Source: a virus
Length of the DNA stretch: 64,000 nt
Direction: 5' to 3' (one strand)
IMG/VR virus record: IMGVR_UViG_3300035189_000005
Location: 10,182-74,181 of that record
Shown: piece by piece, positions 1 through 64,000 of the stretch
Layout of the letters: every line of letters starts with the position of its first letter
Numbering within the stretch: the first letter of the stretch is position 1
Program-made: the position numbers and the translations under genes
The notes under the pieces: generated by a model
Databases searched by the model: none
What the model saw: the letters and a program-made list of their open reading frames with translations, nothing else
Told to the model about the DNA's origin: nothing

Positions 1-2415
1 AGCGGCCAGTTGGTTCAGGTTCAGGTACTTGGCCCAAGGCGATGCAGCCATATCCCGAGGGATACTATACGTCTGCGGGCTGCGCTTGACTTTGCTTGCA
101 ATGACGTAAGACTTAGGCAAACGTTCCCTCACGACACGTTCAGACCTTTCGCTGCTGTCCTTGAAGAACTTCAGCAACATCTGAGTGTCAGCCGAGACCG
201 AGAAACGCAATCCGAGATCCTTGACCAGATCTTCATGACCCACAGCAGCTTCAAGCAACTTGGCTGCATTGGTCTCCAGATTGGAATGGCTTTCATAACT
301 TTCCAAGTGCCGGTTAAACGCCAACCAACGTGGGAAGTCCTTAGCCGTGGAAAGCTTGTCATCCACATGCTGATAGATGTAAGTCTTCAACTCGGGTACT
401 CCTTTTTTAGTCAGGACTTCAGCCTGCATGGAAGTTACGACAGCAATTTGCTTGCCGAACATTTTGTAAGCGAGTAAGGATGCTACATCGCTCATATCAG
501 TGAGGCGCTCTGCCCCTTGTACTTTGGTTCGGCACGCAGTCCAAGCAATCGGTTTCAAGACCGATTCTTCTGGCTTGCCATGCTCACGAGCATGACTGAG
601 CAGGAAAGACCCATCTTCTGGGTTATATGCATCAGCCAGAGTCAGATAACCCTTACGCTTTGGCTTTGGTGGTTTAGGTGCCGCAGGAACAGCATCAGGA
701 TCGACCAACTTTTCAGCACGGGGTTTTGCTTCCAATCCATACTCATGGATCTCGAACCCAGCATCTGCAAAAGTCTTGCGAATGCTGTCATGGTTCTTTG
801 GATGGGCGGGCATCATGTAGATGTACCAGCCACCCAAGTGAGACACGTCATAACGCAGCATGTGATACAGCCGCTCATGGATTGCAGTCTTGTTACGAAC
901 CAACAGTACCTTTGGTTCCATCCAATCAAGTGCATCTTGAATATCGCCCACTACCAAGTTCTTGGTAGGAGTTAACTGGATGTTGCCAAATGACACATTC
1001 TTACGCTGAGCTACACCGAACCTATCCGGGCTGATGTTCTCATTTGCCAATACCTTTGCCTTGACGGGCAAAACGTAAAAACGTTGAATCAACGATTCCA
1101 CACTTCGCCATATTTGGTTATGGCGATGAGTCCTCCTGCTGTGTGTGTGCCAATGAACGGACATTTCATGCATCAATTTCTTGACATATTTAATGTCATA
1201 CGAATTCAGATCACCGTTACTGACCCAATGGCGAAGACGTTTCAACATCATCGTCATAGGATCAACACCACTCTCCGAACGTTCACGGTGCAGAATGCTA
1301 CTAATAGACGCACGACGCACAGTGTATGCAAATGGCCCACTCTCGTGGTCATCGCCCATGAATGGGAAACGAATACGAGATACATCTAGACCATTTGTGA
1401 TGGTATTAGGAACCCTGGCCAGATCTTGCAGTTTGACTGCTTGGTTCACCCTCCAACGCATAACCTCCTTCGTTGATTTGTTTGCCCGTGTGATTTCTCC
1501 CACGTTGAACTTTGCCAGTAACGACTTGATTGTCGCCACTGTTCCTTCAGTCAAGATTAACGATTCACGGGATGGCTGAATCGATACGCTGTCTGGCGGG
1601 CAGGCGAAGATGATGTTGGCCGAGTTCCACAAATTACCGATGGCTGTATCAACTCGGTCCCAGTCTTCTATGTAAGATGCATCCCGTGGAATTGGGTACA
1701 CCACATTGCCGTATCGCACATTGATGCGAGTTGTCAGGGTGCCATCGAAGGAGTTGATAATGTAGCCAGTTGGACTAGCTGACAGAGGCAATACTTCAAT
1801 TGGCTTTTGCCCGTTGATGCTGACTGGGATTTCACCCAGAGTTGCGACTTCCTTCACGAGATCCAGGAAGTTATCACGGTCCCTAGGCTTCAATGCCATG
1901 GTGACGGTTATGCCACTTTCTTCCGTTGGCAAGCTGATGATCTTGTTGATCGCTGGCTTGCCGCCCTTCGCCATGGATGACTTGGAGATACGGTAAATGG
2001 TCTTGACGCCTGCGTGACAACTGATGACTTCGAAGTTGTCCGTGTAGGCGAACGGTGCTTTGGAACCAAGACCGAAACCACCAGTGACTGTTGAGTCGTC
2101 ACGCTTGGTGGAGTTGCCATAGGTCCCATAGATCTCACCGATCTTTTCATGCGGGATGCCGAGACCACTGTCCTTGATGGAGATCTCGGTGTCACTGATG
2201 GTGATCATCAGTGGTTTGTCCGTGGTCCCGGCAGAGATATTGCCGTCCCAACCGTTGCACATGATCTCACGCACTGCGGCTAGTTTCGGGTAGGTGTACA
2301 GGGCAGTAGAGAGGATGTGCATCAGCGCAGAGCTGTCACTCACACCCATCTCAACCGTTTCTTGGTTGCCGATCACTGCGTGAGTGATTTGGTCGGACTG
2401 CTGGCTGACTTGCAT
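1..2415 (-). CDS. rIIA: rIIA-like protein with N-terminal HSP90-type (GHKL) ATPase domain; runs off the window start
   Basis: Manual translation from ATG 2415: MQVSQQSDQITHAVIGNQETVEMGVSDSSALMHILSTALYTYPKLAAVREIMCNGWD...IKDSGLGI...YGNSTKRDD...GGFGLGSKAPFAYTDNF. Absent from the ORF track, consistent with no stop inside the window. SD AAGGAG upstream. Confidence 0.88.
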   Translation of the reverse strand, partial: MQVSQQSDQITHAVIGNQETVEMGVSDSSALMHILSTALYTYPKLAAVREIMCNGWDGNISAGTTDKPLMITISDTEISIKDSGLGIPHEKIGEIYGTYGNSTKRDDSTVTGGFGLGSKAPFAYTDNFEVISCHAGVKTIYRISKSSMAKGGKPAINKIISLPTEESGITVTMALKPRDRDNFLDLVKEVATLGEIPVSINGQKPIEVLPLSASPTGYIINSFDGTLTTRINVRYGNVVYPIPRDASYIEDWDRVDTAIGNLWNSANIIFACPPDSVSIQPSRESLILTEGTVATIKSLLAKFNVGEITRANKSTKEVMRWRVNQAVKLQDLARVPNTITNGLDVSRIRFPFMGDDHESGPFAYTVRRASISSILHRERSESGVDPMTMMLKRLRHWVSNGDLNSYDIKYVKKLMHEMSVHWHTHSRRTHRHNQIWRSVESLIQRFYVLPVKAKVLANENISPDRFGVAQRKNVSFGNIQLTPTKNLVVGDIQDALDWMEPKVLLVRNKTAIHERLYHMLRYDVSHLGGWYIYMMPAHPKNHDSIRKTFADAGFEIHEYGLEAKPRAEKLVDPDAVPAAPKPPKPKRKGYLTLADAYNPEDGSFLLSHAREHGKPEESVLKPIAWTACRTKVQGAERLTDMSDVASLLAYKMFGKQIAVVTSMQAEVLTKKGVPELKTYIYQHVDDKLSTAKDFPRWLAFNRHLESYESHSNLETNAAKLLEAAVGHEDLVKDLGLRFSVSADTQMLLKFFKDSSERSERVVRERLPKSYVIASKVKRSPQTYSIPRDMAASPWAKYLNLNQLAA

Positions 2416-2430
2416 GGACTTACTCCTTAA

Positions 2431-2682
2431 TTAGAAAGGGGAATCTTCTTCGCCCAGCAACTTCTCGATTGAGTTGGGGCTCACTTCAGGTTCCGGTGGT
2501 GGCTTGGGTTTGAAGGCAGGAAACGATGACATATCGAAAGTCTCCGCTGGATACTCCTTCACCTTCTTTTTCTTGGGTCGATAACTATCTCGACCATAAC
2601 GGGGAATCGACGTATAAGCGCCTCGACCTTCAAACAGATCATCGAGCATGCGGTCGATAGCGTCATCTGCCATCTCGCCCAT
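2431..2682 (-). CDS. hypothetical protein (83 aa)
   Basis: Tightly packed ORF in the - strand operon; MGEMADD-type start common in phage small proteins. Confidence 0.7.
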   Translation of the reverse strand: MGEMADDAIDRMLDDLFEGRGAYTSIPRYGRDSYRPKKKKVKEYPAETFDMSSFPAFKPKPPPEPEVSPNSIEKLLGEEDSPF

Positions 2683-2685
2683 GAC

Positions 2686-2922
2686 CTACTCCTTGATCTC
2701 TTTCAGATCACGCAGAGGGTGGGTGAAGAATGGGTAAGTCCCATCCGGCTTCAGACTGACACTGACAAACTGATGCCCATGAGCACGGGTGTCATCACGA
2801 GCACCGCCGTAGTCACATTGAGTGCAGGCATAGACAGTTGTGCCGATGACCGCTTCAGGTTCCAGCGAACTGCTGGTCTTCATTTCGAACTTGCGTACCA
2901 TGTAATTTCTCCTTTGGTTCAA
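2686..2922 (-). CDS. hypothetical protein (start may be 2901)
   Basis: Operon packing; AGGAG SD upstream of MVRKFEM. Confidence 0.7.
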   Translation of the reverse strand: MNQRRNYMVRKFEMKTSSSLEPEAVIGTTVYACTQCDYGGARDDTRAHGHQFVSVSLKPDGTYPFFTHPLRDLKEIKE

Positions 2923-2972
2923 GAGTTGAATACCCCCTCATTGCTGAAGGGGCAGTAGCCACAAAAACGATA

Positions 2973-3890
2973 TCAACGGGTGGTCACGTTCTCGCCGACA
3001 AGAAGCTTGCGGTGTTGAATCCAGCCGGATAGGTTGCCGTGCAGTTCAGGATTTTCCCAACCGCTATACAGATCCCGATCTTCTGGGCAGTAAATGTCTG
3101 GACGTGCTTGGTGCTCAGTCGGACTGGCGTGCAGTGGATTGGAGCCTACCAAACGATTGAACAGTTCCAGGTCCCCATCGATAGTTGGATTGAGCTTGTC
3201 GTGGGTCAGATAGCTGGTACGGGCACAACGGGCTGTGGACATCTTGATCAGCACGTTGTAAACCTCAACCGGCTTTGGCATGTCACGAGTGATGCGCCCC
3301 ACTTGCAACATTCGCTCGACAACTGCGTACTCAACGTCCACGTCGATGAAAGGTAAATGCCATTGACCGGGTTGCAGCAACACGGGTTGGTTGGTGTCCA
3401 GCTCTTCCTTGATTTGCCGGGCCAACTCGGCAATCTCAGGTTGAGCATCCGGGTGATCACGCAGGTGCAGGAAGTTATTCCACTCAGTGGCAGTTACCAC
3501 CACAGTGATATGAGCCCATGGCTCAATGACTCGGTTCACAATCTGCTTGTGCAAGCCCAGGTCATTCAGCATCTGCGCTGTGTTTACAGCTTTCTGCATG
3601 CCATCCAACCACACACGCATGGCTTCGCGTTGCTGATCGATGGACAGCTCGTGAGCTGCTTGCATGCCTTTCTGGTTCATGCCCCAGTAAATCGGCATGG
3701 CCGGGTCATCAATGACCGCTTGGATCATCTTCTCGACCGGAATGGCACGACTGGAACTGGCGTTGCGGGAGAACACACGGTGAGTCATGAACTCAGCGTG
3801 GACGAAGCGAGGGTAACGCAACAGCATGGTGGTCAAGCGTTTGCCTGCCGGGCTGATGCTGTCAGCAATGGTCTGTGTGGAGATAGTCAC
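2973..3890 (-). CDS. thyX: FAD-dependent thymidylate synthase (ThyX/Thy1)
   Basis: Motifs RFVHAEFMTHRVFSRNASSSRAIP, HKQIVNRVIEPW, LHASPTEHQA. Confidence 0.93.
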   Translation of the reverse strand: MTISTQTIADSISPAGKRLTTMLLRYPRFVHAEFMTHRVFSRNASSSRAIPVEKMIQAVIDDPAMPIYWGMNQKGMQAAHELSIDQQREAMRVWLDGMQKAVNTAQMLNDLGLHKQIVNRVIEPWAHITVVVTATEWNNFLHLRDHPDAQPEIAELARQIKEELDTNQPVLLQPGQWHLPFIDVDVEYAVVERMLQVGRITRDMPKPVEVYNVLIKMSTARCARTSYLTHDKLNPTIDGDLELFNRLVGSNPLHASPTEHQARPDIYCPEDRDLYSGWENPELHGNLSGWIQHRKLLVGENVTTR

Positions 3891-3927
3891 GATGGACTCC
3901 TTGGTTGATGAAAAAATTCAAGACAAT

Positions 3928-3959
3928 AAAAAATCCCCCTCACTTAGAGGGGGATTTTT
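3928..3959. terminator. intrinsic terminator, probably bidirectional
   Basis: AAAAAATCCCCCT-CACTTAG-AGGGGGATTTTT hairpin flanked by A and T tracts. Confidence 0.85.
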
Positions 3960-3984
3960 CGTAGCAGGCCAGGCCGAATGTGGT

Positions 3985-4293
3985 TTAGCTCAGGAAGAGA
4001 CTGACCGTACTGCCGGTCGTGCCCTGGGCCACCTCGTCGGCGGAAGCTTGCAGGTAATCATGGCTATCTTTCATGAGACCGACGACACGGGATTGTCCCG
4101 TTCGCTCGGCCTCGGCCATGTAGGCCTGCTTGACCGCGAAGTCAGCGGTACTGGCGCCGTAGGCACCCAGGTCGGCGACGATGTGGCGGAGGGTGTGGCC
4201 GTAGTGGACCGGATCGGTTGCAGCGTATGCGAAGGAGCCGAAGCAGGCAGCAACTGCCAGACAACAGTAACGGAGTACGCGAGAGATCATCAT
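3985..4293 (-). CDS. hypothetical exported protein with signal-peptide-like N-terminus
   Basis: MISRVLRYCCLAVAACFGSFAYA|A, with an AxA cleavage motif; SD GAGG. Confidence 0.65.
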   Translation of the reverse strand: MMISRVLRYCCLAVAACFGSFAYAATDPVHYGHTLRHIVADLGAYGASTADFAVKQAYMAEAERTGQSRVVGLMKDSHDYLQASADEVAQGTTGSTVSLFLS

Positions 4294-4374
4294 GATCTTT
4301 TTCCTCTTGGTTCAGTGGGTTGGTATTGCAAGGAGGGACAGTATGCCCCTCAGTTTACATCTAACGCAACGCTG

Positions 4375-4836
4375 TCAGTGCAGCTTGCCGCGCTTTACTT
4401 CAACGACTTGCACGCCCAGGGCTTCCAGCAGGCCACGGAGAGCCGGAGGAACTGGTGGGTGTACTTCGCCGCAGTCCGGGCAACGCTCATCGGCAGGAGC
4501 TTCAGCAGCTTGCCGTGGAGCTTGAGCAGCAGTGTCCTCGATCTCGGTGCCGAAATTCAGCAGCCAAGAGTTTCGGCCATCGTGATTGGCCGGGAGCTGA
4601 TTGATCAGGCCTTCAGCCCAACGGATTGCTTCCCGCTCTTTGCTGAGCTTGGCCGAATTAGCTTCGGCTTTGGCAGGTTGCAGGGGTTCCAGCAGGGTAG
4701 CGATGGCAGTAGTCACCAGCTTGAGGGTGCCGGTTTCGTTGGCGGCATACAGGGCTTGAACCAAAGGGGCCAAGTTGGCCGCTTCTTGTGCACCGAACAG
4801 GTCATCTTCGTTATAGGACATTGGATGTATCTCCAT
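4375..4836 (-). CDS. hypothetical protein with C-terminal CPDCGEVH Zn-binding motif
   Basis: ORF track; phage-like codon usage. Confidence 0.7.
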   Translation of the reverse strand: MEIHPMSYNEDDLFGAQEAANLAPLVQALYAANETGTLKLVTTAIATLLEPLQPAKAEANSAKLSKEREAIRWAEGLINQLPANHDGRNSWLLNFGTEIEDTAAQAPRQAAEAPADERCPDCGEVHPPVPPALRGLLEALGVQVVEVKRGKLH

Positions 4837-4914
4837 GGTTTAGGGTTATTTACGGGGCAGATAACCCCCAAGAAAGCAATCGGAGTATGCCTCCCCGATT
4901 GCTCAGGGAGGGCG

Positions 4915-5358
4915 TTACTTGAGGCATTCCTTCAGCTCACTGATGAGTGCGGTGTCCACAGCCATCAGGGGAACCCGACGACCAGTAACCAAGCTGGTCA
5001 GTTTGATGTTGGTATGACGGGCATTTTCAGCGATCTTCTCGGCCAGATCCTGAAGTTCTTTGACTTCTTCAGGGTTCATGCCATGGATCAGGTGAACGAT
5101 TTCTTCCAGCTCTTCATCGTGACGAAGGTGGATCACATCGTCATCGATTTCATGGGCTTTCAGTTCTTCAGTCAGAGCATGGATCTCCTTGTGCATGCTC
5201 TCCACTTCACCCCACAGCTTGGAGAAGTTCTGGCTACGAGCAGTGTTTTGGGAACACAACCGTAACCGATTCTTCACTTCATCCAGCTTGCTAATGAGGC
5301 TGTTCACATCCACCTCATAAACACCAGTCAATTGCATTTTCTCACTCATTTTGCTCAC
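4915..5358 (-). CDS. hypothetical coiled-coil protein
   Basis: ORF in operon; overlaps its upstream neighbour. Confidence 0.7.
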   Translation of the reverse strand: MSKMSEKMQLTGVYEVDVNSLISKLDEVKNRLRLCSQNTARSQNFSKLWGEVESMHKEIHALTEELKAHEIDDDVIHLRHDEELEEIVHLIHGMNPEEVKELQDLAEKIAENARHTNIKLTSLVTGRRVPLMAVDTALISELKECLK

Positions 5359-5560
5359 CTTCAGCCAGTTGTTTGATCAATCGCCTGTTCTTTCGAGTCC
5401 TGCACCTTCCCCGACAATACACATGCTTCGCATTGGTGGAATGGAAGAACTCACCACACTCAAGGCACTCCTTGAGCTTGCTCCCACACATGACACATCG
5501 CTTCATGGAGCCTCTCCCTGAGAACCCGCCACTCAGGTATACGCCCTTGCCGCTAAGCAC
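5342..5560 (-). CDS. small Cys-rich Zn-finger protein (start probably MKRCVMC)
   Basis: CxxC, CxxC and YCxxxC motifs. Confidence 0.6.
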   Translation of the reverse strand: MLSGKGVYLSGGFSGRGSMKRCVMCGSKLKECLECGEFFHSTNAKHVYCRGRCRTRKNRRLIKQLAEGEQNE

Positions 5561-5677
5561 GTAAACGTCGGCTGTAACGGTTGATCGTCACATTTTCTGG
5601 GAGCTGATCTGGGCCGGATTTTTAGGAGGAATATCAGTTGGCGGTATTCCTAAATCTATCCGGTGTAGGTGAACAAA

Positions 5678-6475
5678 ATGACTGATGTAATCGAAATGGT
5701 AGGCGGTGGCGGTATGGGCGCAGGTGGCATTGGCCTGGGTGCAGGTCTTGGTGGTGGTTTGCTCGGCGGTATCCTCGCGGGTGCTCTGTTCGGTCGCAAT
5801 GGCGGCGGGTTGTTTGGCGGTAACGGCGATGGTGCCGGGGCAGGTGCAGCCGTGAGTCTCCAAAATTCCATCGACACCTCGACCATCATGACCGCTCTGG
5901 GCAACATCCAGGCAGCTGTTCCACTGGCCGAATCGCAAGTGCAACTGGCTCTGGCCGGTGTGCAAAGCGATCTGTCGAGCCAAGCCCTGAACCAGACCAT
6001 TGCTCTGCAAGCCCAAGGCTTCAACTCGCAATTGGCTTCCCAGGCTGGCTTCAACAGCGTCGGCGACAAGGTTGACAACCTCGCTGCTGCCAACGCCCTG
6101 GCTATCGCCACCAACCAGTTCAACTGCGTGACTGCCACGCAGGTTGATGGCGAGAAGACTCGTGCACTGATCAACTCGATCAACGAGTCGAACCTGAACC
6201 GCATCATCACCACCCAAGCTGCTGAGATCGCTGCTCTGCAAAACGAGGGTGCTCGTGCCTCCGACCGTCATGGTGTGGAAGTGACCATGATCAACAACCA
6301 GAACCAAAACCAGATGCAATTCCAGCAACAGGCTCAGGTTCTGAACACCTTGGCACACGTCCTGGCTGATGTTAGCCAAGTGGCTCGTGCTACCAACTCG
6401 AACGTTATCGTGGGCAACACTGGTGCCAGCACTACCGGCGCACAGACTGCCTCTCCGACCAACGTACGGGCGTAA
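5678..6475 (+). CDS. glycine-zipper / Q-N-A-rich coiled-coil protein, inverted relative to neighbours
   Basis: Strong codon bias, SD-like AGGTG before ATG 5678, GGGxGxG membrane segment, DGEKTRALI motif. Confidence 0.85.
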   Translation: MTDVIEMVGGGGMGAGGIGLGAGLGGGLLGGILAGALFGRNGGGLFGGNGDGAGAGAAVSLQNSIDTSTIMTALGNIQAAVPLAESQVQLALAGVQSDLSSQALNQTIALQAQGFNSQLASQAGFNSVGDKVDNLAAANALAIATNQFNCVTATQVDGEKTRALINSINESNLNRIITTQAAEIAALQNEGARASDRHGVEVTMINNQNQNQMQFQQQAQVLNTLAHVLADVSQVARATNSNVIVGNTGASTTGAQTASPTNVRA

Positions 6476-6493
6476 CCCTGGGGGAATGTCGCG

Positions 6494-6811
6494 ATGAACC
6501 AGCTCCAGCAAGTGTCGAACATGTTGCAGAGTTATCAGGCTGAGATGAACAAAATGCAACAGTACATCAACAGCATTGGTAAAGCTTCTGCCCCTGTTGC
6601 CGCACAGCCTGCTGATACCGGCCTTACTGCTGGCCTCGGTGAACCGGACCAATTGACTACGGAGCAGCACAAAATGCTTCTAGGTCTGTTCAAGTCCTTC
6701 ATCAGTGACAGCAAGCGGGATGGTGCGCAGGAGCTTACGGCTGGGCTGACCAAGTTTGGTCGGTTTGCCCAGTCGGAGTTCGACAAATTAACGGCTAAAC
6801 CCCAAGCGTAA
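6494..6811 (+). CDS. hypothetical partner protein (105 aa)
   Basis: GGGGG SD; follows the previous gene; ends at a terminator. Confidence 0.8.
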   Translation: MNQLQQVSNMLQSYQAEMNKMQQYINSIGKASAPVAAQPADTGLTAGLGEPDQLTTEQHKMLLGLFKSFISDSKRDGAQELTAGLTKFGRFAQSEFDKLTAKPQA

Positions 6812-6838
6812 AAAGAAGGCCCCCACAAGGGGCCTTCC
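6810..6838. terminator. terminator between convergent genes
   Basis: AAAAA-GAAGGCCCC-ACAA-GGGGCCTTC hairpin. Confidence 0.75.
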
Positions 6839-7051
6839 TCATTTCAGCATGTTGGACATCCAAGACTGGAAGTTCTCTTCCGAGACTACCTGTCCTTCGC
6901 AGTTCTCTATCATGTAACCGACGAACCGTTCCCAGATCTCCATATCCTTGACCTTCTGGGTCAACTCGATAATGGTTTTCTTCTGGGCATCATTCATCTG
7001 TTCCAGAGTTCGTTTGACTTCACCAGTTGCCATCTTCCACCTCGTATTCAC
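6839..7051 (-). CDS. hypothetical protein
   Basis: ORF track; overlaps its upstream neighbour. Confidence 0.65.
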   Translation of the reverse strand: MNTRWKMATGEVKRTLEQMNDAQKKTIIELTQKVKDMEIWERFVGYMIENCEGQVVSEENFQSWMSNMLK

Positions 7052-7229
7052 CTAGGGCCAAACGGATCAATTCCCTTGGCCGTTGAGAGTAACGGATCAT
7101 TTTCAGCCCCGGCTTACTTCCCTCGGGTGCGATCTTGATCAATCCCTTTACCACTTGGATCACGTCTTTGCTTCGCCGATGAACAGCGAGAGTCAATGCC
7201 AGACGAAGCATGATGTCATTGGGGGTCAT
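7020..7229 (-). CDS. hypothetical protein (MTPNDIMLRL...)
   Basis: SD GAGGG before ATG 7229. Confidence 0.6.
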   Translation of the reverse strand: MTPNDIMLRLALTLAVHRRSKDVIQVVKGLIKIAPEGSKPGLKMIRYSQRPRELIRLALGEYEVEDGNW

Positions 7230-7374
7230 TTGACAGCCCTCAGTTTGTTGCCCTTTTTGAGCCATACGGCAACAAGTTTGGCCTGTGTTTTGTGAACTAC
7301 ATACCATTCATTGCTGTATGTAGGTAGTTGGCTTAGTCGCATACGGCAATTATCAATTGCCTGTTCCAAGGTAA

Positions 7375-7680
7375 TCATTTGAGTTTCCCCCACTTACCCC
7401 GTGGACCTTTAGGGCCTTTGATCCTATCTGGCGATATTTCAGACTCAAACTGACTTACGCCCAAATGGTGCATAAGTACCCCCAATTGGCTCAGTGTTTT
7501 ACCACTACCTCGTTCGGACAACTTTTCCCACTCATCAAAGATGAGTGAGTCTACTTTATGGGCAGGAGGCAATTGCTCAGTATCTCCTGTGTAAAACAAC
7601 ACTTGTTCGTGGAGACTGATCTTGAGTCTCTCCAATATAGCCGGGCTCATTGACCCAGTTACTAATACGATTGTTCGCAT
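7375..7680 (-). CDS. hypothetical protein (MRTIVLVTG...)
   Basis: SD GGAG before ATG 7680. Confidence 0.65.
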   Translation of the reverse strand: MRTIVLVTGSMSPAILERLKISLHEQVLFYTGDTEQLPPAHKVDSLIFDEWEKLSERGSGKTLSQLGVLMHHLGVSQFESEISPDRIKGPKGPRGKWGKLK

Positions 7681-7693
7681 ACTGTTCTCCAAT

Positions 7694-7719
7694 AAAAAGA
7701 GGCCCACCGAAGTGGGCCT
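7694..7719 (-). terminator. intrinsic terminator closing the ncRNA array
   Basis: Minus strand AGGCCCAC-TTCG-GTGGGCCT-CTTTTT. Confidence 0.85.
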
Positions 7720-7736
7720 AAAGGTCGGGAAAAATT

Positions 7737-7908
7737 CGGTGTATTGGTTGGATAACTTCACATTACGGAATCGAACCGTAGTTTCCAGTGCTTCGCTCTC
7801 AGAGGCCCTAACCTTACTCGCCAATATCAGCTTTCCTGGTGAGAACATGTAACTACTGGCTGTCGTACTTGCCACTATACGAATGAAAAGTTACCCACCA
7901 ATACACCG
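7737..7908 (-). ncRNA. tRNA-like RNA A: 15-bp acceptor stem ending ACCA, D arm, T arm, ~65-nt insert in anticodon arm
   Basis: D arm CGUA-UAGUGGCAAG-UACG; T arm UACGG-UUCGAUU-CCGUA; closing helix with G:U pairs only on the minus strand. Confidence 0.75.
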
Positions 7909-7975
7909 TTGCTGCTAGTCCCCGGTGCACTGGGTACGTCAATTAAAGCCCGGACGCACACGGTCTATTCTTTTA

Positions 7976-8122
7976 ATGCATTGGTTGGATGTCCTAACGG
8001 GCAATCTTCGTGCGTTGACTGGTAGCTAAACACAAGTCTTCACCTGCGCCTATTGAACTATTCAATCCCCCAGAGAGCTTTCCCTATCCTTGGCCTTCGG
8101 ACCAGGACATCCACCAATGCAT
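7976..8122 (-). ncRNA. structured RNA B sharing the terminal stem/NCCA module, no T-loop
   Basis: AUGCAUUGG-UGGAUGUCCU ... AGGACAUCCA-A-CCAAUGCAU. Confidence 0.65.
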
Positions 8123-8254
8123 CCTCTTCAAAGGACACATTGGGTGAAACGTGAATGCTGAGCGGTTACATGTGGCAACGGCACAGCGCCTTGTCTAATA
8201 CATAGCGATTCTCCTTTGGTTCAACACTTGGAAGGAAGTGTCCACCTATTTGAT

Positions 8255-8340
8255 TGGGCGGGATCTGTCGCATTGGCACAAGGGCCCCACTGCGAAATGT
8301 TGCGGCAAGATTGCAGGTGATGCCTCATCAACCAGATCCC
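8255..8340 (-). ncRNA. tRNA-sized multi-hairpin RNA E
   Basis: GGGAUCUG/CAGAUCCC closing stem followed by GCCCA; internal hairpins UGAUG/CAUCA and UCGCA/UGCGA; AGUUUAU leader like RNA C. Confidence 0.45.
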
Positions 8341-8351
8341 ATAAACTAAGA

Positions 8352-8472
8352 GGGGGAGTAGGGAGTCGAACCCCACTTCCCTGGCCGCTAAGCCAGCTTA
8401 AATGCATAAGTCAACCAGACAGCTACTTCCAGACTATCCATGGTTCGTCTGGACCTCGCTTGCATTCCCCCC
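8352..8472 (-). ncRNA. tRNA-like RNA C with enlarged D-arm region
   Basis: 5' GGGGGGA and 3' GUGGGG-UUCGACU-CCCUAC-UCCCCC; AAUGCA/UGCAUU stem enclosing ~60 nt; CUGGC/GCCAG hairpin. Confidence 0.65.
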
Positions 8473-8478
8473 ATAAAA

Positions 8479-8677
8479 CTGGCATTGGATGGATGCCCTC
8501 TGTTGCTGGTATCGAACCAGCGTCTCATATGCTCACGACAGTTCTTCCAGAGCCTGTGCGATCTCTTACCTCAACGGAACCCGTCTTCAAGTACCTACCA
8601 CAAGTTGCAACTGCCTAGTGTGAGCGTGAATCAGCGTCCTACCTTTGGACGATACAGAAGACATCCACCAATGCCAG
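8479..8677 (-). ncRNA. tRNA-like RNA D: 15-bp acceptor stem ending UCCA, D arm, T arm, ~83-nt insert in anticodon arm
   Basis: D arm GUCC-AAAGGUA-GGAC; T arm GCUGG-UUCGAUA-CCAGC; GCUCAC/GUGAGC stem around the insert. Confidence 0.75.
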
Positions 8678-8734
8678 CTTGCTGCATTGTAGCTGCCGCT
8701 GGCATTGGGATTTACTGTTTACTCAGGGCGATGA

Positions 8735-8929
8735 TTACTCGCCGGACGCTTCGGAATCGGCCTTGTCGGCACGGTTCGAAACGGTCTGGAAGCTTTCCTC
8801 GACTTCGATGGCGGAACCATCGTTGAAGTTGATTTCGGTGCCGTTCGGCAGTTCCGCGAAGTGGCTGACCTTGGACAGATCGACACGAACACGGAAGCCG
8901 GAACGCAGTTTCAGTTTGGTGAAAGCCAT
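8735..8929 (-). CDS. small FlbD-like-fold protein, paralog 1
   Basis: Pattern VRVDLSKVSHF...GTEINFNDGSAIEVEESFQTV; SD GGAG. Confidence 0.7.
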   Translation of the reverse strand: MAFTKLKLRSGFRVRVDLSKVSHFAELPNGTEINFNDGSAIEVEESFQTVSNRADKADSEASGE

Positions 8930-8987
8930 TTTTGTTTCTCCAGAGATTTGAGGGGTCCATCCCCCCAAGAAAGGGTTGTTGTTGAAC

Positions 8988-9221
8988 TCAGGCTTCTTTA
9001 GCAGAGGCAGAATTGCCCCGGCCAGTAGCCTTGTTGATGAAACCACGCACCGAACGCGGCGTGTCACTTACGTGATACACGCCGCCATTCGATAGACTGA
9101 TGTGAGTACCCGAGGTCACTGCACCATCACTGTCGGTTGCCGGAGCAAAACCAACGATGTGAGCAGTATTCAGGTCCACCTTCAGATTGGTGTCATTATC
9201 GACCACACGGATGTAGGTCAT
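8988..9221 (-). CDS. small FlbD-like-fold protein, paralog 2
   Basis: Pattern VDLNTAHIVGF...GTHISLSNGGVYHVSDTPRSV; SD GGAG. Confidence 0.7.
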   Translation of the reverse strand: MTYIRVVDNDTNLKVDLNTAHIVGFAPATDSDGAVTSGTHISLSNGGVYHVSDTPRSVRGFINKATGRGNSASAKEA

Positions 9222-9257
9222 TGTTTTACTCCACGGGCTATCGCCCCAAGAAAGGAA

Positions 9258-9755
9258 TCAGATGGACTCACGAGCAGGGACAGGTTCGTCCTCTTGGTTC
9301 TGGTACTTGCCCGAATAGACAGCAGCCTCGACCACCTCGTGGAAAATCACTTGAGCAATGCCCGAACCAGCAGGGATGAGCAGTTCCTCTTCCCCGTGGT
9401 AGACAAGCTCCAGGGTCAAGAAACCGTTCCATCCCGGCTCGATTACGGTGTTGAATACGGACAGACCACGACGTGCCCAGGTGGACTTGTCGTGGACAAT
9501 GCCGGTCAGGTTGGGTGGCATCTGGAATTCTTCCATGGCCGAGGCCAAGCAGAACCGCCCGTCTTTCACGTATTCATCCGCAACATGGATGGTACGGATG
9601 TTGAAGGCATCACCTTTGAAGTGGATGTCCTGCTTAACCCGGATGTCATACCCGGCTTCACCCAAGCCATAGCTGGTGCCTTCGAACGATTTCTTCACTG
9701 CAACCATATCCTTGATAGGTGCAGCAGCCAGCAGTTGTAAGCCGTTGATGATCAT
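9258..9755 (-). CDS. dcd: dCTP deaminase / dUTPase family
   Basis: GYDIR, VHDKSTWARRGL, IEPGWNGFLTLEL, GIAQVIF motifs. Confidence 0.92.
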   Translation of the reverse strand: MIINGLQLLAAAPIKDMVAVKKSFEGTSYGLGEAGYDIRVKQDIHFKGDAFNIRTIHVADEYVKDGRFCLASAMEEFQMPPNLTGIVHDKSTWARRGLSVFNTVIEPGWNGFLTLELVYHGEEELLIPAGSGIAQVIFHEVVEAAVYSGKYQNQEDEPVPARESI

Positions 9756-9757
9756 GA

Positions 9758-10903
9758 TCAGTTCCTGATGTAGATGACTTCGCCATATGTAGGCACATGC
9801 CCACCACCACGGCCAATCCTGATCCAAATGATGGGTACGTGCACTGTAGGTCGCACCATTGGTGTGACTTCCAGATCCGAGAAGATGATAGCAGCCGTTG
9901 GCTGGTGTTTTTCTATATGCTCACGCACACACACCAGCGATGTACCGCTGCCATGAGCATCAGTCACCACATCAAAGGAATCACTTTCCTCGAAGGTCTT
10001 CTCATCCATGATCCGGGTATCGAACTGAACGAGGGTCAACTTCCGTGGATTGAATGTCTCCTTGATGTACTTCACCTCCGAGTTAAAGCGTAAACGCTCC
10101 TGGGCGGTGATGGATGCAGACACATCAAGGTAGTAGATCAGGTGATCCAATCGGCCCTCTTCCTCGTAGGTCGATGGCAGATACATATTCGTGTAGCGGC
10201 GATTTGGACGAGCCCAAGTGTAGGCAATCTCGGCCAGATCACTGAAGAACTTGTACAGCAGGCCTTCCCACGGAACCACGGGAGTCAGGAACTTCTTGAT
10301 GATCCCTTTGGTTCCACCAGGGACGGTGCCAGCTTGCCCACTGGCCTCGGCTGCTTGCACAGCTTTGACCACGTTGGCTATGCCCTTCAGAATGGTTTCT
10401 TCCGTTGGGTCACGCATATCACCTTTACCCGCACCGGGTACACCCCAGGTAGGCTTGGGCTTGGCACCGCTATTGATGAGCAGGTCGTAGATGTCCTCTT
10501 CGACCATCCTCCCGCCTTTGTCCAGATCTGGATTAAGGCAGCACCACTCGATACCTTCGAAGGTATAGCCTTCCTTCTTCAGATCGTTGTTGATGCGATA
10601 GTCCGCTGCTTGGTTCCAGATCTCTGGATCACGATTGCCACGACGGATCATATGCAACAGGCCTGGATGCCACAGCTCATGGGCCAGCACTGTTTTACGA
10701 GTGGCCGGCTTGAGTGACAGGAACCAATGGGGATTCCACCAGAGACTGACCCCATCGGTTTCAGCGGTTTGCACCGTCTCATCCCAGATGAATTCCAGGC
10801 TGCACATCAATGATCCAAGGAAAGCACCAGTGCCTCCGATGAACATCTGAGCCTTGGTCTTGTTGAGTTCCTCATTGAGAAACTGTTCGTCAATCTCTTG
10901 CAT
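9758..10903 (-). CDS. metallopeptidase (HExxH) plus vWA domain protein (N4 gp25-like)
   Basis: VLAHELWH, WNQAADYRIN, DVSAS MIDAS-like motif, IIFSD. Confidence 0.88.
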   Translation of the reverse strand: MQEIDEQFLNEELNKTKAQMFIGGTGAFLGSLMCSLEFIWDETVQTAETDGVSLWWNPHWFLSLKPATRKTVLAHELWHPGLLHMIRRGNRDPEIWNQAADYRINNDLKKEGYTFEGIEWCCLNPDLDKGGRMVEEDIYDLLINSGAKPKPTWGVPGAGKGDMRDPTEETILKGIANVVKAVQAAEASGQAGTVPGGTKGIIKKFLTPVVPWEGLLYKFFSDLAEIAYTWARPNRRYTNMYLPSTYEEEGRLDHLIYYLDVSASITAQERLRFNSEVKYIKETFNPRKLTLVQFDTRIMDEKTFEESDSFDVVTDAHGSGTSLVCVREHIEKHQPTAAIIFSDLEVTPMVRPTVHVPIIWIRIGRGGGHVPTYGEVIYIRN

Positions 10904-10912
10904 GTGACCCCC

Positions 10913-11950
10913 TTATTTCAGGTACTGGGACAAGCGTTCCATACCCTTAGCGAATGCCGGGTGGGTACGCAGTTTGGGATGGTTGATCATCGCCATCCGG
11001 TAGAACAGCACCTGAAATGGCATGTCGAAGCGATTAGCGTAGGTGCACAGGCGGTCGAAGTTGTCCGCCTTGATGTGCTCCATGATCATCGACACTGTTG
11101 CCCAACGGGTATCGTTGTTGAATGGCAGCGGTGCACCTTCAGGATCACGCAGGATTTCCGTGATGGAAACCAGCGAGCCGTATACCTGGGCGAATTGCAT
11201 GAACTCGACTGCCACGCCGGAGCTGATGGTGCCGGTGTAGAGCGGAGCTTTCGCAGGCACAACAGCTTTCCCTTGGATCAGCTTGTTCATGAACTCCCAG
11301 GTCCGAGGGCAACAGAACGTCTTCTCGGTGTGGTTGGGCTTGAAGTCCATCAGCTTCGATGGGTATTGGCTTAAGAAGCCAATGATGCGGCTGTCCCATT
11401 TCTGGGGCATTGCCACATCTTCCAGCCACTCTTCGAAGTTCAGCTTCAGTTCCAGGTGAATGATCCGGGACTGCATAGCAGTGCTGATCGGGTTCACGAT
11501 GGACTTGTCGCTCATCAGGTTACCGGCAGCAGCCATCACTACGTTCGAGTGAAGGTTTTTCTGGCCGGTCATCCTATCCAGCACCAGCTTGAAAGCTGCG
11601 GCTTGCACCTGCTTCGAGGCAGCCGGGAACTCGTCGAGGAAGATCATCCAACCGTTCATGTCTTCAGGAATGTCATCCCCTTCGATTGGGAACAGGTCGG
11701 CAAATGGAGCGAACTCGGCTCGGCCTTGAGCATTGAAGTGAGGCAGGCCGGACAGGTCTTCAGGAGCCGAAGTAGATAGACGGTGGTCGATCAACTTCAG
11801 GCTGTTTTCCTTGGCGATGGAACGCATGATGGAAGACTTGCCCATGCCAGGAGAGCTGTGCAGATACGGCGTAAGCCCAGCTTCCATGACTTCCAAGGAC
11901 ATTTCCTTGGCCTGCCGTGGAGTGACTTGATACATGCTGACTTCAGACAT
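10913..11950 (-). CDS. MoxR-like AAA+ ATPase (N4 gp24-like)
   Basis: SSPGMGKS Walker A, IFLDE Walker B, AAGN, PRTWE. Confidence 0.9.
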   Translation of the reverse strand: MSEVSMYQVTPRQAKEMSLEVMEAGLTPYLHSSPGMGKSSIMRSIAKENSLKLIDHRLSTSAPEDLSGLPHFNAQGRAEFAPFADLFPIEGDDIPEDMNGWMIFLDEFPAASKQVQAAAFKLVLDRMTGQKNLHSNVVMAAAGNLMSDKSIVNPISTAMQSRIIHLELKLNFEEWLEDVAMPQKWDSRIIGFLSQYPSKLMDFKPNHTEKTFCCPRTWEFMNKLIQGKAVVPAKAPLYTGTISSGVAVEFMQFAQVYGSLVSITEILRDPEGAPLPFNNDTRWATVSMIMEHIKADNFDRLCTYANRFDMPFQVLFYRMAMINHPKLRTHPAFAKGMERLSQYLK

Positions 11951-12296
11951 GCTTAACCCCTTTGGTTCGTGCCGCTCTGCGGCGTTGATTTGTGAGATGC
12001 GTCACCATCTCCAAGTGGGCAGGGTTACAACACAGTCGGTTATTGCACCGATGGTCGATCTGCTTCTTGGACGGGATGTACCCGAAATAGATGGTGAACA
12101 CGACAATATGCACGGCTACGGTCTGACCATCCAGGCTCATCCTTCCGTAACCGCCACCTCGACCAGTGCCGGAGTCAGGCCCTGTCCAGATGTGGCAGGG
12201 GGAGGGTTTGCCATCAAGAACAAACCCTTTATCGACTACCTCGACACGGTGATGGATGCGATCAATGATCGACATCCTCCGGTCTGCTGCCTTCAC
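11943..12296 (-). CDS. HNH endonuclease (N4 gp22-like)
   Basis: CHIWTG...YGR...IDHRCNNRLCCNPAHLE..T...N. Confidence 0.88.
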   Translation of the reverse strand: MKAADRRMSIIDRIHHRVEVVDKGFVLDGKPSPCHIWTGPDSGTGRGGGYGRMSLDGQTVAVHIVVFTIYFGYIPSKKQIDHRCNNRLCCNPAHLEMVTHLTNQRRRAARTKGVKHV

Positions 12297-12541
12297 GGCC
12301 AGCGTTTGCCCAGCTTGATGCGCTGGGACTTGCTCTGCGTGAGCAGGATGTTAGCCAGTTCGGCCCCTTCGACATCATTGCCCTTCAGAGCCATTTCCTG
12401 GCACTGAGTGACATGCTTGTCCTTGACGTTGCCGTCAGCCAGCACGATGCGGAGACTACCCCAGCCATCATGGGCTTTACGGTAGGCCTTGAAGCGATCC
12501 AGCGTTACCTGATCCAACGGAATGTTGTTGGGTGCGGTCAT
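12293..12541 (-). CDS. hypothetical protein
   Basis: Coupled ORF with SD GAGGG. Confidence 0.7.
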   Translation of the reverse strand: MTAPNNIPLDQVTLDRFKAYRKAHDGWGSLRIVLADGNVKDKHVTQCQEMALKGNDVEGAELANILLTQSKSQRIKLGKRWP

Positions 12542-12543
12542 GA

Positions 12544-12816
12544 CTATCCCTCTACGACGTATGGTTTGGTTTCTGGATGGGCTTGACGCAGGTCTTTGAA
12601 TATTGATCCAAACCCCCACGAGACAAAGCCCGGTGACTTATCGGTGACGACTTCCACAAGGCGACCAACATCGTCAGGCAAGAAGGTGTATTCCTTCGTG
12701 CCGTGGAAGTTTGGTATTGACGCGCCTACATCGGATTCCTCAACCAAAAAAGCAGTGCGACTGGCCTCAAGGTTATCCACCTCGTGCCTACGTCCTTCGT
12801 TGAGTTGGAGCATCAT
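12544..12816 (-). CDS. hypothetical protein
   Basis: ORF in operon with ATGA overlap. Confidence 0.7.
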   Translation of the reverse strand: MMLQLNEGRRHEVDNLEASRTAFLVEESDVGASIPNFHGTKEYTFLPDDVGRLVEVVTDKSPGFVSWGFGSIFKDLRQAHPETKPYVVEG

Positions 12817-13133
12817 TCCTCCCCGTCGAGAGTCATGGTGATCCTGACGTACTCAACTTCCGGGTCACCTGCCACTGCATAGGTACGACCGGATTGCAGG
12901 TTGGTTACGAACACGCCATCTCCCAGCGTCTTCATAGCGAGATCTCTGACATCACTAAAGCAATCCTTTACTGCTTGATAGCCGCTGACATCTGTACGCA
13001 TACAGATAGCACCGCCATCCATGATGAAGGTGGTGCCCCGTTTGGTATCGCTCAAACGTGGCTTGTAGGCACCGTTGTCTTCGATTACGAACTTGATCGT
13101 CGAAGGCGATTTGTACTTACGAAGTTGGCTCAT
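12813..13133 (-). CDS. hypothetical protein
   Basis: SD GGAG before ATG 13133. Confidence 0.7.
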   Translation of the reverse strand: MSQLRKYKSPSTIKFVIEDNGAYKPRLSDTKRGTTFIMDGGAICMRTDVSGYQAVKDCFSDVRDLAMKTLGDGVFVTNLQSGRTYAVAGDPEVEYVRITMTLDGEE

Positions 13134-13150
13134 GACTTTCTCCCATGAAT

Positions 13151-13175
13151 AAAAAAGCCCATCCGAGGATGGGCT
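13151..13175 (-). terminator. intrinsic terminator
   Basis: Minus strand AGCCCATC-CTCG-GATGGGCT-TTTTT. Confidence 0.85.
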
Positions 13176-13201
13176 CATTGGTTGCTCGACCCAAGAAAGA
13201 G

Positions 13202-14008
13202 TTAAGCAGTGACGGTGATTGCCGAACTGGCAGCCTTGTTGCCGTCAACGGTTTTGACATTGATGGTCACTGGACCAGATGCAACACCTGTTACCAGGCC
13301 GGTGGCCGATACGGTAGCACGAGAAATGTCGCTACTGGTGTAGGTCACAGCCTTGTTAGTGGCAGTGTCTGGCGTGACAGTCGGGGTCAACTGAACAGTT
13401 GCACCTACAGCCACGTTGGCAGTAGTAGGTGCTACTGCCACGGCTACTACCTGAACATTTGCAGGAGGCGATGGCTGCAATTCCTCGCTGAACTCGAACG
13501 GGATGTTCTGTTCGATGTTGCCTACCCGAACACGCAGGAACAGTTCACCCTTCTGCAAGCTCTTGAACGTGATGACACCGTTGCCGGTATCAGCCAGTAC
13601 CTGAACGAGTGCAGGGTTGCTGAATTGGAACTTGACCCCATCAGTGGTTGCACCCACTGGGTCCAGGGTGACAGTCACAGACTGTTCTTCACCAATGAAG
13701 CGACGGTTCAGACCCTGATCGATGAAGACACGTTGCAGTGGTTTGAAGTTACCACCGTAAGTGATCTTGATGCGTTGCATGTCCTGCAACCCACGCTTCA
13801 GGTAAATCTGTTCCTGAACGTGTTGGTACACGACGTGGCTGATGTCTTGCTTCTGCATACCAGAAGCGTTGTCATCCACTGGTTCATGGATGAGGTCACC
13901 CAGCAGTGTGTAACTCGCACCAGGGGATGCATCAGCAGCCAGACGGACCTGAACTTCGTAGGTCTGGTTGGCACCAATGGCGTTAGCAATGTAGCTTTTC
14001 AGTTTCAT
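13202..14008 (-). CDS. capsid decoration protein with Ig-like (Big_2) domains (N4 gp17-like)
   Basis: C-terminal VAPTTANVAVGATVQLTPTVTPDTATNKAVTYTSSD...ATVSATGLVTGV; position downstream of RNAP2. Confidence 0.85.
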   Translation of the reverse strand: MKLKSYIANAIGANQTYEVQVRLAADASPGASYTLLGDLIHEPVDDNASGMQKQDISHVVYQHVQEQIYLKRGLQDMQRIKITYGGNFKPLQRVFIDQGLNRRFIGEEQSVTVTLDPVGATTDGVKFQFSNPALVQVLADTGNGVITFKSLQKGELFLRVRVGNIEQNIPFEFSEELQPSPPANVQVVAVAVAPTTANVAVGATVQLTPTVTPDTATNKAVTYTSSDISRATVSATGLVTGVASGPVTINVKTVDGNKAASSAITVTA

Positions 14009-14026
14009 CAATCTATCCTCAGAGGG

Positions 14027-14060
14027 AAAAAATAGGCCCAACTCCGGGTAGGAGTTGGGC
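14027..14060 (-). terminator. intrinsic terminator
   Basis: GCCCAACTCC stem followed by a T tract on the minus strand. Confidence 0.75.
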
Positions 14061-14068
14061 GTAGTGTA

Positions 14069-15271
14069 TCAGCAGAGAGCGTAATCGGCGTCCAGGATGC
14101 GAGTGTACATGTCTGGCACCATTTTACCGATGTCAGCCTTGTGGCCCAAGAGCTGGGTGAACAAGGACGACAGCAGATTACTGCGGGCAATCTCGAACAG
14201 TTGACGGTTGTACTGCATACGCAGGTCATCGCCATAGTTCGGCAGGCAACGGAAGCAATCGTGGATTGCAATCACTTCGAACGGCTTGGCAGGCAGGCTG
14301 TTGATCAACTCCAGCACAGTGCTGTAATCGACAATGCCTGCGTTGTCCAAGTGGATGTGATTGAGAATGCGAGCAGACAGGTAGCCAGACTCTTTGTAGT
14401 GGTCCCATAGAATGCGCACCATTTCGGAGTCATAGTCATCTGCACCTGTATCATGTGCCTCGCAGTCATGCAGATAGCCCTTAACCTTTGCCACTTGGCT
14501 CGGGTTGTAGTTGCATCGACGGATCATCTCGCGAACGATCATGCCATCCACGGAGTGAGTGGTGTTGGCCCCAAGGGATCGACCCTCTTCCACTGGCATG
14601 TTGACCATAGTGCTGACTTCGAATGGCTGATTGTCGAACATCACTGACTCAGTGATTTGACCCATGACAGTGATCTGCACATGGAAGTTGTCCGGCAAGG
14701 TCCACTTGTAGACCAGACGCTCTGGGTCCCAGATCGCCAGATAGGTCTTGTTGAGTTCCCACACTGCCGGAGTCTCAGACTCCATGGTGTTGTGGAACGT
14801 GGTGAGCAGGATGCCTTCGCCGAAGACCTGCTTGGGGATGGCCTGACTACCATAGAGCGAAGTCAGAATTGCTTCCTTAGTTTTGGCACGAGTGATCAGA
14901 CCAGTTTGACCCAGATGGTTCAACATGGACTGGTACAGGCTCGTGTAGGCATCAGCACGGTGACCGACTCCAACCACGTTGCACAGCTTGGCAGCCATCT
15001 CGTCACCAGTCAGGCATGCAAGGATCTGCATACCAGAACAGGTGGCATCAAGGCTGATTGGGTAGCCCGAAGGCTTACCTGCCATGGTGTCTTCCCAGGC
15101 TTTAACGCCCGCGAAGAACAGTGCAGGTTCCTTTGCAGTTTGCATCATGGACATCAGGTCGTGCTTGTGTTCCTCGAACCAAGCCAACCGAACATCCCAA
15201 TCTTTGTTATCCAGACCATAAGAACCGGCGATGTCCATCGCCAAATATTGCTTGCCAGTGAACTTCTGCAT
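14069..15271 (-). CDS. RNA polymerase II subunit 2 (N4 gp16-like, T7-type catalytic half)
   Basis: Motif A SLDATCSG, motif B RAKTKEAILTSLYG, motif C IHDCF. Confidence 0.95.
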   Translation of the reverse strand: MQKFTGKQYLAMDIAGSYGLDNKDWDVRLAWFEEHKHDLMSMMQTAKEPALFFAGVKAWEDTMAGKPSGYPISLDATCSGMQILACLTGDEMAAKLCNVVGVGHRADAYTSLYQSMLNHLGQTGLITRAKTKEAILTSLYGSQAIPKQVFGEGILLTTFHNTMESETPAVWELNKTYLAIWDPERLVYKWTLPDNFHVQITVMGQITESVMFDNQPFEVSTMVNMPVEEGRSLGANTTHSVDGMIVREMIRRCNYNPSQVAKVKGYLHDCEAHDTGADDYDSEMVRILWDHYKESGYLSARILNHIHLDNAGIVDYSTVLELINSLPAKPFEVIAIHDCFRCLPNYGDDLRMQYNRQLFEIARSNLLSSLFTQLLGHKADIGKMVPDMYTRILDADYALC

Positions 15272-15308
15272 CTATAGCTCCTTGAGTTCGCTTGAACTGA
15301 TATTTAAA

Positions 15309-15500
15309 TTACGGTTGTTTTGTTTCATCATACTCAAGCCACGCTTCATCATCACTGATGATTGCGCAGTGCTTGATCTGCGGATACACATGCGTACCGC
15401 ACTGTGGACAGTAACTAGGTAAACGGGGGTTAACGTTACAGAACAGATGACCGCAGCAAGGCATCTTCAAAAGTCTGAAATGAATTCTTTCTTTACTCAT
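15309..15500 (-). CDS. small Zn-ribbon protein between RNAP subunits
   Basis: PCCGH...YCPQCG; ATGA coupling to RNAP1. Confidence 0.7.
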   Translation of the reverse strand: MSKERIHFRLLKMPCCGHLFCNVNPRLPSYCPQCGTHVYPQIKHCAIISDDEAWLEYDETKQP

Positions 15501-16318
15501 TCGACCACCTCTTGGTTGGCGAACAGGATGACTGCTTTGTTCCAGGCAGTACCTTGATAGTTGACGTGATAGCCTTGGCAATAGCTACGGCCACGTTTGT
15601 CATACTTGTGACCCAAGTGGAAAGTGTCACTGTGTTCCTGCACGATCTTCATTACGTCCTTGGCAGTCCGATCATACTTCTCGAATGCCTTTTTACGACG
15701 CATGAAGTCTTCTTTGGTTTCGTTCTCCTTGGGCTTGTCCAAGTTACGCCATTGGTTCTTAACCAGGTCAACGACACGTTGGTCAATGGTGAACTTCATG
15801 GCATTGCAGCGGTTGATGTGATCGAGACACACATCCTCGTCATGGTGGTTCTTCTTCAGGATGATAGAACCACCCGACGTGAACATGCCGGTGTCTTGGT
15901 TGGTCTTGACCTTCTTCGGTGGAACTACGAAGGGCAATGGATACTGGAAGCGATCCAACTCTTCCTGCACCTCATCCGTGATTGTGAAGCACACCACGAA
16001 GATCTGAAGTTGGGGATTCCAGTCCACCAAGTCGGCTTCCGCACACTTGGTGATCATGTCTGCTACTTGCTGTACATCAGCATAGTGACGCTTCAGTACA
16101 CCGCACAGAGTTGAGAAATCACAACGCTTATGCAATGCCATCTGAGCCAGCAAATCCAGGGCAAACCCTTCAGGAATGCCCTTGGCTTCGAAGTATTCAG
16201 CGAAGTCGAACGTCTCACAGTTGATGAACTCAGACTTGATCCGAGACATCAACTGATTCTTGTTGTACAACTTTTCCAGCTCACGTTGCTGAGCGATCAG
16301 TGTGATCTCTTGGTTCAT
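15497..16318 (-). CDS. RNA polymerase II subunit 1 (N4 gp15-like)
   Basis: FQYPLP, HKYDKRGRSYCQGYHVNYQG (DxRGR motif). Confidence 0.95.
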   Translation of the reverse strand: MNQEITLIAQQRELEKLYNKNQLMSRIKSEFINCETFDFAEYFEAKGIPEGFALDLLAQMALHKRCDFSTLCGVLKRHYADVQQVADMITKCAEADLVDWNPQLQIFVVCFTITDEVQEELDRFQYPLPFVVPPKKVKTNQDTGMFTSGGSIILKKNHHDEDVCLDHINRCNAMKFTIDQRVVDLVKNQWRNLDKPKENETKEDFMRRKKAFEKYDRTAKDVMKIVQEHSDTFHLGHKYDKRGRSYCQGYHVNYQGTAWNKAVILFANQEVVE

Positions 16319-16330
16319 GCTTATTGCTCC

Positions 16331-16588
16331 TTAGTTGCCGTTGAATATCTTACGAGCCTGATCAGTTCTGTTCAGGATTGGCCCTACGGTATTGCGGATT
16401 GACTTGAGGAACTCACGCAGGCCAGCCTCATGCTTGAGCATGTAAGCCTTGCCGAGTTTCTCGTAGAAGTGAGTGATGAATGCATCATCACCATAACCAG
16501 CGAGTGCCTCAAGAGCACGCAACTCCGACTCACTAACAGTGAAGGTAGTTGTGATCTCGATGGCCGGAATACCAGTGATCTTGGCCAT
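16331..16588 (-). CDS. hypothetical protein
   Basis: LRALEALAGYGDDAF..FY..LG..Y pattern; coupled ORF. Confidence 0.75.
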   Translation of the reverse strand: MAKITGIPAIEITTTFTVSESELRALEALAGYGDDAFITHFYEKLGKAYMLKHEAGLREFLKSIRNTVGPILNRTDQARKIFNGN

Positions 16589-16971
16589 TAGAATGTACCC
16601 CAGTAGTTGTAGTCATCGCCCAGAATTGGACGCCAGATCTCATCGAAGAAGCAGTTCATGGAGGCACCTTTAAACATCGGTGCAATGTCCGTGTCTTTCA
16701 GACCCGCCAGACCACAACCAATACGGGTAACTTGGAAACCCATTTTGGGATGGCCTTTGGCATATGCCAGGAAGCCCTGAACATACTGAGCAATGCGCTC
16801 AAGAGGCATGGTCAGTACATCCACATCTTTGGTTGGAATGGCCCAGCTATCACCACAATGGCCGTAGCTGAAACCATAACGGGCACCATGTTTCATGTAC
16901 GCCGTCTTGGCTGCACCGGCACCATGGATACCGGATTCATTACTTCCAAACACGAATATCATCTTTGGCAT
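16588..16971 (-). CDS. N4 gp14-like protein (macrodomain-like family)
   Basis: IFVFGSNESGIHGAGAA...WAIPTK...FQVTRIGCGLAG. Confidence 0.85.
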   Translation of the reverse strand: MPKMIFVFGSNESGIHGAGAAKTAYMKHGARYGFSYGHCGDSWAIPTKDVDVLTMPLERIAQYVQGFLAYAKGHPKMGFQVTRIGCGLAGLKDTDIAPMFKGASMNCFFDEIWRPILGDDYNYWGTF

Positions 16972-17042
16972 TTTGTTTCTCCTTGGTTCTAGTTGGCACT
17001 TTTTTAGTTGCCAGTTTAGTGTTGGGATTGCACCGAGAGCAT

Positions 17043-17396
17043 TTACACTCGGACATCGATTTCATGGTGTCGCGACAGATCATCATTGTATTTCTCAATC
17101 TGGGAGTAGACCCAGATGTTGCGGTTAATGTTTCGATGACAGTTATGGTTGTCCGACTCGATTTCAAAGTCGTAAATGTCATCATTGAAAGGCAAACGAG
17201 GACTCATTCCTTGTTCCTCGAATCGTCGTTGCAAATGCTTACGCATCTCCATCCTCCGATGTCCAGGCATCTCACCGAAATAGTAAATATTTCCGCAAAG
17301 CCCACAAGCACGGTTGAACATATTGGACTTCGCTCCGGCATACAGCCAAGCCAAATAGTCCATAAAGAACTTATGTAACAGTTGGTCGTTATTCAT
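17043..17396 (-). CDS. hypothetical protein
   Basis: SD AGGAG; GLC...LPFN...R..W pattern. Confidence 0.7.
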   Translation of the reverse strand: MNNDQLLHKFFMDYLAWLYAGAKSNMFNRACGLCGNIYYFGEMPGHRRMEMRKHLQRRFEEQGMSPRLPFNDDIYDFEIESDNHNCHRNINRNIWVYSQIEKYNDDLSRHHEIDVRV

Positions 17397-17420
17397 GCAC
17401 TATCTCCTGATTATCGCGAG

Positions 17421-17450
17421 GTCTCGGCTCCGCAGGAGCTGAGCCGAGAC
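17421..17450 (-). promoter_or_regulatory. candidate vRNAP hairpin promoter (GCTCC-GCA-GGAGC) nested in a 10-bp inverted repeat
   Basis: C-GNA-G triloop hairpin on the template (+) strand, upstream of the RNAP II operon. Confidence 0.5.
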
Positions 17451-17456
17451 ATACGC

Positions 17457-18239
17457 TTATTGTTTGGTGAACGCACAGAGTTCAATCCGATCTGCGATGT
17501 TGAACAGATCGAACACCGGGATGCCGAGGTGACGGGCAATGCGAATTGCTTGACCAGTGCCACCACCGCCTTTACCACCAGGGGTCCAGCAGATGATGCA
17601 GTCAGCCTTGGTATTGAGATCGATGCCGACAACTTGTGGCACATTGCGTGCGTGCAAAGCCCTGGCACCTTCGGAGCATGCACCCCAGTTGGGATGGAAT
17701 GCTGCTGCAATCTTCCATGCTTCTTGCTGGATTTCAGCAGGAGCAGTGCTGAAGTTGATGATTCGGTAATCATTAGATGGTGCACCATTGAAGCCAGCCC
17801 ATGGGATGAAGATCTCCATGAAGCCGTTGACCTTTTCAGCACCACGAGCAAATGCGTTGTCTGCACCATCAGCGAAACCGCTACGCAGAATCCAGCCTTG
17901 CTGACCCAACTGTTCACCAATGGACTCCATCCATTCGAGTACATCTTCGGGAGTCTCACGACTGCCGATGCCTGCATAGATCTTCATCTTCTTTGGCTCC
18001 ACTACGGTGTGTGGTTGTGGAAGGACTTGAATGCGGCGAGTACGCAGCACATTGTCCTTGTTGATTGGTGGGTGTTCAGACATGAACTGGTCGATGATTG
18101 GACTCAGATCCAACTCAACGGATTCATGCTTACGCTTTGAGAATCCTTTGCGAGTTTGCTCACCTTCCTTGTGGTAGCGTTCTTCCCACTCTTCCATTGA
18201 TTCCTTACGCAGTTGCTTTTTTCTTTTCCAGCTGGACAT
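17457..18239 (-). CDS. DprA/SLOG-family Rossmann-fold protein (domain starts at MKIYAGIGSRETP)
   Basis: YAGIGSRETP, LRSGFADGADNAF, LHARN, GGTGQAIRIA. Confidence 0.85.
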   Translation of the reverse strand: MSSWKRKKQLRKESMEEWEERYHKEGEQTRKGFSKRKHESVELDLSPIIDQFMSEHPPINKDNVLRTRRIQVLPQPHTVVEPKKMKIYAGIGSRETPEDVLEWMESIGEQLGQQGWILRSGFADGADNAFARGAEKVNGFMEIFIPWAGFNGAPSNDYRIINFSTAPAEIQQEAWKIAAAFHPNWGACSEGARALHARNVPQVVGIDLNTKADCIICWTPGGKGGGGTGQAIRIARHLGIPVFDLFNIADRIELCAFTKQ

Positions 18240-18441
18240 TTTTCATCTCCCGTTTGGTGACTGCACTGTGAAACCAATTCATCAGGTCAGTCTTCTTGTA
18301 AAAGTGGACTGGTCGAGCGAAGCCACTCACCAATGCCACTTTAGGCAATGGATGGATAGTGGCTAGATACTCGATCTGTTTCTTGGTCTTGCCTACGGTC
18401 TTCGCCAATTCAGCAAGCCCCATCACTGGTGGCCTAGACAT
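18205..18441 (-). CDS. small HTH-like protein
   Basis: MGLAELAKTVG...HPLP....FYKKTDL (AlpA/Xis-like pattern). Confidence 0.6.
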   Translation of the reverse strand: MSRPPVMGLAELAKTVGKTKKQIEYLATIHPLPKVALVSGFARPVHFYKKTDLMNWFHSAVTKREMKNVQLEKKKATA

Positions 18442-18616
18442 GGAGATTGTTGGACTCCACGTGTGCTACCAGTTGTTCGATGGTTTCCTCGAACTCAGTG
18501 CGTTGCACTGTCCCTTCAGGCAATGTCATTGCCAGGGTGATGAGATTGGCCTTGGCCTTCTCCCACGAGGAACGACGAATTACCTTCAGCAATACTTCAG
18601 CGGCTGGTCTGTCCAT
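18434..18616 (-). CDS. hypothetical early protein
   Basis: Coupled ORF. Confidence 0.65.
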   Translation of the reverse strand: MDRPAAEVLLKVIRRSSWEKAKANLITLAMTLPEGTVQRTEFEETIEQLVAHVESNNLHV

Positions 18617-18894
18617 TAGAACTGTCCATTTGTGTACGGTGGTTGATACCCCAACTCTGCTAGCTGATCACGTAGACCTTGATCAAACTCTTTGCAGATC
18701 CGGGTGTTGTTGAACTGACCATCGCTGAGGTCATAGAGATGATCAGCCATTGCTGACTTGTCGAGGCTCTTGCTCAGTGACACACGAGCACAGCGACGAC
18801 CATTCTCATAGGCCTCAACGTTGGTTGGTCCCTTGAACCATTTAAGGAGTTGCTTGATCACCAGTTGGTTCCTCCAAGTTATCTGCAACGACAC
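18616..18894 (-). CDS. hypothetical early protein (start uncertain)
   Basis: ORF in operon. Confidence 0.6.
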   Translation of the reverse strand: MSLQITWRNQLVIKQLLKWFKGPTNVEAYENGRRCARVSLSKSLDKSAMADHLYDLSDGQFNNTRICKEFDQGLRDQLAELGYQPPYTNGQF

Positions 18895-19066
18895 CCATCA
18901 CTTCGATGAGTTGGAAGACATCATGCCCAGGCTCACACTCAAACTCAGCAGGCCAGTTCCTGAGCATGGTTGAGAGTGTGTCCTTTGCATCCTTGATTGC
19001 ATTGGCAAGATGCTTCCGCCGCACATGCAACGGAGCATCACCGGAAGTGAGCCGTCCCTTCCTCAT
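18842..19066 (-). CDS. hypothetical early protein
   Basis: ATGA coupling. Confidence 0.6.
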   Translation of the reverse strand: MRKGRLTSGDAPLHVRRKHLANAIKDAKDTLSTMLRNWPAEFECEPGHDVFQLIEVMGVVADNLEEPTGDQATP

Positions 19067-19368
19067 ACCTGGAATGCCAAGTAGAGAAGACAGGCAGCAC
19101 CCACCAAGCAGATGATAATCACCTGTTTAGTGATCGATTCGATAAACGATTCCTTACGTTCACGTTCCCAGAGCACACGACGACGTTGCATCAGCTTGTC
19201 CAACTTTGGGCCGAGAATGCTGATACGACGCTGAGCTTCACTCTTCGAGTAACCGGAGGTGTGACGGATGTTTTGGATCTTGGCGATGCGCTCAATGATC
19301 CAGCTAATCCTCAAGCTCAAGATTGTTGTACGAATACCCATGTTGTTTCTCCAAGATAGGTCTAACAA
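19063..19368 (-). CDS. hypothetical protein with C-terminal transmembrane helix
   Basis: VIIICLVGAACLLYLAF. Confidence 0.6.
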   Translation of the reverse strand: MLDLSWRNNMGIRTTILSLRISWIIERIAKIQNIRHTSGYSKSEAQRRISILGPKLDKLMQRRRVLWERERKESFIESITKQVIIICLVGAACLLYLAFQV

Positions 19369-19842
19369 TTACACCATCCAGTAAATGGTGGATTCGGTTT
19401 CGATACGACCGGAGGTTGCTTCCACACTGACCATGCGATCAGTACGGATCTCCTTACCATCGACTGTACCCATTAGGAAGAAACCGCCATTGCGGTGAGG
19501 GAAGATTGTCGGATGACGAATCACCTTCTCAGGCTTGGTGATTTGCTTCGGAGTTGAGTCCAGCAATGTGCCCTGGGTCAGGGACTGGTACTCAGTAGCA
19601 GCACGCTTATCTTCCTCCACGATTCGCATACCCAACTTGGTGTAGCCACCCCATGTGGGATAGACACTGCTCCATAGCAAATCCGTACCGTCATACGAAT
19701 GGATCTCAATGTGGGACATTGGGCTGTTGTCTTTCAGCAAAGCCCGACTGTCAGATGCCAGAATGGCGAGACTAACATCGTTGATCACATTGCTATTCAC
19801 ACAGCCATTTTTGAAGATGGTGACACGGGTAAATCCAGCCAT
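19369..19842 (-). CDS. hypothetical early protein
   Basis: SD AGGAG. Confidence 0.7.
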   Translation of the reverse strand: MAGFTRVTIFKNGCVNSNVINDVSLAILASDSRALLKDNSPMSHIEIHSYDGTDLLWSSVYPTWGGYTKLGMRIVEEDKRAATEYQSLTQGTLLDSTPKQITKPEKVIRHPTIFPHRNGGFFLMGTVDGKEIRTDRMVSVEATSGRIETESTIYWMV

Positions 19843-19923
19843 GATGAGTGCTCCTACAGTTTAGGTTGCTTTAGTCGATTTGGGTCTGAAAGTTCAACTT
19901 ACATTACAGGTGAAGTTGAAATG

Positions 19924-19951
19924 AAAAGGGACACTCGGATGAGTGTCCCTT
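19924..19951 (-). terminator. intrinsic terminator
   Basis: GGGACACTC stem plus TTTT on the minus strand. Confidence 0.75.
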
Positions 19952-19957
19952 GGGGTT

Positions 19958-20368
19958 TTACAGCGACAGCGGTTGCAGGAACGGATTTTCATGGGCAGCC
20001 ACGGTTGGTGCTTCGTCGTTGACGTGACGCAACTCGATCTGAAGGTTCAGGATACGAGTTTCGCCCGGTGCCAGGGTCTTGGCCAGATCCACGATCTGGT
20101 CATGCAGTGCATTGCGAGCCTGTTGCTGTGCAGCCCAGGTTGCATTGCGGCTGTTGACCGGCAGTGGTTCAACGTTGTCCAGCGGGATACCGACCGGCAA
20201 CGAGATGAAGCGTGGTTCGTCTTCGCCTTCCAGTACGACACCGGCCTGGTAACCGATGTTCAGCCAGAACTGAGCCTTTGGACGCTCATCACGAGCATTA
20301 GCTTTCGGAGTAGCAGCGGATGCAGTGCCGAAGGTCTTTTTGAAGTCAACGCCAGAATTCATAGCCAT
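19958..20368 (-). CDS. ssDNA-binding RNAP II cofactor (N4 gp2 / LUZ7 Drc-like)
   Basis: KAQFWLNIGY...FISLPVGIPLD...ARN.L; early position. Confidence 0.85.
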   Translation of the reverse strand: MAMNSGVDFKKTFGTASAATPKANARDERPKAQFWLNIGYQAGVVLEGEDEPRFISLPVGIPLDNVEPLPVNSRNATWAAQQQARNALHDQIVDLAKTLAPGETRILNLQIELRHVNDEAPTVAAHENPFLQPLSL

Positions 20369-20436
20369 GGTGAATCTCCTAAAGTGAGTGGACAGAATTG
20401 TCCCCATTGCACACTCAGTGAATGTGCAAGAGTGGA

Positions 20437-20628
20437 TCAGAACTGTTTTACAGCGTCATACGCTGCCATTAATGCCTCCCTCAGCGAGTAATCACGGAAG
20501 GATTTATTGCCTACCTTTACCACCCAGCTACGAGTTGCATCGTCCTGGAAGAAAGTGACTGTGGTGTCAGTACCATTTTCGATGTAACCGGCAAGCTCTC
20601 GCAGTCTGTCTATGGTGTCATTATCCAT
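20437..20628 (-). CDS. hypothetical early protein
   Basis: LAGYIENGTDTTVTFFQDDATRSW; SD GAGG. Confidence 0.7.
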   Translation of the reverse strand: MDNDTIDRLRELAGYIENGTDTTVTFFQDDATRSWVVKVGNKSFRDYSLREALMAAYDAVKQF

Positions 20629-20821
20629 TGGTTCAGTCCTCGGTTTCAGCAGACCAGTCATGGTCTTTGCCTTTGCACTGTTCGTGGTAACCACCACAGC
20701 AGGCATAGCATTCACCACATTTACCAGCAGCCTTGGCCGCTGCGATCTCTTGAACAGGTTCTTCAATCTTGTCATTGCTAGTGATGAACATGGATCTATC
20801 CTCGGTTGATGATTCTCACCA

Positions 20822-20834
20822 GCCGCAGAGCGGC
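20822..20834 (-). promoter_or_regulatory. vRNAP early hairpin promoter
   Basis: GCCGC-AGA-GCGGC triloop hairpin on the template strand, N4-type. Confidence 0.7.
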
Positions 20835-20842
20835 AGCTTATG

Positions 20843-21028
20843 TCAGTCGTAGTAGTCAGCAGGCAGAGTGCAGACCGATGGGTTGGTAGCAACGCCACCA
20901 TTCCAGCGCAATACACGTACTGTCAGGTTAGCCCATTTCAGTGCCTGTTCAGCACTGCCTACTACGCGATACAGATTCTGTTCGTTGCCATCACGGTCAC
21001 TGACAGTCAACTCAGCAAGACGTAGCAT
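20843..21028 (-). CDS. hypothetical early protein
   Basis: SD GAGGAG before ATG 21028. Confidence 0.65.
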   Translation of the reverse strand: MLRLAELTVSDRDGNEQNLYRVVGSAEQALKWANLTVRVLRWNGGVATNPSVCTLPADYYD

Positions 21029-21029
21029 T

Positions 21030-21179
21030 TTAGTACTCCTCTCCCAGTGCACAGAGACATGCGAAGGTGACAACCACCTGCACAGCGATTGCCAATGCCC
21101 AGTGGAGATTCCCAAACAGGAAAGCACCAACGATGAACATTGTTATTGCTCCAAGTAGAAAAGCGATTAGCTGATTCAT
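21030..21179 (-). CDS. small two-helix membrane protein (49 aa)
   Basis: Manual translation MNQLIAFLLGAITMFIVGAFLFGNLHWALAIAVQVVVTFACLCALGEEY. Confidence 0.6.
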   Translation of the reverse strand: MNQLIAFLLGAITMFIVGAFLFGNLHWALAIAVQVVVTFACLCALGEEY

Positions 21180-21397
21180 TGATCGTGAATTCCTGAATGG
21201 GATTTAGGGTTGGTACTGGTTACGTGAAGGGATGATTAGGGATTAGGAAATGTCTAATAGACTAGTGAGATTTACTGGTATCACACTCCCATCCGTCATC
21301 TCTCTCATGTAGAGATGCTATCCAGGGATGGATCTATCCATCCTTGTTACCTATCCCTAACGCAACCAGGGTTACCACCGAAGTGATAACCCGAAGG

Positions 21398-21721
21398 TTA
21401 CGCAGTAGTTGCAGGACGCAGCAGCGAAGTGAAGGTGTTATACGATTGCTCGTAGAACTGAGCGTGATCTGCCGATTGGAGGCAGAACTTTTGAACCTTG
21501 AGCTTGGCTTGAGCCTGCTCGAAGGATTTCTCTTGAATGAGGGTCTCGATGAAGACCTCTTTGTCAGCGACCTGACGGATACGCTGGTTGTCAGCAGCAG
21601 CAGTTACGAAGCTGGTGAGCATACCGACGCCAGTGTTGGCAGCATCCAGAGTGGAAGTGACAGTGTTTGCAGTGGCTTGCACAGTGTTGAGCAGAGCACC
21701 GAAGGTAAGACGAGTAGACAT
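21398..21721 (-). CDS. first early gene (N4-like gp1 position)
   Basis: SD AGGAG; lies directly below a hairpin promoter; MSTRLTFGALLNTVQATANTV... Confidence 0.8.
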   Translation of the reverse strand: MSTRLTFGALLNTVQATANTVTSTLDAANTGVGMLTSFVTAAADNQRIRQVADKEVFIETLIQEKSFEQAQAKLKVQKFCLQSADHAQFYEQSYNTFTSLLRPATTA

Positions 21722-21750
21722 GGTAGGACTCCTAAGTAGTAGCCGAAATG

Positions 21751-21770
21751 GCCAGAAGGCGCAGAGCGCC
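21751..21770 (-). promoter_or_regulatory. vRNAP early hairpin promoter
   Basis: GCCAGAA-GGCGC-AGA-GCGCC, same GC-AGA-GC core as 20822. Confidence 0.75.
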
Positions 21771-21774
21771 AGTG

Positions 21775-21912
21775 TTAAGGGGGCACCCCTAGTGTAGTGG
21801 GGTGGTAGAGTACCGGGGGGGTACTTGAGTTCACGGGTGTCCCCGTGTAGCACACCCTACGTAGAGACTTTCCTAAAAAATTTTATGAAAAGTTTTTCCC
21901 TTAAGATTAGAT
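21775..21912. other. probable genome terminus / collapsed terminal-repeat region
   Basis: Non-coding gap between the first early promoter and the last genes; G-run CCGGGGGGGTAC and an AT tract; matches N4-like genome layout. Confidence 0.55.
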
Positions 21913-22257
21913 CTAAAGTAGTGGGGAGAATTCGCGGGTGAGGTACTCAATGAAGTAGGCGTAGGTTTCGTTTGCTTCATTGGTTTGGACAGGGACACCG
22001 ACGTAGGCCAGGTATCTGATGGTGGCGTGGAACAGTTCATGGATCAGGGAGGTGAGTTTGCCGTCACCGACGTAGATGTACATGACGCTGTTTGATTCGA
22101 GGTAGTCATGGACGCAAGCACCGATGACATCAGTGAGGTAGTCATCATCACAGGGTATGCCTGCTTTGCGCATGCTCTTGATGAGACTCTTGCGAGTGGT
22201 ATGTAGCTCGATGATTCCTGCGTTGAACAACTCTGGAGTGATTGCTTTGCTTTTCAT
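21913..22257 (-). CDS. small HExxH protein
   Basis: SLIHELFHA...NETYAY; SD AAGGAG. Confidence 0.7.
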   Translation of the reverse strand: MKSKAITPELFNAGIIELHTTRKSLIKSMRKAGIPCDDDYLTDVIGACVHDYLESNSVMYIYVGDGKLTSLIHELFHATIRYLAYVGVPVQTNEANETYAYFIEYLTREFSPLL

Positions 22258-22277
22258 GGTTGGCTCCTTTTAGACAT

Positions 22278-22311
22278 AAAAAAGCCCGGACGGTGGTCGA
22301 GTCGTCCGGGC
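22278..22311 (-). terminator. intrinsic terminator
   Basis: AGCCCGGACG stem plus T6 on the minus strand. Confidence 0.8.
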
Positions 22312-22466
22312 TGCGGTGGAGATTCAAGTCGCTCCACACGACTACTACATCACAAGGGGAATTGGTGAATCTCTTAGGAGCCCTCCCTGCTGTAGCTGGC
22401 ACTGTTATATCCCCACCTGTGCCTGGGGTTTTGGACATAGCGTCATCAAGCAACGCTAGGTTAATT

Positions 22467-22727
22467 CTAATTCCATGCCCTGTCTATAGGGTCGAAGGAG
22501 TAAAACTTTTCGAACTTGGCTCTGTGTTGCTCGGTCAGGTCACACTCAATGACGATCTCCATCTTGTACCCGAAGACCATGGATAGACCGAGATAGATGT
22601 CCTTCTCCTTTTGGTTCCTGACAATGAGGATGGCAGACCATGCCTTCGTTGCCCGCTTAGCCATGTCTTCGAGGGTGATGGCCTTGAGCGGGTTGCTGCC
22701 ATTGCGATACCAGATCTCTTCATCCAC
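22467..22727 (-). CDS. hypothetical protein
   Basis: Overlapping ORF; resembles its upstream neighbour (F..FY.f.P ending). Confidence 0.6.
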   Translation of the reverse strand: MDEEIWYRNGSNPLKAITLEDMAKRATKAWSAILIVRNQKEKDIYLGLSMVFGYKMEIVIECDLTEQHRAKFEKFYSFDPIDRAWN

Positions 22728-23007
22728 GGACTAACTTCCTTGATACCACCTGGGCATCAGGGTTGTAGGTGTAGAAGCTGAAGGTACGCAGGCCATCTTT
22801 GCTTGGGTCGTGCTGACCCTTCAGGTGCAAGATCGGCATCTTGGGGTAGACCAGGGCCATTGCCTCGTAGGTGTCCAACTGTGCTTGGTCTTTGCAGATG
22901 AGGTTCACTACGTAGCCTTCACCTGTCATTGTCCACAGGACACCTTGCCAGTCGGTGGTCATTACCTTGCTACCTGCATCGGTCTTGAAGTAGAAGTATT
23001 CATTCAT
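22720..23007 (-). CDS. hypothetical protein
   Basis: AGGGGG SD before ATG 23007. Confidence 0.65.
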   Translation of the reverse strand: MNEYFYFKTDAGSKVMTTDWQGVLWTMTGEGYVVNLICKDQAQLDTYEAMALVYPKMPILHLKGQHDPSKDGLRTFSFYTYNPDAQVVSRKLVRG

Positions 23008-23167
23008 GTGAGGAAGCCCCCTTTTCCCTTTTGGTTCAGTAGCTTGGCTACGGACAATAGGACCCCTTCGTCTCTGTCTAGTGGAGAGAAACGTTTGCGG
23101 TCTACCTGTAATCAGTCTAAAGTCTATCCCTATTACACACCCCAAGCAACAAGCTCTGGAGTAGGTC

Positions 23168-23410
23168 ATGAGTGAAAGCTTCAAGTTGCCGGTGTACGGC
23201 AAGGCCAAGATCCCTGGGATCAGTCAACCACAGATTGAGTACCGGGTGGTGCTGAAGGAAGATCTCACTGGTGCTGACTGGGAATACTTAGCCAAGAAAC
23301 AAGATCTGGAGGGGGCCGGGATTCTCGGCAGTCTCACCAAGCGTCAACACGACACACACCTCTTGCAACTGATGCAAGATTACTTAGCGAAGAAGGAAAA
23401 GAAGCAATGA
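23168..23410 (+). CDS. hypothetical protein
   Basis: SD GGAG; coupled to the next gene. Confidence 0.7.
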   Translation: MSESFKLPVYGKAKIPGISQPQIEYRVVLKEDLTGADWEYLAKKQDLEGAGILGSLTKRQHDTHLLQLMQDYLAKKEKKQ

Positions 23411-24141
23411 CAGCTACCAAGGTTGTGCAGCAGGACATCGAAGACGAAATCGTAGCGGAGCAGTATCACATCCTGCCCAACACGACGACTACGGTCTGTG
23501 TGCTCACTGGCAAGACTGGCTGGTCGGAGACTGGTATCAGTGCCTGTGCTGACCCAGCCAACTTCGACGAGAAGGTCGGCAAGGACCTGGCGTACAAGAA
23601 CGCCTTCAATAAGTGGTGGCCGGTACTCGGGTTCCGACTCAAGGACAAGTTGAGCCTGATCGAAAAGGCCGGTGCTCCTTCGGGCAAGATCCTGGAACTG
23701 GGTTCGCCTGTCACCTACATTGGAACCAAAGTGGTTCGTGCAGTGGCGATGACCCGTGCCGAGTACAACATCTACCGTGGCTGGGCACTGCCCGAGAATG
23801 AGAACGGTGACGACAATGGCTTCCTCGTCGAGTACGTCGATGGCGGTGCCACCAATGTCGAAGGCCATGCTGGCTATGTTAGTTGGTCCCCGTGGGATGT
23901 GTTCGCTCGTGCTTACGAGGCACCGACTCGTGTTGAACCAAAGGTAGAGACTTACCGGGATCGCATGAAGGAAGAGCTGAATGATCTGTTGATGGACATC
24001 ACCAAGCTCACAGCTTTCACCAATACCAAGACGTTCAAGAATCTCCCCCAGGTGGAACAGGATGATCTCGTTGAACAGTGCGAGCACATGATCCGGTACA
24101 GCGATGTCCTCATCCGCCGAATCAAACGCATTGCCAAGTGA
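23407..24141 (+). CDS. tri-domain protein: Gp49/Sf6 gp66-family domain, YIGTK..SWSP domain and crAss001_48-like helical hairpin
   Basis: TVCVL...G.SACADPANFDEKVG...A..NA....W...GF.L; YIGTKVV.A..MTR..YN.YRGW...YVSWSP.DVF..AY; RM.EE...L.....KL..F. Confidence 0.8.
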   Translation: MTATKVVQQDIEDEIVAEQYHILPNTTTTVCVLTGKTGWSETGISACADPANFDEKVGKDLAYKNAFNKWWPVLGFRLKDKLSLIEKAGAPSGKILELGSPVTYIGTKVVRAVAMTRAEYNIYRGWALPENENGDDNGFLVEYVDGGATNVEGHAGYVSWSPWDVFARAYEAPTRVEPKVETYRDRMKEELNDLLMDITKLTAFTNTKTFKNLPQVEQDDLVEQCEHMIRYSDVLIRRIKRIAK

Positions 24142-24189
24142 ACCAAAGGGGGAGTGCTAGCTCCCCCGAACCAAAGAAGGATTAGACCT

Positions 24190-24870
24190 ATGTTAACGGT
24201 ACAGGAATTAGCCAAAGCATTGCCTGCCAACCTCAAGAGTGCGGCTACTCCTGCTCTCTTGGCGAAGGTCAATGGGATCGTGTCGGACCCTACCTTGGCA
24301 GAACAGATGCGTGAGAACTTCGTCTCGTACACCCATGTCCTCGCGGATGGGAAGTACAAGATGGACGACTACATCAATGCTGTGATGTACGTTAGTTATA
24401 AACTGATGGGACATAGCAACCAAGACGCCTATGCCAAGACGTTCCCTCAACGGTACGCCACCATGCAAGCAGCGGGTCGGCCACCGAAAGAGATCAGTGC
24501 CTACGTCTCGATCTACAACAAAGGCAAGCTGGTCAACGCCATCATGGAACAGAGCGTCATCCCTTCGTGGGTTCTGAACCAAGATGTATACCAGGAAGCA
24601 ATCAACGTCCAGAAGGATCTGATGCTCAACGCCCAGAGCGAGAAGGTTCGGAGTGACGCAGCCAACAGTCTGCTTACTCATTTGGCTCGACCTAAAGAGG
24701 TGGGACCAGGGATCAACATCAACCTTGGAGATAAAGTGGACGGGATGGAAGACCTCCGTCGCACTCTCATGGAGATCTCTGGTGTCAGTCGTCAACTGAT
24801 CGAACAGGGAGTGGACATCCGAGCAATCGCTGAACACAAACTGGTATCGGTTGATGGGGAGGTGGTATGA
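24190..24870 (+). CDS. N4 gp69-like conserved protein upstream of terminase (putative small terminase)
   Basis: Synteny; SEKVRSDAANSLLTHL motif. Confidence 0.8.
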   Translation: MLTVQELAKALPANLKSAATPALLAKVNGIVSDPTLAEQMRENFVSYTHVLADGKYKMDDYINAVMYVSYKLMGHSNQDAYAKTFPQRYATMQAAGRPPKEISAYVSIYNKGKLVNAIMEQSVIPSWVLNQDVYQEAINVQKDLMLNAQSEKVRSDAANSLLTHLARPKEVGPGININLGDKVDGMEDLRRTLMEISGVSRQLIEQGVDIRAIAEHKLVSVDGEVV

Positions 24871-26474
24871 GTACCAAACCTCCGTTCAAGCTCAAGAAGC
24901 AGCGGCTTGATGAGTGGCTGGATCAGGTTAACTATGTGGAGCTGAACTCGGGCCTGTACGTGCCGAGTGACTTCGCTCTCCTGTTCATGAACTTCATCAA
25001 GCTGGTGAACGGTGGACAGGGTGAAAGCCATACCACTCCACCTGTTCACTTGAAGATGCTGGACAAAGTGATCGATGGTCATGACTACATTGTGAACCTC
25101 TGCTTCCGTGGTGCTGGTAAGACTGCGGTGTTCATGGAGTACCTAACTCTGTTCATCGCATGGTGGGGCAGTCTGCCAAGCTTCGGTTTGGTCGAAGGGA
25201 TGATCTACGTCTCCGACTCCATGGATAACGGTGTGAAATCTGCACGGAAGAACATTGAGTTCCGCTATCACAACAGTGACTTCCTGAAGCACTGGATTCC
25301 CTACGCCACCTTCACCGACAACTACCTTGAGTTCCAGAACACCAACGGCACCCGTCTGGGTTGCAAGATGTTCGGTGCCAAGACTGGTCTGCGAGGTACG
25401 AAGATCTTTGGTAAGCGTCCGGTCCTGGCTGTGCTCGATGACTTGGTGAGTGATGATGACTCCAAGTCGAAGGTGTCCATGGCTGCGATCAAGGACACTG
25501 TATATAAAGGTGTGAACCACGCACTGGACCCAACTCGACGGAAGGTGATCTTCAATGGCACCCCGTTCAACATGGATGACATTCTGATCGAAGCGGTTGA
25601 GTCTGGTGGCTGGGACGTCAACGTCTGGCCGGTGTGTGAGAAGTTTCCTTGCACCCGTGAAGAGTTCAGCGGTGCTTGGCCGGAGCGCTTCAGCTATGAC
25701 TACCTCTTGGCTCAGTATGAAATGGCCGTTGCTACCGGTAAGGTTGCTGCCTTCTACCAAGAGCTGATGCTTCGGATCACCTCCGAGGAAGACCGTCTGG
25801 TTGCTGACCATGAGATCGGTTGGTACTCCCGTACTGATTTGCTGGCGAACAAAGGCAACTTCAACTTTTATACCACCACTGACTTTGCCATCTCTGCCAA
25901 GCAGACGGCAGACTTCAGTGTCATCAGTGACTGGGCATACAACTCCAACGGTGACTTCTTCTGGGTAGATGGTGAATGTGAGAAGCAGACCATCGACAAG
26001 ACAATCGACCAACTCTTTAACCATGTGCAGCGTTACTCTCCACTGGAAGTGGGCGTCGAAGTCTCGGGCCAACAAGGTGCCTTCATCACCATCCTTCAAC
26101 AACAGATGATGGTACGGAATATCTGGTTTAACTTCGCTTCGTCGGAGAAATCTGGTGTACCCGGTATCCGCCCAACCCAAGACAAGCTGGTACGATTCAA
26201 TACTGTTCTCCCTTGGTTCAAGGCTCGGAAGATCTACTTCCCCATCGAACTGAAGAACTCGCGAATCATGGGTATCGCGATGGAACAGATTCGTCTGGCT
26301 ACCAAGAACGGCTTCAAGGGTAAGGATGACTTCATCGACACCATCTCCCAACTGCAATACCTGAATCTTTGGAAACCTTCGGGTAGTACCAAAGGCCCAA
26401 CTGGAACCAATGAAATGTGGGATGATGAGGACGCCGCTCCCGACACCAGCCCTCTGTCTTCCTACATCGTGTGA
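24867..26474 (+). CDS. terL: terminase large subunit (N4 gp68-like)
   Basis: CFRGAGKT Walker A, AVLDD Walker B, NGTP, TDFA and KDDFIDT nuclease motifs. Confidence 0.95.
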   Translation: MSTKPPFKLKKQRLDEWLDQVNYVELNSGLYVPSDFALLFMNFIKLVNGGQGESHTTPPVHLKMLDKVIDGHDYIVNLCFRGAGKTAVFMEYLTLFIAWWGSLPSFGLVEGMIYVSDSMDNGVKSARKNIEFRYHNSDFLKHWIPYATFTDNYLEFQNTNGTRLGCKMFGAKTGLRGTKIFGKRPVLAVLDDLVSDDDSKSKVSMAAIKDTVYKGVNHALDPTRRKVIFNGTPFNMDDILIEAVESGGWDVNVWPVCEKFPCTREEFSGAWPERFSYDYLLAQYEMAVATGKVAAFYQELMLRITSEEDRLVADHEIGWYSRTDLLANKGNFNFYTTTDFAISAKQTADFSVISDWAYNSNGDFFWVDGECEKQTIDKTIDQLFNHVQRYSPLEVGVEVSGQQGAFITILQQQMMVRNIWFNFASSEKSGVPGIRPTQDKLVRFNTVLPWFKARKIYFPIELKNSRIMGIAMEQIRLATKNGFKGKDDFIDTISQLQYLNLWKPSGSTKGPTGTNEMWDDEDAAPDTSPLSSYIV

Positions 26475-26480
26475 GGCGAT

Positions 26481-27182
26481 ATGAACGTACAAGAGCTTTA
26501 CCAAAATCTTTCTTACGGTGCCCTGTCCAACTTGGCAATGTCCAATTCAGGATCTGGTGACATTGTTGAAGCCCGTCGTCCGTCTGTCATCCTGGCGGCG
26601 AATGAAGCTTTGCTTCGTCTGTACTCTCGCTTCACTTTGAAGGAGAAGGACTGCGTGATTCGCATGGTGGATGGTGTGACCAACTACCATCTGCGTAAAC
26701 GCTTTGCTATCTGGACTCGGCCTCAGGTAGAGAAGACTCCTTACATTCTGGACATGCCACTGGAGCCATTCGAGGAAGACGTGATCAAGATCACTTCTGT
26801 CTTCGATAGCAGCGGTCATTCCTTACCGCTCAATGATGATGACCAGAGCTTTGCGGTCTTCACCCCCCAGGCTGATATACTCCAAGTCCCTCGACCTATT
26901 CTCGGAGGTGCACTGTCTATCGTGTACCAGGCCCGGCATGAAAAGCTGGACCATACGAAACTGGAACAACCGATTGAAGTTCCTGATGTGCTGGAAGGAG
27001 CGTTCCTCTCCTACACTGCTTTCAAGATCTTCTCGTCCATGGGGACTGCTGAAGCCACGGCCAAGGCAATGGAGCATAATGAAAACTACGAGGCGATCTG
27101 CACCGAAGTGGTTGATCGTGAACTCATCACTGTCAGCATCTCGTCTCTTGTTCGGAAATTTGAAAAGCGAGGATACCCCTAA
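26481..27182 (+). CDS. virion head-tail adaptor (N4 gp67-like)
   Basis: Synteny after TerL; LSYGALSNL...N.AL..LY.RF...KFEKRG. Confidence 0.85.
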   Translation: MNVQELYQNLSYGALSNLAMSNSGSGDIVEARRPSVILAANEALLRLYSRFTLKEKDCVIRMVDGVTNYHLRKRFAIWTRPQVEKTPYILDMPLEPFEEDVIKITSVFDSSGHSLPLNDDDQSFAVFTPQADILQVPRPILGGALSIVYQARHEKLDHTKLEQPIEVPDVLEGAFLSYTAFKIFSSMGTAEATAKAMEHNENYEAICTEVVDRELITVSISSLVRKFEKRGYP

Positions 27183-27562
27183 TGCGTGGCTCTCTTGATC
27201 AGGTCGGCGGTGCTGACCAACTGGTGGACAAACTCATCGGCAATGCATACGACGTGGTTTACCAAGTTCGTCTGAAGCTGCCGGAACTGATGCGAATCAA
27301 CGACAACCTCCGTGGCAACAAAACGGTGTATGCGGTAGCTGGTCCAGTTGGCTCGACTGTCATGGTCCCACTGCCGGAAGGCATCAGCCATACCCGCATT
27401 GTCGCCAGTTCGGTTCTGTTGGCTGACACCCGTGGCAACATCTATGGCACCGACACCGGCTACTTCACCACCAAGATTCTGGACGGCCAACTCCGTGTGA
27501 TGGTGACTGACCAAACGGTGGCTGAACTCTCCATCCGTTGGTTCATTACCTTCGAGGAATGA
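27182..27562 (+). CDS. hypothetical tail-associated protein
   Basis: LVDKLIGNAYDVV N-terminus; coupled ORF. Confidence 0.7.
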   Translation: MRGSLDQVGGADQLVDKLIGNAYDVVYQVRLKLPELMRINDNLRGNKTVYAVAGPVGSTVMVPLPEGISHTRIVASSVLLADTRGNIYGTDTGYFTTKILDGQLRVMVTDQTVAELSIRWFITFEE

Positions 27563-27564
27563 TC

Positions 27565-28224
27565 ATGGATGACTTCCCTCGTGTAGAACTCAAAGTCTAC
27601 GACACGGAAGATCCAATTCTGAATCACTCCAGTCGAGTGATTCCAGAATGGATTCAGGGACGATCTCAGTTTGATATCGAGGTGACGCCTGAAGTGGTCA
27701 CCTTCAATACTCAGGTTGTACCTCTTCTGTCTGAGACAGTCACAGTCAAACTTACTAACACTGGTTTCGATAACCTCCCGTTGGTGGGTATTACTGTGGA
27801 TTCCCCATTCACCATTGTGTCGGACTTCCCGTCCTACCTCCGACCAGGGGAGACTTACGAGCTGCTGCTTCGGTTCAAGCCACTGGTTTACGGTTTGTCA
27901 CAAGGGTTCCTGCACATCAACATGGGGGAGATCGCCGGTAGTCGGGATGTACTCGTGTTGGGTCAAGGCATCTGGGATTACCGATTGGCCGTTGCCCAGA
28001 TGACCGATGGTCTGTGGGAGTTCATCAAACGGTCGGTACGCCCAGCAAACCGAACCAATGGTCCAGTGCTGAGTCTGTCCACCACGTCTATTGCTTTCCC
28101 AGGCACCACGGAAGTAGGCAAGGAATCCAATGTCATCATGCTGACTATCAGCAACGTCGGCACACAGAACTTGGTCATCACTGATCCTGTTCTCGATGCT
28201 GGCCCATTCGAGATCGTGCCATGA
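27565..28224 (+). CDS. Ig-like (ASH / choice-of-anchor D type) protein, ends mid-domain
   Basis: V.LTNTG...L......PF.I.......L.PGE...L...F.P...G motif, then the first half of a second copy. Confidence 0.75.
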   Translation: MDDFPRVELKVYDTEDPILNHSSRVIPEWIQGRSQFDIEVTPEVVTFNTQVVPLLSETVTVKLTNTGFDNLPLVGITVDSPFTIVSDFPSYLRPGETYELLLRFKPLVYGLSQGFLHINMGEIAGSRDVLVLGQGIWDYRLAVAQMTDGLWEFIKRSVRPANRTNGPVLSLSTTSIAFPGTTEVGKESNVIMLTISNVGTQNLVITDPVLDAGPFEIVP

Positions 28225-28463
28225 GCATTACCATTCCTCCCTTTGGTTCCGTCACCATCAAGGTGAAATTCAAACCAACGGTTGTTGGCCCCCAAGAAAC
28301 GAATCTTCGTTTCAGCACCAACACCACACCTGCTGACGTTGTGATCCCCATCCATGGTGTGGCCGTAGAGACTCCGGTTGATCCAGGTGATAATCCAAAC
28401 GCTTTGCGGGATACTGGCAACAACCCGCTACTCGATACTGTGAACCTTGAATTGGAAAGCTGA
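28221..28463 (+). CDS. C-terminal half of an Ig-like domain
   Basis: TIPPFGSVTIKVKFKPTVVG....L.F.TN.....V.IPIHG. Confidence 0.7.
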   Translation: MSITIPPFGSVTIKVKFKPTVVGPQETNLRFSTNTTPADVVIPIHGVAVETPVDPGDNPNALRDTGNNPLLDTVNLELES

Positions 28464-28465
28464 TC

Positions 28466-30379
28466 ATGCCAAAACTCAATACTTACTCTACCCTGGCAGA
28501 TCTGCCAGAAGGTGTCCGATTTGTCGGGTTTGTTCCTGGCACTGGTGATGCATTCGATACTCACCAGATCACCCGTAATGCTATCCGTGAATTCATCCTC
28601 AGCGTCGTCCCTGTAATTAAGGGTGACGATGGTAAACAGGTGGAGTTGCGAGCAAATGGCACTGCAATTCAGTGGCGTTATGTTGGTGACCCTACCTGGA
28701 TTGACCTCGTTCTACTTGCATCCCTGAAGGGGGATAAAGGAGACAAGGGTGCCAAGGTGATCCTTCAACGATCCGCCACTCATATCCAATACGGGTATGA
28801 GGGTGATACCACCTGGACCAACCTCGTTGCCTTATCTGAACTGAAAGGAGACAAGGGTGATTCAGGTACTGGTTTGAAGAACCGCAGTCAGTGGGTCACT
28901 GGTACTACCTATGTTCCTGGAGATTATGTCTTCGACACTGGGTCATCTACCGCAAGTTCGATGTGGATTCTGTCTGGCGATGTTCCCTATGTCTCCACCA
29001 CTAAACCTAATGCAGACCTTACCCATTGGGTCGAATTTGTGGCTCCTGCTGGTAAAGATGGTAACCCCGGAACCAATGGACGTGAGGTAGTAATCCAAAA
29101 GGGTGCTACTGCCATCCAGTGGCGATATGCCACTAATGACCCAACCTGGAAAGACATCGTTACTCTTGCAGAATTGAAGGGAGATAAAGGCAATCCGGGT
29201 GACCCAGGAACCAATGGTAAATCCGCTGAGTGGCAGAAGTCTGCTACCCATATTCAATGGCGTCTGGTGGGTGACACCACTTGGATCAATATCGTCCCTT
29301 TGGCTGACATTAAGGGCGATCCTGGGGCAGCAGGTAAAGGCGTACCTGCCGCTGGTGCTGTTGGTTACATTCTTTCCAAGGCTTCAGCTACTGATTACGA
29401 CACTGCCTGGATTCCAGCACCAACCGGAGGTGGTGCAGGTGATGTGACTAAAGCAGGTGACAACGTATTCACTGGTTTCAACACCTTCGGTGGCAAGATT
29501 TACTCTGGAACCAAACCGGGTACTGGTGCTCCTGCTGATGGTGCCAACACTTTCCTGTGCTGGGGTAGTGCTCTGTTCAACGCAGGTATGGTGGTCAACG
29601 TAGGTACTGCGGAGTTCAAGTACAAGGTGAACTTGGCAAACGGATTTAACGTCCCAAGCATCACTACTGTGACCCCAGCAAGTGGCATCGCTACCATTAC
29701 TCCTTATGTGGTTCAGCAGAAAGTTGGCCTTACTGCTGATGTTGCTACATTGAAATTGCAATTGCCTGATGCATCCTCTAAAGATGGTAGTAACAACGTC
29801 TTTCCGGTGATCGACAGTGGCACTATCTTTCGGGTTTACTTCCCGTTCGGTGTGACTGCTCTTACTGTAACCCCCGGACTAGACAGCTTCGGCTGGACTC
29901 CGGCCAAGATTGTTGGGGCACCAACCTCTATCCTAGCAGGTGTGTTGGAACTTCAGTACTTAACTTCGGAAGGTACGTGGTATGTGGTGAAAGCCCCTAC
30001 GGCTCCTTTTATTTATACTCGCACCAATATCCTCGGGCCTGTAGGACAAGCGACTGGTGTACCAACTGGGGCTATTATTGAGCAGGGGAGTAATGCCAAT
30101 GGCACCTACACCAAGTTCGCCAGTGGGTTAATGATGTGCTCTCAGACCCTAAAAGATCTTGGGGCATTGGCCGCAGGTGCTACAGCTACTTATGAGTGGA
30201 CTTTCCCAGCTCCTTTTGGTACGTCTGACAGCCTGTCTGTATGGGCACCTTGTGTGGATGGCCCGTGTATAGCGTACACACCGTCATTCAATCAATCCAG
30301 GGTAACAATTGCCTTTTATGCAATAACTCAGACAAATAACAGCCGGTTTACGCTTATGGCGTACGGGCGTTGGTACTAG
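28466..30379 (+). CDS. tail fibre with collagen-like and IQWR repeats and a C-terminal gp53-like domain
   Basis: Four IQ(W/Y)...D.TW...V.L...KGD.G repeats; IIEQGSNANGTYTKFASGLMMC...WTFPAPF...AYGRW. Confidence 0.85.
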   Translation: MPKLNTYSTLADLPEGVRFVGFVPGTGDAFDTHQITRNAIREFILSVVPVIKGDDGKQVELRANGTAIQWRYVGDPTWIDLVLLASLKGDKGDKGAKVILQRSATHIQYGYEGDTTWTNLVALSELKGDKGDSGTGLKNRSQWVTGTTYVPGDYVFDTGSSTASSMWILSGDVPYVSTTKPNADLTHWVEFVAPAGKDGNPGTNGREVVIQKGATAIQWRYATNDPTWKDIVTLAELKGDKGNPGDPGTNGKSAEWQKSATHIQWRLVGDTTWINIVPLADIKGDPGAAGKGVPAAGAVGYILSKASATDYDTAWIPAPTGGGAGDVTKAGDNVFTGFNTFGGKIYSGTKPGTGAPADGANTFLCWGSALFNAGMVVNVGTAEFKYKVNLANGFNVPSITTVTPASGIATITPYVVQQKVGLTADVATLKLQLPDASSKDGSNNVFPVIDSGTIFRVYFPFGVTALTVTPGLDSFGWTPAKIVGAPTSILAGVLELQYLTSEGTWYVVKAPTAPFIYTRTNILGPVGQATGVPTGAIIEQGSNANGTYTKFASGLMMCSQTLKDLGALAAGATATYEWTFPAPFGTSDSLSVWAPCVDGPCIAYTPSFNQSRVTIAFYAITQTNNSRFTLMAYGRWY

Positions 30380-30430
30380 TAGGCATCAGGTAGTTATCTC
30401 GTCTGAGTGACCAAAATCGAGTAATATCTA

Positions 30431-30454
30431 GCCCAGTCCCTGACTGGGCTTTTC
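30431..30454 (+). terminator. intrinsic terminator
   Basis: GCCCAGTC-CCT-GACTGGGC-TTTT. Confidence 0.8.
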
Positions 30455-30475
30455 ATTTCAACCAAGGTAAATGAC

Positions 30476-33400
30476 ATGGCTAATCTGCCTCCCCTGATTA
30501 CCGAGGAAGGTCTGGTACTCAACAACATGATGCCGGACCAAGGTGCCCTGGGTAACTACACCCCACCTGGCACTGCATCATCTGAGGGTATCTCTCTTCT
30601 CATGCGTGGTGTGCTTCGGGCAGCCATTGCCACTGGTGCCCCTGACAAGCGTGACTTCGCTCACTTCCTGTTCAATGCGGCATGCACCTACTTCTTCGGT
30701 GGTGTCCGACCAACGGCTGATAACACTCAGACTTGGAACCACTCCTGGATTGCTAACGGTGGTGCAGCCTTCAGTGTCCGTGGCCCATTGCAGGCCAATG
30801 GTGACTTGGCTCTGTCTGGTTACCTGTACACCCGAGATCCTCAGTCCACTGTCTTCTTCACCAATGGTGTGGGTCAACTGACTCCACCACCGGATGTGAT
30901 CTACCAAGCAGTGACCAGTGATTCCAAGTTTGTCTGGGACAACATGTTTTCTGACTTGACCCAAGGTAACCGGTATCAGGTGGAGTACTACATTGACGCC
31001 GTGGGCAACAAAGTCTTCGGTACTCAGACTGGTGGTTCCTTCGGTCAGCCTGCTATCCCAGCCGGTGAACACAGTGATGGTGCTCCTGGCAAGATCGTCC
31101 TGACTGAGCCACTCAATGGCAATGCGGGTGTCAACTATGCAGTGACTGTCCCTGACGTGAAGGTCAGTTACGGCGAGCTGTACGAAGCATGGCCTATGTG
31201 GCGGAAGTTGGCACAAAGCGAAGTGTCAACGGCAGCGGATGCTATCCATTGGTTCCTTGATGCTTTTGCTATGGGCATGGAATTGGAGCCAGACAACGTT
31301 GACTGGAAAAATGCTCATGACCGGATGATGGACATCTGGCGGATCACTTGTGATCAGCAGTCCAACAGCACGATCATCTTCCAGGCTGGCAGTTCGGGGA
31401 CCTACAACAACTTCCCACTGACCTACTCCTACGCCTATGGTCGAGACAACATCGACAACCCGAACACCAACTGGACGGCAGTTCCCCCAACCACTCGTTA
31501 CTCCGTGGCCCGGACTGTAGATCGGTTCGTCAGTTTCGACATGCCACTAAATGATGCCACCATTGGTTCCGCTGGTAGCATTCGCTATGGGGTGGCTTTC
31601 GAGAACAGCCCGATGTATCTGGACTACACGTCTGACTCCAGCTTTTCGGTTGATATGCAATCGAACATGATCCAGACGGTATCCATGTCCATCACCGACA
31701 ATGCAGGTGTTAGCTACGAAGCTTCCATCCTTATCGGTCCTGACTCTCAGCCACAACTGATCAGCCCGAGCCAGTTCCTCAAGTTCCAGAATGCTCCTGG
31801 TGATTCGGACGGAACCAAGACAGGGGATTGGGATGATGACCCGGGCACTCTGCCTGAATATGACCCGGTTCCGTTCCCTGGCACTCGACTGGCGATGATT
31901 GGTGACTCGATCACTTGGTACAACACTGCCTATGTCAAACCTGACTGGTCCGGTCTTTTTGAGAACTGGGGCTTTGGTATGAACGGCTACTGGACTCACT
32001 GCGATCAGATCCTCAATGGCCGGTTGGTCAATGAGCCTGCTGTGAGTACCGATGTCTCTGGGTACAAGCATGGTCTGAACTTTGCCATTGCCGGTTCCCG
32101 GATCGTCAATGCTTGGCTTCCATTGCATGACACTCTGGGCGATGGTGTCCTCAACGTCGGTCCAATGTATGCAGCACTGAACAACATCACTCGCTTCGAC
32201 TGCGTGTTGTTCATGTACGGGACCAACGACTTGGCCGGTAACCTGGATGCCAGTGACACCCTTTGGCTCATCAAGAAGGCTGTCACCGATCTGGCTTCTC
32301 GTGGCAAGTGGGTCTATCTCTTGACCATCACCCCACGTTCCCGAGGTGAACTGAAGGGTTACCCGATTGCTCAGATTGACGTCATCCGTCGTCGTCTTGA
32401 GACCATCAACCAAGGATTACGTGATTGGACGATCAACAATCCAGAGCCACCACCGAACGTTTTCTTGGTGGACCCTTATACTGATCTGCTCGGCCCGAAT
32501 GGTATGGACCCAGCCGGTACTCTCTCTTCTTCCGTTGAGGGTGGACTGGATACCCCCGGCAATTTCCGGCCTGACTTCCCTAACCGGATCTTCATGCATG
32601 ACGGTCTTCACCCTGCACCAACTGGTGCTTATGTCATCGGCAAGAAACTGGCTGAGGTGATCGTTGCTTCTGGTGTGCCAGTTCGTCCTGCTGAGAACCA
32701 ACTGGGAACACTGAACCTGGGGGCCAATCTTCTGCCTAACCCTGGGATGATCTTCACCAGTTACAAGGCGAGTAAGACCAACCCTCTGTCCTTCAACCTG
32801 TCTTCGATTGGTTGGGCAACTGGTCTTGGCCCTGCTCTGCGGAATGGTGCTGACCAACACATTGGCTTCCAGTATGGCAAGCTGCCTGACTGCTGGAACT
32901 TCTGGCGATCTACCAACGTGGACACTGAAACTATTGGTTCAGGATCTGGTGGGACCTACTCCAACTTCCAGGATTACATGTGGGGTGGTTTTGTTGGTGA
33001 GTACCCGGTACTGGCCGGTTACATCAAGGATTCCACTTGGCCCATTGGTTCCGTGCTAGTGAACATTGGGGTCTATGCTGGCAAGCCTTGCTTGCAGATT
33101 GACTTCAACATTCCAATTACTGGCAACAAGAATGAAGCCTTTGTGATCAATACTCCGATTCCCCGTGACCAGCACGGTCCGTGGGACAACTACGGGTTTG
33201 ACACACCAGACCAATCCACTGTTCGTCCGAACTATGTCTACCTTGCTGGTGACACTCTGGTGGCTGAATCTGATGTGGTCTTCCAGGGTTTTGATGCTGA
33301 TCTGGTGATCTTTGACATGGCCCTATACACCTATGGTATTGAACCAAACGTGACACTGGGTGCAGTTCGTCAGTCCTTTGGTAATCACCCGTTCTTCTGG

Positions 33401-33622
33401 CCTCCGAGTGAGATGGACCGAATCCGCTTCCCGAACAATGATCGCAAGACTCGTGTCCGTGCCCCGGCAATCACGATCCCCACTTATCAGTTCACACAGA
33501 CCATGCGGTATGCGGAACTGAAGTGGCAGTTCAGTTTCGACTGTTCCGTGAAAAGTGCACGGGGTACGATCATCATCCAGAACCCAGAAGTCCGTAAGGT
33601 CATCAACGGGATTCCACTCTAA
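30476..33622 (+). CDS. large tail / receptor-binding protein with SGNH (GDSL) esterase domain
   Basis: IGDSIT (block I), NFAIAG (II), YGTND (III), DGLHP (V). Confidence 0.85.
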   Translation: MANLPPLITEEGLVLNNMMPDQGALGNYTPPGTASSEGISLLMRGVLRAAIATGAPDKRDFAHFLFNAACTYFFGGVRPTADNTQTWNHSWIANGGAAFSVRGPLQANGDLALSGYLYTRDPQSTVFFTNGVGQLTPPPDVIYQAVTSDSKFVWDNMFSDLTQGNRYQVEYYIDAVGNKVFGTQTGGSFGQPAIPAGEHSDGAPGKIVLTEPLNGNAGVNYAVTVPDVKVSYGELYEAWPMWRKLAQSEVSTAADAIHWFLDAFAMGMELEPDNVDWKNAHDRMMDIWRITCDQQSNSTIIFQAGSSGTYNNFPLTYSYAYGRDNIDNPNTNWTAVPPTTRYSVARTVDRFVSFDMPLNDATIGSAGSIRYGVAFENSPMYLDYTSDSSFSVDMQSNMIQTVSMSITDNAGVSYEASILIGPDSQPQLISPSQFLKFQNAPGDSDGTKTGDWDDDPGTLPEYDPVPFPGTRLAMIGDSITWYNTAYVKPDWSGLFENWGFGMNGYWTHCDQILNGRLVNEPAVSTDVSGYKHGLNFAIAGSRIVNAWLPLHDTLGDGVLNVGPMYAALNNITRFDCVLFMYGTNDLAGNLDASDTLWLIKKAVTDLASRGKWVYLLTITPRSRGELKGYPIAQIDVIRRRLETINQGLRDWTINNPEPPPNVFLVDPYTDLLGPNGMDPAGTLSSSVEGGLDTPGNFRPDFPNRIFMHDGLHPAPTGAYVIGKKLAEVIVASGVPVRPAENQLGTLNLGANLLPNPGMIFTSYKASKTNPLSFNLSSIGWATGLGPALRNGADQHIGFQYGKLPDCWNFWRSTNVDTETIGSGSGGTYSNFQDYMWGGFVGEYPVLAGYIKDSTWPIGSVLVNIGVYAGKPCLQIDFNIPITGNKNEAFVINTPIPRDQHGPWDNYGFDTPDQSTVRPNYVYLAGDTLVAESDVVFQGFDADLVIFDMALYTYGIEPNVTLGAVRQSFGNHPFFWPPSEMDRIRFPNNDRKTRVRAPAITIPTYQFTQTMRYAELKWQFSFDCSVKSARGTIIIQNPEVRKVINGIPL

Positions 33623-33668
33623 CCATCATCGGGGGAGTTCATCTCCCCCTTGGTTCAAGGATATCGAC

Positions 33669-35105
33669 ATGTCCCAATACAACCTTTGGTTGCCTGGAAA
33701 TGCCTTCTTCGGATTCAACGAGGGTGTGACTACTTCTCTAGGCTACCGTACCAATGCCGCAGGTCAACGCCTGTTGGCTCAGACATTTGTCATCCCGAAT
33801 AAGCGTTCAGGGTTCGGCATCACGTTTGATCAGATCAGCCCACCCTTCCAGATGACCAAGCCACCGAAGCTCTATTACACCAGCACTTCGGCTATGACCC
33901 TGACCATCAAGGACAGTGATGGCTGGAACTGGAATGCTCCTTGTCCTTTCCAGGCAACAGCCAAAGAACGTGGTTGGGCTTGGTCCCAATTCACAGCCAG
34001 TCCAGTACAGGAGAACGTTGGTGAACTCCCGAACAAGCCAGCAACTGGCATGATCCGGGCATTCCAGTTCTCTGGTGCTGAAGGTGTTCATGGTCCAGAT
34101 GACAACGCTGCTCAGTCAATCAGCATCAGTTACTTGGCTGGCCGTAGTCCGTCTTCTGCAACTGCGGGGAATATTCGTACAGTCGTTCTGACTGACCGTA
34201 ATCCCCTGGCACACACCTGGAAAGTTGGTCAGGTGGAATTGGCCCGTGGTACTCGAAAAGAAGTGAAGTACATCGGTTCTCTGCCATTCGGTCTTCAAAT
34301 GAATGGTCCCCGTAACCGGTTGTCTTCTCTCCCTTATCGTGGCCCCATCATTGCGGGCTACCAGTCCGGAACCCCTTGGATCTCTGCTGGTAACAACGAC
34401 AAGTTGGGTCACATGTTGGACTTCATGGATGAAGCTCAATCTCAATTCCATCTCCGTTCCCCAACTGGAATCTATGGACCATGGATGCACATCTACCTCC
34501 AAGCACTCTGGGACTGTGAACAGAATGGTCTTGTTGATTCCTGGGTGTGGGATGGTCCTGATGGTAACCCTGCATGGGATGGCTGGCAGTATCGTGCGTT
34601 CGATGGAATGTCCCGTACTTGGTATGAGGCAACTATTGCCAATAATGTGACGCCAGAAAACATGAACAAGATGAAGGTGATCTCCACCCGATTCTTGGAT
34701 TGGCTCTACAACTGGTTCATGCAGAACTTGGATACTGACGGTGTACCGAATGACTGGCGTCCTGAGGGCTGGACTCAAGGAACACCATTGGCTCCAGAGC
34801 GTGGTCTTGAACCCAAGTTCACTTTCCCTGCTGCCCATGACATTGCCTTGGCACTGAAAGGCACTGTGTTCTGTACTCTTGCTGGGTACGATGGAATCAA
34901 GGGACGGTATGTGATTCACCGTTTGATGCGTGCATTGATTCCACTGCAAGTTGTTGATCCAGCAGAAGAATATGAAATGCGTGGAGCATTCACTCTTAAC
35001 CCAACCGGTTTTGAAGTCTACGGTTTTGAGCAAGGTGAGATCTTGGAAGCACTGGCACTGTGTGTACAGCATCCAAATCTTATGCTCACATTACCGGCAG
35101 GCTAA
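33669..35105 (+). CDS. tail-associated protein, possible carbohydrate-active helical domain
   Basis: SD AAGGA; Trp-rich DGNPAWDGWQYRAF and YGFEQGEIL. Confidence 0.7.
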   Translation: MSQYNLWLPGNAFFGFNEGVTTSLGYRTNAAGQRLLAQTFVIPNKRSGFGITFDQISPPFQMTKPPKLYYTSTSAMTLTIKDSDGWNWNAPCPFQATAKERGWAWSQFTASPVQENVGELPNKPATGMIRAFQFSGAEGVHGPDDNAAQSISISYLAGRSPSSATAGNIRTVVLTDRNPLAHTWKVGQVELARGTRKEVKYIGSLPFGLQMNGPRNRLSSLPYRGPIIAGYQSGTPWISAGNNDKLGHMLDFMDEAQSQFHLRSPTGIYGPWMHIYLQALWDCEQNGLVDSWVWDGPDGNPAWDGWQYRAFDGMSRTWYEATIANNVTPENMNKMKVISTRFLDWLYNWFMQNLDTDGVPNDWRPEGWTQGTPLAPERGLEPKFTFPAAHDIALALKGTVFCTLAGYDGIKGRYVIHRLMRALIPLQVVDPAEEYEMRGAFTLNPTGFEVYGFEQGEILEALALCVQHPNLMLTLPAG

Positions 35106-35175
35106 TTGCCATTAGCTACTCTTGGGGGGATTGAGCGATAATCCCCCCACAACACAAGTCATAGGACTGCTAGAC

Positions 35176-35511
35176 ATGACCGGAGAATCCCCTGAAGTGC
35201 AAATGGCTCGTCTCGAAGAACGGATGAAGACGGTACTCAATCGACTGGATGAGGCGAAAGAGGACCAGAAAAATCACCGTGAGTGGATGATCGGAATGAG
35301 CAAAACCCTGACTGATGTAGCCAACCGGCTTCAGGGGGTGGAGAACAACTTTGCTCGGGCTTCCCCGACCATTGAAGAATTCATCACCATCAAGCACAAA
35401 GTTGTAGGTGCAGGTGTGCTGGGAAAATGGGCTTGGGCCGCAGGTGCAGCAATCATCACCTTCGTCTACAGCGTGCGTGAATCAATCATCCTTTGGATCA
35501 CCAAACAATGA
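35176..35511 (+). CDS. coiled-coil protein with C-terminal TM helix (lysis cassette, holin/antiholin-like)
   Basis: ARLEER coiled coil, GAGVLGKWAWAAG TM segment; N4 gp63 position. Confidence 0.7.
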   Translation: MTGESPEVQMARLEERMKTVLNRLDEAKEDQKNHREWMIGMSKTLTDVANRLQGVENNFARASPTIEEFITIKHKVVGAGVLGKWAWAAGAAIITFVYSVRESIILWITKQ

Positions 35512-35753
35512 AGATCGAACTCGTTCCCAATTGGAAACGGGCTTGGAAATTTGCCTCAGTACAGTTGCCTGTACTGGGGCTCATCCTCATGTCCATTTCT
35601 GATGTTGTCCAACAGGCATGGCAGCAACTACCTCAACAGGTTCAGCAAAACATGCCCCACTCATCCACCATTGCGATGGGAGTATTTGCCCTGAGTATCC
35701 TGGGTCGAATTCTCGTATTCACACAGAAGGAACCTGTAAATGCTGACTCCTAA
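35508..35753 (+). CDS. putative holin (2 TM)
   Basis: LVPNWKRAWKFASVQ...GRIL..Q; directly upstream of the endolysin. Confidence 0.75.
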   Translation: MKIELVPNWKRAWKFASVQLPVLGLILMSISDVVQQAWQQLPQQVQQNMPHSSTIAMGVFALSILGRILVFTQKEPVNADS

Positions 35754-36366
35754 CAAGAAGGTTGTCGGTGGTACATCTGCTGTCATGGCCGCTGTCGTTG
35801 CAGCGGTCTTTGCTGTTGAAGGCGGATTCACCACCGACAAGAACGACCGAGGCAACTGGACTTCAGGTGTCGTAGGCCAGGGTGAACTGAAAGGGACCAA
35901 CCATGGCATCAGTGCCATGTCCTACCCCAATCTGGACATCAAGAATCTGACTCAGGAACAGGCAACCGAGATCTATGTCCGGGACTACATCAAACAGCCC
36001 AAGTACGATCTGATCATCAACCTGTCACCGGCTGTCGGACAGAAGCTGGTCGATATGGGAGTCAACGTTGGCCCTGCCCGTTCTTCCACTTGGTTCCAGC
36101 AAAGCCTCAACTCCTTGAGTCGAGGTGGTACTGACTTTCCTCAAATTAATGTTGATGGTAAAGTCGGAACCAATACGGCCAACACCTATGCCAGTCTTCA
36201 GAAACGTCGGGGTAAGGTGCTGGCTTGTGAGTTGACGATCAAACTCTTGGATGCCCAGCAGGGTGTTCACTACATGAGCCTTACCAAGCTGAGCATCTAT
36301 ACCCCAGGTTGGGTGTCTCAACGGATAGGCAATGTGCCGCTGGAAAAGTGCAAAGAGGAAAAGTGA
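35740..36366 (+). CDS. endolysin, glycoside hydrolase family 108, SAR-like N-terminus
   Basis: EGG....DRG..T....GTNHGI, D.GVN.G, VDGKVG, GW...RI. Confidence 0.92.
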   Translation: MLTPNKKVVGGTSAVMAAVVAAVFAVEGGFTTDKNDRGNWTSGVVGQGELKGTNHGISAMSYPNLDIKNLTQEQATEIYVRDYIKQPKYDLIINLSPAVGQKLVDMGVNVGPARSSTWFQQSLNSLSRGGTDFPQINVDGKVGTNTANTYASLQKRRGKVLACELTIKLLDAQQGVHYMSLTKLSIYTPGWVSQRIGNVPLEKCKEEK

Positions 36367-36367
36367 C

Positions 36368-36877
36368 ATGTTCGATCCAAAGGGAATTGCTATGGTCTCT
36401 GCTGCGGTGATTCTCTTTGGAGGTGGCCTGTACTTCACTGGCTACTCCAATGGTGAAACCCATGCCCGTCTTGAGACAGCACTTGAGGCTGAAGCCACAG
36501 CAAAGAAGGTCACCGATCTGCAACACGAACTCATGGCAGCATCTGCCACCCACAGTCGAGAGATGCAGGAGATCTACAATGACTATGCCCAGGAAAGTCA
36601 GAAGCATGCCTTGGCTCTGGATGCTATTTCTGTCGATGCCAATAACCGGTTGCAGCTCAGTAAAGCCCGAGCCGACGTATATCAACGTCAGGCCCGAAGT
36701 AGCTCCGCTGAACAAGAACGTCTTGCAAAGCATGCAGCCGAACTCGACCGAACTATTGAAGAAGGTCGATCTCTGGTTAGAGAACTCCGGGAAGCTGTTG
36801 GACAGCGTGATGCTGCCATCCGAGCATTAGGTAGTATGATTACCACCGACCGTAAACTGTTCTCTACGAGTAATTGA
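36368..36877 (+). CDS. i-spanin (Rz-like)
   Basis: N-terminal TM helix plus long coiled coil, after the endolysin. Confidence 0.85.
36579..36830 (+). CDS. o-spanin (Rz1-like) lipoprotein embedded in the +1 frame
   Basis: SD AGGAG; signal peptide with lipobox ITGC; Pro-rich. Confidence 0.8.
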   Translation: MTMPRKVRSMPWLWMLFLSMPITGCSSVKPEPTYINVRPEVAPLNKNVLQSMQPNSTELLKKVDLWLENSGKLLDSVMLPSEH

Positions 36878-36878
36878 A

Positions 36879-39179
36879 ATGACCACATCTGATACCGATC
36901 TGCTCTACAACAAGGATGGGCAGTACGCACCCAAGATTACTGACTGGGCCAAGGAACCTGATCTTAAAGATCTGAAGGCTGATGCTGAGGCTGCACGCCC
37001 AGCACAACAGATTCAGGTGTCCAAGATCCGTCGTTGGAATGACATCCTCAAGGCCACCGGCAAGTTTGCTGGACCCAATGTGAAAGGACGTTCCTCTGTT
37101 CAGCCCAAGCTGACCCGGCAGCAGGCCGAGTGGCGATATGCTGCATTGAGTGAACCCTTCCTCGGTTCCAACAAACTGTTCAACGTAAAGCCCGTCACCT
37201 TCGAGGACGACAACGGTGCCAAGCAGAACGAGTTGGTCCTGAACTGGCAATTCCGCACCAAGCTGAATCGGGTCAAGTTCATTGATGACTTGGTTCGATC
37301 CACTGTTGATGATGGTACTTCTATCGTCCGTGTGGGATGGAAGCGTAATGCCATCAAGATCTGGCAGGAAGTGCCAGTCTATGACCATTACCCAATCCAG
37401 GATGAGCAACAGCTTCAGATGTTCCAGCAAGCCATGCAGATGAAGGAAGAAGACATCCGTGGTTTCAACGAACAAGCTGACCCAGCACTGAAAGCTGCTC
37501 TGGAGTATTACGAGGAATCCGGTCAAGCCACCATTGCTGTGCAGACTGGTACTCAACGGGTTCAGGTCGAGAAGCTTCTGGAAAACAAACCGGAACTGAC
37601 CATCCTCAACCCAACGAACGTGATCATCGACCCTTCGTGTGAAGGCGACATGGACAAGGCTCTGTTCGCCATCATCTCTTTCGAGACCTGCCAAGCAGAC
37701 CTCAAGAAAGAGCCTGATCGTTACAAGAACCTCGAATACGTTTTGTGGGAATCAGCATCTCCGGCCACCACTGCCGACCATGCCACCAACACCCCCGACT
37801 CCTTCCAGTTCACCGACGAACTGCGGAAGAAGGTAGTGGCCTACGAATACTGGGGCTACAGCGATATCAAGGGTGATGGGACTTTGGTTCCGATTGTCTG
37901 CACTTGGATCGGCAATACCATGATCCGTTGTGAAGAGAACCCTTACCCGGACCAGAAGTTGCCCTTCGTTGTCATCCCTTATCTGCCGGTCAAACGTGAC
38001 CTGTACGGTGAGCCAGATGCTGAAATGCTGGTGGACTTCCAGCAGATTCACGGTGCAATCACCCGTGGCATGGTGGACTTGCTCGGTCGTTCGGCCAACA
38101 GCCAGATTGGTTTTGCCAAGGGCATGTTGGACCCACTGAACCGGAAGCGGTTTGATTCGGGTGCGGATTACGAGTTCAACCCCAATGCCAACCCACAGAA
38201 CAACCTGATCGAGCACAAGTTCCCTGAGCTTCCTCAGTCGGCCATGATGATGCTGAACATCCAGCAGAACCAAGCCGAGTCCATGACTGGTGTGAAGTCT
38301 TTCTCTGGCGGTGTGTCTGGTGAATCCTACGGCCAAGTGGCTGCTGGTATTCGTGGTGCACTCGATGCTGCATCCAAGCGTGAGATGGCAATCCTTCGCC
38401 GTATCGCCAAAGGCATGATGGAGATCGCCACCAAGATCACTGCCATGAACCAAGTGTTCATGTCTGAGAAAGAAGTGGTACGGGTCACCAACCAAGAGTT
38501 CGTGACTGTTCTGCGTGATGACCTTCAGGGCAACTTCGACTTGGAAGTGGATATCTCCACTGCCGAGGTGGATAACCAGAAGTCCCAGGATCTGGCATTC
38601 ATGCTTCAGACCGTTGGTCCTAACACTGATCCTCAGATCATGATGACGATCCTGGCAGAGATTGCAGACCTGAAGCGTATGCCTGCATTGGCTCAGAAGC
38701 TTCGGATGTGGAAACCAACACCAGATCCAATCGTCGAGCAACTCAAGCAGCTTGAAGTGCAGAAGGCTCAAATGGAGATCCAGAAGCTTCAGTCTGAGAT
38801 TGCTCTCAATGACGCCAAGGCCAAACAAGCTGGTGCTCAAGGTGACCTTGCTAACCTGGACTTTGTTGAACAGGAGACTGGTACTAAACACGCTCGTGAT
38901 ATGGCTCTACAAAAAGCTCAGTCGGAAGGTAACCAGAATCTTCAGGTCACCAAGGCTCTTACTCAACCAGTTAAAGAGGGTGAGAAGGCACCGAACATTA
39001 ATGCTGCGGTTGGTTTTAACGCGATTAGTGATAAACTGAATCAAGCTAGCCAACCAATGAGTCCCAGTAGTATGATCGGTCGGGACTTAGCAGCACAGCA
39101 AGACAACTCGCGTAATCTGAATTCCAGTCGGTTCCAACCACAATTGGACCCGGCACTTAACCCAGCAATGAACCTCTAA
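36879..39179 (+). CDS. portal protein (N4 gp59-like)
   Basis: 766 aa; [30 protein letters not shown]; synteny. Confidence 0.93.
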
Positions 39180-39192
39180 AGGACCACTCAGC

Positions 39193-39552
39193 ATGTCTGA
39201 AGTCACAGTTGAACAGTTTGAAAATCACCTCGATGGCTTGAAAGAAACCATCGAATTCCGTGACGCCGTACAACGTCTGGCGAAGAACCGGGATTTCGTC
39301 AAGGTAATCACCAACGGTTTCATGCTCCACGAAGCATCCCGTTATGTGCAAGCCTCCGGCGATCCGGCTCTTACTGCCGTCCAGCGTGCGGATGCTCTGG
39401 CCATTGCCCAGGCATCGGGTCACCTGAAGCGCTTTCTGTCGGTGTCGATCCAGATCGGCAACAAGGCTCAGGACGATATGCCTGAGCTGGAACGTCAGCT
39501 CGATCTGGCTCGTCGTGGTGTTGACGACGATGACGACTTCGGCCAGGAGTAA
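39193..39552 (+). CDS. N4 gp58-like conserved protein
   Basis: RL..N.DF..VI..GF pattern; synteny. Confidence 0.8.
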   Translation: MSEVTVEQFENHLDGLKETIEFRDAVQRLAKNRDFVKVITNGFMLHEASRYVQASGDPALTAVQRADALAIAQASGHLKRFLSVSIQIGNKAQDDMPELERQLDLARRGVDDDDDFGQE

Positions 39553-39558
39553 TAGACC

Positions 39559-40752
39559 ATGCCTCCAGTGGATTTCAACGTCTCTGACGAAGATTTCCTA
39601 CAGCAAGAGCCTCCGGTAGTTGATCCAACCGATCAACTGTCGCAGGCCGAACTTGATGCACAAGTTCGCTTGCAGCAGGAAAAAGATGATGCTGAAGCAG
39701 CCGCCAATCTGGCTGCTGCTAATCCAGCTCCAATCCCACAGCCCGGCGATGCCGACTACGTGGAACCAACTGAACCTGTACTGAAGTCCGGCGATGAAGG
39801 TTATGTAGAACCTGCTGCTGTGCTGAAGGAAGGTGACGAAGGTTATGTCTCTCCTGCCCCTGCTCCAGCAGTGGTCGAAAAAACTCCTGAAGAGCTGGCT
39901 GCTGATAAAGAAGCCGCTGCCCAAGCTGCATTGGGTACTCCGCCTCCTGCTATCGATTACGAGGCTGCCTTCAAGAACATGATGAAACCTCTCCGTGCAA
40001 ACGGCAAGGACATCGAACTTCGTGACCCGGAAGAGCTGATCAAGTTGGCTCAACAGGGTGCGAATTTCACCCAGAAAATGCAACAACTCGCTCCGCACCG
40101 TAAGGCGCTGATGATGTTGCAGAACAACGGCATTGATGAATCCCGGCTCTCTTTCCTGATCGACCTGGACAAGAAGAACCCCGAGGCTATCAAGCAGTTG
40201 ATCAAAGACGCCGGGATCAATCCTCTGGATATTGATCCCGATGTAGCTCCTGCATACCAGTCGGGCAATCACCGTGTAAGTGATGAAGAAGCCAACTTCC
40301 AATCAGCTCTGGACAACATGACCAGTTCTGATGAAGGACGGGCCACTCTGCAAGTCATCAACTCTACCTGGGATCAGGCCAGTAAGGACATGCTCTGGAA
40401 GAACCCCGAGATCATGAGCATCATGCACGAGGCTAAACAGTCTGGTGTATATGACGTGATCGCTACAGAAGTTGAACGTCGTCGGATTCTCGGCCAACTT
40501 CCAGTTGGTATGAGTTTCGTCCAGGCGTACAAAACTGTAGGGGATCAGATGGTTGCAGAAAAACCTGCTCCCGTTCAAACTGCCCCCGTCCCGGTGGCGA
40601 CTCGTGTGGCTGCTCCAAAGCCCGACGCGAATAACGCTAAGGCCCAAGCTGCTGCTGCAACTCGCACCACGCAGCGTCAAGCGAAGGTTCTCGTTAATCC
40701 ATTGGCAATGTCCGATGACGAGTTCCTCAAGCAATTCCAAAATCGCCTCTAA
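39559..40752 (+). CDS. N4 gp57-like protein (scaffold / 'tape measure')
   Basis: Acidic N-terminus, ANGK....Q.GAN.T.KMQ, NPLAMSDDEF; precedes the capsid gene. Confidence 0.85.
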   Translation: MPPVDFNVSDEDFLQQEPPVVDPTDQLSQAELDAQVRLQQEKDDAEAAANLAAANPAPIPQPGDADYVEPTEPVLKSGDEGYVEPAAVLKEGDEGYVSPAPAPAVVEKTPEELAADKEAAAQAALGTPPPAIDYEAAFKNMMKPLRANGKDIELRDPEELIKLAQQGANFTQKMQQLAPHRKALMMLQNNGIDESRLSFLIDLDKKNPEAIKQLIKDAGINPLDIDPDVAPAYQSGNHRVSDEEANFQSALDNMTSSDEGRATLQVINSTWDQASKDMLWKNPEIMSIMHEAKQSGVYDVIATEVERRRILGQLPVGMSFVQAYKTVGDQMVAEKPAPVQTAPVPVATRVAAPKPDANNAKAQAAAATRTTQRQAKVLVNPLAMSDDEFLKQFQNRL

Positions 40753-40764
40753 GGGTATATCGCT

Positions 40765-41994
40765 ATGCTGAACTACAACGCTCCAAAAGAAGGCCAGAAG
40801 TCGTCCATTGACGGTGCTGGCTCCGATCAGATGAACACCTTCTTCTGGATCAAGAAAGCTTTGATCGAGGCCCGGAAGGAACAGTTCTTCATGCCGCTGT
40901 CTTCGACCATGAACTTGCCGAAGCACTTCGGTAAAGCCGTGAAGGTGTACGAGTACATCCCACTGCTCGACGACCGCAACATCAACGACCAGGGTATCGA
41001 CGCCAACGGTGCAACCATCGCCAACGGTAACCTCTATGGTTCCAGCCGTGACGTGGGCACCATCACCGGCAAGTTGCCAGTCCTGACCGAGAACGGTGGC
41101 CGCGTTAACCGCGTAGGCTTCACTCGTATCGAGCGTGAAGGTTCCATCCACAAGTTCGGCTTCTTCACCGAGTTCACTGCCGAGTCCCTGGACTTCGACA
41201 GCGACGACATGCTCAAGGAACACCTGAGCCGTGAGCTGATGAACGGTGCCGTTCAACTGACCGAAGCCGTCCTGCAACGTGACCTGCTGGCTGCTGCTGG
41301 TACTGTCCTGTATGCCGGTGCTGCAACCAGCGATGCCACCATCACTGGTGAGATCACTCCTGCTTCCGGTCAGGTGCCTGAAATCCCTGCGTCGAAGGTC
41401 AGCTACAAGAACTTCCAACGCCTGGACATCATCCTCACCGACAACCGCACTCCGAAGCAGACCAAGATCATCTCCGGTTCGCGGAACATCGACACCAAGG
41501 TGATCGGTAACGGTCGTGTGGCCTACATCGGTTCGGCCCTGCTGCCGGAACTGCAAGCCATGAAAGACCTGTTCGGCAACAAGGCGTTCATCGAGCCTCA
41601 GCACTACGCTGACGCTGGCAACCTGATGAACGGTGAAGTTGGTGCCTGCGGTGCCTTCCGCTTCATCCAAGTGCCGGAAATGCTGCACTGGACTGGTGCC
41701 GGTGCCGCCGTTACCAACAACCCTGGCTATCACAGCTCCATGAAGAATGGCACTGAGCGCTACGACGTGTTCCCAATCCTGGTTATCGGCGACGACAGCT
41801 TCCAGAACATCGGTTTCCAGACTGATGGCAAGACTGTGAAGTTCACCGTCCTGACCAAGATGCCCGGCGAAGCAACTGCCGACCGCAACGACCCGTTCGG
41901 TGAAACCGGCTTCAGCTCGATCAAGTGGTACTACGGTATCCTGATCAAGCGGCCTGAACGTATCGCACTGATCAAGTGCGTTGCACCGATCTAA
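40765..41994 (+). CDS. major capsid protein (N4 gp56-like)
   Basis: [47 protein letters not shown]; strongest codon bias. Confidence 0.95.
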
Positions 41995-42060
41995 CCGAAC
42001 ACCTCGGGGGGAATGAATGTTCCCCCCTTGGTTCCAACACTCCTTATCGGAACTGAAACC

Positions 42061-42687
42061 ATGACCAACCCGAATGCAAACCCTCTGGAACAAGACGACG
42101 ATCTTCCTTCGAAGTCGGAGCTGGAGGTTCTGAAAGAGATGGCCACCATGATGGGCATCAACTTCTCCAACAACATCGGCGTCGAATCGCTCAAGCAGCG
42201 GATCGAGGAAAAGCGAGCATCCCTCAATGCCCAATCCAACACCGAAGACCAAACCGACACGACCCAAGTCAACCCCCTGGCTCATGCTGATCCTTCGGTA
42301 GTCTCGGAAAAGCCGCTCAGCCTCCGCCAGTACATGATGCAGGAACAGACCCGTTTGGTTCGCCTGCGTATCACCAACATGGACCCGAAGAAGGCCGACC
42401 TCCAAGGCGAGATCCTGACTGTCGCCAACGAATACCTGGGCACCATCCGTAAGTTCGTACCCTTCGGCGAAGCCACGGACAACGGTTACCATGTACCGTA
42501 CTGCCTGTATGAGCTGCTGAAGAACCGTGAGTTTCTTCAGATCAAGACCTTCAAGAAGCCCGGTGGCCGTATCGAAACCAAGACCCAGTACGTTCGTGAG
42601 TTCGCACTGGAAATCCTGCCGGACCTGACTGAGAAAGAGCTGGCTCAGCTCAAAACTACCCAAGCAGCTCGCGGCGATGTGGATTAA
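42061..42687 (+). CDS. N4 gp55-like protein
   Basis: LVRLRITNMDP.K..L.GEI.TV.N...G...K.VPF. Confidence 0.85.
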   Translation: MTNPNANPLEQDDDLPSKSELEVLKEMATMMGINFSNNIGVESLKQRIEEKRASLNAQSNTEDQTDTTQVNPLAHADPSVVSEKPLSLRQYMMQEQTRLVRLRITNMDPKKADLQGEILTVANEYLGTIRKFVPFGEATDNGYHVPYCLYELLKNREFLQIKTFKKPGGRIETKTQYVREFALEILPDLTEKELAQLKTTQAARGDVD

Positions 42688-42710
42688 TATCTAATCCCAG
42701 CGAATCAAAG

Positions 42711-42738
42711 AACGGCTCGTTAATACGGGCCGTTTTTC
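42711..42738 (+). terminator. intrinsic terminator
   Basis: AACGGCTCGT-TAAT-ACGGGCCGTT-TTT. Confidence 0.8.
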
Positions 42739-42763
42739 ATTGAACCAAAGAGAGGATTCACTC

Positions 42764-43621
42764 ATGGGTTGCGGAGCTGATACAGAAGCTAATGCCCTCA
42801 TCACTTCCCTTACGGCTGGGGAAGACTTCACCATTCCCAAGCCTGATCTGTCTGGGGACGAATTCAAGTTTCCCTACGATCCGAACAGTCCTCTGTACAA
42901 AGGGCTGAAGCCACTGACCAACGAGGATGTGACCACTCGTGTCATTGATGGCACTGGCTCGTTCGATTCGTTCATGTCTGGCTTCAATGTCCATCTCTGG
43001 AATGAGTACGATAAAGGCCGTATCACTGGTGCCGAATACACCAAGGCTTACGTTGCTCTGGCTGAATCGGCTATGTCCCAGGGTGTTCAGTTCCTGCTCG
43101 GTAAAGACCAAGCTTTCTGGCAAGGCCAGCAAGCACAGATCCAGGCATTCACTGCACGGGTCCAACTAGAAACAGCCAAGGTGGCTCTTGCCAGCGAACA
43201 GCTTCAAGTCGCGAACCAAAAGGCTAACTATGCCTTGACCAAGTTGAAGCTTGCTTCTGAGTCTGTCACCTACTGCACTGCCCAATACAATCTGGACAAT
43301 ATGCTGCCCCAGCAATTGGCGAATCTGCGGATTCAGGCCAAGCTGTTGTCGGAACAGATGGAAGCACAACGTGCACAGACCTCTGACTCCCGCTCGGATA
43401 ACCTCCCTGTCTTGGGTCTGATCGGCCAGCAGAAGAAGCTTTATGCCCAGCAGGTCACCAGCTACCAACGTGACTCTGAGGTGAAAGCATCGAAGTTGTT
43501 CACTGATGCATGGATCACCATGAAGACCATCGATGAAGGCTTGAACCCACCGAACGGTTTCACCAACGCCAGCTTGGACACCATCCTGCTGCAACTGAAA
43601 GCAAACAACGGGTTGGGTTAA
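42764..43621 (+). CDS. virion structural protein (N4 gp54-like)
   Basis: G.G.FD..M.....L..EY..GRITGAEY; WIT.KTIDEG. Confidence 0.85.
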   Translation: MGCGADTEANALITSLTAGEDFTIPKPDLSGDEFKFPYDPNSPLYKGLKPLTNEDVTTRVIDGTGSFDSFMSGFNVHLWNEYDKGRITGAEYTKAYVALAESAMSQGVQFLLGKDQAFWQGQQAQIQAFTARVQLETAKVALASEQLQVANQKANYALTKLKLASESVTYCTAQYNLDNMLPQQLANLRIQAKLLSEQMEAQRAQTSDSRSDNLPVLGLIGQQKKLYAQQVTSYQRDSEVKASKLFTDAWITMKTIDEGLNPPNGFTNASLDTILLQLKANNGLG

Positions 43622-43624
43622 GTC

Positions 43625-46357
43625 ATGGGATGGGAGATGGTTCGATCCTCAAATATGTACAACCTTGCCGGTGAGAACGTAAAGCGGATCAATTATCTGC
43701 CTACCGTGATTGCTGGTAAGGTCATTGGTAATCCCAATGCTTCGATGGGGGAAGTGATCACCAATGCCACTCTTCAAGGCCAGGGTCTGAAGTATCGTCG
43801 CTTCGGTACATGGTGCCGTGAGACTGGTTATGCAGCATGGACCGGTATCTCCAGCACTCAGTTGAATACCGGTGGTGCCGTCGATCCAGCTCTCATCCTC
43901 CCCCACATTGATCATCCCGTTGGTTCGGATGTGTTCATCTCCGATGCTCGAATTGGTGCTGCCGACTTCACCTTCTGGGTGAACAGTTGGTTGCTTGCCA
44001 ATCATCCTGAATCTTTCAATAAGGAGTACGGGGTTACCTTCAATGAGCAAACTTTCGAGGCCACCATTCTGTTCAAGGATGGGACCTCTTACACATTCCC
44101 TCTGTCCGACTACGACATGACAGGCACGTATCTCTATGTGACCTACACCGTCGTCGGAAAGAACACTGTCGAGCCGATTATCCCTGGCACTTTGGTTCAG
44201 GTTGCTGGTCCTGCTGATTACCCTTCAACTGTTGGTTGGCAATCCAATGGTGCAACTAGTGGACCCAAGACGGTCAACCTCAATACGCACCAACTGATCC
44301 AAGTGACCTACAGTGATAATCGTCCACCCGAGACAAGCACTCGGGATGTTCCGTATACCCAGCAGATCACTGAAACAGATGCTGAGTATGAGAAGACTGA
44401 GTACATCGGGGGTAACCCTTCAGGCTCTGAGATCAATAGTCTCCGAAGCATCATGCATCAGCTCCACACCAATGTGATTGATGAGACTCAGGAAGTTCGT
44501 TCTCAGGATGAAACTCTTCCTGGTGGTGTGGTGAAAACCACAAAGACAACAACCACTTACCAAGCAATCCGCATGGTGTATGGCTACCGGATCGATACTC
44601 AGATCATCACCAACCGGAAGTATTCGAATCTTCAGTACCTCATCTACAAGAAGGGTTCTGGTAATGCTGCTCTGGATGCAATCTTCACCACTGGCAAAGT
44701 GGATGAAGGGGTGATTCCCCCTATTGCTTTCAAGACCCGTGACATCGTGAATGGCCGTGTTCCCCTTGATATCTGGGGCTATTTGCCTTTGCGACAGGGT
44801 GCCTGGGAACAATGGATGCCACCTGAAGATACTCGACTCACAGTTCAATCTAGTGCTGCATTCAAGAAGGCATTCGACAAGGACTACCGTGAGCAAGTCA
44901 CGAAGATGTATAACGACACTCGTATCAGTGGTTCTCCTTGGCCGGTGACCATCTTCACAGTGTTTGGTGTTCCCTTTAACTCGCCGGATAAAGCCAGCAA
45001 GAAGTACATCTATCGATTCTTCCAGTCGATCATTCAACAGGGTGGAACTGGCGGTAACCAGCAGCAATGGCAACTGGCCTGGAACCAAGCTGATATCAGT
45101 CAGCGTAACTGGTTGCTTTGGCGTGATGCCCAGGCTGATCCAATGAATCCTCTCTACGGTAAACCTGAGCCTGCTCGTTTGCCTTACCCAGTAGTGCCTA
45201 ACAACTCAATGGATATCCGTGCACCGAATATCCAGTATTCGGTCAGTGTGAACTGGTCTGCATTGAGTGAGGCCACCGGTACTGGTAAAGGTTTCCCTGG
45301 TGCCCGACTCAATGATGTGAAGTTTGAGATTGGCTCTACCACCAACTATGAAGAACTGATCATCTCTGGTGGTCTTACCTCATGGCGTCCTGGGTCAAGT
45401 TCCCTCATCACCATGACTTGGCAGTATGAAGAGAACAAGTGGCGAAGCATCGGTGTCTGGAACCTTCAGCACGTCAACACGATCTCTCCAGGCAACCTGA
45501 TCATTACCACTGGCATCGAAGCACTGAATACTGCTGCTGAAAGCAAGTTCCTTGTTCCAGCACACATCGGTGTTCTTCGGAGTCTTCCGATCCGTGATGC
45601 GAACCAAATGGCTCAGTCCTTCTCGTACATGGTGATGAACTATGCCTATGAGATCCAAAAGGAAAATGGCTGGGGTATCTTCAAGATCGTGACGATCATT
45701 CAGATCATCGTCTTCTCGATCATCACTGCGGGTGCAGGCTCGGGAGCATCTGTTGGTCTCCTTGGTTCCGCTGCTGGGGTTGGTGCTGCTCTCGGATTCA
45801 CAGGTACGATAGCCATCATCGTTGGTTCCATTGCCAATGCTGTTGCAGCAATGCTCTTGTCCCAACTGATCATGGCCGGTTCGACTGCTCTTTTCGGTGA
45901 ACAGATCGGGGCAATCATCGGCACCATCCTGTCGATCATGGCTGTGAGTTATGGCACTGCTTACTCTAATGGCACATCGACTGCATCGTTCAACGTGAGT
46001 GATGTCTTCACTGCCGAGAACATGATGAAGCTGTCTGTTGCTGCTGGTCAGGGCTATGCCGGTGTCATCAACAAGGACACAGCAGAGTACATTCAGCAGA
46101 CTCAAGAGTTGCTGGAACAGTACAATACCGAGTCCCTTGCTATCAGTGAGGCATGGAAACAGAACCTGGGAGGTGGTCTTGTGAACCTCGACCCATCCTT
46201 CTTGGTAGACGTAGCTCGACCGAACCCATTTGCTATGGAGTCGTCGAACACCTTTTTAAGTCGTACACTGACGGTAGGTAGTGACATCGCTGATATGACC
46301 AATGGCATAGTCACCAACTTTGCAGCAATGACGATCAACACACAGCTTCCGAGCTGA
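43625..46357 (+). CDS. virion protein (N4 gp53-like) with C-terminal hydrophobic helices
   Basis: 910 aa; synteny; hydrophobic Gly/Ala-rich C-terminal region. Confidence 0.8.
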   Translation: MGWEMVRSSNMYNLAGENVKRINYLPTVIAGKVIGNPNASMGEVITNATLQGQGLKYRRFGTWCRETGYAAWTGISSTQLNTGGAVDPALILPHIDHPVGSDVFISDARIGAADFTFWVNSWLLANHPESFNKEYGVTFNEQTFEATILFKDGTSYTFPLSDYDMTGTYLYVTYTVVGKNTVEPIIPGTLVQVAGPADYPSTVGWQSNGATSGPKTVNLNTHQLIQVTYSDNRPPETSTRDVPYTQQITETDAEYEKTEYIGGNPSGSEINSLRSIMHQLHTNVIDETQEVRSQDETLPGGVVKTTKTTTTYQAIRMVYGYRIDTQIITNRKYSNLQYLIYKKGSGNAALDAIFTTGKVDEGVIPPIAFKTRDIVNGRVPLDIWGYLPLRQGAWEQWMPPEDTRLTVQSSAAFKKAFDKDYREQVTKMYNDTRISGSPWPVTIFTVFGVPFNSPDKASKKYIYRFFQSIIQQGGTGGNQQQWQLAWNQADISQRNWLLWRDAQADPMNPLYGKPEPARLPYPVVPNNSMDIRAPNIQYSVSVNWSALSEATGTGKGFPGARLNDVKFEIGSTTNYEELIISGGLTSWRPGSSSLITMTWQYEENKWRSIGVWNLQHVNTISPGNLIITTGIEALNTAAESKFLVPAHIGVLRSLPIRDANQMAQSFSYMVMNYAYEIQKENGWGIFKIVTIIQIIVFSIITAGAGSGASVGLLGSAAGVGAALGFTGTIAIIVGSIANAVAAMLLSQLIMAGSTALFGEQIGAIIGTILSIMAVSYGTAYSNGTSTASFNVSDVFTAENMMKLSVAAGQGYAGVINKDTAEYIQQTQELLEQYNTESLAISEAWKQNLGGGLVNLDPSFLVDVARPNPFAMESSNTFLSRTLTVGSDIADMTNGIVTNFAAMTINTQLPS

Positions 46358-46369
46358 ACAGGAGGGGTT

Positions 46370-46828
46370 ATGGCCCTGAGTATTGATGACATCATGTCGA
46401 GCCTTTCCGGCCTCATCGGTGGTGGCAATAACGGTGCAACCGCTTATGCCGCCCCTGATTCTGGATGGTCCCCGACTCAATCCCAACTTCCATCCTTTGG
46501 TTCCCTGGCTGGCAATAGCTTTGGTCAGCCCAAGGCCCCTGCATCGGGTAACTTCGGTGGGACCGGTTTCGGTCTGAATACCGAAACTGCTCAGTTGGGT
46601 CTGAGTGGTTTGCAGTCCCTGGCTGGTATCTTCAACTCGCTTCAAGCCAACAAGTTGGCGAAGGATCAGTTCAATTTCACCAAGGACATCACGAACACCA
46701 ACTTGAACAACCAGATCAAGTCGTATAACACGTCTCTGGCTGATCGGATCAACTCTCGTACGTTCACGCAGAACCAAGACCAGTCTGTGGCTCAGGACTA
46801 CTTGGACAAGAACCGCCTGTCGCGGTAA
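46370..46828 (+). CDS. ejection / structural protein (N4 gp52-like)
   Basis: Synteny; N.LA..QF...K.....NL.NQ.KSYNT.L.DR. Confidence 0.8.
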   Translation: MALSIDDIMSSLSGLIGGGNNGATAYAAPDSGWSPTQSQLPSFGSLAGNSFGQPKAPASGNFGGTGFGLNTETAQLGLSGLQSLAGIFNSLQANKLAKDQFNFTKDITNTNLNNQIKSYNTSLADRINSRTFTQNQDQSVAQDYLDKNRLSR

Positions 46829-46840
46829 GAGGACACAACC

Positions 46841-48829
46841 ATGGCCGCTTTGACTTGGCGTAATGTGGATGCCCCTGACTTCCGGGGCTCCCTGGATGCC
46901 TACCGCCAGTCCAGCCAAATGCTGAACCAAGCATTGGGTGGGGCTTCGGATGCCTTGGGCAAATTCGATAATGCCCAGAACCAAGGGGCAAACCAGCAAG
47001 TGATGCTGGAAGCCCTGAAATACAATGACCCCAAGGCGTATCAGGATGCCTTGGCCTCCGGCTCGTTGACTGCTGGTGTCGATCCCCGCCGACTCTCGAC
47101 CGCTACCATTCAGGGTCTTGGTTCCCGTAGCGGTGATCTCCTGAACCAAGCGGTTACCGGTCAGCGTCTCCAGTCTGCCCAGTATGGTCAGAACCGGACT
47201 GAGCAACTGAACAGTGCTACCGACAATGCTCGTGAAGCAATCGGTGCAATGACGGCTGCTGCTGCTTCGGGTGATCCTGCTCAGGTGGCTGCTGCACGGC
47301 AACAGTACGGTCCGATCCTGGCTCAACTCCAGGGTGATCAGCAGATCGGTTTGGCGAAGGATGCTCAGAGTCTGCAAAGCGGATTCCTGGGTAACCAATC
47401 CAAGGCCTTCAACAACATGACCACCCAGCGTGATGACGCTGAGACTCGTGCTGCTCAGGCTGCATTCACCGATGTGCTGCGTCGTTCGGCCAGCCCTGAT
47501 GATGCCCGTTCGATTCTGGAATCTCAGAATTACGATCCGGCTGTTCGAGCGAAGCTGAATAACATGATCCAGGCTCAGTTCCCTGGGACCTATGGTTCCC
47601 TCAGTTCTGGCTCTGGTGGTGGCATTGCCCCATCTGCACCGGGTACTCATGGGACCAAAGCTGGTAGTGCCTATGATGCGACGGTTGGTTTCCAAGCGAC
47701 TCCAACTCCGATCTCTGGCATGACCATGGGCCAAGCAGTGGACTTCGGTGAGAAGTCTCTTATCCCTGCTACTCGTGGCCGGGCTGATCTTGGTCTTCCT
47801 CCTGATCTTGGTTCCAGTGCCATGGGTCCATTTCAAATCACCGCATCCACCATGAAGGACTTGGGTCCGAAGGTGTTCGGTGATAAGTGGAAGGACACCC
47901 CGATGACTCCTGAGAATCAGGACAAACTGGGCAAAGAGTTGTTCGACCAGCGTAAAGGCGGTGACCTTTCCAAGACCTGGACTTCCCTGCCTGATGCAGC
48001 ACCGGGGGCTTACAAGAACAAGTCCTGGGATGAGATGCGTAATATCATCGCTCAAGGCGAAGTTGGTGCCACTCTTGATCCAATCCCTAAAGGGGCTACT
48101 GAACGTGCTGTTGCTGAAACCACTTCTCGCTTCATGCAGAACACTGGCATGGGCGGTGCTGCTGCGGATATTGCCAAGAACGTTGGTGATACTCGTCCGC
48201 AGGGTCAGATCGTCAATGACTTGACCAAGGAAGGTGGTTCGTTTGCTGGTGCTGACAAAGGTCTGGTGACTGAGGCCATCAACCGTGTCATGCAGGATGG
48301 TCAAGTCAACGCTGCACAAGCTGGTGCCATTCTGGAACGTAACCCTGAACGTGCTACCTGGGCCTCGGCTATTCGTGGTTATCTCGGTGGCCGTGACACT
48401 ACCCGTAACTTGGGTGGTGATATCCGCATCAATGATGCTGGTGTGCAGGCCGAGATTCAGTCCCAGCGTCAAGGTAACACTGTAGACAAAATGCTGGCTC
48501 AGGCTACTACCGGTGCCCAGGTTCAAGCATTGCAGTCTGCCCAGCAAACCTTCACTGCTGCACAGAACCAATACAATGCTGCTGCTGCTCGGGCAGAAAC
48601 TCAACCAGGCCTGCGGGCTCAACTCCCTCGCTACAAAGCAGCGATGGATGAAGCACAGAAGGCACTGGAACTTCAGTTGGAAAGTCAGCGTACTGAGCCG
48701 AACTTTCAAGCTCGGCGTATTGCCCGACCACCAACTCCGGCTGAACAGGCGAAGGTAGCTGCTGCTGATCCTCAGGCATTGGCTAACGCTTTCCCTCGCT
48801 ATATCCCAGATCAGCTCCTACAAGACTGA
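46841..48829 (+). CDS. ejection / structural protein (N4 gp51-like) with a central lysozyme-like segment
   Basis: LTWRNVDAP start; SSAMGPFQI...T.......TPENQDKL....W.SLP. Confidence 0.8.
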   Translation: MAALTWRNVDAPDFRGSLDAYRQSSQMLNQALGGASDALGKFDNAQNQGANQQVMLEALKYNDPKAYQDALASGSLTAGVDPRRLSTATIQGLGSRSGDLLNQAVTGQRLQSAQYGQNRTEQLNSATDNAREAIGAMTAAAASGDPAQVAAARQQYGPILAQLQGDQQIGLAKDAQSLQSGFLGNQSKAFNNMTTQRDDAETRAAQAAFTDVLRRSASPDDARSILESQNYDPAVRAKLNNMIQAQFPGTYGSLSSGSGGGIAPSAPGTHGTKAGSAYDATVGFQATPTPISGMTMGQAVDFGEKSLIPATRGRADLGLPPDLGSSAMGPFQITASTMKDLGPKVFGDKWKDTPMTPENQDKLGKELFDQRKGGDLSKTWTSLPDAAPGAYKNKSWDEMRNIIAQGEVGATLDPIPKGATERAVAETTSRFMQNTGMGGAAADIAKNVGDTRPQGQIVNDLTKEGGSFAGADKGLVTEAINRVMQDGQVNAAQAGAILERNPERATWASAIRGYLGGRDTTRNLGGDIRINDAGVQAEIQSQRQGNTVDKMLAQATTGAQVQALQSAQQTFTAAQNQYNAAAARAETQPGLRAQLPRYKAAMDEAQKALELQLESQRTEPNFQARRIARPPTPAEQAKVAAADPQALANAFPRYIPDQLLQD

Positions 48830-48846
48830 TTCTTGGGTATACAATG

Positions 48847-48872
48847 AGACCTCGCTTCGGCGGGGTTTTCTT
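48847..48872 (+). terminator. intrinsic terminator
   Basis: GACCTCGC-TTCG-GCGGGGTT-TTCTT. Confidence 0.8.
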
Positions 48873-48931
48873 GTTCCAGGCGATAACGTATAGTCTTCCT
48901 CAAACTTAATCTGCAAACAGGGTCCAGACCA

Positions 48932-51900
48932 ATGGCTGATATCAACTCTATGCTTTCCAAAGCAGCCCAACCTAATGCCATGCTGCCTGGGCCTGAAGAG
49001 GATTATGCTCTGCTCGCTGCACAGCAGCCTGCACCTACCCCAGCTCCGGTTGCCCCACAACCAGCCGGTTCCATTCTTGCCGACAATGGTGTGAACCCAT
49101 GGAACCCTCCGGCCACTGTACCGACTCCTTCCATGTTGCCTACTTTGTCTCAGGACAAGATGGCTGCGGTTACTGCTGCATCCACTGACAAGAAAGCCCA
49201 AATGGCTACCCCTTATCAGATGGCTGCTGGTGGTCCAACTGGTTCCGGCACTCAGAACATGTCCGACTATGAAGCGGATCTCCGCTACATGGACGCATCG
49301 AACCTGACCAAGAAGTATGGCAGCCAAGCAACTTCGATGTTGCTGGATCGTGTCGCTGGTCAGTTCGAATACCAAGCTGATGCCTCTGTTCCCAACCGTC
49401 TCGGCAGTGATGTCACTTATGACTCCCTGTCTTCTGGTCTGTCTGGTCTGGGTAATGCCCTGGGTGGTATTGCTGCTCTTGGTACTGGTGTTGTTTCTAA
49501 CACGGGTGGTGCCACTATCGCCAAGGCACTGGGTGATGCAACTGAATGGGTACAGGGTACTCAATCCCCTGAACTCCAAGCAGCACGCCGAGTGATGGAA
49601 GCGAAGAACTTCCTTGACTCCCGTGATACTCAAATCGAATTCGAAAAAAACAAGAAGACTGATGGCGAGTTCGTTGCCAGTCTCAAACGTGTCGGCCATG
49701 AAGTGGTCAACACTCTGGACAATGCCACCGATAACTCCGCTACCGTTATGGACGGTATCTCTCAGGCACTTGGTTCCCTCTTTGCAGTGGGTCCAATTTC
49801 CAAGGGTATCGCTGCCCTCGTACCTCAATCCACCAAGGCTGGTGTAGGTTTGGCTGCTGCCATTGATGCAGCCTCCGGTTCCAAGTCTGCTGCTCGTGTC
49901 CTGGCCGCTGCCGGTGAGCATGCTCCTGTCCTTGGTTCCATCGCTGCAATTGAAGGTGGTGGTGCTTACCAGCAAGTCACTGCTGACATCATGGGCCGTG
50001 ACCACCAGAAACTTCTGGATGAGTCCCCGATGTACAAGGAGTTGATTGATCAGGGCATGAGCCAAGAGGATGCCAAAGCTACCGTTGCCAACCGCACTGG
50101 TAAGCTGGCTGCTGCTATCACTGCACCTCTCGCTGCTGCCACCGGTACTCTGGTGAGCAAGTTCGAAGGTTCTCCATTTGCTGCCAAGTCTCTGACCCAA
50201 GTGGTAGGCAACATCCTCAAGGAACCAATCGAAGAAGGTATCCAGGGCGGTACTTCTCAGATCGCTCAGAACTATGCCGAACAGCAATATGCTGACCAAA
50301 CCAAGGCTCTCTCTGAGGGTGTTGGTCGTCAGGTTGCTGAAGGTGCCCTCTATGGTCTGGGTATGACTGCTGTCACTCAGGCCCCTGTCGGTGCTGCCAA
50401 GGTTGTGGGTGCTGCTGCACCAATCGTTGGTCGTGCAACTCTGGCTACTGCTGCCAAAGTGGGTGACTCCCTGGCTGCCCGTGCTGATGCACTTCAAGCC
50501 AAGAATGAGGCTGCCAGCCCAGTAGCTGATGCCACCATCCTCAAGGCTGCCACTGAAGCACAGACCACTGCACCTCAAGCTGCTGCAACTCTACAAGAAG
50601 CTGTTCAAGCTCTGCCTGCTGAGAAGCAACCGGCTGCACAGACCTATGTCGATAAGCTGATGACTGCATCAAACTTCGACCCAGCCGAAGTATCTGCTTC
50701 CTTGGCTCCAGCTCTTGAAGGTTCGACCAACCGTGTTGATGCCATCCAGCGTCTGGCGAAGATGGTTGCTGATGCTCCAGAAGGTAGCCGTGAGCAACTG
50801 ACCGCTGGCCTGAACATGTATGACCTGCTGGCTCCATTCGCCAAGATCGTGGATAGCGATCCTTCGGCCATTGATGCCATCCCTGCTAATCACCCAGCTT
50901 CGAACATCATTAAGGAATACGATGCTCTGATGGCTAACGTCCAGAACACCCCATCGGTGTTGAAGGCGTTGGGCACCATCCAAGAGATCGTCGCCAAGCA
51001 AGCTCAGGCTCCGGTTGATGTTACCAATCCTGAAGATGTGCGGAATGCTGCTACTGTTGCTGAGATGGCACCGGACAAGGCGAATCTGGATAACAACGAG
51101 AAGATTCTGTATCAGGCTTCCCAGGGTAACCTTCAGATTACCCCTGAACAGAAAGCTGCTCTGCAAACCTCAGTGGCTATCCTTCGTGCGGCTAAAGCTG
51201 CCGATGAAGAAGCCGTCCGGCTTGGTGACCAATCCAAGGCGGCACAGGTATCCCGTAACGTTCGCACGGAGGAAGGCGAGAAAGGGAAATCGGCGTTGCA
51301 GTACGCCCAGGGTGTCATGTCCGCATGGAAGGCGGGTAACACTGATCTCGCAACTGATCGTCTCGGGGCGATGAAGGATTTCGTCCAGCACATGGACAAC
51401 AAGGTCGCTGCCCTTAATACGCATTTTGCTGGTGGGGACCCGAAGGCAAATGCTGTCACCTACCAAGCACTTGCCCCGAACGGTGAGTGGTTCGACTCCA
51501 AAAAGGGATTGAGCGTCAACCCGACGAAAGAGGGATCGGTAAAGTTTGCACAAACTGTTGCCATGGAAGCCAAGATGTTGGCCGATGTTTACAACGGGTT
51601 GGCTGATGCTTTTCCAGATCTGGGCGCTAAACATTTTGATGTTACCTCGTTGGATTCCAAGCTGAATATTCCAGCAAATCAGGTAGTTGCAGCATCCTCC
51701 CCTGTTGCCGAAACTCCTGCGATTAAGCCGGAGTCTACCGTGGCTAAGCCTTCGGCTCCAGCCGCTCCTGTCAAGGTTGTGACACCTGCCCCAGTTGAAA
51801 AAGTTCCTGCTCCTGCTGCAAAAGTGGAGAAAGCACCCGTTAAGGAGACTGTAGCTGAGCCAGTGAAGACCGGGACTGCTGCTGCATTTCCGCAACTGAC

Positions 51901-54900
51901 AACCGTTACATTTGCTGAGACATTCAAGCTGCCGACTGAGCAACTGACTCATACCATTGGTTCCGAAGCTCCGATGGACTTCGTGTCGAATGTGCTGAAG
52001 TCTCAGACTAATCTGGTGAACTTGGTTGGTAACGCCAAGAAGCAACTGACCCCTGAGATCTCCAAGGCATATGCTGCCCACCTCGATATGGGCCGTAACC
52101 TGACCGACACCATGCAATCCAACCTCTCCAAGTTCCTGGGTGAGAACAAGTTGGGTGAACGCTTCGCTGCCGGTGAGGAAGTGAACCGCTTCGTTGCAGC
52201 CAAGGCCCTGAACATCACCGAGACTGTGGATGGTGAAGTGGTCTATAACCAAGAGTTGGTTGAAGGTGCTGCACTGGCTGGTCTGCAATGGATCATCACT
52301 GCTGACAGCATGGGTTCGAAACTGGATGAGAAGGATGTGGCCGGTATCCTGGGTATCGACGCTGACTTGGTTACCCCAGCTCAACTGGTTGACATGAATG
52401 AAGGCCAGTCTGTTGTCGAAGCCAAACGCAATTTGGCTCAAAAGATCCGCAACTACTGGGGCGTCAAGTCTGACAGCAAAGCTCAGATCGGTAACACCGA
52501 AGGTATCCCTGAGTCGGTTGCTGCTGAACTGATGCGTGCTCTGGAATCTGAAGGCTTGATCCAAACGAAGACTCTGTACTTCACTGCTGATGGCCAACTG
52601 GTATCCGGTGAGAAACCGAAAGGTGTGGTCAAAACCATTGATCGGATCATCCCATCCAAGCTGTCCGAGGAATCTCCAATCCGTGCCTTCCCTACTGCCA
52701 TCGAGATGGCTGTGATGAAGACCCCGGAAGAGACTTCCTACATCGGCTCTGGTCAGAAGATTCCTGTCGCTGACACGCAGATGCGTAACCCTTTGGTTCA
52801 GAACACTGCCCAGCAGAAGGCAGCCATTGAGGCTGAGCAATCTACCCCTTACTACATCCAGCCTCGTATGTCTGGCCTGTACGCAGCTCTGGGTGTGGAC
52901 AACCTGATCCGCATGTTCGGTGTTCCTGATGCCGACGAAAAGACCATGAACATCAACCACTTCAAGTCGGTTGAAGGCAAGAACCGTTCGATCATCGACG
53001 GCTTCAGCCACCTGATGGGCCAGATTCAGCAAGTCTCCAACGTGGGTGATGCTGAAGGTACTGCTTTGGATCAGACTCCACTGTTCTACCCACACAACAT
53101 GTCCCGTGTTGGTCGGATGCAGATGATCGGCAAGTACAGCCCACAGGCCAATAAAATGGTCCGGGAGGCAATCTTGCCTACTCGTTCCACTCTGGACCTG
53201 ACCAACAAGACGGGCACCGACTACAACAACTTCATGCTGGGCATTGCCCAAGCACTGGGTGTCAAAGTCCACAAGATGACCATGGCTGATTCCCGTGCCA
53301 AGGCTGAAGCTTTGCTGACTGGTCCACTGAGCCAATCGGTGGATAACCTGCGTGCATGGCAGAAGGGCTTCAATGCTGACAACGTTCTGTCTGCTGCTGA
53401 CTCGATTGCTCCGACCACTGTGGGTAACCTGATCCAGAACTTCAAAGGTATCGGTCTGACTCCGATGGCGCTGCATGCTGTGATGGAATACTCCCGCATG
53501 TTGGATCATCCAGGTAAGGACTTCACGACCAGCATCTATGTCGAAGCTGATGGCATGACCAACGGCCCAATGAATGCCATGGCTATGTTCACCACCGGTG
53601 AGTTCTCTTCTTCTCAGATCACCAACATGGCGAAGGGTGGCTTCTATGTGAACCGTCCAGACATGACGGCGAACGAATACAACTCGACCCAGGACAAGAA
53701 GGATCTCTATCAGGCCACTACCGATAGCCTTCGTGAACTGATGCGGAACCAACAGGCAAACTTCCAGGCCAACAACCCTGCTGCCAATACCCAGCTCAAC
53801 CATCTGTTCAACCTGATGGAAGAGTTCCTGGGTGGTCAACTATCGGTGAGTGAGACTGGGGACTTGGTTCTGGATCGTGGTGTTGCGAAGAATCCATTGA
53901 CCATCACCCTTTATGGTGCAGGTGCTGGTGGTATCGCTGCCAAGATCGTCAAGCAAATGACTGACTCGATCTACGAGCGTCTGAGCCAAGTGGCCCAAAC
54001 CAAGGCTGATTCCAAGAACTGGGCAGATGCCATGTTCGGTCCTCAGTCGGCTACCCCTGAAGAAGCCAAGGCCAAGCTGACTAAGTTCTCTCAGGCTCTG
54101 GCTGCACTGGGTACTCAGAAGGCTCGTTTGGATCAGAAGGGTAATGTCGTCATCGAGAAAGCTGATGCTGGCAAACCTCGTACTGAATTCGATCCGATCA
54201 AGTTCACGATCACCCCAGAAGAGTTCAAGAACATGCAGTCCAACGTACTGGCCCTGTTCGTTGGCCCAATGCGTGAGGCAATCACCGAAGTGGTGGGCAA
54301 GCCTCTGCTGGATACTGCTGACCTGCTGCGTAAAGCAACTCAGGTCCAGTCGATCTACCTCGAAGCTGCTTTCCGTACCGAGATCGAGAATGCCCTGGCC
54401 GAGAAAGCCAAGGACCCGACTTGGAAGAAAGGTGACTTCCTGACCCAATCGGAACTGAATGACATCTACAAGAAACTCGATCACTTGGCTCCGATGATCA
54501 AAACACCAAACCAGACATTTTATGTGGCTGGTTCTCAGACCTCTGACCTGAATCTCACTGAGTTCGGTCGGGCGTTTGATGGTGCATTCCGCACTCCGGC
54601 CTACGTGTATGGCCCTGCAAACTCTGGCGTATCTGGCATCCCTTACCTGAACATCGGTGCGGGTGACGCAAACATGATGCAGATCATTGCTTCCAAGGAA
54701 GACGCAGTGAAAGGCACCTTGAAGATCTTCGACGGTATGAACATGCCGTTGGACCAGATGCACGAGGGTTCCTTGCAGGCCAACGAAGCTGTGTGGCAGA
54801 CCTGGACAGCAAATCCCCTGCAAGCAGTATCCGAGAGCTACAGCCAGTTCATGGCTAATGCCAACTTGGATATCAGCGAATCAGGCAAGGAAATGCTGGT

Positions 54901-57900
54901 ACAGGCTCTGTTTCCGCCGAAGATGTGGAAAGAGGATGTCCCTATGGAAGACATCCGCTATGCCATGGAGGCAATGACAGGCCAACTGACTACTGCCGTC
55001 GAGCAGATCGAAGCCCGTCACAACGTGATGAACATGGTGAATGTGTCCGTCGATCAGATGGCTGCCGTAGGTGTGCCGTACACACGCCCAGGTAAGGTCC
55101 AATTGAATGGCACTGATCCAGCATCCATTGCTGCACAGATGAACACCCTGTATGCCCAAGAGTTGGCAAAGATCCAGCAAGCCGGTAAGACCGTCGAGTC
55201 TGTCGGACCTGAGATCGAAGCCTTGGCTACCAAGCACAGCACGGGTGTTTCCTTGCTGAACTCTGCTGACTTGGCGAACCTTGCCCAAGCTACTCGTATG
55301 TCGAAAGACCAAGCCGATGTTCTGAATCAGATCACGAAGTCTCTCGCCGCTAAGGAGTACATGGTTGTCTTTGGTTCCGCTGAGCAAGTAGGTCAGTTCC
55401 AGCAGGAAAATGGCTTCACCGCCCCAGCCCAGTTGCCGTCTGGTGAGATTGGTGGTTACACAGTCCCGGCTGATCGGTTGGTCTACTTGATCAATCCTTC
55501 CTCTGAGACTCTGGTCCACGAGTTGATCCATGCTGCAACGTTCAGCAACGTGGAAGCACACTACTCCGGTGATGCTGCTTTCGCTCGCCAGAACCCACAG
55601 GCTGTTGCTGCCATCAAACGTAGTGAAGCCCTGATGAACCAATTCCTTGAGCTGGATCTCACTCAGGTGAGTCCAGCCATGGTTGAGGCTTATGACAACG
55701 CTACTTCGGTGATCAACGATCACCTGCTTAACGGGAACAAGGCCGAAGCTCTTAACGAGTTCATGGCATGGGCACTTTCCAATCGCCAACTGCAAGACCT
55801 GACCAAGCGAACCAAAGCCACGAAACTGGCCCAGATCGCTCAGGGTGTGTGGGAAGCGATCAAGTCGATGTTCTTCCGCAATCGTGAGGCACCGAGCAAA
55901 GGGACTGACATGTTCAGCAACCTGATGTTCAACACTGCCATGCTGATGCAGCGTCAGCCATCGACTGGTGCTCGTTACCAGGAATCGGTTCTGTTCCAGA
56001 ATTCCCAGTACGGTAACAATGACCGTTTGGTTCAAGTAGCTGAGACGTATGGCAAGACCATCGCTCAGTACCTGGGCAAGCCACCAACTCAAGGCCAGAT
56101 TCTTCCATCTGCTGGTGTGCAACAAGCACTGATGAAGTCCTATCAAGTGGGCCAGTTGTTCATGTCCCACGGCTTCAACATGGATGCCCAGCAAGCTTCA
56201 GCCTTCAACCACATCGTCACTGCCCTGGCTACTGAGGCACACATCGACCCGAACTCGATGATGGCAGCCCAGCAGTTGTACTCCCACGTCACCAAGAATC
56301 TGACCGTTGAGTCGTTCATGACTGACCCTGAGAGCACCAATCCTGCTGATCGCTACTACGCCCAGGAGAAGTTCAACGTCATCATGGGTCGTTACGGTGC
56401 AGTCAATGACTTGTCTGGCCGTTCGACTCTGATGCCTTCCTTCTTGGCTCTGGCTACTGTCGATGACGGTTTCCGCAAGATCCTGTCTGAGATGGACCTG
56501 CCCAAGACTTCCAAGAATGAAGCCAAGACTTTGGATGCACTCTTGGAGAACACCGGCAATGCAGTGATGGACAAGCTGTCGGCTCGTATGGCTGGGACCC
56601 AAAAGGCAACCAATGTGCAGCAAGCAATTGATGCCCTGCACAGCCAAGTTGCTGATTTGGTTCAGAATCGTGAGACCTTCATCGACCAGATGGCTTCGAA
56701 GTCTGGTGGTCTGGTTGATCGTGCCAATGAGATCGTGGTTGATGGTTTGACCACCCTCTCCAACGCTGCTATGGCTACTGCAACTCGTGTGCAGAAGAAT
56801 GCATCCAACCGCATCACTCGACTGGCTGCCGGTGCAGTTGCTGGTACTGCTGCAATCCTGAGCCAGACCAATGGTGAGATCCTGTCGAAAGGCATCATGG
56901 CGAACATCAACAAGACGAAGGCATGGGAACCGCTGCACACCCTGATCAACGATCTGGTAGGCCGCACCTCTGATAACGCCAACATCTACGACATGATCAA
57001 GGGTACTCGTTCGGTGATCCAATCCGCCCGTCAACAGTTCCGGGAGCATCTGCCTGAGCTGCTGGCCGAGAAGTTCAGCCGTGAGCTGACCTCTGATGAG
57101 TGGTCCACCCTTCACGCTGGCATGGGCAAGACTGATCTGGCAGCACTGGCTGACACTCGAACCAATGAGGAAGTTCGTAACCTGCTCACTGATCCGGCTG
57201 CAATGACTGCTGAGATCTCCCGCCTTGAGTCTGAACTGAGCAAGTACGACTCGATCTCTTTCCCTTTGGTTCAGAAGAAGGCGAAGCAACTCGCCAACTA
57301 CATGAACACTGGTGTCCCAGGCAACAACCTGCTGCGTAACGCTACTGCTGTCGGCGGTCTGTTTGGTGAAACCAAGCTACTGCCATTCAGTGTCAAGGGC
57401 GAGAAGTACACCAAGTCTCTGGATGAACTGATCTCCCTCTACGCTCTGGACACCCTGCCGAAAGGAACCAAGGAAGCATTGGGTGCCCTGGCTAAAGGTG
57501 AGGCTGAAGGCATGGACTTCTCTCTGTCCTACCTGAAGGGCCAACGTGTTGAGGAACTCCGCAAGACCACGGGTCAAGCGGCAGCCAACGCATACAAAGG
57601 CTACATCCCGAAATCGAACCAAGAGGGTGTGTCTCTGGTGGTTGTTGATGACAGCAACTACGCAGAGATGGCAGCCAAGTCCTACGTTCGGATCGGTGAC
57701 TATGAAGGTTCGAGCATGGATCGTGGTCAGCCTTCGAAGGGTTACTACTTCGCTCCGGTTGCTGCCCGTGCAAGCTTCCAGCAAGGCATCATGCAGAACG
57801 TTCGCCAGACTGCCTCCGGTGTGGATGCAGTGACTGGTTACACCGATGGCATGGTGGCAGGCCGTATCACTGATGCTGCACAGATCAAGCAGATGGCTCG

Positions 57901-59353
57901 ACTCTCCAGCCATGAAACTGGTGCTGAACCTCTTCTGCCAGTGTTCGATGTCAAGGGTAACGTTGTTGCCTACGAGCGTTCGCTGAACCCAGTGATCATG
58001 GAGCGTACCGCTGCTGCTGATCAGCACTTGGCTAAATCCATCGGTGAATGGCGTGGTCGTCAGTCTGAGGAAGGTATGTCTCAGATCTTCAACGAGAAGT
58101 TGGTTGACCATCTGCACGACATGTACACCAAGGACATTGCCGAATCTGCCAGCAACAAGGCTCAGTACGTCAATCTGTTCGGTGGTGGTCTGGACCCTGT
58201 GCTTCAGGATGCGGTGAACCTGATCAACCCTGAGACCCGCAAGTACGTAGAGAACACCTTTGGTTCGGACTTCATGGTTCGCCGTGACATGCTGAACGAT
58301 GCTCTGGGCTACCGTACTGCTTCCATCGGTGATGCCTGGACTGGCACCACTCGTTGGAGCCCAGCAGTGCAGAAAGTCGTGAAGGACACTGCAATCCTGG
58401 CCTTTGGTAACTCTGCCTACAAGACTCTGGTCAACGCCGAGAAGACCTTGAAGAACATCGTCTCCGATGCCCGAGTCCTGATCGCTGTGAAATCGGTAAT
58501 TGTTCCGATGGTGAACTTGATCTCCAATGGTCTGCAACTGAGTGCACGAGGTGTTTCTGTGAAGGACATCGCCAAGGGCATGCCGAAGAAGACTGCTGAG
58601 CTGGAATCGTATGTTCGTAGCCGGGTTCGTCAGATCGAACTGGAAGCTGAAATGCGTGCAACCACTGACCCGATCAAGACACGTCGCATGGAGACTGAAG
58701 TTCAGTCGATCCAAGATGCGAACAAGCGTCTGTCGATCTGGCCTTTGCTGGAAGCTGGTGAGTTCTCCACCGTTGCTGATGCAGGCATGACCCGCAGTGA
58801 GATGATGCTGACCAGCGGTAAACTTCAGCAGTACATCGAGCATGCGGTAAACAAACTGCCGGGTTCGGCTGCTACCCTGGGCCGGTATGCCCTGATCACT
58901 AAGGACACTGCACTGTTCAAGGCATTGCAGAAGTCTGTCGAGTACGGTGACTTCTTGGCGAAGGCTGTGCTCTACGATGATCTGGTCAACCGCCAAGGCA
59001 AGTCGTCGAAGGAAGCACTGGGCCGGATCACTGAAGAGTTCGTGAACTACGACCGTCTGTCTGGTCGATTCCGTGGCACCTTGGAGAGCATGGGCCTCCT
59101 TTGGTTCTACAACTTTAAGATCCGCTCCACTAAGGTTGGCTTGAGCATGATCCGCAACAACCCGGTTAACACCCTGCTGGCAACCTTGACCCCAGGTGTA
59201 ATCACTCCGCTTACTATGTTCGGTGCTCCTGGCCTGCCTACCTATGACAACCTGCTGACCAAAGTTGTGAATGGCACCCTGACTTACTCGATGGGTCCGG
59301 GCCAAGGCCTACGTGCTCCAGAGTTGAACCCATGGGCACAACTGCTACAGTGA
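48932..59353 (+). CDS. virion-encapsidated RNA polymerase (N4 gp50-like, 3473 aa)
   Basis: SRVGRMQ, motif A EADGMTNG, motif B RGVAKNPLTITLYG, motif C KIFDG; no Cys seen; C-terminal HELIH zincin motif. Confidence 0.97.
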   Translation: MADINSMLSKAAQPNAMLPGPEEDYALLAAQQPAPTPAPVAPQPAGSILADNGVNPWNPPATVPTPSMLPTLSQDKMAAVTAASTDKKAQMATPYQMAAGGPTGSGTQNMSDYEADLRYMDASNLTKKYGSQATSMLLDRVAGQFEYQADASVPNRLGSDVTYDSLSSGLSGLGNALGGIAALGTGVVSNTGGATIAKALGDATEWVQGTQSPELQAARRVMEAKNFLDSRDTQIEFEKNKKTDGEFVASLKRVGHEVVNTLDNATDNSATVMDGISQALGSLFAVGPISKGIAALVPQSTKAGVGLAAAIDAASGSKSAARVLAAAGEHAPVLGSIAAIEGGGAYQQVTADIMGRDHQKLLDESPMYKELIDQGMSQEDAKATVANRTGKLAAAITAPLAAATGTLVSKFEGSPFAAKSLTQVVGNILKEPIEEGIQGGTSQIAQNYAEQQYADQTKALSEGVGRQVAEGALYGLGMTAVTQAPVGAAKVVGAAAPIVGRATLATAAKVGDSLAARADALQAKNEAASPVADATILKAATEAQTTAPQAAATLQEAVQALPAEKQPAAQTYVDKLMTASNFDPAEVSASLAPALEGSTNRVDAIQRLAKMVADAPEGSREQLTAGLNMYDLLAPFAKIVDSDPSAIDAIPANHPASNIIKEYDALMANVQNTPSVLKALGTIQEIVAKQAQAPVDVTNPEDVRNAATVAEMAPDKANLDNNEKILYQASQGNLQITPEQKAALQTSVAILRAAKAADEEAVRLGDQSKAAQVSRNVRTEEGEKGKSALQYAQGVMSAWKAGNTDLATDRLGAMKDFVQHMDNKVAALNTHFAGGDPKANAVTYQALAPNGEWFDSKKGLSVNPTKEGSVKFAQTVAMEAKMLADVYNGLADAFPDLGAKHFDVTSLDSKLNIPANQVVAASSPVAETPAIKPESTVAKPSAPAAPVKVVTPAPVEKVPAPAAKVEKAPVKETVAEPVKTGTAAAFPQLTTVTFAETFKLPTEQLTHTIGSEAPMDFVSNVLKSQTNLVNLVGNAKKQLTPEISKAYAAHLDMGRNLTDTMQSNLSKFLGENKLGERFAAGEEVNRFVAAKALNITETVDGEVVYNQELVEGAALAGLQWIITADSMGSKLDEKDVAGILGIDADLVTPAQLVDMNEGQSVVEAKRNLAQKIRNYWGVKSDSKAQIGNTEGIPESVAAELMRALESEGLIQTKTLYFTADGQLVSGEKPKGVVKTIDRIIPSKLSEESPIRAFPTAIEMAVMKTPEETSYIGSGQKIPVADTQMRNPLVQNTAQQKAAIEAEQSTPYYIQPRMSGLYAALGVDNLIRMFGVPDADEKTMNINHFKSVEGKNRSIIDGFSHLMGQIQQVSNVGDAEGTALDQTPLFYPHNMSRVGRMQMIGKYSPQANKMVREAILPTRSTLDLTNKTGTDYNNFMLGIAQALGVKVHKMTMADSRAKAEALLTGPLSQSVDNLRAWQKGFNADNVLSAADSIAPTTVGNLIQNFKGIGLTPMALHAVMEYSRMLDHPGKDFTTSIYVEADGMTNGPMNAMAMFTTGEFSSSQITNMAKGGFYVNRPDMTANEYNSTQDKKDLYQATTDSLRELMRNQQANFQANNPAANTQLNHLFNLMEEFLGGQLSVSETGDLVLDRGVAKNPLTITLYGAGAGGIAAKIVKQMTDSIYERLSQVAQTKADSKNWADAMFGPQSATPEEAKAKLTKFSQALAALGTQKARLDQKGNVVIEKADAGKPRTEFDPIKFTITPEEFKNMQSNVLALFVGPMREAITEVVGKPLLDTADLLRKATQVQSIYLEAAFRTEIENALAEKAKDPTWKKGDFLTQSELNDIYKKLDHLAPMIKTPNQTFYVAGSQTSDLNLTEFGRAFDGAFRTPAYVYGPANSGVSGIPYLNIGAGDANMMQIIASKEDAVKGTLKIFDGMNMPLDQMHEGSLQANEAVWQTWTANPLQAVSESYSQFMANANLDISESGKEMLVQALFPPKMWKEDVPMEDIRYAMEAMTGQLTTAVEQIEARHNVMNMVNVSVDQMAAVGVPYTRPGKVQLNGTDPASIAAQMNTLYAQELAKIQQAGKTVESVGPEIEALATKHSTGVSLLNSADLANLAQATRMSKDQADVLNQITKSLAAKEYMVVFGSAEQVGQFQQENGFTAPAQLPSGEIGGYTVPADRLVYLINPSSETLVHELIHAATFSNVEAHYSGDAAFARQNPQAVAAIKRSEALMNQFLELDLTQVSPAMVEAYDNATSVINDHLLNGNKAEALNEFMAWALSNRQLQDLTKRTKATKLAQIAQGVWEAIKSMFFRNREAPSKGTDMFSNLMFNTAMLMQRQPSTGARYQESVLFQNSQYGNNDRLVQVAETYGKTIAQYLGKPPTQGQILPSAGVQQALMKSYQVGQLFMSHGFNMDAQQASAFNHIVTALATEAHIDPNSMMAAQQLYSHVTKNLTVESFMTDPESTNPADRYYAQEKFNVIMGRYGAVNDLSGRSTLMPSFLALATVDDGFRKILSEMDLPKTSKNEAKTLDALLENTGNAVMDKLSARMAGTQKATNVQQAIDALHSQVADLVQNRETFIDQMASKSGGLVDRANEIVVDGLTTLSNAAMATATRVQKNASNRITRLAAGAVAGTAAILSQTNGEILSKGIMANINKTKAWEPLHTLINDLVGRTSDNANIYDMIKGTRSVIQSARQQFREHLPELLAEKFSRELTSDEWSTLHAGMGKTDLAALADTRTNEEVRNLLTDPAAMTAEISRLESELSKYDSISFPLVQKKAKQLANYMNTGVPGNNLLRNATAVGGLFGETKLLPFSVKGEKYTKSLDELISLYALDTLPKGTKEALGALAKGEAEGMDFSLSYLKGQRVEELRKTTGQAAANAYKGYIPKSNQEGVSLVVVDDSNYAEMAAKSYVRIGDYEGSSMDRGQPSKGYYFAPVAARASFQQGIMQNVRQTASGVDAVTGYTDGMVAGRITDAAQIKQMARLSSHETGAEPLLPVFDVKGNVVAYERSLNPVIMERTAAADQHLAKSIGEWRGRQSEEGMSQIFNEKLVDHLHDMYTKDIAESASNKAQYVNLFGGGLDPVLQDAVNLINPETRKYVENTFGSDFMVRRDMLNDALGYRTASIGDAWTGTTRWSPAVQKVVKDTAILAFGNSAYKTLVNAEKTLKNIVSDARVLIAVKSVIVPMVNLISNGLQLSARGVSVKDIAKGMPKKTAELESYVRSRVRQIELEAEMRATTDPIKTRRMETEVQSIQDANKRLSIWPLLEAGEFSTVADAGMTRSEMMLTSGKLQQYIEHAVNKLPGSAATLGRYALITKDTALFKALQKSVEYGDFLAKAVLYDDLVNRQGKSSKEALGRITEEFVNYDRLSGRFRGTLESMGLLWFYNFKIRSTKVGLSMIRNNPVNTLLATLTPGVITPLTMFGAPGLPTYDNLLTKVVNGTLTYSMGPGQGLRAPELNPWAQLLQ

Positions 59354-59406
59354 TGATGTAAGCCCACAAGGATGTGGGCTTCTCCCCATCTTCGAGGACT
59401 ACCCAA

Positions 59407-59607
59407 ATGGCTGTTCTTACTGCAAAGAAACGCAATGCCCTGCCCGACTCGGCCTTCGCTGGACCAGATCGCAGTTACCCAGTTCACGATGCTGCACACG
59501 CTGCCAATGCAAAGGCCCGTGCTCGACAGCAGAATGATGCTGGCAACCTGAGTGACTCGGCCATGCGCAAGATCATTGCCCGAGCCAACAAGGTTCTGGA
59601 TGAGTGA
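59407..59607 (+). CDS. small basic protein (DUF6582-like)
   Basis: R.ALPDSAFA.P.R.YP.HD..HA.NA.AR; SD GAGG. Confidence 0.75.
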   Translation: MAVLTAKKRNALPDSAFAGPDRSYPVHDAAHAANAKARARQQNDAGNLSDSAMRKIIARANKVLDE

Positions 59608-59608
59608 T

Positions 59609-59637
59609 TTGACAGTCCTCTATGCGATCACTAAGAT
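59609..59637 (+). promoter_or_regulatory. sigma70 promoter for the tRNA
   Basis: TTGACA-N17-TAAGAT. Confidence 0.8.
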
Positions 59638-59646
59638 AGGTCGCAT

Positions 59647-59724
59647 AGAGGGTTCGCCAAGTCTGGTTAAGGCACCGGGTTTTGATCCCGACACTCCTAG
59701 GTTCGAATCCTAGCCCCTCTTCCA
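59647..59724 (+). tRNA. tRNA-Gln (UUG)
   Basis: Cloverleaf: GCC-AAGTCTGGTTAA-GGC, CGGG-TTTTGAT-CCCG, CTAGG-TTCGAAT-CCTAG, encoded CCA. Confidence 0.9.
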
Positions 59725-59728
59725 AATT

Positions 59729-59760
59729 AAAAAAGACCCCTCAGTTGAGGGGTCTTTTTA
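59729..59760. terminator. bidirectional terminator
   Basis: AAAAAGACCCCTCA-GT-TGAGGGGTCTTTTT between convergent units. Confidence 0.9.
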
Positions 59761-59919
59761 TTTGTCCGAAGGGAAATCGGTCCAGTACATCAGCAGACCA
59801 ATCAGTAGGAGAACCAAGATGACTGCTATCGCTGACGCTGCTGCATGGATCGCTGCCGTGATAGCAGAGATCAAGGCAACAACGAGGAACCCAGCGAGCA
59901 GGATTCCCCGGAAGCCCAT
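59758..59919 (-). CDS. small membrane protein (53 aa)
   Basis: Manual translation MGFRGILLAGFLVVALISAITAAIHAAASAIAVILVLLLIGLLMYWTDFPSDK. Confidence 0.6.
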   Translation of the reverse strand: MGFRGILLAGFLVVALISAITAAIHAAASAIAVILVLLLIGLLMYWTDFPSDK

Positions 59920-60420
59920 TTAGGAGTTCTTCGGACGGTTGAGGCTGGCGAACAGGCTGGTGGCCTTGTTCACCGGAGGCTTGTCTACGGCAGGCGGTTC
60001 TTCTTCCTGCTGTTCCTCCTGCTCATTGTCAGGCTGGTCATCCTCGCCCAGACCTGGATCAAGATGACCACCGGTAGTCACACCAGGGGAGTTGTCCGGT
60101 TCGGTGGCAGTCTCCACTTCCGCAACCTGGACAGGCTCCGTTGGCTTTACCTGAGCTGTCTCCTTGACGACTTCGGTCGGCTTGACCTCTACGGTACGGG
60201 TCTGAGCAGCACGGGCCGTCTGGCGAGTTGCAGCAGGCTTGGCGACCGCTTGGGCCACTTCATCCGCAGGCAGGATCTCGATGACCGCCGTCTGACCTTC
60301 AGGACCACGAGTGGCTTTCAGTTCGACGGTGATGGCCATGCCTTCCTTGATGTTCACGAGATCGTTGACGTAGTTGGTCAGAGCGGTCTCGATGTCCTTT
60401 TGAGTCAGGATCAGTTGCAT
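59920..60420 (-). CDS. conserved N4-like hypothetical protein
   Basis: MQLILTQKDIETAL..YV....ATRG..G..A.I; SLFA C-terminus. Confidence 0.8.
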   Translation of the reverse strand: MQLILTQKDIETALTNYVNDLVNIKEGMAITVELKATRGPEGQTAVIEILPADEVAQAVAKPAATRQTARAAQTRTVEVKPTEVVKETAQVKPTEPVQVAEVETATEPDNSPGVTTGGHLDPGLGEDDQPDNEQEEQQEEEPPAVDKPPVNKATSLFASLNRPKNS

Positions 60421-60424
60421 GTTG

Positions 60425-60994
60425 CTATACCTCTGCGAATAGTCGCATCAAATTTTGGAACACTGGGGTGTTGACCCCAGCGTGAATGGCACCGATGGCA
60501 TCGGCCATGTGTTCGGCTTTGCCCTTGATCACCACGAGTTGGCCTTTTTCTTTCTGCATGGGCCAGTTCGCTTCTGGGTACAAGTTCATTGCCGCCTCGA
60601 TCATCTGATCCTTGGTGGCATTCTTGTTGCCGGTGAGGGCCTTTTTAACCTCGGCAGCGGTTACCTCGATAATCTGGACACCCTCAGAACGTAACGATCC
60701 AAGGATGCCCATAGAGACGCCGTAAGCTTTCATGCCACTGGCACTCTGGGTCCCTACCGGGCACTCACAGAAGATGACTTTGTTCCGTCGTCCCACTGTG
60801 AATACCTTTCCTGCGATGTCCTCACAGCGTTGCAGGTCGTCACTGTTGGTTCGGACCTGCTTCACCTTGGACTTCTCAGTCTGAACGATGTCCAGAACGA
60901 TCCCATCGAGATATCCCGCAATGAGGTCAAGCTGACCCTCAGCAATGCCCCAGTTGGCATAGGCTGGGTCGAACCCAGCTACGGGGATGATCAT
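60425..60994 (-). CDS. RuvC-like Holliday junction resolvase
   Basis: GFDP...NWG, E.P...Q, VKK...G.KNATK..MI, EHMADA. Confidence 0.88.
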   Translation of the reverse strand: MIIPVAGFDPAYANWGIAEGQLDLIAGYLDGIVLDIVQTEKSKVKQVRTNSDDLQRCEDIAGKVFTVGRRNKVIFCECPVGTQSASGMKAYGVSMGILGSLRSEGVQIIEVTAAEVKKALTGNKNATKDQMIEAAMNLYPEANWPMQKEKGQLVVIKGKAEHMADAIGAIHAGVNTPVFQNLMRLFAEV

Positions 60995-61000
60995 GCCGCT

Positions 61001-61744
61001 TTACTTCTTGCCGAACAGCGACTTCTTCGGTGCATCACCAGCAGGCTTGTTACCTGCTACCGGAGGTGTACCGGGTTTACCAGCAGTGCCGTCCTTGATT
61101 TTCCGGCTGTCCTTGGTCTGGCCTTTGTTCTTCTCCAGCCATGCAGCCCAGAAGACACCGCCTTCTTCGACGCCATTGGTGGCTTCGGCGATGGTCTTCT
61201 TGGTTTCGGTGTGCCATACCTTATTGATGGCGTTTTCCTCACGGGTTTCAGCGGTCGGCTGATAGACGCCATTGCCATCTTTGGCGTTCTTGTTCTTCAG
61301 CTCCTTGAGGATGCCGAGAGAAACGGTTTGGCCGACCACGCCGACGCACATGTCCACCGACTTCGGCAGTTCTTTCTTGGCCTCGTAGTCGTAGATGTTG
61401 ATGACCTTCTCTTCCCATTTCTGGGCCGAAAGCGGCTCGCCGGTAGTTGCCAGGCAGATGTCGTTGATGGTGGTGAAGCCAGGCAACGGCACCTTCTTCG
61501 AGTTGTCGTCTTTGTTCAGGAACCAGTTCTCACCCTTTTGGTTCGTGACATAAACGGTTTCGCGGTATTCCTTGCCGCCGTGGACGAATACCAGGGCCAC
61601 GAAAGCGGCACCCTTGTCCGATTTGCCAGCGTAGAAGGCTTTGATGTCGCCAGTGTAGATGTCCGATTCGAGGACGCTGAAACCGCCAATGCGGTCAATG
61701 GCTTCTTCAAGACCTTCGGTGCCCAGATTTGCAAACAAGCTCAT
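61001..61744 (-). CDS. ssb: single-stranded DNA-binding protein (N4 gp45-like)
   Basis: Synteny; LPGF, RE.N.I.K, KKSLFG C-terminus. Confidence 0.88.
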   Translation of the reverse strand: MSLFANLGTEGLEEAIDRIGGFSVLESDIYTGDIKAFYAGKSDKGAAFVALVFVHGGKEYRETVYVTNQKGENWFLNKDDNSKKVPLPGFTTINDICLATTGEPLSAQKWEEKVINIYDYEAKKELPKSVDMCVGVVGQTVSLGILKELKNKNAKDGNGVYQPTAETREENAINKVWHTETKKTIAEATNGVEEGGVFWAAWLEKNKGQTKDSRKIKDGTAGKPGTPPVAGNKPAGDAPKKSLFGKK

Positions 61745-61786
61745 GACTTTTCTCTCTTTCTTTCAGGTTCAGGTGCTTCTCAACGA

Positions 61787-62536
61787 TCAGTCGTTGTAGA
61801 AGGCGTTCAGATGGTCGAGCAATTGCTGGCAGTCGTTATCGATAAACGTCTGCGCTACGGTGAAGCAGCCCATCGGTGAACGGATTCGCTCACCAGTGGT
61901 GTTCTTGGTGATGCGGGTCTGGAACACATGCTTGTAACCCACGGCGATATCATCGTCGGTGATGTGCAGCATGTCGTTTTTATACGGCTCCAGTTCTTCC
62001 AGCGACATTTTCTTGGTCGCAACAACAGTGGAGAAGTAAGCTTCCACACCATTGTTTTTCAAGGCGCCCTTGATGGGCACTCGAACTTCCCAACGGCCAG
62101 CCTTCTCGTTCAGTTCCTTCATGGTGTGAGCCATGATGATTACTGGCCGAGCGAATGCCGGAACTTGGCGTTGCATGATGTCCTTGAAGAACTGGGCATA
62201 ACTGCCCCATGCGGCCTGGGTGTTCGATGAGTTGATGACGTATTGCGTTTCGAACATGTCCATCATGAACGTGGACGAATCGAGCACTGCCCCTTCCAGG
62301 TCAGCACCATCTTCCGAACAAGCAAAATCAAATGCTGCCGGAACTTCATACGGATCGCTGACGTTACCAACTTGGAAACTGTTCTTGAACGGCAGACGCT
62401 TGCCTGCCTCGGTGCACATGTACAACCAGTTGTGCTGATTGCGAATGTTCATGAGACTGGCCGACTTGCCTGTTGCAGATTCCCCGCACACCAGAACCAA
62501 CTGGTCAATGCTGACAATCTTTTCTTCGTCACTCAT
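61787..62536 (-). CDS. Sak4-like AAA ATPase (N4 gp44-like)
   Basis: GESATGKS Walker A, LDS Walker B, ERIRSPMG. Confidence 0.88.
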   Translation of the reverse strand: MSDEEKIVSIDQLVLVCGESATGKSASLMNIRNQHNWLYMCTEAGKRLPFKNSFQVGNVSDPYEVPAAFDFACSEDGADLEGAVLDSSTFMMDMFETQYVINSSNTQAAWGSYAQFFKDIMQRQVPAFARPVIIMAHTMKELNEKAGRWEVRVPIKGALKNNGVEAYFSTVVATKKMSLEELEPYKNDMLHITDDDIAVGYKHVFQTRITKNTTGERIRSPMGCFTVAQTFIDNDCQQLLDHLNAFYND

Positions 62537-62602
62537 GGTTTTCTCCATGGGAATAACAATTCAATAAGCCAAGAAAAGAACTGTCATTCCCTATCCCGTA
62601 GA

Positions 62603-64000
62603 TCAAGGTGCCCGTGTGTACCGCTTAGCCACGGAAGTCATGATGGTCGTGTCGATTTCCGACTCGTCCAATGGTGCTGCCAACTTCTTGTTGAACGCAT
62701 GAACCTGAGCATTGACTGCCATTAGTTCCATGCCATTGTCCACAAGTGCAAAGGCATACTTGATCATTTGATTGTTGCGATTGCCGCTGGCAATACGACC
62801 GGCGAACCAACGCTCCAGATTGTCCAACGACTCGACCTTCTGGAAGTTCTGCTTGAACTGTTCATTCTTCGAAGTGCGTGGGATGAATTCCAACACATCG
62901 AGCAACTCACCTTCCAAGTTGTAGTGATACGTCCCACCATCGAACGTCTCCCACTTCTTTTCTGGTTCATTGGCAGACTCATCAGTCTCGAACGGCAGCC
63001 ACTGCATCACGTTATCCATGAACTCCTTGTACTCCTTTGGTTCTAGCCGCAGGGTGTAGTTCATTGGGATCATGATGCGGAAACGATGTTCAGTTTCCGA
63101 ATGCCGCTTGGTCGTGTAAGTCAGAAACTTGTAGTCCTTCAACATCTCGTGAGCCAACTCAAGAGTTGCTCCCCCATCAACGTCGATGGCGATCATGTTG
63201 AATCCTGGTTTCACCTTCTCCCGTAGACGGTGACCGTCTTTGAAATGGTGGTTACACCAGTGCATGCCGGGGGCCTGAGTCAGTATGTGGAGCTGATCAA
63301 ATGGCACTGTCTCGTAAGGAGTGTCTTTGTCACAGCCTTGATAGTTGTAGGCCCAGTGATCCGAGTAAGAGATGATCATGTTGTCAATGTCAGTCTCTTC
63401 CAGCTTCTCACCCTTGAAGAACTCCAGTTGATCCCGGAAGGTCTTCTTGATGATGGTGTGATTGCTGTAGGCATGACCAATTGCCATGGTCATCATGTCG
63501 TTGCGGAAGCTGTTGCTGCCCTTGTAGAACGGCAGTGCTTCGTGTAGGTCCGAGTGAGTTACCTCGACACCCACATCCCCGATGTAGCGGGCCAACTTCA
63601 CGTAAGCCTTTTCCCGGTTCAGGATTGCCTGGAAGGCGGTGCCCGATTCCTCGACCAGCAGAATTGCTGACTGAAGATGACCCATCTCGATCTCCAGCGA
63701 CTCATCCACAAAGGCCAATGCACCGGCCAGTTTCAGAGCTTTGAAGTAGCGGTGACTCAACTCGGCCTTACGAATTTCTTCGTGGTCCGGCATTGTCTCG
63801 GCCAGCTTCTCGCATTCGATCTTGTAGGTCAGCAGGGCGATGCCAACGTCATCTTCGACGGACATCTTCCAGTTGAACATGCCAGGATCGGCCAGCTTGT
63901 GGAAATGGTTTGCCCACTTCGCCACGCTGGCCGAGTTGCCCGGTTGAATCAGGTTGGCGTAGATCTCAGCCGGTGACAGCGTGTTATACGCCTTCTCCGT
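62603..64000 (-). CDS. DNA primase (N4 gp43-like), N-terminus outside the window
   Basis: AIDVDGG, YTTKRH, RFRI, PriCT-like GNRNN...PL...E. Confidence 0.88.
   Translation of the reverse strand, partial: TEKAYNTLSPAEIYANLIQPGNSASVAKWANHFHKLADPGMFNWKMSVEDDVGIALLTYKIECEKLAETMPDHEEIRKAELSHRYFKALKLAGALAFVDESLEIEMGHLQSAILLVEESGTAFQAILNREKAYVKLARYIGDVGVEVTHSDLHEALPFYKGSNSFRNDMMTMAIGHAYSNHTIIKKTFRDQLEFFKGEKLEETDIDNMIISYSDHWAYNYQGCDKDTPYETVPFDQLHILTQAPGMHWCNHHFKDGHRLREKVKPGFNMIAIDVDGGATLELAHEMLKDYKFLTYTTKRHSETEHRFRIMIPMNYTLRLEPKEYKEFMDNVMQWLPFETDESANEPEKKWETFDGGTYHYNLEGELLDVLEFIPRTSKNEQFKQNFQKVESLDNLERWFAGRIASGNRNNQMIKYAFALVDNGMELMAVNAQVHAFNKKLAAPLDESEIDTTIMTSVAKRYTRAP

Follow-up and report, generated by a model that had tools for sequence, protein, structure and literature searches.

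A candidate array of structured RNAs, three of them tRNA-shaped, in a gene-free gap of an N4-like phage

Genomic context of the array

In the genome of an N4-like phage from peat we found a gene-free stretch of about 1 kb that carries an array of folded RNA elements on its minus strand (positions 7690-8734 of the window, by which we mean the whole 64,000-nt stretch of DNA that was analysed). Minus-strand open reading frames within 7694-8734 did not exceed 53 aa, which bears out the statement of the initial annotation that no credible coding sequence lies here, and neither these small frames nor two plus-strand frames of 126 and 128 aa matched a PHROG family. Only one public run contained the sequence of this region, a DNA peat metagenome that may be the source sample; no RNA run was listed.

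Directly after a dCTP deaminase gene the minus strand encodes a 77-aa protein of an FlbD-related family (P77, 8988-9221), and then a 64-aa protein (P64, 8735-8929), the last coding sequence ahead of the array. P64 aligned with the P77 family and is a paralogue of P77. P77 matched phrog_7594 (E 2.5e-5) and showed 62-69% identity to its homologues; closer relatives are encoded in Logan and ENA contigs, and a profile of the small proteins found no relative in IMG/VR. As to the earlier description of the flanking genes as FlbD-like, 15 of 60 family members collected by profile search matched PF06289 FlbD (best E 1e-6), and a relative in contig L126 gave a Pfam FlbD match at E 0.002, but P64 and P77 themselves did not match PF06289. 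An AlphaFold2 model of P64 (pLDDT 87.7) consisted of five strands and a C-terminal helix. Foldseek searches against the PDB returned only weak rows for it (Sac7d/Sso7d and FERM-F3, E 0.04-0.1, TM ~0.5), and we therefore do not call P64 a nucleic-acid-binding protein.

The array ends at an intrinsic terminator (7690-7719, minus strand) whose 8-bp stem, with six GC pairs, carries a UUCG loop and is followed by a U tract. The strong terminator previously noted, a GC-rich stem followed by the U tract at 7719-7700, was thus recovered, and it was the sole strong one. Arrays of related phages end with the same kind of terminator, and the gene downstream has a separate start. A sigma-70-like promoter was not found in 7300-9900. 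Within the array, at 8195-8250 (minus strand), lies a conserved sequence element composed of AAUAGGUGG, a 7-bp hairpin with a CCUUCC loop and a Shine-Dalgarno site. It precedes real genes in the phages Zuri, Ebordelon, Holyagarpour and Meara and FlbD-like genes in L126, UCB24, CL and G004; in the phage under study nothing but AUG UAU UAG, a 2-codon remnant, comes after it. Since this hairpin element is present as a single copy, it was rejected as a general middle promoter for this genome. CCCAAUG was likewise rejected as a promoter motif, with 19 copies in the genome, mostly within genes.

Folded elements on the minus strand

Five separately closed folds, named A to E, had been proposed for the minus strand, and all of them were seen at their proposed positions, both in a fold of the 1046-nt region and when each element was folded alone. 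Minimum free energies on this strand were compared with dinucleotide shuffles and amounted to -86.4 kcal/mol for D (z -6.8), -60.4 for B (z -5.8), -67.2 for A (z -5.8), -50.1 for C (z -2.5) and -33.1 for E (z -1.6). The minus strand folded better than the plus strand by 5-17 kcal/mol. An excess of G:U pairs on the minus strand, part of the original case for selection on the RNA, was present in D, B and A (7-9 versus 2-3 on the plus strand) but not in C (3 versus 3) or E (1 versus 2). The leaders that had been noted for C and E were present as AGUUUUAU ahead of GGG in C and as AGUUUAU ahead of GGG in E.

The claim of an array of at least five tRNA-like or structured RNAs needs qualifying. Selected structure, a common strand and a single terminator stood, tRNA mimicry was restricted to three of the five elements, and no homologue was found for A or D, for which the case is made by fold statistics, canonical tRNA elbows and the closing helix that they have in common with B.

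Elements with tRNA features

The T loops reported before were present in A (UUCGAUU), C (UUCGACU) and D (UUCGAUA). The motif GGTTCGANNCC occurred five times in the window, where 0.53 occurrences were expected, and three of the five fell into the 1 kb of the array, on the minus strand. A and D also have the canonical D arms previously ascribed to two of the elements, with U8, a 4-bp stem, A14, R15, G18 G19 and A21. Taking the elbow invariants together (U8, A14, R15, G18G19, A21, G53, U54 U55 C56, A58 and C61), all were found in A and D, those of the T arm only in C, and none in B and E.

RNA A (7737-7908, minus strand) is closed by an outer helix of 11 bp, a bulged A and an inner helix of 16 bp with one U:U, which enclose a tRNA body. 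This body comprises U8, a D arm (GUAU-AGUGGCAA-GUAC), a T arm (UACGG-UUCGAUU-CCGUA) and a possible G15:C48 pair, and a branched insert of ~65 nt closed by CCAGU/ACUGG occupies the anticodon position. RNA D (8479-8682, minus strand) is built alike, with an outer helix of 11 bp, a bulged U and an inner helix of 14 bp around a body with the D arm GUCC-AAAGGUA-GGAC, the T arm GCUGG-UUCGAUA-CCAGC and a rod of ~110 nt at the anticodon position. When introns were allowed and the threshold was set to 80%, ARAGORN reported 8660-8495 within D as tRNA-Val(CAC) with an 88-nt insert at 37/38. A search of IMG/VR for the combination of closing helix and T loop seen in A and D gave 0 matches, and because both elements lack a homologue their inner structures are without covariation support.

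RNA C (8352-8472, minus strand) combines a 7-bp acceptor stem (GGGGGGA/UCCCCCU) with a T arm (GGGG-UUCGACU-CCCU) and, at the position of a variable arm, a Ser-type hairpin (CUGGC-UUAGCG-GCCAG); other structure of ~60 nt stands in place of the D and anticodon arms. In Zuri and Arace01 the 3' half of C is retained with compensatory base changes; the C elements of these two phages encode CCA, which C does not do here. The hairpin and T arm correspond to the variable arm and T arm of a tRNA-like gene of class II and Ser type, which belongs to the tRNA array of a jumbo phage (L135). This gene itself aligned with tRNA-Sec below threshold, and its variable arm matches the C hairpin.

None of the elements is a normal tRNA, as the initial annotation had held. 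With default settings ARAGORN called only a tRNA-Gln at 59647. No Rfam model reached its gathering score, and the rows obtained with E up to 10 were all at chance level. A and D resemble the tRNA family (RF00005) in the acceptor-like helix, U8, the D and T arms, the Levitt-pair position and the T-loop invariants, and C in the acceptor stem, T arm and class II variable arm. Unlike tRNAs, A, C and D have no 7-nt anticodon loop. The 5-bp anticodon stem with its 7-nt loop is absent from A (~65 nt insert) and D (88-110 nt rod), an insert or rod of 65-110 nt having replaced the loop, and the hairpin of C with the 6-nt UUAGCG loop aligns with a variable arm. At the ends, a terminal helix of 15-16 bp stands in place of the 7-bp acceptor stem. 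A, B and D have 13-16 bp, followed by one unpaired base and a CCA paired to the leader, and C has 7 bp and no CCA. In related phages the same slot is occupied by near-tRNAs with 6-nt anticodon loops (CL) or by true tRNA-Arg and tRNA-Leu (L004).

The head of C, formed by acceptor stem and T arm, might also be read as that of a miniature tmRNA whose short tag frame would stop at a conserved UAG in the GCUUAGCGG hairpin. In tmRNA the stop codon lies in the hairpin loop of helix 5, the stop codon of C is likewise within a hairpin loop, and the frames end in ...KLA* in this phage, ...TAA* in Zuri and ...KTA* in Arace01. Such a function is very improbable in our view: G3:U70 is absent from the acceptor stems of all three phages, the tags are not conserved, the frame in Zuri comprises only 4 codons, and a Ser-type variable arm accounts better for the hairpin. 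No tmRNA model matched C, the only tmRNA-clan row being an 8-bit chance match on the T arm of D, and ARAGORN in tmRNA mode at a 70% threshold made implausible calls only.

A tRNA-mimicking domain carried on a long helix of the 5' and 3' ends is also found in YrlA (RF02553), and we considered whether the RNAs could be Y-RNA-type partners of a Ro60/Rsr protein. In addition to the long terminal helix and the tRNA-like domain, GGUCCGAAGG in a side hairpin of B resembles the Ro60-contact motif GGUCCGA (PMC4201824). YrlA is circularly permuted (stem-V-T-AS-D-stem), is encoded beside a Ro60/TROVE gene and has also been found in phages (PMC4201824). The elements described here differ in having the order of a normal tRNA (stem-D-insert-V-T-stem), and conservation of the side hairpin with GGUCCGAAGG does not extend to Zuri, Meara or UCB24. 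The RF02553 covariance model gave no row at E up to 10 in 7600-8800 and registered at another locus, and PF05731 (TROVE) found nothing in the 74-kb genome, with positive controls. We regard this relationship as highly unlikely.

Elements B and E and conservation across relatives

B, C and E recur at the locus in Zuri, Holyagarpour, Meara, Arace01, CL and UCB24, which are N4-like phages of Pseudomonas and Erwinia, and in uncultured relatives. Homologues were found in the same syntenic slot, after the genes for a gp25-like protein and dCTP deaminase, in nine other phage genomes or contigs. They were detected solely by reading the syntenic gaps of relatives; when the whole region, or B or C by itself, was compared by blastn with 50,697 phage records, no usable match was obtained.

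RNA B (7976-8122, minus strand) is closed by an outer helix of 10 bp, a bulged A and an inner helix of 13 bp, and contains a side hairpin and a rod. The core of this rod, UAGGGAAAGCUCUCUGGGG ... GCACGAAGAUUGCCCGU, is invariant across phages: its 19 and 17-18 nt are identical in this phage, Zuri, Holyagarpour and Meara, while the neighbouring gp25-like protein of this phage is only 54% identical to that of Zuri and 51% to that of Meara. A covariance model of B (R1) scored 129-143 bits in Zuri, Holyagarpour and Meara, which matched by construction since all three were in the training alignment; its only independent match was to UCB24 with 39.8 bits. In an alignment of five B sequences, 14 pairs had changed on both sides, versus 6.7 +/- 1.7 in shuffles, and 88% of the cells were paired, versus ~40% when the partners were slid. 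The core was found in IMG/VR only in Zuri's own record and in metagenome contigs in one relative, L126.

RNA E (8255-8340, minus strand) forms a three-way junction with the conserved blocks UGAUGAGG and CCGCARCRUUUC and a 3' tail GCCC. Its homologues in Meara and CL lie at the same relative position, and 12 of 30 pairs had changed on both sides. A C/U position covaries as a base pair (column 14/column 63), with UUGAUGAGG in this phage and CUGAUGAGG in Meara and CL. E was also considered as a hammerhead ribozyme (CUGAUGA and GAAA core, three stems) and rejected, as it has no GAAA element and no Rfam match. Neither B nor E shows tRNA features. A further element, which we call F-type and which occupies the slot of D in relatives, had 21 pairs with covariation and 96% of its cells paired.

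Covariation in homologous loci, which the initial annotation had put forward as a test, was found for B, C, E and the common closing helix; for A and D no homologue was found. That several of the RNAs are kept in related phages indicates real RNA genes, and judged by these sequence comparisons B, C and E are selected RNA genes rather than decayed tRNAs. B and E represent at least two uncatalogued structured RNA families beside the tRNA-shaped RNAs, and there are probably three.

Closing helix and competing upstream strand

A, B and D share a wrapper that consists of a leader:trailer helix of 10-11 bp, a one-base bulge and a helix of 13-16 bp. Its 3' strand reads helix-N-CCA-AUG. Differences between the wrappers of A, B and D are compensated, and the register of bulge and CCA is fixed. 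IMG/VR contained more than 114 single matches to a 14-mer from the wrapper, all of them chance matches and none accompanied by the partner strand.

Upstream of each of the 12 wrapped elements that were checked lies a further strand (s1), a copy of the trailer (s3), that can also pair with the leader (s2). For D it is CCAAUGCCAGC (8698-8708, minus strand), which forms 11 contiguous bp with the leader at -21.4 kcal/mol, versus -9.4 +/- 2.3 with shuffled leader. For B the strand CCAAUGUGUCCUU (8131-8143, minus strand) pairs over 13 bp at -16.7 kcal/mol (-9.0 +/- 2.3 when shuffled), and for A the strand CCCAGUGCACCG (7923-7934, minus strand) forms a duplex of -18.7 kcal/mol (-9.0 +/- 2.1 when shuffled). 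This three-strand arrangement was examined in all 12 wrapped elements. Pairing of leader and s1 was better than with a shuffled leader by 2.1-5.2 sd in 11 of the 12 and by 1.4 sd in the F element of L126. For leader and s3 the margin was smaller, at 1.3-4.1 sd with four of 12 below 2 sd, and two of the 12 are invalid as s3 tests, namely B of this phage, for which a spacer segment was picked, and B of L126, which is cut by the contig end. In CL all three strands change together. The pairings s1:s2 and s2:s3 exclude each other, yet most of the 12 elements retain the two.

Leader:trailer helices that enclose a structured RNA for excision are known from the processing stems of rRNA operons, and recombinant RNAs can be made in an engineered "tRNA scaffold", in which the cargo is inserted into a tRNA body that shields it and has it processed. 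The wrapped elements resemble both in the enclosure by leader and trailer and in the tRNA body around an insert, the scaffold being an engineered design and not a natural system. Among processing stems we know of no natural case in which the helix goes together with a caged N-CCA end and a competing strand upstream. A bolder and rather doubtful reading is that the wrapper serves phages as a general means of issuing RNA cassettes, whose cargos (D, F-type, B) would be swapped by recombination at CCAAUG repeats and whose freed CCA-ended RNAs would act on host tRNA-handling or anti-phage machinery. Competition between s1:s2 and s2:s3 would then mean that the N-CCA end of a tRNA-shaped or other cargo remains caged until a defined processing step.

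Mutually exclusive and conserved pairings are also what might be expected of cis-acting switches, such as attenuators or processing timers for neighbouring genes, which would involve no trans-acting RNAs, and the conserved operator-like hairpin with its Shine-Dalgarno site within the array would fit such a role. We consider it improbable, because the terminator ends the array and the next gene is separately started, B stands behind different genes in different phages, and no U tract follows the alternative hairpins. The retention of both leader pairings also speaks against the suggestion that the locus consists of tRNA genes in decay and leftover spacer that no longer have a function. True tRNAs in the slot of L004 and near-tRNAs in that of CL, the singleton status of A and D, and the 2-codon remnant, which shows that the locus was rearranged, are all compatible with decay. 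Compensatory changes across phages with gp25-like proteins as divergent as given above, invariant blocks of 17-19 nt and z-scores down to -6.8 on one strand only are difficult to reconcile with it, and we consider decay, too, to be improbable, if anything slightly more so.

Proposed processing and function

The structures, their conservation, their strand and the operon layout are observations. As their best explanation, with roughly an even chance of being correct, we propose a co-transcribed operon of stable tRNA-mimicking and scaffolded RNAs that are excised by host tRNA-processing enzymes. Transcription would read through from the dCTP deaminase and small-protein genes on the minus strand and stop at 7719-7700. 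A, C and D would descend from tRNA genes that lost a usable anticodon loop and kept the parts seen by host tRNA enzymes, that is the T loop in all three and the whole D/T elbow in A and D; B and E would be unrelated structured RNAs that travel with them. The short A/U-rich spacers, with AGUUU(U)AU before a +1 G, look like sites for RNase E and RNase P. In A, B and D the bulged base may serve as discriminator, with the CCA caged by pairing to the 5' leader. If s1 takes the leader, the N-CCA end would be freed for RNase P and 3' trimming; the helix of 24-27 bp, when fully closed, would be a substrate of the RNase III type. The mature RNAs might be tRNA look-alikes or tRNA-scaffolded cargo that titrate a host or phage factor recognising tRNA shape. 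Any target, including a decoy role against tRNA-targeting defences or a role in translation, is a guess, and no sequence feature for a particular tRNA-targeting nuclease or tRNA-binding protein was found. RNase P, the CCA-adding enzyme and EF-Tu use a 12-bp ruler of acceptor plus T stem. The "acceptor" helix of 15-16 bp misfits this ruler, which rules out a canonical reading of elbow and CCA end together.

A different function is conceivable if the tRNA body is a scaffold only, which together with the wrapper would help the inserts to fold, mature and remain stable, and the inserts, i.e. the rods of A and D and the core of B, are active as protein sponges or aptamers and not as tRNA mimics. 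In its favour, the same wrapper holds different cargos (D here, the F-type element in five relatives), the same B core occurs in two wrappers (that of this phage and Zuri, and that of Meara), and UCB24 combines Meara's outer helices with a different core. Invariance of the B core with covarying helices around it is as expected of a binding site, and B and E do without any tRNA features. However, the elbows of A and D retain every tertiary-pair position, beyond the needs of a folding scaffold, there was no antisense match of at least 12 nt to the phage genome beyond the common RBS motif, and the B core had 0 matches in 185,579 bacterial and archaeal species genomes and so is no copy of a host RNA. 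We regard the scaffold-only alternative as unlikely, if still worth serious consideration, beside an operon of excised tRNA mimics and scaffolded RNAs.

The initial annotation knew of no description of such an array in N4-like phages, and our literature searches agree. The closest published parallel are RNAC and RNAD (species 1 and 2) of phage T4, small RNAs from the phage tRNA region that were confirmed by northern blots (PMC3014915, PMC9697503). The comparison is an analogy made from their published description only. As in T4, the RNAs described here occupy a place that belongs to tRNA genes in relatives, and function is assigned in neither case. Unlike in T4, they occur in another phage family, are enclosed by the conserved leader:trailer wrapper with its competing strand upstream, and include two RNAs in which a large insert is set into a complete tRNA elbow. 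From an intergenic gap of LUZ7, an N4-like Pseudomonas phage, small and partly processed putative sRNAs have been reported (PMC9163698); they originate from another locus in the late region (orf69-orf70) and were not described as tRNA-like.

A lytic N4-like lineage here retains tRNA-shaped RNAs without the decoding part. Clusters of tRNA genes in phages are usually read as codon-usage helpers, and recent work has linked phage tRNAs to escape from tRNA-cleaving defences. Should the RNAs prove processed and stable, they would offer a tractable system for studying tRNA mimicry in infection, since Pseudomonas supports the growth of the cultured relatives Zuri, Meara and CL. They would also reveal the way in which unrelated RNAs are packaged by a phage to be excised, and would add several families to RNA catalogues. 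Arrays of this kind could further account for unannotated gaps of 0.5-1.6 kb in several deposited Schitoviridae genomes.

Genomic setting of the RNA array

The virus record comprises 74,181 bp, of which 64 kb form the window, with direct terminal repeats at its ends and a G+C content of 52%. It was assigned to the N4-like (Schitoviridae-type) phages because it encodes a virion RNA polymerase of 3,473 aa. The sole public run containing the array region was a peat metagenome, and the nearest cultured relatives were the Pseudomonas putida phages Ebordelon, Holyagarpour and Zuri (about 54% aa identity in a comparison of the gp25-like protein). On the minus strand a gp25-like gene (9758-10903) is followed by a dCTP deaminase gene (9258-9755) and by two small paralogous genes, P77 (8988-9221) and P64 (8735-8929). 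A gene-free stretch then extends to a terminator (7719-7700), beyond which the next gene starts at 7680. A single canonical tRNA, tRNA-Gln(UUG), was present in the phage, at 59647-59724 on the plus strand, distant from the array and just past the end of the virion RNA polymerase gene.

A profile search yielded 132 representative relatives of the P64 and P77 proteins, and 15 of 60 sampled relatives matched Pfam FlbD. One or both proteins of this type precede RNA elements in the N4-like phages CL (a Pseudomonas phage) and UCB24, in metagenome contig L126 and in the further relative G004. In Zuri, Holyagarpour and Ebordelon a Cys-rich small ORF replaces the FlbD-like genes ahead of the RNA elements (in Zuri at 7669-7897 of record L119, about 76 aa, unannotated, after the dCTP deaminase). 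The AlphaFold2 model of P64 (pLDDT 87.7) consists of five strands and a helix; Foldseek returned only weak matches for it, to Sac7d/Sso7d and FERM-F3, and we therefore do not claim RNA binding.

A co-oriented array of structured RNAs

The gene-free stretch is a co-oriented RNA array bounded by a terminator, with selected secondary structures, tRNA elbows and a conserved three-strand closing device. The initial annotation had described it as a gap without credible genes, closed by one terminator and holding five folded RNAs. ORFs with family support were indeed absent on both strands, and a single strong terminator was present; no sigma-70-like promoter was found in the array region. All five closed folds, D (8479-8677), C (8352-8472), E (8255-8340), B (7976-8122) and A (7737-7908), were recovered at the coordinates first annotated, both when the full 1,046 nt were folded and when each element was folded separately. 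Compared with dinucleotide shuffles, fold energies were far beyond chance for D (z -6.8), B (z -5.8) and A (z -5.8) and modest for C (z -2.5) and E (z -1.6), and every element folded 5-17 kcal/mol better on the minus than on the plus strand. The excess of G:U pairs that had been ascribed to the minus strand was borne out for D, B and A (7-9 pairs versus 2-3 on the plus strand). The T-loop word GGTTCGANNCC occurred five times in the window versus 0.53 expected, with three of these copies on the minus strand of the array kilobase. In keeping with the earlier view that none of the elements is a normal tRNA, ARAGORN and Rfam gave no call in the array.

tRNA-like elements A, D and C

Both A and D show normal tRNA topology. 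From 5' to 3', A consists of a helix, U8 C9, a D arm (GUAU-AGUGGCAA-GUAC), a CCAGU/ACUGG stem around about 65 nt, AAAC, a T arm (UACGG-UUCGAUU-CCGUA) and a helix; D consists of a helix, U8 C9, a D arm (GUCC-AAAGGUA-GGAC), a rod of about 110 nt, a T arm (GCUGG-UUCGAUA-CCAGC) and a helix. When ARAGORN was run with introns permitted and at a reduced threshold, it called D as tRNA-Val(CAC) carrying an insert of 88 nt at position 37/38. The insert is too small for a group I intron, and there was no sign of splicing. Among all sequences reachable in this analysis, A and D had no homologue.

Element C combines a 7-bp acceptor stem, a canonical T arm and the hairpin CUGGC-UUAGCG-GCCAG, with about 60 nt in place of the D and anticodon arms. 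Its 3' half also occurs in Zuri and in the N4-like phage Arace01, both with encoded CCA. The conserved hairpin and T arm match the variable arm and T arm of a Ser-type class II tRNA-like gene from a jumbo-phage tRNA array, which points to descent of C from a tRNA of this class. A mini-tmRNA was discarded, since tmRNA models did not match C, G3:U70 is absent and tags are unconserved. The jumbo-phage gene lies uncalled in a 19-tRNA array (IMG/VR contig L135, 183,666 bp), scores a sub-threshold 36 bits against tRNA-Sec and adjoins a YrlA-like element (31 bits, E 6.7e-5, also sub-threshold); the two are located at 7678-7767 and 7808-7872.

The array slot in related phages

In Zuri, Holyagarpour, Ebordelon, Arace01, Meara and CL, the slot behind the dCTP deaminase is a stretch of 0.46-1.6 kb that lacks annotation. 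In UCB24 the RNA elements are interspersed between small genes rather than gathered in one gap; N4 and Erwinia phage Frozen carry ordinary small genes there. Of the five elements, B, C and E yielded homologues when the gaps of relatives were read. The slot of D is occupied in five relatives by another wrapped RNA with its own T arm (F-type), whose alignment across these five showed strong covariation (double changes in 21 pairs, 96% of cells paired); a further F-type element in G004 was left out of this alignment. The slot of IMG/VR contig L004 holds tRNA-Arg and tRNA-Leu, and that of CL holds two RNAs that, at 48.8 and 35 bits, exceed the gathering score of the Rfam tRNA model but have anticodon loops of 6 nt. 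The CL RNAs (7058-7130 and 7212-7284 of the unannotated record L121) are in a slot matching that of C, and ARAGORN gave the first a 2-base 'anticodon'. Pseudomonas phage Meara (L124) carries two more tRNA-like elements at 6195-6400, between its F-type and E-type RNAs, with good T arms and in one case an encoded ACCA end; they are unannotated and uncalled by ARAGORN.

B folded as a rod with a single side hairpin and E as a three-way junction. Homologues of B were found in Zuri, Holyagarpour, metagenome contig L126 and Meara, the last with a different gene in front and a different closing helix; in UCB24 a variant combines outer helices of the Meara type with another core. The window, Zuri, Holyagarpour and Meara share an identical core, UAGGGAAAGCUCUCUGGGG...GCACGAAGAUUGCCCGU, and the surrounding helices covary (double changes in 14 pairs versus 6.7 +/- 1.7 in shuffles; 88% paired cells versus about 40% with partners slid). 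E has homologues in Meara and CL, there the final element before the next gene, with compensation in 12 of 30 pairs. A reading of the elements as decayed tRNAs was set aside, as covariation and invariant blocks speak against it.

Further candidates were rejected. The core of B was not found in 185,579 species genomes, which spoke against a host RNA mimic. A hammerhead reading of E was dropped because the C/U of (C/U)UGAUGAGG takes part in a covarying base pair and the GAAA element is absent. A Y RNA of the YrlA type (PMC4201824) was dismissed because the Rfam model registers elsewhere yet not at the array, a TROVE gene is absent, the module order is unpermuted and the GGUCCGAAGG hairpin of B is unconserved.

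A three-strand closing device

Paralogous helices formed by leader and trailer close A, B and D. The outer helix of this wrapper (10-11 bp) pairs ..CAUUGG with CCAAUG.., one 3'-strand base is bulged (U in D, A in B and A), and the inner helix (13-16 bp) starts with UGGRU/AYCCA; several columns show compensated differences among the copies. As the 3' strand reads helix-N-CCA-AUG, the bulge together with the trinucleotide after it resembles a discriminator and CCA held in duplex with the 5' leader. Upstream of each wrapped element lies a repeat of the trailer (s1, consensus CCCAAUGnnnn), an alternative partner for the leader (s2) besides the trailer itself (s3).

We compared leader pairing with that of shuffled leaders in 12 wrapped elements from nine phages and contigs. 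The leader:s1 duplex was better by 2.1-5.2 sd in 11 elements and by 1.4 sd in the F-type element of L126. Margins for leader:s3 were smaller (1.3-4.1 sd, below 2 sd in 4 of 12), with the s3 test invalid for two elements, B of the window (a spacer segment was picked instead of the true trailer) and B of L126 (cut at the contig end). In CL, s1, s2 and s3 changed in concert (CCCAACGCAGU, ACUGUGUUGG and CCAACACAGU). From these comparisons and the joint change in CL, both pairings appear to be under selection. In the spacer between B and A, ACCGUGUGCGUCC (7949-7961, minus strand) is also complementary to the B leader, G:U pairs included, and has the appearance of an additional, degenerate s1/s3 strand.

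Proposed processing and role

The spacers AGUUU(U)AU before the +1 G (in Meara also CCA-UUUAU-GGG) appear similar to the spacers of tRNA operons at which RNase E and RNase P cleave. Paired leader and trailer would form a 24-27 bp duplex of the RNase III type; if s1 took the leader, a helix with a free N-CCA tail would remain, potentially a substrate of the type used by RNase P. RNase P accepts hairpin RNAs, e.g. 4.5S RNA.

The distance from elbow to CCA is 15-16 bp instead of 7, so canonical enzymes cannot read both together. Aminoacylation and ribosome entry are thereby made less likely, and binding or titration of some factor, whose identity would be a guess, more so. A decoy against defence would be a reasonable guess for a phage; the present results lend it no support. 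Equally well, the tRNA frame might be a scaffold with the inserts as active parts, a reading that accommodates the cassette-like exchange of cargo to the same degree as binding or titration through the tRNA-like frame.

Phage RNAs without a known role include RNAC and RNAD of T4 (PMC3014915, PMC9697503), and putative sRNAs were described at a different locus in LUZ7 (PMC9163698). The array is best grouped, as a variant, with the tRNA-like stable RNAs of phages and adds several uncatalogued families; its three-strand wrapper with a caged CCA is unusual. In the published literature searched, we found no account of it.

A conserved hairpin element and a recurrent word

On the minus strand at 8195-8250, conserved AAUAGGUGG and a 7-bp hairpin with a CCUUCC loop precede a Shine-Dalgarno site followed only by AUG UAU UAG. 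L126 has a similar 2-codon remnant (AUG UUG UGA). In relatives the element precedes real genes, FlbD-like in L126, UCB24, CL and G004 and gp46 in Zuri; its hairpin stems covary among phages, and it is single-copy in this genome. Most of the repeats of at least 12 nt linking the RNA region with the remaining phage genome are GAACCAAAGGAG (TTGGTTC/GAACCAA beside a Shine-Dalgarno site), found at 8211-8222 and also, e.g., at 2907, 4756, 23930, 59096 and 63032.

What the first reader, a model, noticed from the sequence alone, without database searches (positions are those of the whole stretch)
7737..8677. Two giant tRNA scaffolds with identical geometry: 15-bp acceptor stem + NCCA, intact elbow, cargo in place of the anticodon
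RNA A: UGGGUAACUUUUCAU pairs with AUGUGAAGUUAUCCA (15 nt each), then A-CCA; U8-C9; D arm GUA-UAGUGGCAAG-UAC; stem CCAGU/ACUGG around a 65-nt insert (7790-7854); T arm UACGG-UUCGAUU-CCGUA. RNA D: UGGAUGUCUUCUGUA pairs with AACAGAGGGCAUCCA (again 15 nt), then U-CCA; U8-C9; D arm GUCC-AAAGGUA-GGAC; stem GCUCAC/GUGAGC around an 83-nt insert (8537-8619); T arm GCUGG-UUCGAUA-CCAGC. The sequences differ but the 15-bp length, elbow and CCA are kept, which argues against random decay. A double-length acceptor should not function in ribosomal decoding. Inference: a natural version of the tRNA-scaffold trick that stabilises a cargo RNA (sRNA, aptamer, antitoxin mimic), or an elbow/CCA decoy. Arm order is the normal tRNA order, unlike bacterial Y RNA (YrlA).
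Basis: partly seen in the sequence, partly recalled or inferred. Interest (0 to 1): 0.88.

Follow-up and report, generated by a model that had tools for sequence, protein, structure and literature searches.

The report
Stem-clamped tRNA-shaped RNAs in N4-like phage
Two real, non-decoding tRNA-shaped RNA genes in an N4-like phage sit inside a long conserved closing helix that related phages wrap around quite different small RNAs, so the supposed "15-bp acceptor stem plus CCA end" is part of a shared clamp, not a tRNA end; what the RNAs do is unknown.

Summary
RNA A (7738-7907, minus) and RNA D (8479-8677, minus) each have 15-nt helix strands, U8-C9, a canonical D arm, a stem carrying a 65- or 83-nt insert, and a canonical T arm, in one register.

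The interpretation needs correcting. The "N-CCA" is not a free end. It is a bulged nucleotide plus the first bases of a conserved CCAAUGC strand that pairs with GCAUUGG just upstream. The closing helix is therefore about 26-27 bp long.

The same clamp closes RNA B, which is not tRNA-like, and seven further RNAs with unrelated cargo in other N4-like phages (Zuri, Holyagarpour, Ebordelon, Meara, UCB24, Arace01, one IMG/VR contig). Each copy has an upstream CCCAAUGC box that can hairpin with the 5' strand. A and D differ by 11 compensatory base-pair changes, so the fold is under selection.

I found no A/D-type homologue elsewhere. There is no Rfam match, no default ARAGORN call, and no Ro60, RtcB or tmRNA signal.

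Best reading: these are tRNA-derived, non-decoding RNAs of a polycistronic ncRNA island. The clamp probably serves processing and stability, perhaps as an RNase III site, and the RNAs would act as tRNA-elbow mimics or cargo carriers.

Closest precedents are the phage T5 and T4 "tRNA-like stable RNAs of unknown function". This scan has noted analogous constant-stem cassettes in other phages, but not this sequence family.

The parts
8479..8677 (-). RNA D: tRNA-shaped RNA inside the closing helix. Outer helix 8680-8668 / 8488-8476; bulged U8489; inner helix 8667-8653 / 8504-8490; U8-C9 8652-8651; D arm 8650-8636; cargo stem 8625-8620 / 8536-8531 with insert 8619-8537; T arm 8521-8505.
   Evidence: Fold z = -6.2. 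ARAGORN with introns allowed and the threshold lowered to 90% draws a cloverleaf.
7737..7908 (-). RNA A: tRNA-shaped RNA inside the closing helix. Outer helix 7908-7898 / 7747-7737; bulged A7748; inner helix 7897-7883 / 7763-7749; U8-C9 7882-7881; D arm 7880-7865; cargo stem 7859-7855 / 7789-7785 with insert 7854-7790; variable AAAC 7784-7781; T arm 7780-7764.
   Evidence: Fold z = -5.6. ARAGORN relaxed cloverleaf.
8698..8709 (-). Upstream box of D (CCCAAUGCCAGC). It repeats the 3' strand and can hairpin with the 5' strand of D's closing helix.
   Evidence: hairpin z = -4.1.
7923..7935 (-). Upstream box of A (ACCCAGUGCACCG). It can hairpin with the 5' strand of A's closing helix.
   Evidence: z = -2.95.
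7975..8123 (-). RNA B: not tRNA-like, closed by the same bulged helix (GCAUUGG-UGGAUGUCC / GGACAUCCA-A-CCAAUGC). Its own upstream box lies at about 8133-8144.
   Evidence: Homologues with the conserved cores UAGGGAAAGCUCUCUGGGG and GCACGAAGAUUGCCCGU occur in phages Zuri, Holyagarpour and Meara.
8350..8472 (-). RNA C: tRNA-like RNA with a 7-bp acceptor, a canonical T arm, a variable-arm-like hairpin and an aberrant D/anticodon region. No CCA is encoded.
   Evidence: Relatives in Zuri and Meara share GAAGUAGCUGU and GCUUAGCGGC.
8256..8340 (-). RNA E: three-way-junction RNA with a covarying 9-bp closing stem.
   Evidence: 44 nt are 95% identical to L017:4130-4173. 11 of 27 pairs are compensatory across window, L017 and Meara.
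7700..7719 (-). Intrinsic terminator (AGGCCCAC-UUCG-GUGGGCCU followed by a U-run) that ends the RNA array.

Best explanation
A and D are tRNA-derived RNAs that do not decode. They belong to a polycistronic island of five structured RNAs, in the order D, C, E, B, A and then a terminator. The island lies in the middle-gene region of an N4-like phage, downstream of the gp24 ATPase, gp25 VWA and dCTP deaminase genes.

Each of A and D keeps a complete tRNA elbow: U8, a D loop with A14 and G18-G19, and a UUCGAUN T loop. The anticodon loop is replaced by a 65- or 83-nt insert specific to this lineage. The acceptor position is fused into a closing helix of about 26-27 bp with one bulge.

That helix is a portable module, conserved as GCAUUGG.../...CCAAUGC, with an upstream CCCAAUGC box that can first hairpin with the 5' strand. 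Related phages place it around unrelated cargo.

Inferred mechanism:
1. During transcription the upstream box holds the 5' strand while the cargo folds.
2. The 3' strand then displaces the box and seals the RNA.
3. The two-turn duplex acts as a processing site, most likely for host RNase III, and as a shield against exonucleases. This releases stable L-shaped RNAs.
4. The released A and D present a tRNA elbow to host tRNA-binding factors while being unable to be charged or to decode. They would act as a decoy or sponge, or as a stable carrier for the insert.

Shown here: the structures, their covariation, the shared module, the cassette behaviour and the lack of decoding features. Inferred: the processing enzyme, the mature ends and the decoy or carrier role.
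For: Structure and selection:
- Folds are far better than shuffles.
- A versus D shows 4 compensatory pairs in the inner helix, 3 of 5 in the T stem and 4 of 10 in the outer helix.
- G.U pairs make the stems better on the sense strand than on the antisense strand.
- There is no sigma-70-like promoter in the region, and one terminator follows A.

tRNA likeness:
- Three of the five GGUUCRANNCC sites in the window lie in this 1-kb cluster, and a fourth is the tRNA-Gln.
- ARAGORN draws cloverleaves once introns are allowed and the threshold is relaxed.

Module:
- Nine closing helices of 17-27 bp share the GCAUUGG/CCAAUGC core and enclose unrelated cargo in seven N4-like phages.
- Holyagarpour carries a tenth copy, identical to Zuri's, which makes eight phages.
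- The upstream-box hairpin is present in all six copies tested.
- Zuri and Ebordelon have identical flanks but different cargo.
- The M1 family, with three members, has 13 of 46 pairs compensatory.

Processing:
- Helices of at least 22 bp are the size that engages all RNase III contacts.
- G:C followed by three A/U pairs resembles the proximal box described in PMC1540722.

Precedent: phage T5 RNA1 and RNA2 are annotated as 'tRNA-like stable RNA with unknown functions'. They fold as tRNAs with an expanded middle.
Against: - No transcript data exist, so expression, mature ends and processing are unproven.
- No A/D-type homologue was found in IMG/VR, JGI metagenomes, INPHARED phages or the related phage records. 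Conservation therefore rests on two paralogues in one genome.
- The fit to RNase III rules is only partial. The distal box does not match the canonical UA/UG, the inner sequence is not conserved in Zuri, Ebordelon or M1, and the bulge is absent from some members.
- The inserts show no antisense match to the phage genome beyond shuffled controls. The host is unknown.
- No conserved partner protein was identified.
Confidence: 0.45

Rival explanations
1. A and D are Y-RNA-like partners of a host Ro60/Rsr protein. The long bulged closing helix would be the Ro60-binding stem. The tRNA-like domain sits in the Yrn1 orientation: stem, D arm, stem-loop, T arm, stem.
For: Chen et al. 2014 (PMC4201824) report that bacterial and phage Y RNAs carry tRNA-like domains. 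They also say Deinococcus Yrn1 has the arm orientation opposite to YrlA, which matches A and D. Several RNAs here share one stem, as multiple Y RNAs share a Ro60 site.
Against: The phage has no TROVE/Ro60 gene and no RtcB gene. The Ro60 motif GNCGAAN0-1G is absent from the A and D stems (read). No Y RNA, YrlA or other Rfam family matches even at E <= 10. The bulge lies on the 3' strand. The host is unknown.
Confidence: 0.1
2. The three-strand module (upstream box, 5' strand, 3' strand) is mainly a cis-acting transcriptional or processing switch for the operon. The tRNA-like interiors of A and D would be incidental remnants of phage tRNA genes with no function of their own.
For: The module occurs with any cargo. 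Mutually exclusive hairpins are present in every copy tested. Related phages carry ordinary and degenerate tRNAs at the same locus. A and D are unique to this phage.
Against: T stems and inner helices keep pairing through compensatory changes, and the tertiary-contact bases (U8, A14, G18-G19, T-loop UUCGA) are intact in both RNAs. This would not be expected of drifting remnants. Only one terminator is present, after the whole array.
Confidence: 0.15
3. A and D are functional tRNAs (Phe-GAA and Val-CAC, as ARAGORN labels them) whose 58- and 88-nt introns are removed and whose long leader-trailer helix is trimmed away.
For: With introns allowed at 90% of its threshold, ARAGORN finds cloverleaves with 7-8-bp inner acceptors and an intron at position 37/38.
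Against: ARAGORN finds nothing at the default threshold or with -i alone, and Rfam tRNA does not match. The inserts are far shorter than the roughly 200 nt or more of bacterial group I tRNA introns (my own knowledge), and no intron family matches. The phage has no RtcB ligase. The acceptor continues as a perfect helix, leaving no single-stranded leader or NCCA for RNase P. RNase P measures a fixed distance from the elbow (PMC4919913). Extra bases lie between the D stem and the 'anticodon' stem.
Confidence: 0.03
4. The inverted repeats act at the DNA level, as miniature mobile elements, recombination cassettes or N4-type hairpin promoters, rather than as RNA structure.
For: Conserved termini with swapped interiors (Zuri versus Ebordelon) and direct repeats of CCAATGC flanking each unit look like cassette exchange. 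N4-like phages do use DNA hairpin promoters (PMC9163698).
Against: G.U pairs make the helices better on the sense strand only. Compensatory changes keep RNA pairing. Loops of 100-170 nt are unlike N4-type promoters, which have 3-4-nt loops. The interiors carry tRNA D and T arms. Cassette exchange at the DNA level can coexist with an RNA function.
Confidence: 0.05

Closest known systems
Phage T5 stable RNAs RNA1 and RNA2 ('tRNA-like stable RNA with unknown functions', GenBank AY543070), and RNAIII, RNAIV, RNA2H
   Same: They are phage-encoded and clustered with tRNAs and other small RNAs. RNA1 and RNA2 fold with acceptor, D and T arms and an expanded region where the anticodon arm should be. 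RNAIII, RNAIV and RNA2H are closed by 10-12-bp stems. Function is unknown.
   Different: T5 RNA1 and RNA2 have an ordinary 7-8-bp acceptor, not a 26-bp bulged helix. There is no GCAUUGG/CCAAUGC module and no upstream box. No sequence similarity was detected.
Phage T4 species 1 and 2 RNAs (rnaC, rnaD) of the T4 tRNA cluster (from my own knowledge, not checked here)
   Same: Small stable RNAs co-transcribed with phage tRNAs, with tRNA-like features. Their function is unknown after decades.
   Different: As I recall, they are processed like tRNAs and end in CCA. Here the CCA is buried in a helix. I did not compare sequences or folds.
Bacterial Y RNAs with tRNA-like domains (YrlA; Deinococcus Yrn1), PMC4201824
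   Same: A long closing stem plus a tRNA-like D/T-arm module. Several RNAs share one stem. Some are phage-encoded. Yrn1 is described as having the arm orientation seen in A and D.
   Different: There is no Ro60 gene nearby or anywhere in the phage. The GNCGAA Ro60 motif is absent. No Rfam match was found.
RNase III processing helices (T7 R1.1 and the other early sites; rRNA operon stalks), PMC1540722
   Same: Duplexes of about two turns, often with an internal irregularity, bracket RNAs inside polycistronic transcripts. G:C followed by three A/U pairs resembles the proximal box.
   Different: The distal box does not match, and cleavage has not been shown. The upstream third strand has no counterpart that I know of.
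Engineered tRNA scaffold for recombinant RNA expression (Ponchon and Dardel approach; extension in PMC3753655, listed, not read)
   Same: Cargo is inserted in place of the anticodon loop of a tRNA body whose elbow is kept.
   Different: As I recall, the engineered scaffold keeps a normal acceptor that is processed to a CCA end. Here the acceptor is sealed in a long helix.

Membership tests
Canonical tRNA (Rfam RF00005) | Detected by tRNA models at their normal thresholds | tested here: not met
   ARAGORN at default settings and Rfam at gathering scores find only tRNA-Gln at 59647-59724. No tRNA match in 7400-9000 even at E <= 10.
Canonical tRNA (Rfam RF00005) | D arm and T arm with the bases that form the elbow (U8, A14, G18-G19, T-loop UUCRANN) | tested here: met
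   Read directly. ARAGORN draws a cloverleaf at the relaxed threshold.
Canonical tRNA (Rfam RF00005) | 7-bp acceptor stem ending in a single-stranded discriminator plus CCA (encoded or added) | tested here: not met
   The helix runs 14-15 bp, then one bulge, then at least 10 more pairs. The CCA pairs with the upstream UGG.
Canonical tRNA (Rfam RF00005) | 5-bp anticodon stem with a 7-nt loop | tested here: not met
   The stems enclose 65 and 83 nt.
Intron-containing tRNA | A self-splicing group I intron, or a bulge-helix-bulge site with splicing endonuclease and ligase | tested here: not met
   No intron family matches in Rfam at E <= 10. Inserts of 58-88 nt are too short for group I (my own knowledge). 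No RtcB in the phage. A splicing endonuclease was not searched for.
Y RNA (YrlA / Yrn1) | Encoded next to a Ro60/Rsr (TROVE) gene | tested here: not met
   PF05731 is absent from the complete 74-kb phage genome. The host genome is unknown.
Y RNA (YrlA / Yrn1) | Ro60-binding stem motif GNCGAAN0-1G (PMC4201824) | tested here: not met
   Absent from the 5' strands of A and D (sequences). RNA B contains GGUCCGAAGG, but its homologues in Zuri and Meara lack it.
Y RNA (YrlA / Yrn1) | tRNA-like domain closed by a long stem formed by the 5' and 3' ends | tested here: met
tmRNA | tRNA-like domain plus a tag reading frame, detected by ARAGORN | tested here: not met
   ARAGORN -m finds nothing. The only Rfam hit is an 8-bit fragment.
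Phage tRNA-like stable RNAs (T5 RNA1/RNA2 type; a descriptive class, not a sequence family) | Phage-encoded, in a small-RNA cluster, with tRNA D/T arms, an expanded middle and no usable anticodon | tested here: met
   for A and D. for T5.
Phage tRNA-like stable RNAs (T5 RNA1/RNA2 type) | Accumulates as a stable RNA in infected cells | not testable with these tools
   No transcript data are available.
RNase III processing site | Double helix of about 22 bp or more | tested here: met
   17-27 bp in nine elements; 26 pairs in A and 27 in D. Size requirement from PMC1540722.
RNase III processing site | E. coli proximal and distal box consensus (pb G:C then three A/U pairs; db UA/UG about 10-11 bp away) | tested here: inconclusive
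   The conserved core G:C, U:A, U:A, A:U fits a proximal box. Position 10 is U:A in A, B, D and L017. Position 11 is not U:G, and the other members differ. Strand orientation could not be checked without the figure.
RNase III processing site | Cleaved by RNase III | not testable with these tools
   Needs an enzyme assay, or an rnc mutant host.

The most novel reading that the evidence does not exclude
The GCAUUGG/CCAAUGC three-strand clamp would be a dedicated RNA-display platform of Zuri-like N4 phages, recognised by a specific factor rather than serving only as a generic RNase III site. A and D would be purpose-built tRNA-elbow baits. Their fixed 20-bp distance from T loop to the bulged CCA-N-CCA would set them against a host enzyme that measures tRNA from the elbow, such as RNase P, the CCA-adding enzyme or a tRNA-cleaving defence nuclease. 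They would trap it without being processed.
Probability: 0.12. Interest if true: 0.85.

Novelty: new variant of a known kind. Interest (0 to 1): 0.55.

Why it matters
Phage tRNA-like stable RNAs have been known from T4 and T5 for decades without a known function. Recent work shows that phage tRNAs can counter host defences that attack tRNAs.

This locus offers a compact and tractable case. In one phage lineage a single conserved helix module is used as an interchangeable frame for unrelated small RNAs. Two of these keep a complete tRNA elbow but cannot decode or be charged.

If the clamp is a processing and stability device, it is a natural analogue of the engineered tRNA scaffold and could be reused for RNA expression. 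If A and D are decoys, they would point to a host factor that reads tRNA shape.

The relatives Zuri, Meara, Ebordelon and Arace01 were isolated on Pseudomonas hosts according to their records, so the module itself can be tested at the bench.

Tried and rejected
Searches for homologues, all negative unless stated:
- blastn of the 1.2-kb cluster, and of A and D singly, against 50,697 phage records. There was no match at E <= 1e-5 and only chance matches at E <= 10. RNA B alone found Zuri, Holyagarpour and Meara.
- IMG/VR pattern scans with the 5' and 3' clamp motifs. 36 hits, of which only L017:2658-2811 pairs properly.
- IMG/VR scan with T loop plus 3' motif. 11 hits, all ordinary tRNAs followed by chance matches.
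- JGI metagenome scan with 5' motif, T loop and 3' motif. 39 hits, all chance.
- The search for related loci with gp25 gave 4 loci without the RNAs. With the RNAP subunit it gave none.
- My own descriptor search for a T arm stacked on a helix of at least 11 bp, over 0.93 Mb of loci. It found only A, D, an overlapping alternative pairing of A's T arm (11 pairs) and one unrelated element, L048:3238. A relaxed run over the related phages' T-loop sites gave noise only.

Family and function tests, all negative:
- Rfam at gathering scores and at E <= 10.
- TROVE and RtcB.
- ARAGORN tmRNA mode.
- Antisense matches of the inserts to the phage genome were no better than shuffles.
- The RNA B core in 185,579 bacterial and archaeal genomes gave 7 scattered matches in unrelated taxa, by my rough estimate no more than chance. 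B is therefore not a copy of a host RNA.

Ideas rejected:
- RNA E as a hammerhead. It has CUGAUGA but no GAAA or UH in register.
- The 12-nt identity of RNA B to the 5' end of human Y1 RNA (recalled from memory). It is not conserved in B homologues.
- The upstream hairpin as an N4-type promoter. Its loops are 4-19 nt, against 3-4 nt in such promoters.
Full report
**Context.** The window is 64 kb of a complete 74,181-bp virus record with direct terminal repeats. It is an N4-like podovirus.
- It encodes rIIA, the small heterodimeric RNA polymerase, the gp24-type AAA ATPase, the gp25-type DUF2201/VWA protein and a 3,473-aa virion RNA polymerase.
- By gp25 its nearest named relatives, at about 54% amino-acid identity, are Pseudomonas putida phages Zuri, Ebordelon, Holyagarpour and Meara. 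Next come phages CL and CRC2, Erwinia phage UCB24 and P. syringae phage Arace01.
- The finding lies on the minus strand in a 1-kb stretch with no credible gene. This stretch is downstream of gp25, a dCTP deaminase and a small ORF, and it ends at an intrinsic terminator at 7719-7700.
- No sigma-70-like promoter was found inside it.

**The observation.**
- a 15-nt 5' strand, then UC;
- a D arm whose loop carries A14 and G18-G19;
- a stem enclosing a 65-nt (A) or 83-nt (D) insert;
- a short linker;
- a T arm with the loop UUCGAUN;
- a 15-nt 3' strand directly abutting the T stem.

Supporting measurements:
- Minimum-free-energy folds reproduce this arrangement and beat all 200 shuffles (z = -5.6 and -6.2).
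- Three of the five GGUUCRANNCC sites in the window lie in this cluster, and a fourth is the true tRNA-Gln.
- ARAGORN finds nothing with default settings. With introns allowed and the threshold at 90%, it draws both RNAs as cloverleaves, using the inner 7-8 bp as the acceptor. The tRNA likeness is therefore objective but sub-threshold.
- Rfam gives no match, even at E <= 10.

- The 'discriminator + CCA' is not an end. In both RNAs the CCA pairs with the UGG immediately 5' of 'U1', and the helix continues for at least 10 more pairs.
- The 'discriminator' is a single bulged base on the 3' strand. The whole closing helix has 26 (A) or 27 (D) pairs.
- Each 15-position inner helix has one non-pair: U.U at position 12 in A and A.A at position 15 in D.
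- The same sequence, AUUGG-UGGRU ... AYCCA-N-CCAAU, closes RNA B (7975-8123). B has no D or T arm, and its inner helix is only 9 bp long.
- The '15-bp acceptor + NCCA' is therefore the inner part of a module that does not depend on tRNA-likeness.

**The module in other phages.** Pattern scans of IMG/VR found one further true member, on another N4-like contig (L017:2658-2811). Inspecting the syntenic unannotated gap in named relatives found more:
- a homologue of B in Zuri and Holyagarpour, with a perfect 23-bp GCAUUGG/CCAAUGC helix;
- a different cargo in the same helix and the same flanks in Ebordelon;
- a three-member family (M1) in Meara, UCB24 and Arace01. It has a covarying 10-bp inner helix and an internal T arm stacked on a separate 9-bp acceptor-like stem.

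Nine distinct elements in seven phages have closing helices of 17-27 bp around the GCAUUGG/CCAAUGC core, with unrelated interiors. Holyagarpour's copy duplicates Zuri's and makes an eighth phage.
- G.U pairs make the stems better on the sense strand than on the antisense strand, so the structure acts in RNA.
- Every copy has an upstream box, A(A/C)CCCAAUGY, 20-35 nt before the 5' strand. The box repeats the 3' strand and can hairpin with the 5' strand (z from -2.8 to -4.5). This gives two mutually exclusive pairings.
- Meara's B homologue uses an unrelated 18-bp stem. Cargo and clamp therefore recombine freely.

**Selection on A and D.** Compared position by position:
- inner helix: 6 identical pairs, 3 one-sided changes and 4 compensatory double changes;
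- T stem: 3 of 5 pairs compensatory;
- outer helix: 4 of 10 pairs compensatory.

That is 11 compensatory changes in 30 positions, with the tertiary-contact bases intact. This argues against decaying pseudogenes.

However, no A/D-type RNA, meaning a T arm stacked directly on a helix of at least 14 bp inside the clamp, was found anywhere else. I looked by blastn, by IMG/VR and metagenome pattern scans, by my own descriptor search over 0.93 Mb of loci and in the full records of ten related phages. The equal 15-nt spacing rests on two paralogues. Stems rarely tolerate indels, so it is weak evidence for a ruler.

**What they are not.**
- Not decoding tRNAs. They have no 7-nt anticodon loop. They have no single-stranded leader or NCCA for RNase P, which measures a fixed distance from the elbow (PMC4919913).
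- Not intron-containing tRNAs. The inserts of 58-88 nt are too short for bacterial group I tRNA introns (my own knowledge). There is no RtcB and no intron family match.
- Not tmRNA.
- Probably not Y RNAs. Chen et al. 2014 describe tRNA-like Y RNAs in bacteria and phages, and say Yrn1 has the arm orientation opposite to YrlA, as seen here. But the phage has no TROVE gene, and the GNCGAA motif is absent from A and D.
- Not DNA-level elements, given the strand asymmetry and compensatory changes.

**Most likely mechanism (inferred).**
1. The array is transcribed as one RNA with the upstream middle genes.
2. For each unit, the upstream box holds the 5' strand while the interior folds.
3. The 3' strand then displaces the box, giving a duplex of two or more turns.
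4. A duplex of at least 22 bp is the size that makes full contact with bacterial RNase III. The conserved G:C, U:A, U:A, A:U block resembles the proximal box of Pertzev and Nicholson. The distal box does not fit, and the inner sequence is not conserved in all members (PMC1540722). I rate the RNase III assignment plausible but unproven.
5. The released RNAs would be exonuclease-resistant L-shapes. They would present a tRNA elbow with a foreign arm, acting as a decoy for a tRNA-binding factor or as a stable carrier of the insert.

The inserts show no antisense match to the phage genome beyond shuffled controls. The host is unknown, so the carrier idea could not be tested further.

**Known relatives in kind.**
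- The GenBank record of phage T5 annotates RNA1 and RNA2 as 'tRNA-like stable RNA with unknown functions', and RNAIII, RNAIV and RNA2H as stable RNAs.
- T5 RNA1 and RNA2 fold as tRNAs with an expanded middle but a normal 7-8-bp acceptor. The other three are closed by 10-12-bp stems.
- T4 species 1 and 2 RNAs are a second precedent (from memory, not checked).
- Earlier notes of this scan describe constant-stem, swappable-cargo cassettes and tRNA-shaped RNAs in other uncultured phages, read as RNase III sites. I used these only as leads to the T5 record and to PMC1540722. None concerns this sequence family.

**Verdict.** A and D are genuine, selected, non-decoding tRNA-shaped RNAs. The distinctive claim of a double-length acceptor ending in CCA is a misreading of a conserved closing-helix cassette. 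That cassette is shared with non-tRNA RNAs across a group of N4-like phages. This is a new variant of the known but unexplained class of phage tRNA-like stable RNAs. The three-strand GCAUUGG/CCAAUGC clamp was not found in Rfam or in the few papers I searched, and it can be tested at the bench in the isolated relatives.

Noticed in passing
window 8256-8340 (-); L017:4100-4180; L094:993-1095: RNA E is a three-way-junction RNA. 44 nt are 95% identical between two otherwise diverged N4-like phages. It has a covarying 9-bp closing stem and a conserved G-YUGAUGAGG ... CCGCARC ... GA core. Meara's copy has CUGAUGA and CUGA next to the closing stem, like a box C/D kink-turn. No Rfam match.
   Followed up: partly
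window 7975-8123 (-); L092:6995-7130; L094:2490-2625: The RNA B family has invariant cores UAGGGAAAGCUCUCUGGGG and GCACGAAGAUUGCCCGU, with a variable hairpin and interchangeable closing stems. It is absent from 185,579 bacterial genomes apart from 7 scattered matches, by my rough estimate no more than chance. Function unknown.
   Followed up: partly
window 8350-8472 (-); L092:7147-7255; L094:775-890: The RNA C family is tRNA-like, with a 7-8-bp acceptor, a canonical T arm and conserved GAAGUAGCUGU and GCUUAGCGGC. The D/anticodon region is aberrant and no CCA is encoded. It is similar in style to T5 RNA1 and RNA2.
   Followed up: partly
window about 8200-8250 (-): This is a remnant of a 5' leader hairpin (AUAGGUGG..CUUCC.AGU) that is conserved in other phages and a Shine-Dalgarno site. 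In Zuri, Ebordelon and Meara the same leader precedes the next gene (a tellurite-resistance-like gene in Zuri and Ebordelon). Here it is followed only by ATG-TAT-TAG, so the gene seems to have been lost. RNAs B and A now occupy its place.
   Followed up: no
L092:6666-6896 (phage Zuri): An unannotated 76-aa cysteine-rich ORF (several CxxC pairs) lies directly upstream of the RNA island in Zuri and Ebordelon. An annotated hypothetical protein occupies the same position in Meara; I did not compare it. The window phage has an unrelated small ORF in that position (8735-8930).
   Followed up: no
L094:903-990 (phage Meara): A tRNA-like gene with a canonical D arm and T arm and an encoded CCA. It has an 18-nt 'anticodon' loop and two mismatches in the acceptor. 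ARAGORN does not call it.
   Followed up: no
L004:8258-8348 and 8537-8631: Another N4-like contig has, at the syntenic site, a 91-nt tRNA-Arg(TCT) with a long extra arm and a 95-nt tRNA-Leu(CAA). A further T-arm-containing structured RNA lies upstream, at about 8000-8180.
   Followed up: no
L107:1612-1736 (Erwinia phage UCB24): After tRNA-Gln and tRNA-Asn comes a 125-nt tRNA-like RNA with a 7-8-bp acceptor and a canonical T arm, but an expanded interior. A terminator follows it.
   Followed up: no
L048:3238-3352 (unrelated 101-kb IMG/VR contig with 14 tRNAs): A 115-nt element inside a tRNA array has a canonical T arm stacked on a 16-bp helix, followed by a U-run. It was the only element outside this phage, in 0.93 Mb searched, with a T arm stacked on a long helix.
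   Followed up: partly
L017:2086-2303: A further 218-nt RNA is closed by a helix of about 25 bp with one bulged U. Its stem sequence (CUGCAUCGGAGG...) is different. It lies next to the clamp-type element on the same N4-like contig.
   Followed up: no

Follow-up and report, generated by a model that had tools for sequence, protein, structure and literature searches.

A three-strand pairing module at the borders of uncatalogued tRNA-like RNAs in N4-like phages, with a probable role in their maturation

Introduction

How are the ends of a small RNA marked when that RNA must be released from a longer phage transcript? The question is raised by a cluster of tRNA-like RNAs in a 64,000-nt stretch of a viral genome (IMG/VR record IMGVR_UViG_3300035189_000005, positions 10,182 to 74,181; hereafter “the window”), where three RNAs (A, B, and D) each follow a short 5′ flank that had been predicted, from the letters alone, to pair in two mutually exclusive ways. 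The original prediction read this arrangement either as a dedicated maturation signal, acted on by a host RNase or a phage enzyme, or as a co-transcriptional switch controlling CCA exposure or circularization. The window belongs to an N4-like genome, as it carries an RNA_pol Pfam hit and a 3473-aa ORF (48932–59353) of N4 virion RNA polymerase size. Here we ask whether the arrangement exceeds chance, whether it recurs in other phages, and which role fits it best.

Results

One flank, two partners

The three-strand module is present at all three RNAs, with every predicted strand located and all on the minus strand (Table 1). The 5′ flanks of RNAs A, B, and D are 10–13 nt long and end in UUGG. 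Each can pair with the CCA plus trailer of its own RNA, in a helix of 23–27 bp (terminal stem included) from which the discriminator base is bulged, or with a leader strand 20–40 nt upstream, in a hairpin of 11–14 bp. Specifically, the flank–trailer helices measure 11 bp (A), 9–10 bp (B, with a trailer to 7976 or 7975), and 10–13 bp (D, where the trailer reaches 8479, or 8476 with a wobble extension), and the terminal stems beyond the single bulged base measure 15, 10–13, and 14 bp, respectively, in folds and scans. The leader hairpins comprise 11 bp (A), 12–14 bp (B), and 11 bp (D), the 11 nt of the unit D leader being 100% complementary to its flank; each hairpin stops exactly at −1, just before the first base of the RNA, as had been claimed.

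Table 1. Coordinates of the module strands, enclosed RNAs, and adjoining features in the window, from high to low position
Unit	Feature	Position	Strand	Sequence	Remarks
	p64, FlbD-like gene, 64 aa	8735..8929	-		
D	Leader strand	8698..8708	-	CCAAUGCCAGC	Partner is 5′ flank 8678-8668
D	5′ flank	8668..8678	-	GCUGGCAUUGG	Shared strand; last base is −1
D	RNA D, 182 nt, tRNA-like	8486..8667	-		CCA 8488-8486
D	CCA + trailer	8476..8488	-	CCAAUGCCAGUUU	Pairs with flank 8680-8668
B	Leader strand	8132..8143	-	CCAAUGUGUCCU	Two G·U pairs with flank
B	5′ flank	8114..8125	-	AGGAUGCAUUGG	
B	RNA B, 132 nt, A73-CCA	7982..8113	-		CCA 7984-7982
B	CCA + trailer	7975..7984	-	CCAAUGCAUU	
A	Leader strand	7923..7933	-	CCAGUGCACCG	Two G·U pairs
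A	5′ flank	7898..7908	-	CGGUGUAUUGG	
A	RNA A, 153 nt	7745..7897	-		A73 at 7748, CCA 7747-7745
A	CCA + trailer	7737..7747	-	CCAAUACACCG	
	Intrinsic-terminator-like hairpin + U run	7697..7720	-		Closes RNA cluster

The enclosed RNAs are predicted to be tRNA-like. RNA A has a 15-bp terminal stem, a D arm with an AGUGG loop, a T arm (GGUUCGAUUCC), and A73-CCA (MFE −47.4, z −3.0), and RNA D has a 14-bp terminal stem, D-like and T-like hairpins, and U73-CCA (MFE −67.7, z −3.1). None of RNAs A, B, and D matched Rfam (tRNA and tmRNA models included) or was called by ARAGORN, either at gathering threshold or at E ≤ 10, and no riboswitch in Rfam was matched above chance.

Chance pairing accounts poorly for the leader hairpins. 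When the upstream 42 nt were shuffled, helices of the observed length ending at −1 arose 67 (A), 14 (B), and 8 (D) times per 20000 (i.e., a chance of ~1e-3 per hairpin), and across the whole window 87 of ~64000 positions reach 11 bp. Further, the G·U pairs in leaders A and B would be A·C mismatches on the opposite strand, which favors an RNA-level structure in a minus-strand transcript.

Recurrence in other N4-like phages

Seven further copies of the module came to light—in Pseudomonas phages CL, Meara, Zuri, Ebordelon, and Arace01, in Erwinia phage UCB24, and in IMG/VR contig L046—giving 10 instances in eight phages (a further copy of the UCB24 module, in metagenome L047, was not counted separately). 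Loss of the leader complement from homologous loci had been named as a possible refutation; that complement is kept in all seven of these other N4-like phages. The module encloses at least five unrelated, uncatalogued tRNA-like RNAs of 107–198 nt that end in N-CCA. A family of ~170-nt tRNA-like RNAs (F1) is carried by CL, UCB24, Meara, L046, and Arace01, and RNA B has an orthologue in Zuri with which it shares two conserved internal blocks. Moreover, at one locus related phages carry differing cargo RNAs within a shared boundary core (CCAAUGCA / UGCAUUGG).

In 10 of 10 instances a flank–trailer helix of 9–14 bp is contiguous with a terminal stem of 10–15 bp, for a total of 21–28 bp, or about two turns of double-stranded RNA. 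The junction varies: the bulged discriminator (N73) predicted for A, B, and D is present there and in CL, L046, and Arace01, whereas UCB24 and Meara have a 1 × 1 mismatch, and the bulge is missing from Zuri and Ebordelon (two of the seven homologous instances), where the helix is continuous. The leader hairpins have stems of 8–14 bp and loops of 4–19 nt, and in eight of the 10 instances they end at −1; those of UCB24 and Meara stop one base earlier, at −2, provided that their RNAs start with C. The leader strand starts with CCA, as a trailer does, though leader and trailer sequences are not identical.

A scan of both strands of ~1.04 Mb found no further site that combined a flank helix of at least 9 bp, a stem of at least 10 bp, a leader hairpin of at least 10 bp, and a CCA. 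Gapped motifs, run twice against IMG/VR, gave 28 loci that were all chance matches, lying mostly in apparent coding DNA and showing no flank pairing, and two scans of IMG/VR with RNA-core patterns returned nothing, yet contig L046 of that same database fits both patterns in silico. The 1.2-kb region had no blastn match among GenBank phages, and 11 IMG/VR relatives found through the ATPase carry neither the small proteins nor the RNAs. A hammerhead reading of a conserved element with UGAUGAGG was discarded by eye for want of a GAAA core on the same strand.

Co-variation of the three strands

Both helices carry compensatory changes, which bears out the claim that flank, leader, and trailer co-vary. 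At variable positions k = 4–10, flanks form 63 of 70 possible pairs with their own leaders and 65 of 70 with their own trailers, as against means of 5.2 of 7 with foreign leaders and 4.9 of 7 with foreign trailers. The observed totals were reached in 54 of 100000 partner permutations for the leader and one of 100000 for the trailer, numbers that are not true probabilities because the ten instances are related by descent. Between UCB24 and Meara, the leader hairpin differs by two double compensatory changes around an identical loop. A flank U at k = 5, as in unit A and CL, faces G in the leader and A in the trailer, a difference that points to selection on RNA pairing and not to copying of DNA. 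Trailer CCAA and flank UUGG are invariant in all 10 instances while the remaining helix varies, as fits a functional 3′ CCA that needs to pair with the flank. On this comparative sequence evidence, the arrangement of three strands is not a product of chance but has been selected at the RNA level.

Predicted folding order

Co-transcriptional folding prediction, proposed as a check on the module, suggests that the leader hairpin forms first and the flank–trailer helix second. The leader hairpins alone are worth −13 to −25 kcal/mol. At the point where the CCA emerges, the minimum-free-energy fold holds the leader hairpin in eight of 10 instances, and at full length it contains the flank–trailer helix in all 10. 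In Zuri and Ebordelon, the fold at CCA emergence is other than a simple hairpin, and the trailer can fold on itself into a small hairpin. The flip to the trailer helix required 8–12 nt of trailer in the seven instances tested.

The predicted energy balance between the two states differs between instances. In units A, B, and D they lie within ~2 kcal/mol of each other, the leader hairpin of unit B being equal to or slightly stabler than the trailer helix, whereas in the F1 family the trailer helix is ahead by 4–9 kcal/mol, a bias that suggests one-way displacement rather than a balanced switch.

Genomic surroundings

The unit D leader hairpin begins 27 nt downstream of the p64 stop codon, and in D, L046, UCB24, Meara, CL, and Arace01 alike the hairpin lies 3′ of a p64 or p77 gene; in Zuri and Ebordelon it lies downstream of a small cysteine-rich ORF. 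Upstream of units A and B is RNA or decayed sequence, not message. The terminator-like hairpin that ends the cluster is the stretch to which terminator halves of several sRNA models aligned. The 77-aa protein (p77) has six homologues, one of them on a 76.6-kb contig, only in Logan and ENA assemblies, with no match to its family in protein-alignment scans of JGI metagenomes or IMG/VR; its AlphaFold model (pLDDT 70) retrieved nothing below E 0.09 from the PDB with Foldseek, and the downstream 100-aa protein had no phage match by tblastn. A further hairpin motif recurs 5′ of the units and may be a promoter. Of the listed sequencing runs, one DNA run, from a peat metagenome that is probably the source, contains the window sequence, and no RNA run does.

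Discussion

Maturation by exchange of partners

Judged by its conserved architecture, the module is very probably a signal for cutting the predicted RNAs from a longer transcript. Maturation is the most economical of the readings offered originally. The suggestion of a dedicated phage enzyme has no support; the two small conserved neighbor proteins are FlbD-like and not nuclease-like. As to how the signal would work, we tentatively favor, at slightly short of an even chance, a maturation-coupled exchange of partners by the 5′ flank, similar to that of MALAT1–mascRNA, with the flank–trailer helix as the processing form.

Specifically, the flank would pair first with the upstream leader during transcription, forming a stable, flush hairpin that masks the junction. 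Once the RNA is complete and followed by 8–12 nt of trailer, CCA and trailer would displace the leader strand, and the resulting 21–28 bp helix, continuous with the terminal stem and usually with a bulged discriminator, would constitute a precursor of the extended-acceptor or processing-stalk kind. A host endonuclease could then cut at or beside −1/+1, and the 3′ side could be trimmed back to the CCA. RNase P would head the list of candidates, given the tRNA-like body and invariant N-CCA, followed by RNase III, since the helix spans about one turn on each side of the junction. The freed flank, with which the upstream RNA (in most cases the mRNA of a small FlbD-like protein) would by then terminate, would refold on the leader strand, and the flush-ended hairpin could shield that RNA from 3′ exonucleases. 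The cut at −1/+1, the identity of the enzyme, and the protection by the hairpin are the parts of this scheme that we infer.

Several points tell against this scheme. For bacterial RNase P, a paired CCA and a G at −1/−2 are usually unfavorable (owing to the RCCA–P15 loop interaction), so cleavage of the closed helix by this enzyme is not a given. In units A and B, a protective hairpin has nothing obvious to protect; and if the hairpin motif upstream of the units is a promoter, there would perhaps be no upstream message to protect.

Likeness to known systems

The closest parallel to this partner exchange is eukaryotic. In MALAT1, a leader pairs with the mascRNA trailer to give the bulged, extended acceptor stem that RNase P requires; once cleaved, the leader pairs instead with an upstream element and so protects the new 3′ end (PMC8457004). 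The phage module shares the extended acceptor stem of leader and trailer, usually the single bulged junction base, and, as proposed, the three-strand exchange of partners. It differs in that MALAT1 is nuclear and protected by a triple helix rather than a hairpin, that the MALAT1 bulge is on the 5′ side (A at −1) while that of the phage is the discriminator, on the 3′ side, that mascRNA, unlike the phage RNAs, does not encode its CCA, and that the phage upstream partner is predicted to pair before the trailer does, not only after it. More generally, leader–trailer extended acceptor stems with a junction bulge promote cleavage by eukaryotic RNase P (PMC8457004). The yeast and human pre-tRNAs of Lee et al. 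(1997) and Gogakos et al. (2017), as related in PMC8457004, likewise lengthen the acceptor stem by leader–trailer pairing (>6 bp), with a junction bulge or mismatch needed for RNase P; they are not known to have a third, competing leader strand, and their CCA is not encoded. Bacterial RNase P, by contrast, reads the RCCA, which the phage module buries.

A second likeness is to RNase III processing. Around 16S and 23S rRNA and in T7 early RNAs, the site at which a stable RNA is excised from its polycistronic transcript is marked by pairing of its two flanks over ~20 bp or more. The flanks in the phage module are similarly united in a helix of such length, but this helix runs on into the terminal stem and takes in the CCA, and a leader hairpin competes for one of its strands.

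The hairpin itself recalls the designed RNase P riboswitches of Ender et al., in which a hairpin directly before the tRNA masks the site and turns RNase P off, the E. coli enzyme included (PMC8925977). There, as here, the 3′ arm of the hairpin is formed by the last bases of the leader and is followed at once by +1; the designed hairpin is opened by a ligand aptamer, whereas in the phage it is the trailer of the RNA that competes, and a conserved ligand aptamer overlapping the hairpin is not evident. This likeness bears on the original proposal that the leader hairpin is the productive state, freeing the NCCA for RNase P. Given that abutting hairpins turn the enzyme off (PMC8925977), that proposal is doubtful, the freed NCCA having been deduced rather than observed.

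Weighing the alternatives

The designed constructs also lend something to a different role for the hairpin, namely that it would gate or time the RNA alone, the upstream fragment having no part. It would mask the cleavage site and prevent the flank from joining the CCA, with the balance of near-isoenergetic states (under the influence, perhaps, of temperature, a protein, or transcription speed) setting the maturation rate or CCA exposure. A hairpin abutting +1 is a proven off-switch for RNase P in those constructs (PMC8925977), the two states are nearly equal in energy in the three units of the window, and the hairpin is kept in units A and B despite the lack of an upstream message. Yet the loops are neither aptamer-like nor conserved, being unrelated between families, and the predicted displacement in F1 runs one way. 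We consider such a gate unlikely; for the switch first proposed, a co-transcriptional folding order is predicted, but a regulatory sense is unproven and no sensor of a ligand or trans-acting factor is evident. We find it distinctly improbable that the leader hairpin is instead a DNA-level, N4-type promoter for phage RNA polymerase II, with the trailer helix an unrelated closing stem that happens to use the same bases. The window is indeed N4-like, and LUZ7, another N4-like phage, uses hairpins as its early and middle promoters, starting transcription at a G that lies 13–15 nt downstream of the hairpin center (PMC9163698). A G at −1/−2 is at this distance in B, CL, UCB24, Meara, and Arace01, but in the other five (A, D, L046, Zuri, and Ebordelon) the distance is 17–21 nt; measured to −1, the hairpin center is 13–20 nt away over all instances. 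The stems (at least 4–6 bp) and loops (3–4 nt) of the published N4-type promoters (PMC9163698) do not describe the module. Co-variation of the trailer with the same strand would be left unexplained. In addition, the wobble pairs formed by four of the leaders (A, B, CL, and L046) would turn into A·C mismatches on the template strand, the strand on which the N4 promoter hairpin forms.

Alternative helices with one common strand also characterize attenuators, in which case the flank–trailer helix and following U residues would be a giant-loop terminator and the leader hairpin its anti-terminator. UUUUAU directly follows the trailer helix of unit D, five U follow that of unit A after two bases, and three U come next in L046, CL, and UCB24; however, unit B and Meara lack a U tract, a terminator helix with a direct U tract is clear only in unit D, and the cluster is already closed by a proper terminator (7720-7697). 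Because every fold has the anti-terminator forming early and then giving way, termination would be constitutive, and we regard attenuation as highly improbable. Scarcely better placed, and still very unlikely, is the view that these are boundary repeats from or for the shuffling of RNA gene cassettes, functionless in the RNA, with the leader a trailer remnant of a lost upstream cassette. The shared core around different cargo RNAs and the CCA that opens leader and trailer alike would suit it, but helix-specific double changes and wobble pairs would not, nor would the sequence differences between leader and trailer, and a relic would not be expected to keep its hairpin in 10 of 10 copies. Circularization or ligation of the RNA ends, also raised originally, drew no support: while the trailer helix juxtaposes the 5′ and 3′ flanks, cuts at +1 and past A76 would leave the ends four bases apart and not abutting, and no ligase was found among the neighboring genes scanned, so that this role is hardly credible.

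A self-contained displacement device

Partner exchange for maturation, which remains our preferred reading, might extend to a bolder one, to which we attach a rather low but not negligible probability. The module would be a natural, self-contained strand-displacement device whose 3′ trailer is the key that opens a masking hairpin at the RNA's own 5′ site, such that excision is licensed only after full transcription and the discarded flank is put to new use, capping the upstream message protectively at its 3′ end—a phage counterpart of the MALAT1–mascRNA exchange serving uncatalogued giant tRNA-like RNAs that are swapped as cassettes in the N4 group. Leader–trailer helices and hairpin-masked RNase P sites are each already known separately. 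Our literature search for a conserved natural bacterial or viral module joining the two on one strand returned only eukaryotic MALAT1 and the designed riboswitches.

Since at least five uncatalogued tRNA-like RNAs have it at their borders, the module offers a practical handle for finding more in N4-like genomes. Six of its carriers are cultured phages, on hosts that are easy to handle (Pseudomonas putida for Zuri, Meara, and Ebordelon, P. alcaligenes for CL, and also P. syringae and Erwinia amylovora).

Other hairpins in equivalent RNA clusters

Permuted tmRNA genes occupy the equivalent RNA clusters of related N4-like phages (locus L007, by Rfam; JWDelta, by ARAGORN, with the hairpin visible between CCA and 5′ end). 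Their precursors resemble the module in that trailer and leader pair, forming a hairpin from just past the CCA to just before the mature 5′ end. In a permuted tmRNA, though, the CCA piece upstream of the hairpin is part of the same molecule, whereas the phage RNAs are unpermuted and the CCA-like strand upstream of them has no RNA body. In support of the maturation reading, some ordinary tRNAs without trailer pairing also follow a hairpin that abuts or overlaps +1, as seen for tRNA-Gln in the window and a tRNA in L007.

Two Alternative Pairings at RNAs A, B, and D

The tRNA-like RNAs A, B, and D each carry, read on the minus strand, all of the strands described in the original prediction: a 5′ flank that can pair either with an upstream leader strand (11–14 bp) or with the RNA's own CCA and trailer (9–13 bp), the latter helix being continuous with the terminal stem except for a single bulged base. 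The leader hairpins also end, as claimed, exactly at the last flank base (−1). With the upstream 42 nt shuffled, a helix of equal length in the same register arose in 67 (A), 14 (B), and 8 (D) of 20000 cases, and an 11-bp helix is reached at only 87 of the ~64000 window positions. Leaders A and B contain G.U pairs where the other strand would have A.C, which favors a structure of the minus-strand RNA. Long terminal stems mark the folds of all three RNAs, joined in A and D by D-like and T-like hairpins; none of the three has a match in Rfam or ARAGORN.

The units lie in a ~1 kb minus-strand cluster without a convincing protein-coding gene; an 82-aa ORF listed at 8712–8960 was rejected as a wrong frame of the 64-aa gene. 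RNA C lacks an encoded CCA, a leader hairpin, and trailer pairing.

Coordinates of the RNA units and other elements in the window
Feature	Position	Strand	Description
Unit A	leader 7933–7923; flank 7908–7898; RNA 7897–7745; CCA 7747–7745; trailer to 7737	−	RNA of 153 nt
Unit B	leader 8143–8132; flank 8125–8114; RNA 8113–7982; CCA 7984–7982; trailer to 7976	−	RNA of 132 nt
Unit D	leader 8708–8698; flank 8678–8668; RNA 8667–8486; CCA 8488–8486; trailer to 8479	−	RNA of 182 nt
RNA C	8472–8350	−	tRNA-like; 7-bp acceptor-like stem, 6-bp T arm, UUCGACU loop
RNA cluster	64-aa gene stop codon (gene 8929–8735) to 7720–7697	−	ends at terminator-like hairpin and U run
p77 and p64 proteins (77 and 64 aa)	8988–9221 and 8735–8929	−	paralogous; match Pfam FlbD (PF06289)
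p64 5′ UTR copy	8253–8195	−	AUAGGU, CCUUCC-loop hairpin, Shine-Dalgarno, AUG, two codons, stop
81-nt element	8340–8260	−	8–10 bp closing stem
TCTTGGGG-N3-10-CCC motif	4873–4854, 8970–8952, 9251–9235	−	a small gene follows directly at each site
tRNA-Gln leader hairpin	59616–59652	+	14 bp, −22 kcal/mol; adjoins tRNA-Gln 59647–59724

Genome Setting and Homologous Loci

The virus record, of which the window is part, is 74,181 bp long with direct terminal repeats, and by its gene content the phage is an N4-like podovirus. Three features mark it as such: a 3473-aa ORF (48932–59353) that we take, from size alone, to be the virion RNA polymerase; a piece of T7-like RNA polymerase; and a dCTP deaminase, a vWA/'HNH' protein, and an ATPase arranged in N4 order. 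Only one sequencing run, from a peat metagenome, contains the stretch, and the runs listed include no RNA runs.

The RNA region is absent from the closest IMG/VR relatives reached via the ATPase. The 77-aa and 64-aa proteins led instead to phages CL (Pseudomonas), UCB24 (Erwinia), Meara (Pseudomonas), and the IMG/VR locus L046, and an RNA-core pattern search led to two metagenome contigs; three further instances (Zuri, Ebordelon, and Arace01) lie in the gap downstream of dCTP deaminase. Pattern scans of IMG/VR viral contigs were blank for two patterns that L046 matches in silico, a blank that does not equal absence. The same three border strands surround every homologous RNA, the leader complement on which the original prediction depended being kept throughout. 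What they enclose varies: CL, UCB24, Meara, L046, and Arace01 carry a ~170-nt tRNA-like RNA (family F1) whose consensus fold shows compensatory changes at 13 pairs, the Zuri RNA is the orthologue of RNA B, and the Ebordelon body is yet another. In CL, UCB24, and Meara, both small FlbD-like genes keep synteny with the RNAs; a p64-like gene adjoins the RNA in L046 and Arace01. A search of both strands across ~1.04 Mb of related phage sequence gave no further site that has at once a flank of at least 9 bp, a stem of at least 10 bp, a leader of at least 10 bp, and CCA.

Co-variation of the Three Strands

Counting outward from −1 (position 0), positions 0–3 are invariant in flank (UUGG) and trailer (CCAA) in 10/10 instances, and the leader there reads CCAA in eight, with a single CCAG and a single CCGA. 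Over positions 4–10, which vary, leaders form 63/70 pairs with their own flank (foreign flanks, mean 5.2/7) and trailers 65/70 (foreign, mean 4.9/7), totals reached by 54 and 1 of 100000 permutations, respectively—figures that measure fit rather than probability, as the ten instances share descent. Among these related instances, the co-variation of all three strands is borne out. A flank U at position 5, as in unit A and CL, faces G in the leader and A in the trailer; DNA copying therefore does not keep both partners alike. The helix around CCAA varies but CCAA itself does not, an argument for a functional 3′ end at the CCA and for selection on its pairing with the flank. Between UCB24 and Meara, whose 11-nt hairpin loops and trailers are identical, the leader hairpin differs by two double compensatory changes (G-C to A-U and U-A to C-G), which argues for selection on this hairpin as well.

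Predicted Folding Order

Thermodynamic folds, which leave out tertiary structure and proteins, predict the co-transcriptional order leader hairpin first, flank–trailer helix second. Leader hairpins alone reach −13 to −25 kcal/mol; in transcripts folded up to the CCA the hairpin is in the minimum free energy (MFE) structure of 8/10 instances, the MFE flips after 8–12 nt of trailer are added (seven instances tested), and at full length it is the flank–trailer helix in 10/10. Blocking either strand in turn gives the flank–trailer state an advantage (kcal/mol) of 0.8 (A), 1.6 (D), 4.3 (CL), 3.7 (L046), 6.2 (UCB24), 8.8 (Meara), 2.1 (Zuri), 6.4 (Ebordelon), and 5.3 (Arace01), the exception being unit B, where the hairpin state is favored by 0.6. 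Bases of the hairpin loop are further pairing partners of the trailer in UCB24 and Meara and would serve as a toehold. The trailers of Zuri (L075, 8847–8862) and Ebordelon (L074, 9041–9056) can form a 5-bp self-hairpin with a GCAA loop (CCAAU-GCAA-RUUGG), whose 3′ half can pair with the displaced leader strand and would then be a fourth strand in the exchange.

A Possible Partner Exchange and Its Alternatives

Human MALAT1 offers a parallel: its tRNA-like mascRNA has a leader that pairs with the trailer, RNase P needs the extended acceptor stem with its bulged base, and after the cut the leader pairs with an upstream element and shields the new 3′ end (PMC8457004). It is quite possible, at somewhat under an even chance in our judgment, that the phage module works by the same exchange, a hairpin taking the role of the MALAT1 triple helix. 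The hairpin would form first and mask the junction, the trailer of the finished RNA would displace the leader strand, the junction would be cut, and the flank would return to the leader strand, leaving the upstream RNA with a flush hairpin as its 3′ end. Such an exchange would explain why the hairpin ends exactly at −1, why the leader strand imitates the trailer, and why a small protein gene lies directly before most units. The hairpin as the productive form, as first proposed, is doubtful, since a hairpin abutting the tRNA masks the RNase P site in designed constructs (PMC8925977). Of the enzymes proposed, RNase P and RNase III are both candidates: the tRNA-like bodies and N-CCA point to the first, and about one turn of helix to either side of the junction points to the second; a dedicated phage enzyme found no support (the two conserved small neighbor proteins are FlbD-like), nor did circularization.

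A purely regulatory gate, with no role for the upstream fragment, is a less likely reading, to be considered especially for units A and B. Hairpin promoters acting at the DNA level have a precedent among N4-like phages in LUZ7, where a G start lies 13–15 nt from the hairpin center (PMC9163698), but the stem and loop sizes and wobble pairs here do not fit, and the trailer co-variation would be left unexplained, so that this origin is improbable. Cargo RNAs have clearly been exchanged between phages at conserved borders, as a relic of cassette shuffling would have it, yet the compensatory changes make such a relic alone still less probable, and a transcription attenuator, for which U tracts are missing in unit B and Meara, is less credible again.

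Neighboring Elements

FlbD (PF06289) matches 5/8 members of the p77 family (best E 2e-4) and 2/4 of the p64 family (best E 3e-5); a model of the 77-aa protein yielded no structural relative in the PDB. Before unit B, the copy of the conserved p64 5′ UTR has the look of what remains of a third p64-like gene. Five overlapping matches to TCTTGGGG-N3-10-CCC are listed (0.37 expected), and they fall at three minus-strand sites. UCB24, Meara, Zuri, and Axy11 likewise have the motif ahead of their homologous genes and RNA units; it is a candidate clade-specific promoter or processing hairpin.

A point in favor of the exchange is that ordinary tRNAs behind genes, too, have a hairpin in front that abuts or overlaps the first RNA base (+1): the window's only canonical tRNA, tRNA-Gln, and a tRNA of the related N4-like locus L007. 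The tRNA-Gln element lies between a small ORF and a terminator; the 3′ arm of its hairpin takes in tRNA +1 to +6 and its leader strand imitates the 3′ acceptor strand, the same theme shifted by a few bases.

The 81-nt element contains UGAUGAGG and is conserved inside the same RNA cluster in the window phage, CL (L041, 5605–5691), and Meara (L043, ~3342–3432); it has no Rfam match, and a hammerhead was rejected by eye on either strand. Among related N4-like phages, equivalent clusters hold two-piece (permuted) tmRNA genes in L007 (3887–4249; alphaproteobacterial type, Rfam), JWDelta (L045, 3663–4348; ARAGORN), and Axy11 (L044, ~3300–3600; by eye). CL (L041, 5367–5441) and Meara (L043, ~3250–3335; by eye) have a tRNA-like gene with an abnormal 6- or 8-nt anticodon loop, reported for CL as 'tRNA-???' by ARAGORN.
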